A DNA stretch of 45,504 nt, filler included, from Catajapyx aquilonaris (GCA_000934665.2; 2 parts of 2 records of this genome joined end to end with filler, not necessarily neighbours in it), one strand, 5' to 3'. Positions 1-45,504 are shown, counted from the whole stretch's first letter. A program made the numbers and translations. The notes: generated by a model from the letters alone, not told the origin.

Positions 1-329
1 CACACCGGCGGTGCGAACACAACGCTGCACCCGTCCCTCGGCCCAACTTGGCCTCCGCGAGTGGGAAAAATCGTCGTGATCGTGCGCCCTTAATTCTGTG
101 CATCGGCTGCTGTTCTATAAGCAGAAGGACCAGGCAGGCACGGTCTTATTGTGCAGCTCATTGAAACCAGAATGTAACCAGGGGCTGGTTTGAGTACGCT
201 CGCACAGCCGCACAGGTTCATTTCGCAGCTGCGGTACATTTCTGTGTGGTGTGAAGCTACAAGGTAGAAGACTTGTTCGAAATTGTTGTGTCGGGTGGTT
301 TTGGCGGGTAGGTTAATTACCTGAGTCAT

Positions 330-577
330 GTGTGTTGCAACCAATCAAAAATTCGGCAAATTTCCGTTGCTAAAATATGGAACGACTGTATGCCGGATGC
401 CTTACAGCACGAATAACGGGTCCAGACCCGGTCCGCTTTTAGGTGCCAGACTGAACCCATGAAAGCGGACCGGGTCTAGGCTACCCAGTCTCGTTCGTGC
501 TGTATGGTAGCCGCCGTACAGTCGTTCCATTTTAGCAACGGAAATGTACCGGCTTTTTGATCGGTTGCAACAGACAC
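330..577. mobile_element. Imperfect palindrome (MITE-like)
   Basis: ttgcaaccaatcaaaaa..ttccgttgctaaaat..ggaacgactgta..acagcacgaa..agacccggtccgcttt is mirrored by aaagcggaccgggtct..ttcgtgctgt..tacagtcgttcc..attttagcaacggaa..tttttgatcggttgcaa. Confidence 0.7.
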
Positions 578-760
578 TACAAGTCCGCTCTAAGGTCACT
601 GACCTTGGCCGGAACAAGTTCGGTTTTCTCTACGCAGTGTAAGCGACCCATGTTTTAAAACTAATGGTCGGCTAATTAGTCGGGCTAATTAGAACTTAAG
701 GTCTAGAGTCTAGACTAATATCGACTTTTAACTCCGGCTATTCAGAGTGGAACACACGTA

Positions 761-900
761 AGCCCGATTTCTCGAACAGTGGTTCAAATGTAAACCCGGT
801 TCAAGTTCGGTTTAAACCCAGCAGTTCATAGACTCTGAACGGGGTTTAAACCGGACTTGAACCGGGTTTACATTTGAACCACTGTCCGAGAAATCGGTCC
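761..900. mobile_element. Palindromic MITE, probably PIF/Harbinger-type
   Basis: gcccgatttctcgaacagtggttcaaatgtaaacccggttcaag is mirrored by cttgaaccgggtttacatttgaaccactgtccgagaaatcggtc. Confidence 0.75.
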
Positions 901-989
901 ATAGAACGAAATAGAACGCTTGTTGATTTCGGTCGCATTCCAACTGTTGGCACCCTTGGGTTGTTTACAGAGTCTCTCTCAGTTCTTTT

Positions 990-1394
990 GCGAGATTCCG
1001 GAACCCACACCGTTTGGCTCAGGTCGGACGGTCGGTCGGTCGGTCGCCGGTCGGTCGGTCGCGCGGCCGTGCGGCGTGAACCAAGTGGTGTGGCTTCAGG
1101 ACTATATTCCGGAAGCCACACCACCTGGCTTGAGGTCGCACTCGCACGGCCCGTGTCGCGGTTTCAGACCGCAGCCGCTGCCCCGCTGGTATAATAGGCC
1201 AAAGAAACTTCACATTTTCGCCCGGACATTACAAAATGAGCCGAAAAATGTAATACAAAACGACGCTGCAAAAGTGCATCAGGCTTGCAGAAACATGATA
1301 GTCTACAGTTCTCATGAACAGAGTGACTATGAGAGTGACAGTGTAACGGAGCAGCAACTTCACATTTTCCACAAGCATTCAGACAATTTATTTA
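990..1394 (+). repeat. About 400-bp repeat, left copy of an inverted pair (possible long TIR)
   Basis: Reverse complement of 6159-6551. Both copies begin GCGAGATTCCG at the outer end. Confidence 0.9.
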
Positions 1395-1451
1395 ACGTGG
1401 CCATCGGGGTCAATGCTGTCAATAATGGTGACAGTTTATGTTGTTGTTTTT

Positions 1452-1476
1452 GTCGTCGTCGTCGTCGTCGTCGTCG
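1452..1476. repeat. (GTC)n microsatellite
   Basis: Tandem gtc run. Confidence 0.9.
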
Positions 1477-1553
1477 TTGTTGTAGAGACTGCTTCACTGG
1501 CACCCTTCACTGGCCAGCATACTTCGATTTAACAAAGAGCTATAACTCACGAG

Positions 1554-1881
1554 CAGTGCCGGATTTACCCCCTCGGCAGTTGAGATCCGCCCCTCCCAAT
1601 GCCGCTTCAAATTTCAATTTCTTCTGTCGAGTTCTCTCCTTCATTTCATTTTATTTTATACAAATTATATTCCAACTCTTTAAACTTATGGCCGCCCCGG
1701 AGGGCGGCCGCCCTTAGGCGTTTCTGCCTATAGTGACAAATCCGGCAATGGGAACCCCCCGAATTTTTTTATGATTTCGCCTTTATTTCTTATTATTGTA
1801 GCCTATTTGAAAAATATTCATTGCAACTTGCAGCCGCCCCAAGGCAATTCCCTACTCTGCCCAATGGTAAATCCGGCGCTG
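1554..1881. mobile_element. MITE with CAGTGCCGGATTTACC TIR (hAT-like)
   Basis: CAGTGCCGGATTTACC at 1554 and GGTAAATCCGGCGCTG ending at 1881 (15/16 match). A second right-end-like copy lies near 1738-1750. No clean TSD. Confidence 0.55.
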
Positions 1882-2022
1882 CTTCCAGTCGCGTAATTAT
1901 TTATTATTAATTTTTCGTCTGCTTTTTTTGTATGCCCCTTGAAATCTGCCGCCCGAGGCAATATACTGACTACAGTAGGTTGCCTTGCCGTTTTGAAATA
2001 GGGGGTTTTCCTAGAAGTATAA

Positions 2023-3121
2023 GGGGCGGATTCTCGTGGACTCCCGTAAGTCTGCGGGCCCCCAAGTCCGTCCAAGATGGCGACGGATGCGGGACCCCAG
2101 AAAAGTGGCATACATGTGGTAGCCCGTAAGTCCTTACAAGGAAGAATTGAAAGTAGGGGGGAGAAATTGGGGTCCTTGGAGCTCCGCCCACCGGAAAAGG
2201 ACAGGAGCCAATGGCGCAGAGGAAAAGGGTGCATTCCCACCGCCGTACAATGGACAGCGACGGGATTAAACGCTATTGAGAAAAGAACAGCGAGAACTGC
2301 CACCGATCGTACCACCTGCATACGAATTCGGGTTTCGCTATTAATTACTTAATTAGGCAGGCCCCTATGATATTTATGTAGGGAGTAGCTATCTCATGCA
2401 CAGAAGCAAAAGGATGCAAGTGCAGTTCTTTCCTTGTGGGCTGGGTCTCCAGTCACCAGGTTTCAAAGTGCTTGAGATGTTGAAATGTGTTACAATAATT
2501 AATTAATTTTTAATTCCCCTTGCTTTACAATAATTACATTCATACAACCTGAAATTGAACAAAATTATCATGGTATATGAGTTATAAGGCTACTTTTAAG
2601 CAGCATCCAAACAAAATAATAACAACAATAGATAATATTAGCTCCCAATTTTCTGGCAGCCGTCACATTTCATCACTCTCAACACTTCCTAACTCTCATG
2701 AACCAAACTATTACCAGTGTGTGGTACATTGTAAGCATCCATACATGAAACAGGTTTTCCCATTGACCAGCTTTTCGAGCAGATTCGGCCTCGGATTTCC
2801 CATCCCTGGCTCAACAATACGATGTCCTGAATCCAACCCTAGTAGTGGCGTCACTAGTGGCGAAATACTTACGTTTATGTGCACGTCCCGTGAGCGCAAT
2901 CAAAGGACCTGGGTATCAGTAAATAATTCGATCCCCGCCTTACGGACACACAGCTGCTGTCGGGGAAGCGGCCATCCCGTATCTTTGCGGCCTTTCCTTC
3001 CCGCAGCCCTTGCGGGAACGCGACACGATAATTCCACTTCGAGAGTTGCCGGAGCGTGACGTCACGTTTACGGGCGTTTGCGACTTGCGGGCCTCCCGTA
3101 AAGTCCACGAGAATCCGCCCC
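2023..3121. mobile_element. PIF/Harbinger non-autonomous element, 1099 bp, TAA TSD
   Basis: TIR GGGGCGGATTCTCGTGGACT / AGTCCACGAGAATCCGCCCC, flanked by TAA at 2020-2022 and 3122-3124. Confidence 0.9.
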
Positions 3122-4426
3122 TAAACCTGTATCGTGCTGGCAAGGGGTGTCAGTTGATAACTAATTTACCATAATGGTGGAACATGACATCAATACGAGC
3201 ATGACAATGGTAATCCTGAATTTGATAATAATTCAGTGAAGAAGTGTTGTGGATTTTATGAAAGAAATAAGATTTGTCACCTGGACTCAAACAGTAGATT
3301 CCTGTTTGTGAGTGTACAATCTGGTTTTATTACATAACCTCCTGACGCCCATCGTACAGCCCTCTAGCCATTGGGTTTTATATTTTTTGAAAAAAATTAA
3401 TTTTTTTTAAAAAATAAAAAAATATTCTGGGCTTCAGGAGGATAAACTTCCCCTCTGGATGGTTTGTGGTGTGGAAAAAAAATAATTGAGGGTAGTCCCA
3501 GGAACATGAGATACTTATTATGGCTACTGGGATGGAGGGTAATTGATTCGTTATTATTTTGTGCTCCAGCAGTTTCATGATATGTATGCCATATCCAGGT
3601 ATTTCCCTGCCTCGATGCATGGCCCTTTCTGTGGGCACTGTGGCTGTGCTGCAATAAATACTTTAATCTCAAATGAATATGCAAAAGCAAAACATGTAAT
3701 GATCCAAGTATGCTGCCAGTGAAAGCAGACTGTACAACAACAACAACATAAACTGTCGCTCTTTGTCGTCTAGGGTTCTCCCTTTTTTCAAGGAAACCAA
3801 CGAAACTTTGTCGGGGGGTTCTCCCGTTTCCTCTCACAATCAAAATCCATCACAGCAAAGGCAATGATTAAAGTCGGTCAATTAAAAGATGATCCCCTAA
3901 AAAGCTGAAGGAGGCTTATCACGGGGTATCCATTATCTCCACTGTCATCTGTTGTGGCCCCGCCAGGCAGGGTTCGTCGCCCTGCAGGATATTTTTAGGT
4001 AATGCGGAGAGGAAGCGGAGCTGGGCGATTATTGTGGGTTTCGTATCCGCAACATTTACAGTACTGTCCGTCTTGTGGCGGCGGAGGCCAACGGACGTTA
4101 TTGTGGCTTTGCCAACCTCCAATCCCCTGCTGATCCCACCGCTGATATCTTGTTTGCTTGCTCCGGGAGGTTCATGCTACGCCGCCAAATAAGTCGCAAT
4201 GGTTAACTCATCTAAGCTAAGCTATCCGCTGAAAATCATAAAAGATGCTCGATCCGGATCCAAGATGGCGGCATAGTTAGAAATAAGTGGGGCTGGAAGT
4301 AGCAGCGTATACATATGACAGCTTTCTGAATATTCTGAGGCGCAGATTGAATCAGTTGGCAGACCTGTATTGGCGGGAAATGAAATAGGTGGCGGTTAGG
4401 ACTTTTGGCGGGAAGGGAAAGCGGCG

Positions 4427-4543
4427 GCCTGAAGAATTAGTGCCGTACTGACCAAAAGGTGGCAGCACTCCCTTGGCCGCCGCCAATAAAGGCCGCCAAG
4501 GGAGTGCTGCCACCTTTTTCGTCACGGCACTACTTCTTCAGGC
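4427..4543. repeat. Short hairpin/MITE carrying two inverted AGGTGGCAGCAC motifs
   Basis: gcctgaagaattagtgccgt...aaaaggtggcagcactcccttggc is mirrored by gccaagggagtgctgccacctttt...acggcactacttcttcaggc. Confidence 0.8.
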
Positions 4544-4570
4544 AGCAACATCTGGCGTTCCAGACAAGGC

Positions 4571-5020
4571 TATTATTATGGGGAATAAGGAGGTTGGCCC
4601 AGCATTGCCTTTCAACCTCCAAGGATAGGGAAGGAAGGCCCAGAGTATTATTGAGTCACGACTGTAAGCTTGTTATAATCTATTCGCATATTAAAAGACA
4701 TTATCGAGTGCCTACCTATTTGATTACTGGTAACCGAAGTGCCCCCAACCCGCTGGGTCCGGCACATGACCTACGCACCCCATCCCCATCCCCTTATCCC
4801 CCATCCCAAACCCCTTCTCCCCATCCCCCTTCCCACTCCTACACCTATATCACCCCAAATTACCGTTACACTATAATACGGAAGCGACCCCGGAATTATC
4901 CTAGAAAGACCGTGGAAAACCACAGAAAACCACGGTCAGGGTTGCCGGCCCCGGGATTCGAACCCAGGACCTCCCGATTAGCAGTCGGACGCCCTATCCA
5001 CTATGCCAACTTACTTCGGT
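4571..5020 (-). mobile_element. tRNA-derived SINE
   Basis: Minus-strand head with A box TGGCATAGTGG and B box GGTTCGAATCC, then the GGTTTTCTGTGGTTTTCC core typical of arthropod SINEs. Ends in an (ATA)n tail at about 4571-4579. The 3' boundary is approximate. Confidence 0.75.
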
Positions 5021-5248
5021 CCCCCATGCCTACACTATTGCATGCGACTGAAGCTGCCCACAACCCTAGCAGTCATCGTGGCAACAGCTGTCCTCCACAA
5101 TAAGGCACTGAAACAAAGGGATCCCTTGCCCAAAGACAAGCCTGATGGTCGTCAGAGACAGGATCAACCAGACCTGTGGCCTTATCCTGGGCGGCAATCG
5201 AATGGGTTCCTGTACCGGAAGTCCTTCATCCAGAGGAATTTCACATGA
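5021..5248 (+). mobile_element. Harbinger (HARBI1-like) transposase C-terminal remnant
   Basis: PCLHYCMRLKLPTTLAVIVATAVLHNKALKQRDPLP...GFLYRKSFIQRNF* matches the C-terminal IIVACAVLHN...R..LI..F pattern of PIF/Harbinger transposases. The 5' part is missing at the SINE junction. Confidence 0.75.
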
Positions 5249-6158
5249 ACCATGAATCAAATTTCGTTAGCCTACTGTCTTGGCCAGTGTCTTGCACATG
5301 CATTGAGGTCTGTTGCTGGGTGCACTCATGCCAATGTAGGGTCTCAGGGGAGTGGTTAATAAATTGTATTGTGGTCTGGTCTTAAAATGAATCATTCGTG
5401 GTGGTCATGTTCACTTCCGGTTGTGACGTCACCTGGCCGGACTGCTCGATCAGAAGGCTCAGGGATGAATTACGTGGGGAGCGACCCAGGCGGGGCCGGT
5501 GCAACCATGGGTGCAACCCGCGCTGCAGTGGGGGAACCCTGAGCGTCGTCGGGGCGGATTTCGTAGGGGTTCATCTGGGGCTTGGTTCGTAGAACTGGCC
5601 CTTAGCCGTCTGTCATCGTCCCCTGCTCAGCTCCCCTTGTTCCCCTTCCTCTCTACCCCTCACTCACTCCCCCCACCTGAGGAGGGCCAACAGTAGGGTC
5701 TACAAACCACCGTGGTATATAGGCCCCCCAATCGAACAGGCACTCCACACCTTATTGACAGCATTGGCCCCGAGAGCATAATAATAATCCCACCATCAAA
5801 AAGTTGGACTTGTCTACGGCTACGCTGAGAGAAATTCCAGCTTGTGAAGTTCCTTGTTCATAAGAAGTGCGATATTTTCGTCAACTGCTTGACTTTTACT
5901 TTTGTGATGTACAGAATTAGGTTGGTAGCAATGGTGTTTAATTGTAAAGGGAGTTGCTAGGGTTTTTGGGGAGTGATTGTTGTGTGAGTGAGAGAAGGAG
6001 AGGAGGACTGTATAAGAGTGGAGTCACCGACAAGAAACCAGCATCGTGTAAGTCAAAATCTTAATATCTTGGGGAAAATTACTGAGCAATCAAGAAGAGC
6101 GACTCCTGCCGTCCGCCCACTCGGGAGAGTCCGGACCGAACCAGAAGTTCCGTCACAC

Positions 6159-6551
6159 TTTAAATAAATTGTCTGAATGCCATATATTGTGGAAAATGTG
6201 AAGTTGCTGCTCCGTTAGACTGTCACTCTCATAGTCACTCTGTTCATGCTGTGAACTATAGACTATCATGTTCCTGCAAGCCTGATGCACTTTTGCAGCG
6301 TCGTTTTGTATTACATTTTTCGGCTCATTTTGTAATGTCCGGGCGAAAATGTGAAGTTTCTTTGGCCTATTATACCAGCGGGGCAGCGACTGCAGTCTGA
6401 AACCGCGACATGGGCCGTGCGAGTGCGACCTCAAGCCAGGTGGTGTGGCTTCCGGAATATAGTCCTGAAGCCACACCACTTGGTTCACGCCGCACGGCCG
6501 CACGGCCGACCGTCCGACCTGAGCCAAACGGTGTGGGTTTCGGAATCTCGC
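6159..6551 (-). repeat. About 400-bp repeat, right copy of an inverted pair (possible long TIR)
   Basis: Reverse complement of 990-1394. Gives the near-identical spurious ORFs 920-1717(+) and 6153-6527(-). Confidence 0.9.
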
Positions 6552-6674
6552 TCTTCTTTGGGACTATACTGTCAACTGTTTACATTGCTCAGTGTTCGAA
6601 TGGTGCAGACTGCTGGAGATGAAGTCGAACCCGTAAAAGGTCTGCTTTGGCTGAGGATAATTCAAGAGTGTGTA

Positions 6675-6828
6675 CTATGGGGCTCAAATTGTTTTGGCCA
6701 CTTTACCCTGGTCTTGAAGCAACCTTTCGCATAGGCCCCACGGTGAGGAGGTGTGTGTGTGTGTGTGTGCGTGTGAAGGGTTGCTTCAAGACCTGGATAA
6801 AGGGGCCAAAACAATTTGAGCCCCATAA
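6675..6828. mobile_element. Tc1/mariner-type palindromic MITE, TA TSD (copy 1)
   Basis: TA|ctatggggctcaaattgttttggcc ... ggccaaaacaatttgagccccataa|TA with a (GT)n core. Same family as 11645-11796. Confidence 0.85.
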
Positions 6829-7075
6829 TACCTACCATACTTCAAAATAGATTATTTGATAATTTATTAGACAGTGACTAATTTCCATCAACCGGCCGCA
6901 GGTCGCAATAATTATACGCTGTGTGTGTGACGTTCATTTACAGGTCCAATATCACATTTAGATCATAGTTCTTGATGTCTCATTGTAATGTGAGATAATC
7001 CTAATTAGCAAGAAGTGTTCCTCAGACAATCGCTGGTAGCATAACACACCCATTGTCGTCACCAGAAAAGACAAA

Positions 7076-8997
7076 ATGACGGACAGCATCGGATGGGAGA
7101 TTTGCATCATATGCAATCAAGCTGCCAGTCGTGGGTCCAGAAACATATTTGACCCACGTACGACGGTGTCTGACCGATCTGGAGTCGCCCTTGCAGACAT
7201 GCTGATGCATATTTTGGAACAGGAATTGTCCGCAGCCTGCGGGCCCACCGCAAAGATTTGCGGAACATGCTTCAAGTCTGTCCAGGGCCTTGCTGAAATG
7301 GAGGCAGATGTCATCCAGGAGAGGAAGAAGATCAGGGACAGATTCGACGATAGTTGCCGGATCAACAATTTCGGCTTGAGGGCCCTGACTGGTAAAGAAC
7401 ACCACGATCACACCTACTCCCTCGGACAAAGCCACTCGCCTGAAGCGAAGACAACAGAACCACCAGTCGGGGCTGAGTTGAATCCCGAGATTACCAACGA
7501 GAGTCTGCTGAGCGAGCTACTGTATGGGCCCTCTCAGAGAGAGGAGAACCGCCCGTACAGGTGTGATGTGTGCCGGCAGAGCTTCCGGCTTGCCAACGAG
7601 TACGTGAAGCATCTGAACGAAGCCCACGTGGCCGATGAAGGTAGCATCGAAGTACAGATGTTTTCCCTGAGCGTTGGTGACTACGAATCCAAGAAGGAAG
7701 TTGAAGCCCAGGTTCAGGAAGAACTACGAGAAATTGCTGCCCCAAAAACAACACTACCAGAACTCACTCCTGAAATGAAAGAAAAGATTGCGTGGGCACT
7801 GAAGCCAGGTACAGAAATACTGTCAGAAGGGTACAAGGTGACAATCCTGCGCAAAGACGTGATGACGCTGAAAGGTCTGACTTGGCTAAACGATGAGGTC
7901 ATTAATTTTTACCTGAGCATGGTGGGTGACAGGGGAGGCACTGATGGCTTGCCCAAAGCATATGCCTTCAGTACCTTCTTCTACCCCACGCTGTTGTCTG
8001 GAGGCCACGCATCCCTTAAAAGATGGACAAGAAACACCGATATCTTTTATTATGACCTCATCATCATACCAGTGCACCTTGGCATGCACTGGTGTCTGGC
8101 TGTGGTAGACTTCAGAGACAAGGCTGTACGCTATTTTGACAGCATGGGAGGTCACAATGATCACTGTCTTCAAGTAAGCTGTCTTAATAAATTTCTTTTG
8201 CTTCTGTGTGGTAATGGCATGCCATTCATTCCCGTTGACGTTGTTATTATAGTGAAACCTGTATATAGCGGAATCTTTCTATTCTCCAAAAATTTTCCTT
8301 AGTAGACTTTCTGCTGTATAGGACAGTACTGTACTTCATAGAAAAAATCATTTAAGAACCATTAACAAGACAGTTTTCTCCCAGCTGGGTGTTTTTTTTT
8401 CCACCAGCAAGCCCCTCAAGTACAATTTTTGCCCTACGTCCTGTTCAGAGAATATGTGAAGCAGTCGTTTATGCAGTATTAATTCCACAACACACAGAGT
8501 TGGACTTGAAAATGTTCCCTTTTTTCTTCATTAGCCAAGTTCCATTATGGCAGACAAAATCACATGGGAAATCCTCTTTTGCTGCTGGCACTGTAAAAGA
8601 TTTTCCTCAATAGACAAGTTTGTGCTATATCCAAGGTCTGCTAAAGGCAGGTTTCTTTGTATTGACAAATAATAGTATTGATGGAAGACTGAAAAAAGAA
8701 TACTTTGATATGATTCGGTGTACTAACAAAATCATCCACATGCAGGCCATTCTCCGGTATTTGGTTGATGAGAGTGTGGACAAGAAGAAAGTACTCTTTG
8801 ACACAAGCGACTGGAGGCTCATCAATGTGCCTGACATCCCGCTGCAGGGAAATGGAAGCGATTGTGGCATGTTCGCCTGCAAATATGCAGAGTATGTGTC
8901 AAGAGATGCGCAGATAACCTTCTCACAGGAAGACATGCCTTACTTTCGAAAGCGGATGGTGTATGAAATACTCACACGAAAACTGATCTCCCCGTGA
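7076..8997 (+). CDS. ZAD- and C2H2-zinc-finger-fused SENP1/Ulp1-like SUMO protease (peptidase C48), 2 exons, about 449 aa
   Basis: Exon 1 is 7076-8173 and exon 2 is 8746-8997. The phase-0 intron 8174-8745 has donor CAA|gtaagc, branch point tactaac at 8721-8727 and acceptor tgcag|GCC. Catalytic-domain motifs: [29 protein letters not shown] (His, Asp), [16 protein letters not shown] (Gln, Cys), [13 protein letters not shown]. The N-terminus has CIIC...ICGTC followed by a helix (ZAD pattern) and [24 protein letters not shown] (C2H2). Confidence 0.92.
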
Positions 8998-10519
8998 TTT
9001 CCCCCCTGTAATGTAACAGACTGAAAGGTGAAAGTTTTTCGTTGATGGAAAAATTCGATGAAGACGTTCATTTTGAACTTGTACGTATAGGCAGTTTTCT
9101 GTGGCAAAGTGTCTTTGTTATGATGACATAAAGTTGTCTCATTTTCTGCACCAGGGGCTGTTAATGTTATTGCCCATTATTCCTATTTTTTGTTAGCTAA
9201 CACATTTCTCAACAACTCTAGAATTAGAGAGCTATATTTATTACCCCCATATTTTTTGTAAGTAGAATTCATCATAAAGTTTCATGTCTTTGTCAACACG
9301 GTCATTGTACTGTGAAATATTGCATCCAAAACTCCATGTGATTTTGAAAGGCAAATCCAGACTTCAGTTTCACATCCAGATGTCCAAGTAATGGATTGCC
9401 AACAGGAGTATGGGTTCATTAAAGGCATGAAGGAATCAGAATGTAGTGTTACTACGTTTTTCTCTCCACAGTTAAATGAATGTGAATCTTAACCAAAGAT
9501 CCAACCAAAGTTCAATGATGAGCATTACATTAAGAATGGCTTTCTCTGGTGCACCATCATTACATCTTGAAAATCTTCCCTAGAACAGTGTAGGAAAGGC
9601 ATATCACATTGTGCACATGACTTGCGCATAATATGCTTGGAACGAGCAAAATTCTTTGAGAAGAGCCATTTCCATGTGAATACCACAGTTAGTCTTTGGC
9701 ATGACTCCATTAACAGATATGTTTCAATAATCCTTCCTCCACTTAGAGCCAACAATATGGGAGGCTCTCATGAAATGCTTGGTCAGCTCCATTACAGATG
9801 TTGCACTAAAGGTGAAAGAAGGAATGTTGAACTCTCTTCATCAATAAACATACGAGGTAAGCTTAGGTGCTAAAAGTTTCTGGCCTATGTTCCAGGGTTG
9901 TAAAAATAGAACGAAGTGTAGTCTGCAAATGCTCATAAAGTGCCTCCTGCAACTCTTCATCAATGCTGAATAAATTTTCTACCTCCAAGTCTTTTTTGAG
10001 TTTTAAAAACAGGCAACAGACTATACCTGGGCTGTAGGGGTGAGACCCATGGCAGTGGCAGTGTCATGATCATGAATGTAAATGGTAGATTAGCTGGATG
10101 AAGAGCATAAAGTTAGGAAGTGATCAGCCACCTATTGCATAATAATAATAATAATATCTCCGAAGGTCGAAATCCTATCCGGCTGCTGCTTGACTGGCAA
10201 GTGTGGAAGTGTAGCTGCGATATCATTCACTTGACTTTGTACTGACATTATCCAGGAAAACTGCCACCTGCGGCAGACCTAGTATCAAAAGTGATAAAAA
10301 TGAAATAGTTGTCTAGAAAAGTCAATCCACTTTTAAAAAACATTTTGACAATATTGCATAACAAATCCTAATCACTAACAACTGTATGGGTACTTTAAAA
10401 TTTCTGCATGAATACATTCTGATTCTCTCAAGTTTGGACTTAAAATAATCAGACTGTTTGTTTGCTTAGGAAGAAGCCAAAGCATCTGTAGCTATCTAAG
10501 CTATTAAATTAGGAGATTC

Positions 10520-10694
10520 AAAGGTGGGACAGATGGCCAGACAGAAACGAAGAGAAAAAAGAAGAGAGGGCTAGTGTCTCTCTTTGTCTGTCTCCTACCA
10601 CCAAAGACATGTCCGGCTTGGTCTCCCAAGCCGGACTGGCATAGCTCTAGGGGTCATGGGAGAATTCAAGTCCCAGCACAACCACAACAAGGTG
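10520..10694 (-). mobile_element. RTE-clade LINE 5'UTR-like fragment (copy 1)
   Basis: The minus strand reads CACCTTGTTGTGG...AGAGCTATGCC...CCAAGCCGGACATGTC...GAGACAGACAAAGAG, the pattern I recognise from RTE 5' ends. Homologous to 43865-44073. Confidence 0.55.
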
Positions 10695-10930
10695 AATCAG
10701 AGTGTACTATGGTGTACAGTACTATTAATGGTGGTATAACAATAGTCTCATCATGAGTGCTACCTTTTAATGCTAATTTCTAACCCAACCAAGCTTTCGT
10801 CTACTTTAGTGGCAGTATTGAAATCCATCTACAGTGACATGATTTTAGAGGAAAAAAAGTTTTAAAAAAGCAATTTAAATCAATAAAGAATTTATTGCTT
10901 ATTATTATCAGTCACTTTTGTTTGCTAATA

Positions 10931-11087
10931 CAGTAAAACTTCCATATAACGCTCTTCAAGGTACTGCCCAAAAGTAGCATTATATTAGGGAAAATTTACC
11001 TTATGGAAATGATCAAGGGACTGGAAAAAAGGGGCATTAAAAGCGGGATAGCGTTATATGCGGGAGTGGTATATCGAGGTTTTACTA
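10931..11087. mobile_element. pogo/Tigger-type MITE
   Basis: TA|CAGTAAAACTTCCATATAAC ... TATATCGAGGTTTTACTA|TA. Confidence 0.75.
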
Positions 11088-11176
11088 TATTTCATGAAAT
11101 ATTTAATCACGTACAAGCTCTTCCATAAGCTTAACAATAATTTTACTCTTCATGCAGTTCATTTATGGCAAAATTA

Positions 11177-11565
11177 CTAGAACTCATCATGTGACACCAG
11201 TTTTTTGCCAACGTAATCAGTCTCCAAGGAGAGTGAATCCCAGAAGTCCACCCTATCTTGGTATGGATACCAGGTTGCATTTCTGGATCTAGTTTCAGAT
11301 CCAAATATCTTATGTTTCCCATTGAAGCCGGTGCCCACTTGTCATCACTTGGAGTTGGATTCCTTTCCAATAAGAAACACAGTTAATATTATGGGCATAA
11401 TAGTTGTTGGAAATAATGCATTCTTACCCTGTTTGAGTAAATTTTGTCCAGAAATCAGTCATAATGTCAGACAAATGCTTCTCTGGTTCATCATCAGTAA
11501 ATCCAGGGATGAATTTTTCTCCAGAGAATAAGTACAGTACATTAAGTCAACAGCATGGCTTACAC
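11177..11565 (-). pseudogene. Carboxylesterase (alpha/beta hydrolase) pseudogene, last two exons only
   Basis: Exon 11565-11428 reads GVSHAVDLMY[5-bp dup]LFSGEKFIPGFTDDEPEKHLSDIMTDFWTKFTQTG, with the catalytic His motif. A 65-bp GT-AG intron spans 11427-11363. Exon 11362-11177 reads NPTPSDDKWAPASMGNIRYLDL...[frameshift]YQDRVDFWDSL...VSHDEF*. Two frameshifts; no upstream exons found. Confidence 0.85.
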
Positions 11566-11644
11566 CTGCAACAACCAATGTGTTGTCATGGACCCCAATG
11601 AATGACAAGATTGTTCAGGATTAATCTACTGTAGTATGATTGTA

Positions 11645-11796
11645 CTATCGGGTTCAAATACTTTTGGCCACTTTATCCTGGTCTTGAAGCAACCCTTCGC
11701 ACAGACCCCACGTTAAGGAGGTGTGTGTGTGTGTGCGCGCGCGAAGGGTTGCTTCAAGACCAGGATAAAGTGGCCAAAAGTATTTGAACCTGCTAG
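11645..11796. mobile_element. Tc1/mariner-type palindromic MITE, TA TSD (copy 2)
   Basis: TA|ctatcgggttcaaatacttttggcc ... ggccaaaagtatttgaacctgctag|TA. Confidence 0.85.
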
Positions 11797-12038
11797 TACA
11801 TTACTGACAGAACCTGTTGTAACATTATTTCATACAAAAAGCAAGACCACTGCCTACGTTTTGTGCATGATAATATTGTTACTAATACTAGTCTATAAAC
11901 CTTTAGGCAATGTCCACAAAAAAAGCTGCATTTTCTGCTTGTAAAAATGTATTAATTTTAAAGTATTTCATTTATTATCAGTATGGCTAGTATCGTGACA
12001 CTTGTTTGGGAAAAACTCATGCAGTCATACCATAATAT

Positions 12039-12202
12039 CAGGGTCATCGAAAAAGAATTCGCGTATTTTAAAATCCTATAACTCAAGACTTGTAGACATA
12101 TCTTTGTCATTTAAGTTTTGAAATGCTAAGAAAGGTCTAAAGTTTTGGTCTCACTTTAGTTTGTCTCAATATGAGCTTTATTTGTCGCTCGGCAGATTTC
12201 TC
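12039..12202 (-). mobile_element. 3' end of a Tc1/mariner element
   Basis: The minus strand encodes EICRATNKAHIETN* (mariner-like transposase C-terminus, cf. DVCRVTNGAHIEHL). A terminus CAGGGTCATCGAAAAAGAATT lies at 12039. Confidence 0.6.
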
Positions 12203-12541
12203 TCATCCTCATCTTAAAAGAAATGAATATATGACAAGCTTTCACTAGAGGAAGAACCAGAGCAATCAGTCAGTTCTCCTTGACAACAAGTGCAATTTAC
12301 GTCTCCAGTGGACACAAAGAACTGAGGAAAGCTGACTTACACTTACATTCCAACATTTACATAATTATACTTCTGGCTCCTTTTCAGACGAAATTAGAAA
12401 ACAGAACTAAACCTATAAATTACTGTATAAGAAAAAACGATTGTTTTGCATTAATGGAAAATTACAGCTACACAGAAACATATAAGCTAAGTGAAGCAAT
12501 GTTTCAGTCAACTGATAACACAAGATTATATCTTATAAGTC

Positions 12542-13279
12542 CTAATGTGTGCCAAACAATATTCCTTGGAAAAAAAACTTCTCAAGCTCTATGCAACTCT
12601 GACATATTCCCCGAGTGCTCTGCAGAATGATTAAATCACAGTTGTATACTTTTAGCCAAATGCTCAAACATTTCAGGCTGGGCAGGTTCTCAACTAGGTG
12701 GATGGCAAGACAAGGTTTAGTAGGATAAGCATTGATATTTTTAAGGTGGCTGCAGCTTGAGAGAATTCTAAGGTCACGTGATCTGAGGCAATCCTCAATC
12801 ATCACATCCTCTAGGAGTGGGCAATTATTTTCAACCAACTGTTCCAGGTGCTGTGGGCCTGGAATCAATGTTGTCTTAACTTCACAGATATTTCTCAGGT
12901 TGGGAAATTGATGAGATTTTATCACATTGTTAGTGGATGTTAGTAAGTTTTAAAAACTTACGGCTCATTTTCATAACATGAACATTGGTGAACAATTGAC
13001 GGTAACAATGTGCTGGGAGTATCAGAAGGTCCTTTCCTTCCTCTGGGGTTATCTTGGTGCATTTCTGATGAAATGGTTCCTTCATGCTGTAGCTGTATTC
13101 TACCTTTGAGTACAACCTGAGTATCTTCAGTACAAATTCGTTTGCAAAGTATGTCATGGACAAATTGGGTAATCCCATTCTGATTGTGGCCATTGCTCCT
13201 CTTGCATGCTTAACACATTGCTGTCCAGGCTGTTCGTGCTCAAGCATCTCAGGGTTTCAGGCTGTTTCCTTCTTGGCAT
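12542..13279 (-). pseudogene. BC-box / leucine-rich-repeat substrate-receptor-like gene, frameshifted
   Basis: ATG at 13279 gives MPRRKQPETLRCLSTNSL, fitting the BC-box consensus [APST]LxxxC/SxxxL. After a shift near 13156 the frame reads TYFANEFVLKIL (cullin-box-like). After a second shift near 12930 come LRR-like units FPNLRNI, NCPLLEDV, SCSHLKNI, NLPSLKCL, SCIELEKF. Splice acceptor ttacag| at 13591 upstream. Confidence 0.6.
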
Positions 13280-13419
13280 GGCTATAGGGACAGGGAAAAA
13301 AACCCTGCCAGAACTAAATTGTAAGAGATTATCCGCATACTGCATGAATGGATTTTACATTATGCCAGCAGATGCCAGCAGTCTTTAAAGGGGAAGTTTT
13401 CTCATATAAAAAATATAGA

Positions 13420-14530
13420 ACCAATATTGTCTTCTTGTTTCACCTTAATGCCGTCCTGTACCTGCTCCCCCACCACCATTGCCTGATGACAATGCCTACT
13501 CCTCATCCTCATTGATGGGGGTTTTGGCAGCTATCTCTTTCATCTCAGGCATTTGGTGGTTCATATGCACCATATCACCTTTTCCTTCACCTGTAAGAGA
13601 TGTCAAAGTGCTATAAGGAAGCTCCAGAAGTTTTAGCTTGAAAATCCCATGTGAGTCTGGATACGTTCACATAATTATGAATACCGGTATCGGTATGTTA
13701 TCTCAAAAACGAAAAACCCAGTTATTTCATTACTCCGGCATTGTCTATTAATCATTATTTTGCCTTAATATATTGTAAGAGTCTGGTATTCGAGTAATGC
13801 ACTGCTAGCAGAATCTATTTGGCATACTGAAATATCCATTATAATACCGGGCTGTACCCCACAACCTAATCATTGGAATGAAGACAATATTTTAGTGGTA
13901 GGTGATAAAGAAGGTCGAGTCTAAATTAAGTAATTAACTGCCTTAATATTTTTGGGAGACACTTGCAGGAATTACAACAAAAGTGATTAAATGTCACAAA
14001 AAATCACAAGTCCACAAACCCACTTGTCAGTAATATATGCACGAATATGTTCAAGTAATGCACTGAAATGCTCATCTTCTCTTAAAACTTCATTGCCTGC
14101 TCAGTGTAGTAGTGGTTCAATTATTTAATGCCCTTCACAGTGCCTTCACAGTGAAAGACACAATACCCAAGGGGGTAATCACTTCGGTACTCCAGTGTAC
14201 ACTTGCGAGTGGTACTCCCTGGTACTCCTCAGGTACCTCACTCTTTATTACTCCTTGGTACTCCTTGAATTTGGTACTCCAGTGTACACTTTTCAGTCGA
14301 GTGATTATACCCCCTTGACAATACCTGTTACCAAATCTTCCATTCAGAGAACCATATTATTGTAAAAGGGGTTACAATTCATCCCATATTTTCAGCTGGT
14401 CCCAATTGCACATTGGCCTAGTTACAGTGTAAAATGAAAAGGCTTCATTCTTTTCAGTTCAGTATTTAAGGTACTAATTTCATTCTTGTCAACGTGCTTT
14501 TGCAGAGTCACAGGGAGGGCAGGAAGACAT
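13420..14530. repeat. Old segmental duplication, copy A (intron plus exon start)
   Basis: Colinear with 16240-17195: gtgagtctggat, cagttatttca, agtaatgcactgctag, gacaatattttagtg, ctgaaatgctcatct, tgtaaaaggggtt, gtacctgctccccca. Confidence 0.85.
14168..14317. mobile_element. 150-bp MITE with 8-bp TSD (P- or hAT-type)
   Basis: TIR CAAGGGGGTAATCACT / AGTGATTATACCCCCTTG. Perfect TSD ACAATACC at 14160-14167 and 14318-14325. Internal ggtactcc repeats. Absent from the paralogous segment near 16950. Confidence 0.9.
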
Positions 14531-14904
14531 GTGCCATATATGTTTTTGATGAAACACATAATATTGGTGTATCCAAATTGTATTGCATGATACTCAACTC
14601 ATTTGCAGGTTTGCCTTTCACGACAGAAGCATAAAATTAAGGCATGCCTGTTGATCTGATACATATTGTGACCAAGTGAGAGTGAGGGAACAAAATGATT
14701 TTTGATGAAGCTGTCCTGTAATGGGATGAATAGAAGCTATAGATGAGACTCGGGCTAATAGGGTGCAAGTGTCCACACGATCAGTGGCCAAGGTCATCCA
14801 GGGATTTGCAAGGCTAATGCAACGTAACGATCCCAACATCACCACTGGCTTCACCTGACAGATGGTGATATTCCACTGGCCTCCTTCTTCTAGGCTGCAC
14901 ACTA

Positions 14905-15385
14905 ATCATCTGAGCCATTTTCATCACTGTCATCCTCACCAAGGAGAATAACCGGAAGCTTGCCTCTGGTGTTTATTTTACTTCCTGCATCCCAGCATTT
15001 GTCCATGAGCTCAGGCACATGCCCAACATGGTTGGACTACACTACAAGAGTTGCTCTTGCCTAAGCTTCAGCTCACACCCTCCACATTTTTGCCTCCCTA
15101 ACATCTTTTAATCCATAAGCCCTTTAGAGTACTTTTTGGCATTTGATCCCTCATCCCACTCGATCTGGTGGAAGTGGCAGTAGTACAGTATAGTACAGTG
15201 AAAGTCGAACTACTTCATGGACAGCATTCCTCACATACTTGTCCACTGCATACACCTTGTACGACTCCTTGTGGATCATGGCAAGTGCAAGAAGTTTTTC
15301 AAGTTCCATCTCAGGGAAGGTAACCTCTTGCTTCTCCATCCAGTCTACCAGCTGCTTCTTGTTCCACTTGGTGGCAGCTGGTAGG
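14905..15385 (-). mobile_element. IS630-Tc1-mariner (DDE_3-type) transposase remnant
   Basis: KWNKKQLVDWMEKQEVTF...YAVDKYVRNAVHEVVRL.LYY then CHFHQIEW (degenerate H.VLRLPPYHC.LNPIE). Acidic tail EDDSDENGSDD. Frameshifted. Confidence 0.75.
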
Positions 15386-15968
15386 AAGAGAGTCTTCAAG
15401 AATCTGTAAAAAGCATCTGTAATGTGAAATGAAGAAATTTCAGTGTTAGAATGTTCAGTGATCAGTGTCTGGCATTATTTCAATCACATAGGCCCTTAGG
15501 GAGCACTCAAAATACCTACATAATACAAGAAAGTTGCAATGTGAGGTAGAATAAAGTCCATGCTAAGCCAAACAATGCCACTGGCCATACCAATTCCGAC
15601 CCTGCACAAGACATACAAAATAAAAATACAAATAACATGGCAAGATTGCCCATCCACTTTGAACACTGTCCACCTAAATACAAATGTGTTTATGCATTAT
15701 CACATTCTCTGTCAGGATCATGGAGCTAGGCTGTTGTGATTACATATGTTTACATGGCATACATGGCAATGTGTACACCTGAATAGCAAGGGATAGCAAG
15801 TTTTGGCAATGTAAAGATGTAAGGGATATCATCTGCTCTTCTGTACTGACATATTCCTCAAATTCCCTTCTATGCAACAAATGCCATGCAGTAATGCTCA
15901 CCTGCGCTACCATTTTTGTCATCCTCTCCATTATTTGAACTGAGACAGGGCTTTGAACATCCACTCAC

Positions 15969-17416
15969 CTGTGGGGTTTTGTCTGTAGTGCAAAAATGAT
16001 CTCCAGTGCAGAGGCTCTGGTCAACGTTTTTTCTTTCTTGACTGATAACAGTGCTCTCTCTGTATTTCTTGCCTTCTCAAACAGAGTGGAGTTACTTCCT
16101 GTTGCACTACCAAGAGCTGTAGCCAATGCTCCTTAGTTACTCTCTGTTTCCTATCCTGCTTCATCCACTGTTTCCCTCTAATTGTTTATCTGTTTCATCT
16201 ACACCTTTCTTGTCACTATGGCATTGCTCTTAGCTTGGAATGCAGATCCAGCAATATTACCTCTTGTTGGGCATGAATGCCTTGCTGTACCTGCTCCCCC
16301 ACCTCAACTGACTGCTGATACTGCTTCCTTCTCCTCTTCTGTGGTGATGGTCTCGACAGCTTCTCTATTATCTCAGACGTTTCTGATTTCATCTGCACCT
16401 CACCTCATTCAACTCTTCCTTCAGCTGTAAAAGTTGCAAAGTGTTGGAATGAATCTGCAGCTGTTTCAGATTGAAAAGTCATAAAAAGGTGAGTCTGGAT
16501 GTGTACACATATGAATATCACAAAAACACAGTTATTTCACTGCAGGGGCACTGTCATCCTTCCATACGTTGCCTGATTACTGGCATAATAAGAGAGTGCT
16601 ACTCCAGTAATGCACTGCTAGAAGTAGAATTTATTAAACATGCTGAAATAGCCACTATAATATGAGCATGTACTACACAACCAAGTAGTTATAACAGACA
16701 ATATTTTAGTGCTAAGTAATGCAGAAGATCAAGACCAAATTAACTGCTTCAGTATTATTGGTGGCAGCAAGCTCTTGGTGGCAGCCACCTGCAAGAATTC
16801 CAACAAAAGCATTAAATGTCACAAAATATCACAATATGGCCCAATATGTTCACGGAAACCACTGAAATGCTCATCTCGTCCCAAAACTACACCGCCTCCT
16901 CACTAGTAGTGGTTCAATTCAATATCCTTCACAGTCCCTTCACAAAGAAAGACATTTCCAGGTGTAATCCCCCGTTTATATCAAATCTTTCATTAGGACA
17001 GAAAATATAGGCTATTGTAAAAGGGGTTGCTCGTATTAATGCCAAGTTTCCAAATCTTTCCAATTACATATCCCTGATGCAGTTATTGTGTAAATCGGAA
17101 GGCTTCATTCCTTCCAGTTCAGTGATTAAGGTAATTTCCATATAGCGAACATGCTTTTGCAATGCCACAAGGAGCAGTGCAGGAAGGCATGTGTGAAAAT
17201 AATGATATTATGCAAATAAATGCGACATGCTGTGAACCAAGAACCAGACCTTACTTGGTGATGCTGTTGTTGCAGTCATAATAGCACCTCTTGTAATGGT
17301 GCATCTCTATTTCCAGCTGCTGATTGCGGATCTGCAGAGTAGCAAAGAGCTGCAACATCTGATTCACATGACCTGCTTGCTGGCTCTCAGCAGCCGTGCC
17401 CAGCCTTCAGATGACA
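15969..17416 (-). other. Degraded exon-like segments (5' part of a minus-strand transcript or coiled-coil pseudogene)
   Basis: GC-rich exon-like block about 17416-17252 ending at donor |gtaagg. Second block from acceptor ttttacag| (16424) to donor |gtgagt (about 15969). It contains Q/E/K-rich reading-frame fragments broken by stops and frameshifts. Confidence 0.35.
16240..17195. repeat. Old segmental duplication, copy B
   Basis: Colinear with 13420-14530 in the same orientation, offset about 2.7-2.8 kb. Confidence 0.85.
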
Positions 17417-17534
17417 TGGCGACAGCAGACGACGCGCTGTTACTGCTCGGCGGGCATTCCGAGAACCATTAATGCACATTACAGTACTGTACTGCATATG
17501 CGCGCCACACGAGGCGCCACATGAGGCCGCGTGA

Positions 17535-17550
17535 GGCGGCCATTTTGGCT
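17535..17550 (-). promoter_or_regulatory. YY1/Pho-type motif (AAAATGGCCGC) in a GC-rich putative promoter
   Basis: gcggccattttgg at about 17536-17548, immediately left of the foldback insertion and upstream of the minus-strand exon-like block. Confidence 0.4.
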
Positions 17551-18083
17551 GGTTTTTTGCTTAGACCATATATACCAGTAGACGCTCCCCTCCCGTTTAC
17601 GAGCAAGCGCAGAAGTGAAACCTGCCGTTCTGAGGGGGGGATCACGTGACTTAGGGCAAAAGGGAGGCGGGAAGGCGAAATTAACATGGCGCCTTATGGG
17701 GATTCCGACTGTCTTTGCGCCGTCACTGTCAGGCGCCTATTGGGACTAAAAATATGCAATGGGTACCAAATGATAGCTCCACTCATGCCCCGTCTCATGC
17801 CGTACATCTCCATCCGAGAGGTTGAGCGGGGAAGGACATAAAAAATCCTACACTTTGTCATTGTTTCTCGCCGGAAGTGCAGTTTGTGTCACTACATCAC
17901 TCAAACAACCACATTAAAATGCTCCAAATTTTAATATGTTGTACAGACAATCTTCCTCTGCATATTTCACCAACTCGGGGCCGATTATAGAGGTTGATTT
18001 AATTATTCGAAAATAAAAAAGTGATATCGGAACTTAGGGCAGCTTCAGTTATAAGTACTGATTGATCAAAGTCCGTGCAAAAC

Positions 18084-18085
<2 letters not shown>

Positions 18086-18165
<80 letters not shown>
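18086..18165. repeat. (AAT)n microsatellite
   Basis: Perfect AAT tandem run. Confidence 0.95.
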
Positions 18166-18518
18166 TTTTATTTTTATTATGTACCCCGTTGTGGGCCTAA
18201 GCGCTATAGGGGGGTGGCACACCACCATCAGTTTTCTCAGTGTATTTACACTTTTTTTCTTCATTCACCGGTGCAAGGAGTCAAGGATGTCGGGTATAGG
18301 GGTAGGGATTTTTTGGGGAGGGAACATAGGTGCAAGTGCAATGTCTACAAATGGGTCATGTGCTGTCCCCCAGGAGGTTAGGTTGCCAGACACCTCCTTG
18401 GTGCAGGTCAGAGACCCTCCTGACGCAGGTGAAAGGAAAGTTCCCCAGGCGGGGATCGAACCTGGGGCCTTTCACTCAGCAAGCCGAGACGTTACCATCA
18501 CGGCCACCACACCTCCCC
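18165..18518 (-). mobile_element. tRNA-derived SINE inserted in the (AAT)n core of the foldback
   Basis: Minus-strand head GGGGAGGTGTGGTGGCCGTGATGG (A box) ... GGTTCGATCCC (B box), then a unique body and an A-rich/(ATT)n tail merging with the microsatellite. Confidence 0.8.
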
Positions 18519-18575
<57 letters not shown>

Positions 18576-18637
18576 GGCACAATTATTATTATTACTGCTA
18601 CTATTGCTGCTGCTGCTATTACTATTACTATTATTAC

Positions 18638-18697
<60 letters not shown>
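18519..18697. repeat. (AAT)n followed by inverted (ATT/ACT/GCT)n microsatellite; foldback centre
   Basis: AAT run, then the short spacer aggcac, then an ATT-rich run. Confidence 0.9.
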
Positions 18698-18699
<2 letters not shown>

Positions 18700-19990
18700 G
18701 TTTTGCGCGGACTTTGATCAATCAGTACCTAACTGAAGCTGCCCTAAGTTCCGATATCACTTTTTTATTTTCGAATAATTAAATCAACCTCAATAATCGT
18801 CCCCGAGTTGGTGAAATATGCAGAGGAAGATTGCCTGTACAACATATTAAAATTTGGAACATTTTAATGTGGTTGTTTGAGTGATGTAGTGACACAAACT
18901 GCACTTCCGGCGAGAAACAATGACAAAGTGTAGGATTTTTTATGTCCTTCCCCGCTCAACCTCTCGGATGGAGATGTACGGCATGAGACGGGGCATGAGT
19001 GGAGCTATCATTTGGTACCCATTGCATATTTTTAGTCCCTATAGGCGCCTGACAGTGACGGCGCGAAGATAGTCGGAATCCCCATAAGGCGCCATGTTAA
19101 TTTCGCCTTCCCGCCTCCCTTTTGCCCTAAGTCACGTGATCCCCCCTCAGAGTGGGAGGTTTCACTTTTGAAAGGGAGATGGAGCGTCTACTGGTATATA
19201 TGGTCTAAGGTTTTTTGTTGGTCGCGTCAGAGGGAGGTGTGAACGCACCCTATTTCTCTTTCTTCACGGCTGGACGGTTGGTGTTCCTTCTCAGCAAGGT
19301 GTATAGAGGACCGGTGGCTCCTCTCCAGGCTTGTTTGTGCAGCCCGTAAGCAAGGCAAAAGCGGGTTCAAATTTTCTCCGCCAGAGCGCACTTGCGTCGA
19401 CCTTAGGTCTAGGCTGAGGCCCAGGCGTTGATAAATATGTTCACTTCTCTACTTTCAGTCTATAGTTCTAGGCCTGGTCAAGCGTCTGTGGTCTCAAAGA
19501 TTAGAGAATAGAAGAGAGCCTATTCACTTTTTTTTGGGGTGGTCGCCCTATCGTCGATCGTCGCGCGCTCTGTCGGCAGATTTCTAAGCTGATTTCCCCT
19601 TCGAGAGGGGCTTCACGAATAAGCAGCTATTTTGGCCCAAGTCGAGGCACCGCTGTACCTGCACCGTGCTTCTCAGGAATCTCAGCCATTATTCCACACG
19701 ATCTTGACACGTCCGGGAAGCAAGTCGCCCAATTCTAACCCCTCTTCCATCGAAAGCCGAGCCTAGGGCACCGCCCGTGCTACACACACTGACGCAGAAG
19801 CTAGTCTCCACAGCAGGTGAGCATTCTGTACTATCCATTTCGGTCTAGTTCTAGTCCTAGTTGTAGCACCCAACTGTCACCTTGAGACGCAGCTTGGATG
19901 ATGTATTTGATCGTCGAATTTAGGGACGAATAAAGTGGCACCTAGTACATGACACTTGTTTTATTGTTTCCAGGTTATTAGTGCCGAATT

Positions 19991-20338
19991 ATGGCTGCAA
20001 CCAGGGAGGAGAAGGTGATGTATGCTGGTTGTGAAGGACCGGATTCCAAGTACGTGAAGTTGATCTCGTCAGATGGGCACGAATTCATTGTCAAGAGGTG
20101 CTACGCCCTGACCTCGGGAATCATCCAGGCCATGCTGAGTGGACCAGGGCCGTACTCAGAGAAGGAGACCAACGAGATCAAGTTTCGGGAGATCCCATCC
20201 CATGTTCTGCAGATGGTCTGCTGGTACATCCAGTACAAGACCCAGTTCACCATTTCGCCCACGCAGAACCCAGAATTTCCCATCTCCCGTGAGATGACCA
20301 TGGAGCTGCTAATGGCTGCCAACTTTCTCGACTGCTGA
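19991..20338 (+). CDS. EloC: Elongin C (ELOC/TCEB1) diverged paralog, 115 aa, intronless CDS
   Basis: The translation [24 protein letters not shown]...AMLSGPG...FREIPSHVL...PEFPI...[11 protein letters not shown] matches Elongin C end to end. Probable 5'UTR intron 19817-19973 (cag|gtgagc ... tttccag|). AATAAA at 20617-20622. Confidence 0.95.
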
Positions 20339-21007
20339 TTTTCCTTCCCAACCCCAACAAAAAGGTCTGCTTGTTGTTTATACATTAGGATGAAGATGAT
20401 GAAATTATTGCAGCCATTATTCTGTTGAGCGTTATTCCTTTGTTTTTCTTTTATCATCAAGCAGTAGGCCTTGCCATGTACTGTATAGTCAGAAGCATGT
20501 ATTCATTGTTTCTTTGAAACTGTTACAAAACAAGATCTAGCAATAGTTCCTCCCCAAATAGTCTGATATTGTGGTGTTGATTATGTTAGTCTGGTCTTAC
20601 AAATTGGCAGTCATGAAATAAATTCAACAACAGTGACGATGGTGATGATGGATTTGTGTGGGTTTGGAACACTTTGGAATTGTGTGGTACTAATTGCATT
20701 ATTGTGGTTCATCCGGAACACGTTGTTGATCATTGTTGGTAACAATGTTCTAGGCAACATGTAGCAAGGATCAACCAACTTGTTCTGGGTTTACTGCAAG
20801 ACATTCAACTGCCCCTAAGTGAACGCTACACAAAAACCATTGTTTATTCATATTTATTATTATTGTGAAGTTCTCACTGGAGCTTGTATTCCATTTATGT
20901 TTCATTAAGAGAAGCAGACCATATGTCCATATGTATGGACTTGACAAATATGGAAATAAATTGTGCACCATAATCCAAGTGTTTGCCATGAGAATTATTT
21001 ATGCCTG

Positions 21008-22108
21008 ACAATCAAAGTGACTCTTCTCACCCTCCTGAAATTTGATTTTTTTTGGATTTTTTAATTCGGCTTGGCCTATAGTGCTGAGAAAACATCACCT
21101 CCGCTGCTAATTTCCACGTTAGCAGGATGAAAATACAGCCAAAAGTCGATGTTCCAAAGCCACAACACCTGCGTCCGGTCGCGAGTCGCTCGTCCCGGCT
21201 GCCCGGTCGCGGTCGCCTTTCACCGCGTCTGTAGCTCTCTCTCGCTCTCTCCGGTGCCACGAAGAAGATCTCGCACGATTTGAAGTCGAAGGCGATTATA
21301 AGAAATGAGAGTTAGGACAGGGAGCATATATACTACATAAGAGGCGCAAACATTCGATTTGCGCGTCTCTCTATTTGGAGCCAAGGCTGGCGGCTATTTT
21401 TTAACGGGGCCAACGAGGTGTACATAGGGTACAGGCAGGCCGTAATGGTCCGCCATCTTTGATGGTTTTGGCGGAGGCCATGCCACTTTACGGCAAGAAC
21501 AAGCGCGAATTTGAATATTTTATGCCGTACTTACGGAATTAATACGTAGAAAAGTACATTAAAAGAGCTCATACGGCAAAAATATTCAAATTCGCGCGTG
21601 TACTTGCCATGAAGTGCCATGGCCGCCGCCAAAAGCATCAAAGATGGCGGACCTTTACGGCCTGCCTGTACCCTATTTACACCTCGTTGGCCCCGTTTAA
21701 AAATGGCCGCCAGCCTTGGCTCCAAGCAGAGAGACGCGCAAATCGAATGTTTGCGCCTCTTATGTAGTATAATTATGCTCCCTGTCCTGGCTCTCCATTC
21801 TTATAATCGCCTTCGACTTCAAAGCGTGCGAGACTGCGAATGACACCTCTCCTTCGTGGCACCGGAGAGAGCGGGAGAGAGCTACAGACGCGGTGAAAGG
21901 CGACCGCGATCGGGCAGCCGGGACGAGCGACTCGCGACCGGACGCAGGTGTTGTGGTTTTGGAACATCGCCTCTTGGCTGTATTTTCACCCTGCTAACGT
22001 GGAAATTAGCAGCGGAGGTGATGTTTTCTCAGCACTATAGGCCAAGCCGAATTAAAAAATCCAAGCATTTTCAAAATTCCGGAGGGTAAGAAGAGTCATT
22101 TTGGTTGT
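21008..22108. mobile_element. Foldback element of about 1.1 kb (long imperfect inverted repeat)
   Basis: Arms about 21008-21529 and 21572-22108 are reverse complements, e.g. cggcttggcctatagtgctgagaaaacatcacc / ggtgatgttttctcagcactataggccaagccg. They produce the mirrored ORFs 21027-21260(-) and 21856-22089(+). Exact termini and TSD are unclear. Confidence 0.85.
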
Positions 22109-22582
22109 GAGTTGTGTTTCAGCGTTTCAGGTAATGAGAAATTATTAAGACGTCATGTAGCAAGATGTGTTATTGGAAGTACAATAACGTCGTAATGGAA
22201 AACTGTTAGGCCACATTGCACCAAAATCTGCACTCATTGTTCTCTGGTGCCAGATAGTAATCGAATATGGATTGAAGAATAGAAAATTTAAAAGAAGAAA
22301 CGATTTACCCAAGATGACCTCGGCAAATATGATATTACCATGCCAGCCATTGACGATGGAACTTGCGTCAAAAGGGAGCGACCACGTTCAGGGGGAGCCA
22401 GATGCACCTCTTAGTCACCTCCTGACTTCTCCTGTTATCCTACTATCCTCCAGGCCCGTTGTGGCAATTGCTGTCAGAGCCGGCTGGAAACAAGTGAATA
22501 ATATTTTAAACCTCAAAACCACGCTCAAAACTGGACTTGTGCAGAAATGGGGTTGCCGGGTGTTGCCACCAGTGTTTGCCAC

Positions 22583-22662
22583 TATACCATTGCCTCTTTC
22601 ACCAGATCGAGTGGGATGAGTGATCAAATGCCAAGAAGCACTCTAAAGGGCTTATGGATTAA
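22583..22662 (+). mobile_element. Fragment of the same DDE transposase, cut at a TTAA site
   Basis: caccagatcgagtgggatgagtgatcaaatgccaagaagcactctaaagggcttatggattaa is the near reverse complement of 15108-15170. Confidence 0.75.
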
Positions 22663-22697
22663 CCCTTTGCTGCCTACGGACATCATATGATGTCCGG
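22663..22697 (+). mobile_element. piggyBac-like terminus running into the assembly gap
   Basis: TTAA|CCCTTTGCTGCC at 22659-22674. The homologous site near 15110 is empty. Confidence 0.6.
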
Positions 22698-22797
22698 NNN
22701 NNNNNNNNNNNNNNNNNNNNNNNNNNNNNNNNNNNNNNNNNTTAATTAATTAANNNNNNNNNNNNNNNNNNNNNNNNNNNNNNNNNNNNNNNNNNNN
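22698..22797. other. Artificial scaffold gap: 44 N + TTAATTAATTAA + 44 N
   Basis: Exactly 100 bp, with an all-frame stop linker at 22742-22753. Confidence 0.97.
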
Positions 22798-23254
22798 TGC
22801 AATTATTTTCCTTAAATCAAAAAACTCCTCCTGAGATTTTTTTTCTATGTCAGGGAAAGGGTCTGAGTTACAACATATTTAAAAATCGGATTTTAAAATT
22901 AGGCGGATTTTTTTTTTAAAAAAACTTTGAAATTTTGAAAATGGGACGAAATTTTCAAAAAAGTCACAATACGAATTTTCAATCCTTAGTGAGATTGGGC
23001 TCTCGAATCTCTTCAAAGGGAGCGGTCTGCGACGTCTGCAGCTCAATTGGTTCACGAGATATGACCGATTTCTGAAACCCTACCTTCCGAAAATGACGTT
23101 TTTTTCGGTGGGCCTATCTCCGGGGAGGGGGGGTAAATTTCAAAACCGCGCAAATGGTATTTTTGAAAGACGTAATTAAAGCGATTCGCCGATTTTCGTC
23201 AAAATCTGACAACCCAAGGGTCAGGGGGCTCGGTGAATTGACATGGAATGACCC
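22798..23254. mobile_element. Probable DNA-transposon end next to the gap
   Basis: Homopolymer-rich subterminal sequence ending in TTGACATGGAATGACCC, a terminus-like motif. The partner TIR is not visible. Confidence 0.4.
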
Positions 23255-25124
23255 AACTGAATTGCCTCAACTCATACATATCAGGTTGGGAGCCCCATAT
23301 ATCATGGCCCATTCAAGCCTGGTAGTTCAACAACAACAAAAACTCACCACTAATGCCACCCCAGTTTTTTCACTTGACTTTTGAATTGGCATACATGATA
23401 GCTAGTGTGTGGAGCAGTTAAGTTAATGGCTATCATCAAAGAGAGAAAAGAGAGAAACTTTTTGCAATTATTAAGATCCTTCAACCTTCAGGTTACGAAG
23501 AGCGTGGCTTAGCCACTAGACCACTCGCTGCGCTACCTCGATACTCACGCTATTTCACACATGTACTTATTGTAAAGAAAGGGCGCCATCACTTCAAGAT
23601 AGGTTAATGACTGGCAAGAATATTTATGACATGTATTTCTCTGCATAAAACTCCATGACAGTAAAGTGTGCAAAACCAAAGAAAATAATAAAGAAACACT
23701 AACGATTTTTTGTGGGGCAACATTAAATAGTGTTCACCTTCAAAAAATTATTCTCTCCTGGTTTCGGACACACAACCTCATACTTTTTATGAAGGCAATA
23801 TCAAAGTATTGAAATATTCGACCTGAGAGCACTGTTCTAACAACAACATTGACAAGGACAAGAACAAAAAAAAAACGACGCAGCTTTGTTGTGAGACTAC
23901 GAGTATGAGCAGGACGCGCTCACCTACAATCCTGTAGTGTTTACGAGTACAAAATGAAGGACTAAAAATCGTCAATTTTTTGAAATCAAAATATGAACGT
24001 GGATCAGTTAAAACATAATAATGCTGACTGTTTGAAACATTTATTATGCACATTTAATGAGGGAGGGGGGGGGGGGGNGGGGGGGGGGTTTCTGGTTACA
24101 ATTAAGCATTGCGAATGATGCAACAAGATTGATTGTATCCGATGCAGTTGTGAACTGGGTTGTCTGAAAATCAGGCATGACGCACATTGTCTAGATTCAA
24201 TTTTTTTGTCATTATTAGCCCCATATTAGCCACTAGACCAATGCAACGCATGACAAACATCTACTCCATATGCGTGTAATGAGCTACAGTACTGTAATAC
24301 AGGCCAATGTTTACCTCGAACGAATACTTGACTAACATATTTTAATGTTTAGAGGCAATCACGTGGTATAAAATTGAAGCCTTTTTTGATTCTAAATTTC
24401 CATAATAATGTACTGTACTTACCTCCCTGAAGACCTGGCCAGCCGCCCTCTGCACACCGTAATTACTCGTATACCAGGAATCTCAACAAGGAAGAATTTA
24501 TTGAGGGATAATTAAGGTTCTTTATTAGCAAGCTTGTTTTTTTCTGATCCACAGATATGGGCACAACACGGATTATATGAAAAAAGTTAATCTGCATAAT
24601 CGCACATAGATGTAGATTCTGCTAGGTATGACGGTGATGACGGTGCTTCAATATTCCTTATTCGAGCGTTATTCTCTCCATTTCTTGCTCCTCCTCCAGG
24701 AGGTTTATGTGAACAGGAGCTGTGCCCTGCATCTGAGGAAGAGAACAGATAGATGTGAAACTATTGGCCATGACTCACTTTATAGAGACAGAGACATTAA
24801 AGTGCCTCAAAGAGAAGCAACCTGTGGATCGCAGTAATGTAGTTGAGCTGTCAAATGAAACACATGGTGCTAAATTTGGCCAAAATCCAATTTTTGCAAA
24901 ACTGAAGCTGGTTTTTATCAGCAGTAGGAAATAGGTGCAATTTACATAGGTCAACCACGGTGCACAATTAATCCATAATATGTGCAATACACTTATTGTT
25001 AATATATGACACAATTGAGATAATAATAGTGGCGGATTGAATGGCCTGTAAAATTAATTAATTCCGTAATTAATGTATAAAAATTTGGCAACACAGAAAA
25101 TCACCGATGTATTATGAGCCAAGC

Positions 25125-25420
25125 TACACCATTGGCTGAGACTGTTGTTGTTTTTCATTGGCTGAGCGGCCAACTGTGACGTCATCCCGTCGGCAACTAG
25201 GATACCACACGGACATATCAGTATGAGCTACACATGCGCACTATTGGTTAACTCACATTCGGTATTAAATTTGGACCAATCAGACATCAGATGTGCTCTG
25301 TACCACGCATAGTGTTACACCATAGTGTTTACATGTGACAGTATGAGCCTACTGCCCGTTTTTGATTGGTCCACTATTGGATGCGACCAGCTCTTATTGG
25401 CTGGATTGCAGCGCATGCCC
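25125..25420. promoter_or_regulatory. CCAAT-box cluster with a CRE site (promoter- or LTR-like)
   Basis: ATTGG/CCAAT at 25131, 25157, 25243, 25276, 25365, 25376 and 25396. TGACGTCA at 25177-25184. Confidence 0.5.
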
Positions 25421-27899
25421 AGTGAGAGCTGTGACTTGCATGTAGGGAGTTCGATCGAGTTGCATCATTTTTTTCAGTCGCAGTCTTCTTGAGTTGTAAG
25501 GAAGATGTGTTTGGCCCCCGGGGTTCTGCCCTGAGCTCTGCCCCTGAGTCCCTGAGTCCAAATCCTGAGGGCGGCCCGTGGTTGTGAAGGGTACGCTCTG
25601 GGTGGGGGGCAGGGTAGGTGGCGGAACGGGTGGGGAACTGGGAAGGAGGAAGGCAGCAGAGGAATGTGTGGAATGTTCTGGAACAATTTTCGTGACCATT
25701 ATTTGGGCTCGTTTGAGGTTCACTTATTCAATTTTGTTGCATTTAGGAGTTTAAAATGTCGCTCTGTGTATTGTAGATCAGATGTCATATCTTCACAATG
25801 GTGTAAAAAAGTTAATAATTTTTCTGAGTGTGTACATACACCCAGAATGTGTAGATAAGTGTGTTATTATGTGTTCATTTACCAGACAGTTCAATGTCGG
25901 ATGAGCCGTTTGGCCAAGTTTTACTATCAATATTGATTGTGGATGAATATTGTGACCTGGCGCACTTGGTGTTGAAGGGTAACTGCGCTGTAACGGTCGT
26001 CCTTATCTGTACCTCTTGTTTGCTAGTAATATTTGTTCACAGGTTTTGTTGGTCCTCCAGTTGTCACATTAGTCATTCTGGAAAGTTGGAAGCTGCACAG
26101 TGTTTCATTGGTCACTAACCTTTCTGGAGTCTTACTGTAGGTCACTTCTGAAGATTTTTGTGGTGGGTCTGTGTGTGATCATGATTTATGTCAATGGTTC
26201 TGCCCTTCCCAAGTGACTGGTTAAGGAATGGGTTACAAAAAGGTACAATAATGCTTCCCAATTCCAAGTGGGGGGCCATCAGGAGGTGTTGGCTGGGTGT
26301 CTGTACTGAAGTTTGCACTTCTTCACACTGCTCTCGATGGCCTTCAACAGGCCTGGCTGACGTTGCTTGGCTTCTGTGCCTTCATAACATTGCATTCTTG
26401 TGATTTTGGCAGTTGGTGGAGTTTGGGCAGGTGATTGACCACATCCTGATAATCAAGTACTCATCGTTAGAAGATGGTTCTTGCTATGGTTGGTAATTAC
26501 ATTTTCATTTTTACTAAGCTGTTACAGTACTACAAGTCCATTTTTGACCTAATTCTTTCTGGTTGTACCCTTGGCCACTGAATCATTTCAGTTGGGGATA
26601 CACAAGTCTAGAGGCCATGAATGCTTCTAATTTTATATTATGTATTATACCATTTTTAAATATGAGGTAGGCTCTCTCCATCTCCGCTGGAAGTGCAGTT
26701 TTTTTTTTTCAAATGCAGGTAGCGAAGGTTTGACGACAGAGTTAAATATCACCAAATTAGGGTCGTAAAATGAAAAGGTTTAAAACAATTGTAGGTCCTC
26801 ACTGCAGACAATATTGGGTCACTAAATGCTTGCCGCCTTCACCAACTCAACTGCAGCGGTTTTTGTCAGTGCGAAATGGCAATGGATGCATATTGCCTGG
26901 TACTTATTCCTGTGCAATCCTTGCGCTTCATTCTGTATTACCCAAAGGATAATTTTGTGAAAAATATTCCTTGAAAGTGGCTGTCATTGAAGAGGCTTAG
27001 GGCAAGAGGGTGGACAAATACAATATCTACACCCTGCTATGTGCTAAAAATAATTGACTGCTGTAAAGTAATTGGAGTTTAGGGTACCATATGCAAAGAA
27101 TGTTGGATGCCATGGAAGAGACAGTCACAGTCTGTTCTGGCTATTCATGATCTTTGGCTTTTTCTTCCTCCTCCTGCCCCCATACCACTTCGCTGCAACA
27201 ACCATGCAAGGTTACAGCATCGTAGCACCTGGTCTGATAATGCCTGTGAACCACCTCCACTTACCTTGTGCCACTGATGCTTCTCCTGTGTATTTTTAAA
27301 ATTATTATTCAGAATGGGTAATTTTCTTTTGGAGAGAGAAGCCACACTTGACACTGAATGTCAAAGCAATGATAAAAATATTATTGACGTAGTCTATTTC
27401 AGTATTTTGGGTTCTTTGAAAATTCAGCAGCCTTTCTCAGTTGGAAGTTGATTCGTTGCACCATGATTGGTGCTGAAAATCACACTAATCTAATATGGCA
27501 TTTGAGTATTTGTGACAGAGGGGCAGTCACATTTTATTCGTTTTATTTCTTGAGAGATAGTGTGAAGAGTTGAAGCTAGTGAAGCTCAGTTTCTTAGTAG
27601 TTTTATGCAATATTATTTCCATTTTCCACATTTGCATTGCATAATATTTTGTAAACCAACCATTTGCAACGCAAAGATTGGCTATGTATGCAGCATAATA
27701 CAATATTCACATTATAATCAGTATACAGCATAATTGCATGTTCAATGGCCATGAGTTACATAATTGCTTTAGATTGGCTCAGCTTTCCCCATAATTTTCC
27801 AAGGGCAACTGATTGGAACCAATACCCACCAACCATGTGTTACATGTGTTTCAGTTTTTGCTATGAAAGGATGATGTGCATTGTTAACGAACATTGTTG

Positions 27900-28630
27900 T
27901 GACTTTGTGTGGTAGTAATACATCCAAGTGTATTTCGGTTAATGACATGAAGGAAGCTTGCTTCATTTTACAGTATGTGCAGGGCAATTGTGGGCACATT
28001 CACCGAGTGTGACAACGATCAATCCAGGGTACTGCCCGTCCCTTCTTTGGAAGTTGAAGTCAGGACTCTGATGGTTTCCTCTATGTGGGTGATAAGAAAG
28101 AAGAGTATTTTTTAACTTATTGCCAGGAACAACGTGCCGTCGTGTGCCATTTAATTTCTGCCTAAAAGTCTCAATTGGGGATCCACGGCACTGTCGGCGG
28201 AGTGGAGGAGCGACAATAATTAGTTTTAGGCTGAGTGTTTTCTGGGCTTGCATGTATAACAAATGAATAATGGCGTCATGTTCTTTACCTAGTTCATTGA
28301 CATAAGCTCAGTGACGAATTCATGTCGTGGAGTAGTGACATGATACCATTGCTTACTTTGCACTCTTGACTTTTTTAGAACACGTGTTGAGTTCATGAGT
28401 GTAGGTGTTGAAACCAACATATTGCAGATCATAAAAGTAATAAGGAATCATGACGTTTCCGTCATGATACTTTTAATCTTGGAGTAACTTACACTTTCGC
28501 ATGAGAGATGATCATTGACAGACATACCATGTATATTCTTTGGGCTAATAAGTGTGTTCCAATTTATAACACTGTTCAATTGTGAGACAGTATGATGTTA
28601 GTTTTTTATCACGTAAAATGAATGGCAATC
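27900..28630. repeat. Diverged duplicated segment, copy A
   Basis: Shares gtactgcccgtcc, gtcgtgtgccat, cactgtcg..ggag..gaggagcga.aataatt, gaattcatg, accattgctt.ctttgcac and ccaacatatt with 34045-34850. Confidence 0.75.
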
Positions 28631-31600
28631 ACTTTCGCTTCAATGAAAGAATTGTAGCCTAATATCTTCCATGTTGTAAACGTTTGTTTGGAGGATAGAG
28701 CACTGTGCGAGTGATCCGTTAAGTGGGATTTAACTTTTCAGCATTCATCGATTCTGCTCTTTGGCAGCAAGTGAGTCATTATTTGGTCAATTATTATTGC
28801 CATTATTTTAGAACTGTAATTATTTTTTCTCTTTTCTTATTGACAATTTGTTAAGAAAATGTAACAGGAACTGATATTGTGTCAATCTTTTTCTCGGGTC
28901 TCAGGAGGCTGAAGATATACAGCATATGCTTTTACTCACTGTCGGTGGTATTCTTCTCTGGGTGAATTACTGCAGTGGGTTTTTTGGAGACTGAAAAGTT
29001 TAGGGTTAGTGATGTCACTGCGAAGAAGACATGCAATAAAATCAGTGACACCCAAGCTATTGAAAAATTACGTCGTTAAAAGAAATGAATCTCTTTTCTT
29101 GTGGTGTTTCTGGTGTAAGAAATCCGTCCCCATTCATGTTCTGCTCTTGGCATACACTACAACATATCCTCGAATAAGCTGCTTTCTCTGTCACTGTTTC
29201 CACACTAGAGAGCTTCTTTTTGGGAGCCTGATTTCTGGACAAGTCTTCCTCTTTGTTGTGTACTTCGGGAATAACAACAGAGCAAATCCATGCTATTGAA
29301 CTGGTAATATAAGATCTTATGTATTTGTTTTAAATATAATGGTAAAGCCCTTTTCATGCCCTGACGAGGCGAGAATAATAACAGTCATTGTCATGTGTAG
29401 TAATTGTACCAACTGGGATGAAGGACATCCCATCTCTAGTATAGGGTTGGATAAGCGACCCTCGAACTGTTTCCGCCAATTATGCAGTTCTCAAAAGTAT
29501 GTCAGATGAAAGAGGTAAACTTGCCAATGTATATTTTCAGTAACTATTCTTGATGATTTAAATAATAAATCTAAATGAAACTGCTGATGATGCTCGTCAT
29601 GCTGTATAATGCTTGAACACCGAATTAGAGTTTCGTAACCTGTGCATGTTGATCTCTTCCTGGACCCTTGGTGATCAACAAAAGTGTAAAGAACTGCTTT
29701 TGATATTTAACTCGCAATGTCATTTTCTTAACTTAATAAAGAATAAGTTTGAACATTGGCGTACTCCACCGATCGAACCCCCGGCAATCTTACTCTCTTC
29801 CTTTTATAATCTCATCCTCGTCATCTGAGACTGCTGACCTCAATGAGCAATAATTAATATTTGATATTAATCCTGGAGTAGTCCAGTTGTATCATGTGAC
29901 ATGCATCCATTGGGCTGTCAGAGTCTGCACCTGCACATCCATCATCCGTCTCACCATGTAACTTGCTTCACAGCATTTCCACAGTTGAACGTCGCATGCA
30001 ATGACTTGGGAAATATTAACAGCACAAAAACTTATTGTGACATGTGTATTTTTTTCTCAGTATTTTGCCTCAGAATGTAGATCTTTCGGGAACAAATCAT
30101 GCTCCTTCATTCGTCGCCTATGGGAAACCTGGGGTAAGCCTGTCAGTCTCTTGTGATAGCCTTACCTCAGTGTACTTGCAGTATCACTAGTTGCCGAGAT
30201 TATAGTCAAGCAGCAAAAGTGAGGAGCGAGTGCAGTAGTACTCCTTGATCAGTGTGGTACAGTGGACGTATAGTATCCTCTTTATGGTCTCTGTACATTT
30301 TATGAAAGTTATGCGGGTGACACAGAATGAATAATTTTAAATAATTTCCACCCTGTGTACGATAAGGAAAGCGTCCCTTTTGAGCCCGGAGTTCTCTGAT
30401 TAACAACTCTTAACTGCACCATTGAGCAAATTTTTTAACTCAGATAATTCTAGTAAAAAATGTGTCCTACTCTGCACTAGAAAAGTGGTAATGGATGGGC
30501 CATCACTGATGACTTACCAGTGTCTCGTCGGTCGAGGACAGGATCTTTTTATCTTTTCTCAGACTGAACCGATCAACTGCTGAGTACCGGTAGTGTACTT
30601 CTGATACGACTCCAGCAGGAACAACTAGGAACGACCTGTATGAAAACCCTGTTTTACAGAATAACTTGATGAAATTGTCAGGTATTACCAAGCTAGTGTT
30701 TTGGTTGACGTCTCTGAATCTTTATTTATTGCTTTCAAAATGTCGTTGTGGTCTATATCGCATGTTCTACATTGGTTCCCGTCATTACAAGTTCCAGTGT
30801 TGCAGATGCTAAGCTGAAATAGTGGCATGTGCTCTTGTAAAATTGCTTTTCATCCTCATATTTTAGGTAATCCTAGCTCTGGAAGAAATATGACACTCTT
30901 GATGTTATTGTAGTTACCAAGATAGCTACTCTCATTATTTCATGCGTGATGTTCATGCATAATGTTCTGCTTTTGGTTGCGAGGGGATAAAACAAAGAGT
31001 TCCGATATTTACATTGTTATACCGCCTTTGGGTGCTTTAAAATAATGATCTGTGTGAACCTGGTTGCAGGGTATTGTGATGGTTACGAGATATTACTTAT
31101 TTTTCAAAACGATGAAACACTCGTGAAATAAACTGAAGGGTTGCATTAATAACTAATTTATATTAACTATTAATTATATGTTGTTGGCGATTTGTACCTT
31201 CACGTGCTCTTTCCATAGATTGGTTCTTTCCTAGAAGGTGTAATTGACACTGGGTACAAATAAATTAGTGATTGATTGTTAAGACTGGGGGGCTCAAATA
31301 ATACTTAATGAATATCGTTAAGTATGAATGTCATCCTCCTGCTTGAAAAGGGAGTGAATCCTGCTTGCAGGCAATAAGATTATAAAAACCGCATATACCT
31401 ACAGTACATATGACACTCACTGTATTTGTTACGTTTAAACATACGGATAGTAACTAATGAAAAAACTCAGCTTAATTTTAAGGACAATTTTTAGTTAAAA
31501 GTATTTGTTGCGTACTGCCTTCAGTGGGAGGTTTGTTGAAAGGTGTAAACAGATTAAAACCAGCACGCCTTTGTTGTCGGTCCTCCTTAAGACACAACAG

Positions 31601-31984
31601 TATTCATTTTTTACTTACCCCTATTTCCGTCATCCAAGTCAAGTTGATGACCTAGCCAAGCTTTCAGGGGTCACGTGAATTACTGGGTAATATTCAACCC
31701 TGGATACGTTTGTTGATTATCAAGCAGAAATCAATTTTCATCTCGATTATAATTTTCGTGAGTGTGTAATTCACGGGGGCGCAGTCAAGCGCAAATCCTT
31801 GTGGAATTATGAACGCTGCACGATTGCATTGTAGTAATTCATCCTGGAGCATTACTCACGAACAAGTACAAGTAGTTATGAATGATTTTTTCATTCTTCT
31901 TACGCCACTGCAGTAGCTCTTGCATGCTCGTTCCTACACGTCGTATTTGTACTCTGCTCCTGTTCTTCGATCAGGCATGTACAA

Positions 31985-33924
31985 TAGGGCGGCTCGAAAA
32001 ACACTTTTTTTCGAAAGTTGTAGTTCGCTAGTGAAAAAAAGTTGCGTTGGGTGATCCTTTTGACAGGTAAAAAATTTGAGTCATGTGGGTTAATATCCTA
32101 CGTCTCCGCCAGGGGCGTTTATGACGCAACTTACGGGTTTTCATTTTTTGGCGTGCGAGTACACTTACCCGGCCTAAACATGAAAGGTTGTGGCCCATTG
32201 GGGGTGAAATGTCGTTATTTTTGCGATATCTTACACCGTTGACGAGATATTGACCAAAACCCCAGGTTCAAAAATTACACAGTTCTGCAAAAAAACGCTC
32301 TCTTTCGCTCTTTTGAAAACCTTTATGTGCTTTTTATGGATTTTGGGGTGCTGAATCCGAATCCGGCAACAGATTTGCTCTATCACGTACTGTTTTTGAG
32401 ATATATCGTTTTAAAACTTTGGACGGTTTACTAGGGGTCTTTTCGAATCAAGTGGGCATAAATGTTGCTAGACCGCCTTGGATCTTGGTGAAAATAATCA
32501 CAGATGTACTCATCTATTCCTTAACGCTTCCTATAAAAATTCAGCCATATTGCTCAATACTATGATGAGGGGAAAAATCGCAAACATCTGGAAATGGCTG
32601 AGAATGGGGCCTTTTTTGGAGATTTTTTTTTTGAATTAGTGCAAGTGGTCAAACCCCAATGAACATATATATCAAAAGAAAGGGAAACACCAGGGGAATG
32701 CGCCTGTGGAATTAGTATTCCTCTAAAATGTAAAAATAAATTTTTATAGCATTTCATTTGTCACTTGCTCAGTCACATGCCCAAGAATATATTGTGACCT
32801 CAACAATTATAATCGACTGTACTTGGCCGACTCCCTCTCGTACCTTTTACACTTATACAAAAACGTATATCACTGGTTCTGGCAGTCCTGCGGGGAAAAC
32901 CCTTACGCAGTCCTGGATATACACTGCGACAACTGTGAAAAACAACAATTCTTGATTTAAGTGTCGTATCTCCCAAAATTTGCGTTTTCTCAAAATATGT
33001 ACGTGATAGAGCCATTCTGACTTCAGATCTGGATTCAGCACACCTTAATCTATATAGTCCATCTACCTTCATCCAAAATAGGATTTTTCTGCAGAACATG
33101 TTGAGGTCATAATATATTCTTGGGCATGTGACTGTCCAAGTGACAAATGAAATGCTATAAACATTTATTTTTACATTTTAGAGGAATACTAATTCCACAG
33201 GCGCATTGTCCTGGTGTTTCCCTTTCTTTTGATATATATGTTCATTGGGGTTTGACCACTTGCACTAACCCCCCAAAAAAAAAAATCTCCAAAAAAGGCC
33301 CCATTCTCAGCCATTTCCAGATGTTTGCGATTTTTCCCCTCATCATAGTATCGAGCAATATGGCTGAATTTTTATAGGAAGCGTTAAGGAATAGATGAGT
33401 ACATCTGTGATTATTTTCACCAAGATCCAAGGCGGTCCAGCAACATTTATGCCCACTTGATTCGAAAAGACCCCTAGTAAACCGTCCAAAGTTTTAAAAC
33501 GATATATCTCAAAAACAGTACGTGATAGAGCAAATCTGTTGCCGGATTCGGATTCAGCACCCCAAAATCCATAAAAAGCACATAAAGGTTTTCAAAAGAG
33601 CGAAAGAGAGCGTTTTTTTTGCAGAACTGTGTAATTTTTGAACCTGGGGTTTTGGTCAATATCTCGTCAACGGTGCAAGATATCGCAAAAATAACGACAT
33701 TTCACCCCCAAAGGGCCACAACCTTTCATGTTTAGGCCGGGTAAGTGTACTCGCACACCAAAAAATGAAAATCCGTAAGTTGCGTCATAAACGCCCCTGG
33801 CGGAGACGTAGGATATTAACCCACATGACTCAAATTTTTTACCTGTCAAAAGGATCACCCAACGCAACTTTTTTTCACTAGCGAACTACAACTTTCGAAA
33901 AAAAGTGTTTTTCGAGCCGCCCTA
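31985..33924. mobile_element. hAT-type foldback non-autonomous element, 1940 bp, 8-bp TSD
   Basis: Termini TAGGGCGGCTCGAAAAACAC / GTGTTTTTCGAGCCGCCCTA. Near-identical arms 31985-32805 and 33099-33924. Perfect TSD ATGTACAA at 31977-31984 and 33925-33932. Confidence 0.95.
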
Positions 33925-34044
33925 ATGTACAAGGATGTCAGCATCTTGCCAGAAGCTCTTTTTTATTAACTTGTCCATAGGCATAATTTTGATGTCGTTC
34001 TTGTACATTTTTGCCCGACATGACACCCTGCAGGCACACAATTA

Positions 34045-34850
34045 GTATGTGGTAGAAATGCATCGAAGAGTGTACATGGCATACAATCACGTTAAGTTAA
34101 TTCGAGGTGATTCAGCCCACATGCAAGATAACGTTGCAGGAAAATGGCCTCGTGTGACGTACTGCCCGTCCTTTCTTCTGGAGTCGAGATGTTGAGAATT
34201 CTCATGATTTCCACTACGAGTCTACGTGGATGATAAGGAAGAGTGTTTTGGAACTTTGTTTTCCAAGAACAATGTGGCGTCGTGTGCCATCCCAATGTTA
34301 CTTTGATGATGGGTTCATCGCAATTTCCCGCTTCGACATTACACACTGTCGACGGAGAGGAGCGATAATAATTCGTTAGCCTGTCTCTTTTTTGGGTTTA
34401 CAACGACTTACATTAGTAGTTTACACGAGTATTTAACGCATAAACCATGGAACAGTTTTCCCGTCTTGTTTTTTTACTCGGTTTATTTAAGCCCAGTGAA
34501 GATGAATTCATGCCTTGGTAAAATGGGAGGACACCATTGCTTGCTTTGCACACTGAACCTTTAGAGCACATCTGAGTTAATGGGCATAAGCTCTAACCTC
34601 TAACAAGTAAGTGTTTATTACCAACATATTTATTTCCAGAATAGTAAATTATTTGGGAGGCATGGTGTTTCCTCAATGATATTGCTGTTTTTCTTATATT
34701 ACACTTTGTCGTGGTTGAAATGGTCAGGGACTATGCCAACTATCTTTAGTCTAACAAGTTTGTTAAATTTTTACGCACTGTTCAGTAGTAACACGTGGTA
34801 CTGTACCGGTAGGATAGTTGGATGCTCTCTCTCCGTCGCAAAATAAATGA
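34045..34850. repeat. Diverged duplicated segment, copy B
   Basis: Colinear with 27900-28630. Confidence 0.75.
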
Positions 34851-35364
34851 ACAGTTGTCGCCAGTTTGTGTGTGACATATTTGGTACCTTACTTATAATT
34901 TAGCCACGTCTGTGAGCAGGGAGAATGTGTTAACCTAATCGAATTCCACTGCCATCCATTCACTGCAAAGCGGGCAAATCAACTGTCACAACCAAGCAAC
35001 TAATGGAAGAATTGTGATACATTTGGAGAACGGTCGCAAGCTCATCTCTTATTTATTCATGTGCTGCTTTTGGATACTAACAAAGGACATAGTCTCATTA
35101 CAATTAAATGGCTGTTTTTGGCGACTTTCACTGATGAATTTCTCATCTTGACTAGGATGCTGAAAGTTGTCTCCAAAAATTAGCCATGTTTGTCTGTGAC
35201 CTTGATCAGAGTTTTCTTGACTTTGGCCTGACTTTGGGTTTGTCAACAAAAATATTCATTGTCGAAGATATCCATGGAAATGCATATTTGTATTCAAAAA
35301 GGAATTGCTGAAGGAGGGTGGTTTTTTTTAAAGGGTGTACTTGGTAATTATTTTTACATTCATT

Positions 35365-36691
35365 ATGGTGTCACTCAATAAGAAGAAAATGACGCGCGCG
35401 AAGAGAGAGCTCCTGAAACAGGAGGAGGGTACGGAGACACACGTTTTAGTCGGCATGCAGAAGGACATTATGATGATGTCCCAACAGGCTGCCATCTACT
35501 CCTCTGAAGTAAAGAAAAACATGGTCGAGAACGAGTGGTTGCATGAACAGCTCAAACAGATGCGCCACGACAATCAGATGTAAGTTTCACAAAGCCACGT
35601 TCAGGTTTTCAAAGGTAAATGTCCTCGAATCCTTCCAGCTACCTGCAGTTTTCCCGAAAACGTCTCGAGGGCATGTTGCTTGAGCTAGCTGAGCTGAGTA
35701 GAAGGGTGAAGGAAAAGGACGAGAAGGAGGAGAAAGCAATTAAGTCGATTCTGGCGAAGGTGCAAGAAAAGAAGTGGAAGATGCACTTCGAGTTGACCGA
35801 AGCGAGAAAATATGCAGACAAAGTGGCTTCAGACTTGGAGTATTCCAAGTAGGGAACTGGTCACTCTTTGCTGTATGAATAATTTCTGATCTTCAACTAC
35901 TATCACTCTTTGCAGGATGATGATAATTGAGGATTACAATGCCGTTAAGATATTGCAAGTTGAACTGGAGGAATGCAAGGAAAATAATGAGCAGGCATAT
36001 CGTGGACTGAAGAACGAGTTCGTAGGGTGTGTTTTGTGTTGGATTTTTCTGTTGCTAACTGATTCCGCATTAACCATAAGTCCGGCATCCTCAAACAATA
36101 TCGCAGCATGTTGATTTCCTTTGTACTACATTTATGTTTGCAAGATTTTAAGTTGGTATTTTGATTAACCTAGCAATAGCATTCAGTTTCTCTCTGAAAG
36201 TAATCATTGTCAAAGTTTGCAAAAATGGTTCATATCTGCTCCTGTTAACCCCCTACTTTGCTGACAGCCGGCATTATGATGTAAACATCATTCTGCAGCG
36301 AGAACTCCAACTAGTCACCGACAACATTGAAAAGCACTTGAGGCGCCAGCTGATAAAAGGCCTAGGGAGGGTCCATGATGCCAACATGCAGGCGCAGGAT
36401 AACCTGAGGACCACTCTACAGAGGAAGGCGGTCCTGGAGGCCAAAAGGAACAAGCTGGCTCAGGCAAAGGAGGCCTTACAGAAGGATCTGGATTACTGGG
36501 TGGACATGAACTCCAAGAGGAAGGTCTTGCGCAATCACAAGACTGCCAGACCACACAGTGTCTCTGTTCAACAGGTTCCCAGAGAGGAGGCGACGCCCAC
36601 GACTTCGGACATGCTCAAGCCTTCCGTATCGCAGGCGAGTCGCGAAAGTGGGATGAACGGCTCCGAGCACTGTCAACAAGCTAGAGACTAA
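35365..36691 (+). CDS. Coiled-coil protein, CCDC166/CCDC121-like (DUF4515-like), 4 exons, about 307 aa
   Basis: Exons 35365-35579, 35639-35848, 35916-36021, 36299-36691. All introns are GT-AG with compatible phases, total 924 nt. An alternative third intron, 36018-36267, is also in phase. Heptad-rich; ENEWLHEQLKQMRHDNQIYLQF and the C-terminal ...KLAQAKEALQKDLDYWVDM resemble the DUF4515 family pattern (family call from memory). Confidence 0.75.
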
Positions 36692-38744
36692 ACAGATTTC
36701 AACGCTCAGTTTAGATGGTTTATCTGGAAAAAATTGACAATTTAATTTTCAATACGTATAAGCTGAATTGTTAGAATAATGTTGTGTATTTCATTATTAT
36801 CCGTACTTGTTGCTTACGGATAACGTCCTTATCTGCTCTCCTTTCTTGGTATACCTGGCACTATGTTCCTTCTGGAGCCTTTTCTGGACACTTTAATAAA
36901 ACTCATGCTAACGGAATGAAATTTTGGTAATGTCGCTTCTATGATGCCATATATGCTTGATAGCTGCTAAGGTATGTAAAAGTTGTTGTACTGGTTTTCA
37001 GCATAGTTTTTTAAAAGGACTTTTGTCGTCTAGTCCTTATTTATGACAGCCGCTCGGCTGCCTAGCAGACTAATTGGTTCCTCATTAGTCCAGTACTTCT
37101 GTCAAGTTGTAAGGTATCAGCCAGAACTACACCAGGATGGCTTTGGTTTTATGATGTTCAATATGATGCTGACATTAGGAAAATCTCTGTAGTTCATTCA
37201 CCATTTTAGCATTTAACTTGTAAGCAGTTATGGATAAGTTGCCTGGTGAACTCGACATGTGCATTTTCTGTAGTACAATATTCATAATTTATCATTCAGA
37301 ATTCGTATTCCGAATGCCTTCACACAACGTTATCGTCAGCCTTCATGTAAGAAGTATGTCATGCCATTTCTATTGTGTTTTAAGAAGAGATTGTCAGTAG
37401 CCTGACAGAGTAATGCAACATTCTGGTTCAAGTTAATGCCAATTTTTCACTCCATTGTATGATTCTTAAAGAGTGAATCTGCATACTTACAAAGGATGTG
37501 TGTAAAAGAAGCCACCATTTCTTGTCGTTTTATTCGTGTTTGCAGTTTGTACTTACTGTTTTAATGATTGGTAATTACCCATCAAACCTTATTGATATCA
37601 GCAAAGTGTAAATCGATTGCATTCAAAATGAAAATGATTCTGGGACATTCATTCTGTGCTATAGTGTTTGGTGTTGTGTACAGTACGCATTGAACTGTTT
37701 CACAGGAACAGAAAGTTCTGCACAGCAGCCTCCTTTTTATTGATATAAAGTACTTCTACTCTTCGTTGTTCGTTGTTCTTGGTATATTTCTGATGGAAAT
37801 CAGTTCTGCATACAGCGCCACAAGATCTTTGTACAAGCTACACAGTTGTGCCTCTGGGTTATTTGGAAATATTGTATTTGGAGGAAACAAAATAATAGTG
37901 GAACATGTCTATCCCCAAGTCCAGCAGTTCACTTAGTGCGTTGTGTAAATAATGCGGACCAAATTCAGTATAATTATGGTCATCCATTCTAGGCTCACCG
38001 CAGGGGCGGGACCAGGGGCCATTTTTGGTTTATCGCGGCTCACTGAGGTCTTCGAACTTCTACCGGACACAAAATGACAGAGTTGCCAACATGATACTTT
38101 ATATCTCATATGCGTTAAAATATTTCACCCTTTCTGATTAATTAAGGACAAAAATTTCTAGTTGAGTTATATGCTCTTAAAATAATTAAATTAGTCTGGG
38201 ATGGTTAAATAAAGTGCAGCGTTGCCTCATGGCGTAAGAAGTGGCGATTCGAACTTCAAAGCGGGAGTTTAATATTTGAATTATATAAAACCAATGAGGT
38301 AAGGTATATAATTATTTATTTCAAATCACTTTTCTAGAGCATTTGCTGGTGTAAGCAGTGCCTAATATTTCCATGAAAATCTGCATTTTCTTGTCGTGTA
38401 CCGATATGAATTACAGGAGTGTTGTGTACACGCCACATTTGTTTTTCCAACTTATTATCAATCGGGTTACTTCGAGAATCGTTCTCATCTCCTGCTTAAG
38501 GTCCAGTCGCTTCTTTCAACTGAGTCAAGTGGAGAATTTTACAAAATGCCTTCTCATGTTGGAGAAATGCAATGCACTGCAGAATGACAGCATTCTCGGA
38601 ATGTCTATGAACACAACTCAACCAGACTCAACTGCGACGCACAAGTGTAGCCAATACTTCCAAGTAATGTAACAAATTCACTGTTGCATATTGGTCGTCC
38701 AGGTAACTCATTCGAAGCTGGTCCATTGTCCAAAAGTCGCCACC

Positions 38745-41700
38745 ATGAGTGTGACCTCTTCGGTAAGATGTTTCAGGGTCTATGGCACATGTAATGTAGC
38801 CTGATTTTTCTTCAAGGATGACTGGAGGAGTGTTAAGAGACCGGTTTTCGCCAACCGCTTCTCGGGCCTGGTTCATGGACAAAAGGCCTTCTTGCTGTCG
38901 AATGCGGAAGATAAGCCGCCCTGGTTCCTTTGTATCCTACTGGCGATGCAGGTGAGCCTATTGCCTTAGAGGCTGCCCTGTCCCATCCCTCTAGTGTCAA
39001 ACACTGAAGCAATCCACTGGCAGATAAAGATTTCTCGGGAAAGACCAAGACAAACATTAGTATTTTCTCTCCACTTTATTTTATAGCCTGATGGGGGCTC
39101 TAATTGCTTCAGAATCTTGTCACTAAGACAAACTTGCCATTTACGTGAAACTGACTTGAACTCATTGGGGCTACTGCAGCACGTGTTCAGCACCATAGCG
39201 GCCATGAAGCTTTTTGTGGATTTTTCCAACGAGTACTACTTCTGCTCTCCGACGAAGTCAGCAACCTTGCTCTTATCTTCCACCACAATCATGATCTTTG
39301 GAATTGTCACCCTGGCTCAAGCCTTGATTGGGGCCAGGTGATTATATTTATTTCTCTCAATATTTCTCATGGTATACATGCGCACATCTAATTGGATTAT
39401 ATACTGATATATCCGAGCTGTTTCTTGTCGGCTTACACCTTATACCTTACACATTACTCGACAGATTCTACAGTTGACTAAAACTCGCCTTTTTAGGATG
39501 CCTCAAGCTCTGTCAGTGTCGAATACTCAAGCCTATTACACACTGGTTTTTCTGTCAGACGAGCTGCGGAGTGAGGAGAAGTTGACAACTAGCTGCCACA
39601 ACATTCTGCACAACTCAGCTCTCGGAGGGTACGCCTTAGACCGTTTCAACAGACGGATGCTATTGTACCAGGGTGTCGTCGTGATTGAAGGGATTTTTCA
39701 AGTGCTTGTGGGCTTCTTCGGTAAGGAAAATCCTGGCACTTGAGGGGTAAAAACTAAAAAGAGAAGTTGCGGTTACATCCGTAAGCTGTCATTTGCATCG
39801 AGAGAGAGGATTGGGCATTCACTTTTGACCTGCAGCACAATAATTGCACCATACCTAACTTCAGTTCGGATGATGATCGTACACACTTTTTCACTTGGTG
39901 CTGCATTACCTGCTCATTGGGTGTAACTATATTCCTCGCTGCAGGTACCATGGGGTTCGTTGGGAAGCTGACTTCCCCGACAGTGATGGCGGCGCTGCAG
40001 CTGGTGCACTCGGTGTCCGTCATAGGTTGGTACGTCACTCTTATTCGAGTTGACTACAACCTTGTCTTTTGGTAAGTGAAAGTCATTTCGTTTGACTCAA
40101 TATACTGTATTTGAATGACCCCATGATCGATTGTTAATAACTGCAGGAACTGTGAATAACGGGATATGTGCAAGTATAAGAAATAGCGATTTCGTTCTTC
40201 AAGCACCATTCATAGGATTGAAAAATCCCAAGTTGTAAAATATGTTACATATATCGGAGCTGAAGTAATCGACACGCTCGTTTTAATTTCCAGCTCCATT
40301 TTCTTTCTGGCCTTGTTCTCCGTGATTCTGGGGACTTTAAAGGTGCAGGTACCGGTGTTGAATGAAAATACCTGGGTCCGCATGAAACGGGTGCAACTCT
40401 TCAGGCTATATGCAGTGAGTAGCACTCATCATACCAACTAGATTCTCAACAGGATGAAGCATCATGCTCCGCTGCCAAAGAGTTTCTGTGAATCAGAAGA
40501 CATAATATTCAAAGCAATTTTTGCGGGGGGAAAAAATGCACTTACCTTTTGAGAAGGCAGTCAATCACATCCTGTGGCCATTTTTCCAGTACTTCCTGGC
40601 TCTGCTGCCCTGCATCCCGATATACTTTTTCGGCGGGTTCAATACTCTCCCAGACACTGTCACCAGTGAAGGTGTAATGGTAGGCACTGAGAAACTGGGC
40701 ATCGATCAGCCGGTGCCGTACTTCCGGATTCCCATGCCAGGTCAGTTCGGAGCACCGGCGATGATCCCACTTTGGTCGGCATTGCCCGTGGTGCTGCTGA
40801 GCTGGCAGTTAAGCCTGGAGTGCTTGACCAGCTACATCTACCTGGCCAGCACTGTGGGGATGCCCAACCCTCCCCCGGACGCCCTCAACCGGGCGGTGGT
40901 CATCAACGGTCTGGGATATATCCTGTCAGGGCTCTGCGGTGGCTATGGGGGGCCGTGTCCCCACAAGACCATCACCGGATACATCTTCATGACTGGACAC
41001 GGCTCCAGGCGGGTCACCTACTGCCTGGCCCTCATCCTCATCATCATTGGCGTCTACCCGCGCCTCACGAGCTTCCTCCTTGGACTGCCGCTGTCATTGC
41101 TCTTGGGCGGGGAGTTTTTCGTTTGGGCCGTGGTACTAGGTCAAGGCAAGTGTGAATTTCTAGCCCGTACGTTATCCGAATTTCTGACACATGCTGCAAG
41201 CACAAGTAACATTTATTGAATACCGGTAATCAATCAAATAATGGGGTCCTAGCCAACATTTTGCAAACCCGTATCAATAATCGTCCTTTTGGTTTGAAAA
41301 CATACGTATTAGTTTTCGAGTTATGATCGATCTAAGATCATATTAATTATACGGTATCGGCCTGCCCCTTGATGTCACTGTGGCCACCCAGATCGGTGCA
41401 GAGGCAGGAACGCATCCGAACTGCTTTGTTCGTTCGTTTGTATGCTTTGTTGGCGACCTTAACAACGGAATCAAACGAACGCCAGTATAGCAGGTGCATC
41501 GGTCTTCTGACGTCACTGTGGTCAGGCAGGAATGGGAATGCGCCCTATAGGCCACGCCCCCTTCCCCCCGCCAAATTGATGGTGACTTTTAAACCCGAGG
41601 AATATATGGCATTTTGGTGCTGAAAAGTGGCGGAATGTGCTTATGCAGTAGGGGTGGTTGAGCTATTTGTGTACAAATTTTCCAAATCCCAGACCAAGGC

Positions 41701-42746
41701 TAGGGCCCCATTCAATGAGTGGCTTTTCTCATCGAACTTGTCTTTCGACAGGCATGTTCTTCTACCACTTCACCGACATGAGCTCCATACGAAGTAGACA
41801 AATCCTTGGCGTAATTGTAATCGTCTCTTTGGTAAGTGAACTCTTACCTCTAAATCTAGTTGCTACTAGACATTCCTGCTCTGGTCTCCGTAGAAAATTA
41901 TTTATTTCAACAACGAGAAATGTATTTCATGACACATGTATACACATATCGCCCTTCTTTATTGGCTGGTGCATAGACACTCCCCAAAATCCTGGACAAA
42001 GCGGGCGGATTGCCAAAAGTTGGGACTTATGTTGTGGACTTCACACTTGAGTACATGCTGACGCACCCGCTACACCTGAGTTTGTACTTGGCTATCATCC
42101 TGGACCACGTCATACCTGGTTAGTGTGTTAAAAGGGAGGAAGAAGTCCATGCAGTAATCCTTGGAGATTTCATAGAATTGTTCTACTCTGCAGAATTCCT
42201 TAATGTTCACATTAGTTTGTCAGATGTTTGTTTTTATTTGAAGTAATTAACAGACAGGTACACATCCCATTTGCAGGGACGAATGAGGAGAAAGGGATGA
42301 TCCCTTGGAGGAGGAAGATCATTGCTGGGGATTCGATGGAAGAGATTCTGATCCACAACCCTTACGCACTGCCCGTTGGAATGCACTTCATCCTCAGGTT
42401 TGGGGCTGTTATTTCATACTGTGGGTTTGCCCACTGTTACTGTTTCATATGAAACATATGAATAATATTTAGGTGTTAATGTTGATTGGTGATTCCAATA
42501 TAGTGGTAATGATGACTGATCACACATTTATCATTGTTGCCTTAAGCTCCCCTACGTTCCATTTGCAGGCACTTCGCCTGGACGTCCCATTTCCCCATGT
42601 GCCCCGTATACAATGCGGAAACGGCTTGCTACGACACGTTGCGTCTGTTGTGCACCGCCTTGGCCGACTGCACGTGCCACCAGCCTAAGATGCCGGCAAG
42701 GAATTATTATCTGGATGAAGAGCAAGGGCACTCGGTTTACTACTAG
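38745..42746 (+). CDS. SLC23/NCS2 (nucleobase-ascorbate transporter) family protein, highly diverged, 11 coding exons, about 619 aa
   Basis: Exons 38745-38762 (GCCACCATG Kozak), 38817-38951, 39180-39337, 39497-39720, 39945-40071, 40294-40414, 40590-41145, 41752-41831, 41977-42118, 42277-42397, 42569-42746. Total 1860 nt, phases consistent. Family motifs: EDKPPWFLCILLAMQH, PYFRIPMPGQFGAP, PNPPPDALNRAV, GSRRV, LDHVIPGTNEEKG, YALPVGM. An extra upstream exon (acceptor at 38702) cannot be excluded. Confidence 0.9.
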
Positions 42747-43663
42747 ACTACAGGCCCAGGGCATCTCAGTTTAGAGCTTGCTATGCAAAAATTATCACTG
42801 CCATTCGGCAGTTTTATATGTTTGCCCCAGAAGGCAAAGTGTTATTGAGCTGTATATTGGGAAAAAAAACTTACTTTATGTACCAAGACTATGTTGTCCT
42901 GTGGCTTTAAGAATTGGTATCGCAGACTGTATCATCTACAAGGGTGTCGTGTACTTCCTAACCCCTTAGCCACTGTTATCTTCAGTGTCGCTGGCTACTT
43001 CCGCTTCTCCGTTGGCTTGGCATGATGAAGGACGGGCATCGATTTCAGACTGGCCAATGGTAGTGGATAGGTCTTCTGATAGACTGATCTCAACTCCTGC
43101 AATCTCTCGGCCGGAATATTAGAAAATTAGTACTAAAAGAAATAAACCAGTCGAAGTCAGCGGCCATCCTCCTAAATTTCCATGGACGGAAGCAAGAAAA
43201 GGCGGAGCAAACAGTATTAAATCTTAATAATTGTATGAGATCAGTCTAATGCCCACCATCATGGAATGAGATATTTCTCACCTGCTGCGGTTTGAAGCGG
43301 GCCCCTCGTCTTGAATTTCACTTTCAAAAGTTACCCTTGGGGTCATAGCAGTTAGCAATGAGGCATTGCAGACTGATCTGGAATCTTAATGCCAAGAATA
43401 AATATACAGTATTCATAATGAACTGTCCCTGACCAAATTATATTATTCATCAACATGAATTATGCTATCGGTGGGACGATCCCACTCATGATATGGAGAT
43501 GGATTGTCCATGAGGAAGGAACATATGAGCCAAACGTGACCACTGACGTCTCTCTCAAGATAATCACGGTACAAGCAAATATTGTCTGAATGACTCATAT
43601 TATGCCCTCTTTTTAAGGAAGCTAGTTAAAAATAATGATTGTCATTGCGGGATTATATTCATA

Positions 43664-43700
43664 ACTAGCAGCGGTACCCGTTCTTCGCACGGGGAAAAAA
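43664..43700 (+). mobile_element. Helitron/Helentron (HINE-like) terminal motif
   Basis: ACTAGCAGCGGTACCCGTTCTTCGCACGGG with a short hairpin, resembling the ends of non-autonomous arthropod helitrons. Extent unknown. Confidence 0.4.
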
Positions 43701-43864
43701 AGAGCGTGGATAATTACAACGAAATCTTCTCAGATCTTAGGCAATATAAAATGCAAAACTGCTCATTCCATTGCATATGCAGGCACTGGAAGGGTGTAAA
43801 AATTCTGGTTTGTTTTCATAATAAAGAGCCACGTAACTATGGCTAAGTGGTTATCAGAATACAA

Positions 43865-44073
43865 AAAGGTGGGACAGATGGAGAGAAAAACAAAGAGGAA
43901 AAAGAAGAGAGGAAAGACTGGTATCTCTCTTAGTCTGTCTCCTATCCCAAAGACCTGTCCTACTTCGGCGGCCCTACCAGTGGACAAAACTACCGCCGGC
44001 AGAGCTCTTCAGGATCATGGGAAAACGAAAGCCTACCACCACTGCAAGGTGGAGATACATTGGGGGGAGGGGG
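43865..44073 (-). mobile_element. RTE-clade LINE 5'UTR-like fragment (copy 2)
   Basis: Shares aaaggtgggacagatgg, gtctgtctcctaNcccaaagacNtgtcc, agctct..ggNtcatggga and accac..caaggtg with 10520-10694. Confidence 0.55.
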
Positions 44074-44410
44074 AATAAAAAATTCGGATAAAAAAATTGA
44101 GGGAAGTGCAAAATTTGAAACCATTTATAGACCTGTTTCTATGGTAATCACCAACAAAATTCTGGTGCCTTACATTACAAAATGGTAAGGCATACGTAGA
44201 TTATCAAAATATGTTATTAATTAATTAATTTATAGCAGCAAACCCGTGTGTAGTGTCTGGTACATATGTTGAACCTGGTGTCAGTCAACATACACACAGA
44301 AGTGATCGAAAGCGGAGGGATAATTGGACAGTGTTATGCAATAATGCGTACATACAGGATACCCACAAAAATATCAAAATTGAGCCAAGCCCAGGAACAT
44401 AAACCTAAAG

Positions 44411-44613
44411 CAGAGTTTCTTAACCTTTTAGGGGCTCCCTTTGTAGACAATATATTGGTCCTTGTCGCACCCCCTTTACCAGGGGTGATTGATTACGTTC
44501 ATAGTTAGACCCGTTTATATTAACTCTTGTTTAGATGTGCACCTTGCTCGCACCCCCAGGGAAGCCACCTCGCACCCCCTGGAGGTGCGGGCACCCCAGG
44601 CTAAGAACCGCTG
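44411..44613. mobile_element. hAT/Charlie-type MITE with 8-bp TSD
   Basis: CAGAGTTTCTTAACC ... GGCTAAGAACCGCTG, flanked by ACCTAAAG (44403-44410) and ACCTAAAT (44614-44621). Confidence 0.8.
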
Positions 44614-44799
44614 ACCTAAATGATCCTACTTAATTCAGTTAAAATCGTGCACGTGAAATCTGCATACTTCTGCCATAAATGACCGGAAAGAACACTGAAT
44701 TAATTTCACTGTTATGACCTTTGAAGCCATTTTTCTCAAAACTGTTCTCATGTGGGTTGATGCATTATTGCATAACACCGTCCAATTATCAAAATAATA

Positions 44800-45030
44800 C
44801 AGTAGGTACCCGTTTTACACCCCTCCATTTTACGCCGTTCTACATTAACGCAGGTTTGAATATGACATCATAAAATTTTGAAATTGAAAAATTGTTATAA
44901 CGTGGAAATTATGATAGCCTGCTGGTTGTGAAGCGGCCAAGAAAGATTTCCCATGCGAGAAGTACCCGTTTTATGCCGCTCCATTTTACGCCGTTTCGCA
45001 TTAACCCCGGTTTTAAAATTACATTCGAAA
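44800..45030 (+). mobile_element. pogo/Tigger-like left end with a repeated subterminal motif
   Basis: TA|CAGTAGGTACCCGTTTTAC..., with the gtacccgtttta...ctccattttacgccgtt unit repeated at about 44962. Confidence 0.55.
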
Positions 45031-45504
45031 ATTTTGTATCAGATTTTTTTTTTTGAAATATTTGATGATAACACAATCTGAACATGAAGGCATCACTCCA
45101 ACAGACCAACACTTCTGAGACCAAACACACGAACGTATACCTGCTCTTCTTTCCTCTGTGTTTCCTGGTGCCTTGTGGCAGGTTCTATCGATATATGAAC
45201 TGTACTGTACATTACCGTATTGTTCGGTATTGTTGATCTCGGCACTCCCCTAAGTACTCCAACCGTTCATTGTTACAATACCCTACTCGTATACTGCAAT
45301 TATATTATTCTTGCCAACCTGCCCGTTGTTCTATTGTTTTCATTGTTGAATATGCAATGTTGATTATTGTAGAACATGAGTGCGAGAGGCAGATCCATCA
45401 TTTGGACCATGGAGGAAGGAATACTGTGGAGGTGGGGCCCCCTATCCCACCCATTATGGAAAATTGTACCCCTTGATCTGGAACTTGGAGGAAGGAACGG
45501 TCCA

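Follow-up and report, generated by a model that had tools for sequence, protein, structure and literature searches.

Human SENP1 and SENP2, together with Ulp1 of yeast and Drosophila, are recognised as SUMO proteases of MEROPS family C48. The specificity of the SENP enzymes is largely N-terminal, and in SENP1 it is normally the long, disordered N-terminus that governs localisation and the choice of substrates. Ulp1-type domains also occur in the C48-carrying Mutator-like elements (KI-MULEs), in which they are fused to zinc-binding, DNA-binding modules; the proteases of these transposons are far from host SENP1 and lie next to a transposase. The only roles known to us for ZAD heads are those of dimerisation and chromatin binding, as modules of zinc-finger factors.

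Structurally, the ZAD is described, in the portion of PMC7913770 available, as a homodimer in which four cysteines are invariant, helix 1 is short and helix 2 is long and amphipathic, the layout running from an N-terminal Cys pair through the short helix to a second Cys pair that leads into the long helix, followed by a variable linker and the C2H2 fingers. According to the part of PMC7655104 available, the ZAD proteins of D. melanogaster contain about six fingers on average, and 13 of them carry another N-terminal domain; members without any C2H2 include dlip and dbr, CG10321 has an ASF1-like domain, and CG12391 belongs to the same group, in which the partner domain is of another kind or missing. 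These four proteins reveal that the ZAD is not strictly bound to finger arrays, and a protease partner goes unmentioned in those sections of the survey, for them as for the proteins with another N-terminal domain. Outside insects, the excerpts of PMC7913770, PMC12649048 and PMC8887482 name ZNF276/ZFP276 as the single vertebrate ZAD-like protein, which resembles the locus reported here in its ZAD-like head and differs from it in being a transcription factor that has an array of fingers and no enzyme domain.

In the window, by which we mean the whole stretch of 45,504 nucleotides of Catajapyx aquilonaris DNA that was analysed, a two-exon gene on the + strand (7076-8173 and 8746-8997) gives a joined reading of 449 codons, in which a single uninterrupted frame carries a ZAD-like module and one C2H2 finger ahead of a complete C48 protease of the SENP1/2 type. 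The features of the gene are as follows.

7076..8173, + strand: exon 1 coding, 366 codons, with the ZAD-like module, a linker, the C2H2 finger, a further linker and the first two thirds of C48 (from the ORF, Pfam and the PDB alignment)
7100..7333, + strand: ZAD-like module, residues 9-86, with C10/C13 at 7103-7114 and C62/C65 at 7259-7270, then a predicted long helix
7562..7627, + strand: single C2H2 finger, C163, C166, H179 and H184 (from Pfam and PDB zinc-finger chains)
7575..7673, + strand: junction zone, where the unique 5' part gives way to sequence that close relatives also have, with approximate borders (from run contigs)
7754..8173, + strand: C48 catalytic domain, first part, from residue 227, with W270, His338 (8087-8089) and Asp355 (8138-8140) (from 2xph_A and PF02902)
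8174..8745, + strand: intron, 572 nt, GT..AG, phase 0, 37% G+C
8746..8997, + strand: exon 2 coding, the last third of C48, with Gln400 (8845-8847), Cys406 (8863-8865) and the stop at 8995-8997
8998..9248, + strand: 3' untranslated region, at least this far, common to the spliced relative (790-nt contig of run X5 on 8743-9248)

The reading frame is open from 7040, and its first ATG, at 7076, is found 36 nt past an in-frame stop. Exon 1 ends at 8173 before a consensus donor (CAA/GTAAGC, with the GT at 8174), and exon 2 begins behind a pyrimidine-rich acceptor (CATGCAG/GCC, with the AG ending at 8745), from which the phase-0 reading continues to the TGA at 8995-8997. The initial annotation had described one long exon encoding a ZAD-like domain, one C2H2 finger and most of a C48 protease, and had joined it across 8173/8746; the same exon coordinates and open frame were recovered, and the junction proved to be a canonical GT/AG boundary of phase 0. 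The third-position G+C content is 0.64 in the 5' part versus 0.50-0.57 in the protease part, a contrast that gives a weak hint of two origins.

The protease part is colinear with human SENP1, the alignment being gap-free at the splice junction and reaching the end of the chain (2xph_A, E 7.7e-47 for residues 225-363 of exon 1 and 1.6e-27 for residues 2-81 of exon 2). Peptidase_C48 (PF02902) is matched at 6.3e-19 by exon 1 and at 6.2e-17 by exon 2, with 69.1 and 62.6 bits against a gathering score of 20.7. The other PDB matches of exon 1 are SENP2 (3.6e-39), SENP3 (1.5e-22), SENP5 (8.1e-21), Ulp2 (4.7e-10) and SENP7 (7.4e-8), E values that place the domain closer to SENP1/2 than to SENP3/5, SENP6/7 or Ulp2; Ulp1, too, trails SENP1 and SENP2 by a wide margin. 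Its identity to the 207 full-length C48 domains gathered from two protein searches has a median of 55% and a maximum of 62.9%; identities of 55-63% to SENP1 proteins indicate a host-type SENP1/2 domain rather than a distant Ulp1-like one.

Both tunnel tryptophans, the catalytic His/Asp/Cys and the oxyanion Gln are covered by W270, H338-W339, D355, Q400 and C406, and the HW, DSMGG and Q-x5-C motifs match human SENP1 column for column. The intact triad and oxyanion Gln that the initial annotation had claimed are thus H338, D355, C406 and Q400, the human counterparts of which we take to be His533, Asp550, Cys603 and Gln597. The likeness to SENP1, SENP2 and Ulp1 therefore lies in a complete colinear catalytic domain with the triad, the oxyanion Gln and both tunnel Trp, whereas the protein here has 449 aa against about 550-700 in most relatives, and a ZAD-like module with one C2H2 finger takes the place of the long disordered N-terminus of SENP1 and SENP2. 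Ahead of the catalytic core, 137 of the 207 homologues have 2 residues more. As the frame is open and the ligands and catalytic motifs are intact, it can be argued from the sequence that the product would fold and cut SUMO, and it should be an active SUMO endo/isopeptidase.

Residues 9-86 match zf-AD (PF07776) over profile positions 1-72 of 75, with 23.1, 23.5 and 25.6 bits on three extracts (E 9e-5 to 1.5e-5), all of them below the gathering score of 28. The putative ligands C10, C13, C62 and C65 form two C-x2-C pairs with 48 residues between them; the module is followed by a linker (87-158) and by the finger (163-184), and its N-terminal position is that of ZAD proteins. The finger is a regular C163-x2-C166-x12-H179-x4-H184, for which zf-C2H2 gives 18.5 bits over residues 161-184 (E 0.0026), under the cut-off of 25.2, and PDB zinc-finger chains match residues 158-185 with E values from 0.001. 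As a chance control, the 104 other ORFs of at least 75 aa in the window yielded no Pfam match at E <= 0.001. The element order of the head agrees with the ZAD layout published in the available part of PMC7913770. In comparison with the ZAD-C2H2 proteins Grauzone, CG2712, Pita and Zw5 (PF07776), as far as the sources available describe them, the head shares the C-x2-C...C-x2-C arrangement, the predicted long helix, the disordered linker and the C2H2 finger, while it differs from them in its one finger, its C-terminal enzyme and a Pfam score under the cut-off. The firm name ZAD given to this region at the outset was accordingly too strong at 25.6 bits against 28, yet the match is significant, spans nearly the whole profile and retains the four cysteines; in the HMMER check as a whole, C48 stands above its curated cut-off, and zf-AD and zf-C2H2 both fall below theirs.

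An Atlas language-model search with residues 1-230 led to arthropod ZAD-zinc-finger clusters with scores of 0.93-0.95, PF07776 being present in 9 of the 10 matches listed. Chance alone yields scores of that height at a rate of a few per cent, and these neighbours may be taken as supporting a ZAD-like head, short of proof. All of exon 1, submitted to the same search, retrieved only zinc-finger clusters (0.80-0.81), none of which combines zf-AD with C48. In the PDB, phmmer with residues 1-230 and 1-100 found no ZAD chain, the matches being C2H2 fingers and insignificant copper-storage proteins only; a single-sequence AlphaFold2 model of residues 1-105 has a pLDDT of 38.7, too low for a comparison of folds.

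Homology to SENP1 proteins begins at about residue 200-227. In a HMMER search of 1.84 billion representatives, all 150 listed matches start at residue 116 or later, most of them at 200-230, and for the N-terminal 225 residues the 1254 word-sharing candidates, 201-641 aa long, included no relative at E <= 0.1. Residues 116-226 were also aligned with two SENP1 N-termini; the resemblance is weak and keeps no ligand of the finger, and homology was rejected. The surveys of architecture span a few hundred relatives. PF07776 is absent from the precomputed Pfam assignments of all 120 listed relatives of near length, and neither zf-AD nor zf-C2H2 was detected at E <= 0.01 in the 80 best representatives scanned. 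From 80 environmental SENP1-like loci, 45 longer ORFs were chosen and 6 with stops were removed; the remaining 39 contain neither domain at E <= 0.001. The literature search disclosed no paper combining zf-AD with Peptidase_C48 and nothing relevant on such a fusion. The combination of a ZAD-like module, a C2H2 finger and a SENP1-type protease, which the initial annotation could not recall as described, thus seems to be undescribed, as judged from these sequence surveys and searches.

Five public sequencing runs that contain the stretch are labelled as one organism, comprising four DNA runs from one sample and the run X5, of unrecorded kind and from another study; none of the five is recorded as RNA. 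A 790-nt contig of X5 lies on 7895-8170 and 8743-9248, with 25/276 and 24/506 differences and an identity given as about 91%. It joins 8170 to 8743 and so omits 572 nt; this joint, in which two letters are ambiguous, fits the intron 8174-8745 provided that the contig reads G at 8173. The intron-less joint is found in none of the contigs of the DNA run X1, and the depth of X5 is almost confined to the exon and 3'UTR parts, a pattern that looks like spliced RNA, although, X5 being of unrecorded kind, the contig could also be DNA of a processed copy. With about 9% difference, the 790-nt contig appears to represent a relative, either a paralogue or a very different allele, and not the exact sequence of the window.

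Another contig of X5 is 1762 nt long and matches 7674-7809 only, at 97% identity. The other approximately 1.5 kb of this contig, which lie on the 5' side of the gene, are unlike the window, where the coding sequence 5' of 7674 amounts to just 0.6 kb. That the match stops at 7809 may be explained by the window being 2 residues shorter there. Over 7010-7612, X5 has zero depth at 90% likeness, a value that carries no message on expression. In X1, window-like and other letters occur together at 7926 and 7930, window-like letters alone at 7989-8126, and other letters alone at most of the listed places in exon 2. The summed contig depth of X1, which is not a copy number, is 16 over 7010-7411, 53-66 over 7613-8215 and 42-54 in the intron. 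Taken together, the run data hint that there are fewer versions of the head than of the protease part, the intron and the 3' flank.

With somewhat more belief than doubt, we favour a chimera of recent origin and fast evolution, either a paralogue or an allele of the species' own SENP1-like gene, the product of which would probably be a deSUMOylase that dimerises or is directed to chromatin. One donor would have been the 5' end of a gene of the ZAD-zinc-finger type, contributing the ZAD-like zinc module, the disordered linker and the first C2H2 finger only. The other would have been the species' SENP1-like gene, whose 3' two thirds, from the pre-catalytic linker over the whole catalytic domain and the last intron to the 3'UTR, were duplicated beside or into the ZAD-zinc-finger gene directly past its first finger. 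The in-frame join may be placed somewhere in 7575-7673, and the usual long disordered N-terminus of SENP1 would thereby have been swapped for the ZAD-like module. We infer, in short, duplication and fusion as the origin, and dimerisation, targeting and activity for the product.

ZAD modules form homodimers and support chromatin binding, according to the part of PMC7913770 available, and the functional argument is drawn from these Drosophila proteins. By this analogy, the outcome would likely be a dimeric deSUMOylase sent to partners or sites other than those of the parent enzyme; any function beyond SUMO cleavage by a SENP1-type enzyme whose ZAD-like head probably dimerises would be an extrapolation from the Drosophila ZADs. 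The interpretation given in the initial annotation is supported in part, for the single frame, the complete protease and the absence of the architecture from the relatives surveyed; the dimerisation, the chromatin targeting and a part in TE silencing are conjecture. The fuller proposal, of a working dimeric deSUMOylase directed to chromatin or partners, recent in the species and evolving fast while the SUMO system is remodelled more widely in this lineage, perhaps amid a conflict over SUMO-dependent silencing, is regarded as unlikely. If true, it would provide a natural case of a ubiquitin-like protease retargeted by the dimerisation module of a transcription factor, and a ZAD-SENP1 fusion would show the redirection of a deSUMOylase through domain shuffling. 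Such a fusion would also be a simple test case for the effect of the head on localisation and substrates, and a gene that by its appearance is young and fast-evolving could mark an evolutionary conflict over SUMO-dependent silencing.

Comparison of the window with the 790-nt contig gives 32 listed differences in coding sequence, by our count about four fifths of the total, and these fall in 27 codons, of which 19 are replacement and 8 silent. This pattern comes close to what neutrality predicts and is far from that of a conserved SENP1 domain, from which relaxed or diversifying selection can be argued. When the majority of the 207 homologues is used as the polariser, 12 replacements look derived on the window's side and 7 on that of the relative. 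Rare residues of the window include G284 and Y325, each seen in none of the 207, and T305, seen in 11, where 173 have K. A quick tree was built from 41 C48 domains, seven named matches being omitted as their C48 match was not full-length; in it the domain encoded in the window falls in the SENP1 polytomy outside the well-supported insect clade, with an end branch of 0.51 versus a median of 0.26. The copy may, on these sequence comparisons, be on its way to decay rather than specialised.

We consider it unlikely that the fusion is real in the DNA without being a working gene, that is, a neutral young chimeric duplicate, or a locus yielding a protease-only transcript from an internal start such as Met195 or Met234. 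Besides the 19:8 ratio and the finding of no RNA over the 5' part in the five runs, this possibility is favoured by an intron-less and divergent copy of the housekeeping gene Elongin C in the neighbourhood, in view of which the region may collect young duplicates. Against it, 449 of 449 codons are open, the splice sites are canonical, and nothing is missing from the catalytic and SUMO-tunnel motifs, the four Cys that would bind zinc or the ligands of the C2H2 finger. If untranscribed or decaying, the gene would merely exemplify gene birth via chimeric duplication.

It is likewise improbable, in our estimate, that we are dealing with the SENP1 orthologue that is ordinary for the lineage, or with one among several equivalent copies, each with a fast-evolving N-terminus of the ZAD-like/C2H2 kind. 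The N-termini of SENP1 proteins are poorly conserved in general, and the listed matches align only from about residue 116-247. The mosaic of identities (97%, 91%, and X1 switching between the window and X5) might be due to allelic variation or to gene conversion within a single locus, and a homologous but faster-evolving 5' part of the relative would escape the 90% likeness setting. However, the X5 contig drops sharply from 97% identity to unlike sequence at 7674 and extends 1.5 kb further 5' versus 0.6 kb, the head is found in 0 of the 239 relatives examined, and the window combines unusual replacements with a long branch. The orthologue reading is the less likely because a relative of 91-97% identity appears to have an unlike 5' part.

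The position of the intron was compared with the 80 environmental loci. Where these have introns, the boundaries repeatedly fall near residues 275, 343, 369, 395 and 427 in the numbering of the window's protein, whereas the window gene has none of these five and carries its single intron 8 nt upstream of the 369 position. In the four loci inspected at the nucleotide level (L047, L050, L072 and L077), the intron is of phase 2 and interrupts the codon aligned to L369; L078 shares the HSP boundaries of L077. No intron at exactly the position of the window's was seen among the environmental loci compared, a result that weighs neither for nor against retroposition or intron loss.

That the junction is an artefact of assembly, joining an unrelated ZAD-zinc-finger exon to a SENP1 gene, is very improbable. 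The X1 contig over 6802-7604, of depth 16 and without any difference from the window, does end at 7604, and none among the longest pieces listed bridges 7604-7674; but the join is in frame without a stop, 82% of the sampled words of 6900-9200 are present in X1, and all 30 bins of that run have depth.

The weakest alternative, a transposon-borne Ulp1-like protease as in the C48-carrying Mutator-like elements, was rejected as scarcely credible, for while the gene is flanked by two copies of an abundant 160-nt palindromic MITE (6671-6831 and 11641-11800), the protease is host-like, with 55-63% identity to host SENP1 proteins across animal phyla, no transposase such as KI-MULEs possess was found, nor any integrase or reverse transcriptase, with Pfam matches in 0 of the 104 window ORFs, and the outer flanks of the two MITEs have no target-site duplication in common. 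The flanking MITE family reaches enormous depth in the DNA run. The Rfam search returned one tRNA-like match only, and a permease-like ORF at 40506-41216 finds matches of only 26-28% identity, to vertebrate SLC23A2.

The chimeric protease gene, which joins a ZAD-like head and one C2H2 finger to a SENP1/2-type C48 protease, is accompanied in the window by the following repeats and reading frames:

6671-6831 and 11641-11800, direct order: two copies of a 160-nt palindromic MITE-like element, one on either side of the protease gene
1048-1374 and 6187-6516: 330-nt inverted repeat, arms 97-98% complementary
4951-5008, minus strand: tRNA-like match within the interval between these arms
18062-18780: long trinucleotide microsatellites, giving poly-Ile, poly-Asn and poly-Tyr runs when translated in several frames
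19994-20338, plus strand: complete single-exon Elongin C reading frame
40506-41219, plus strand: 237-aa ORF of the xanthine/uracil permease family (Pfam 6.9e-17)

The two MITE-like copies are 85-88% alike, and the family is an extremely abundant one, since the summed contig depth across the first copy reached about 44,900 in X1, a DNA run of the same labelled organism, a figure which is not a copy number. The unit spanning 1048-6516 may represent a non-autonomous element bounded by long terminal inverted repeats, or else a pair of SINE-like copies; its arms enclose 4.8 kb, in which several ORFs of 150-220 aa gave no Pfam match.

Within exon 1 of the protease gene, the block 7674-7809 matched at 97% a 1762-nt contig of X5, a run of unrecorded kind from another study of the same labelled organism. 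Splice-like letters edge this block (CCCTGAG/C at 7671/7672 and CAG/GTAC at 7809/7810); they may mark former exon boundaries or the limits of a conversion tract, or may have arisen by chance.

The Elongin C frame, located 11 kb from the protease gene, aligns colinearly with its human counterpart (E 1.4e-48) and carries many replacements within stretches that are conserved as a rule; it is possibly a divergent retrocopy. The permease-family ORF, which shares just 26-28% identity with vertebrate SLC23A2, represents a divergent nucleobase-ascorbate transporter exon.
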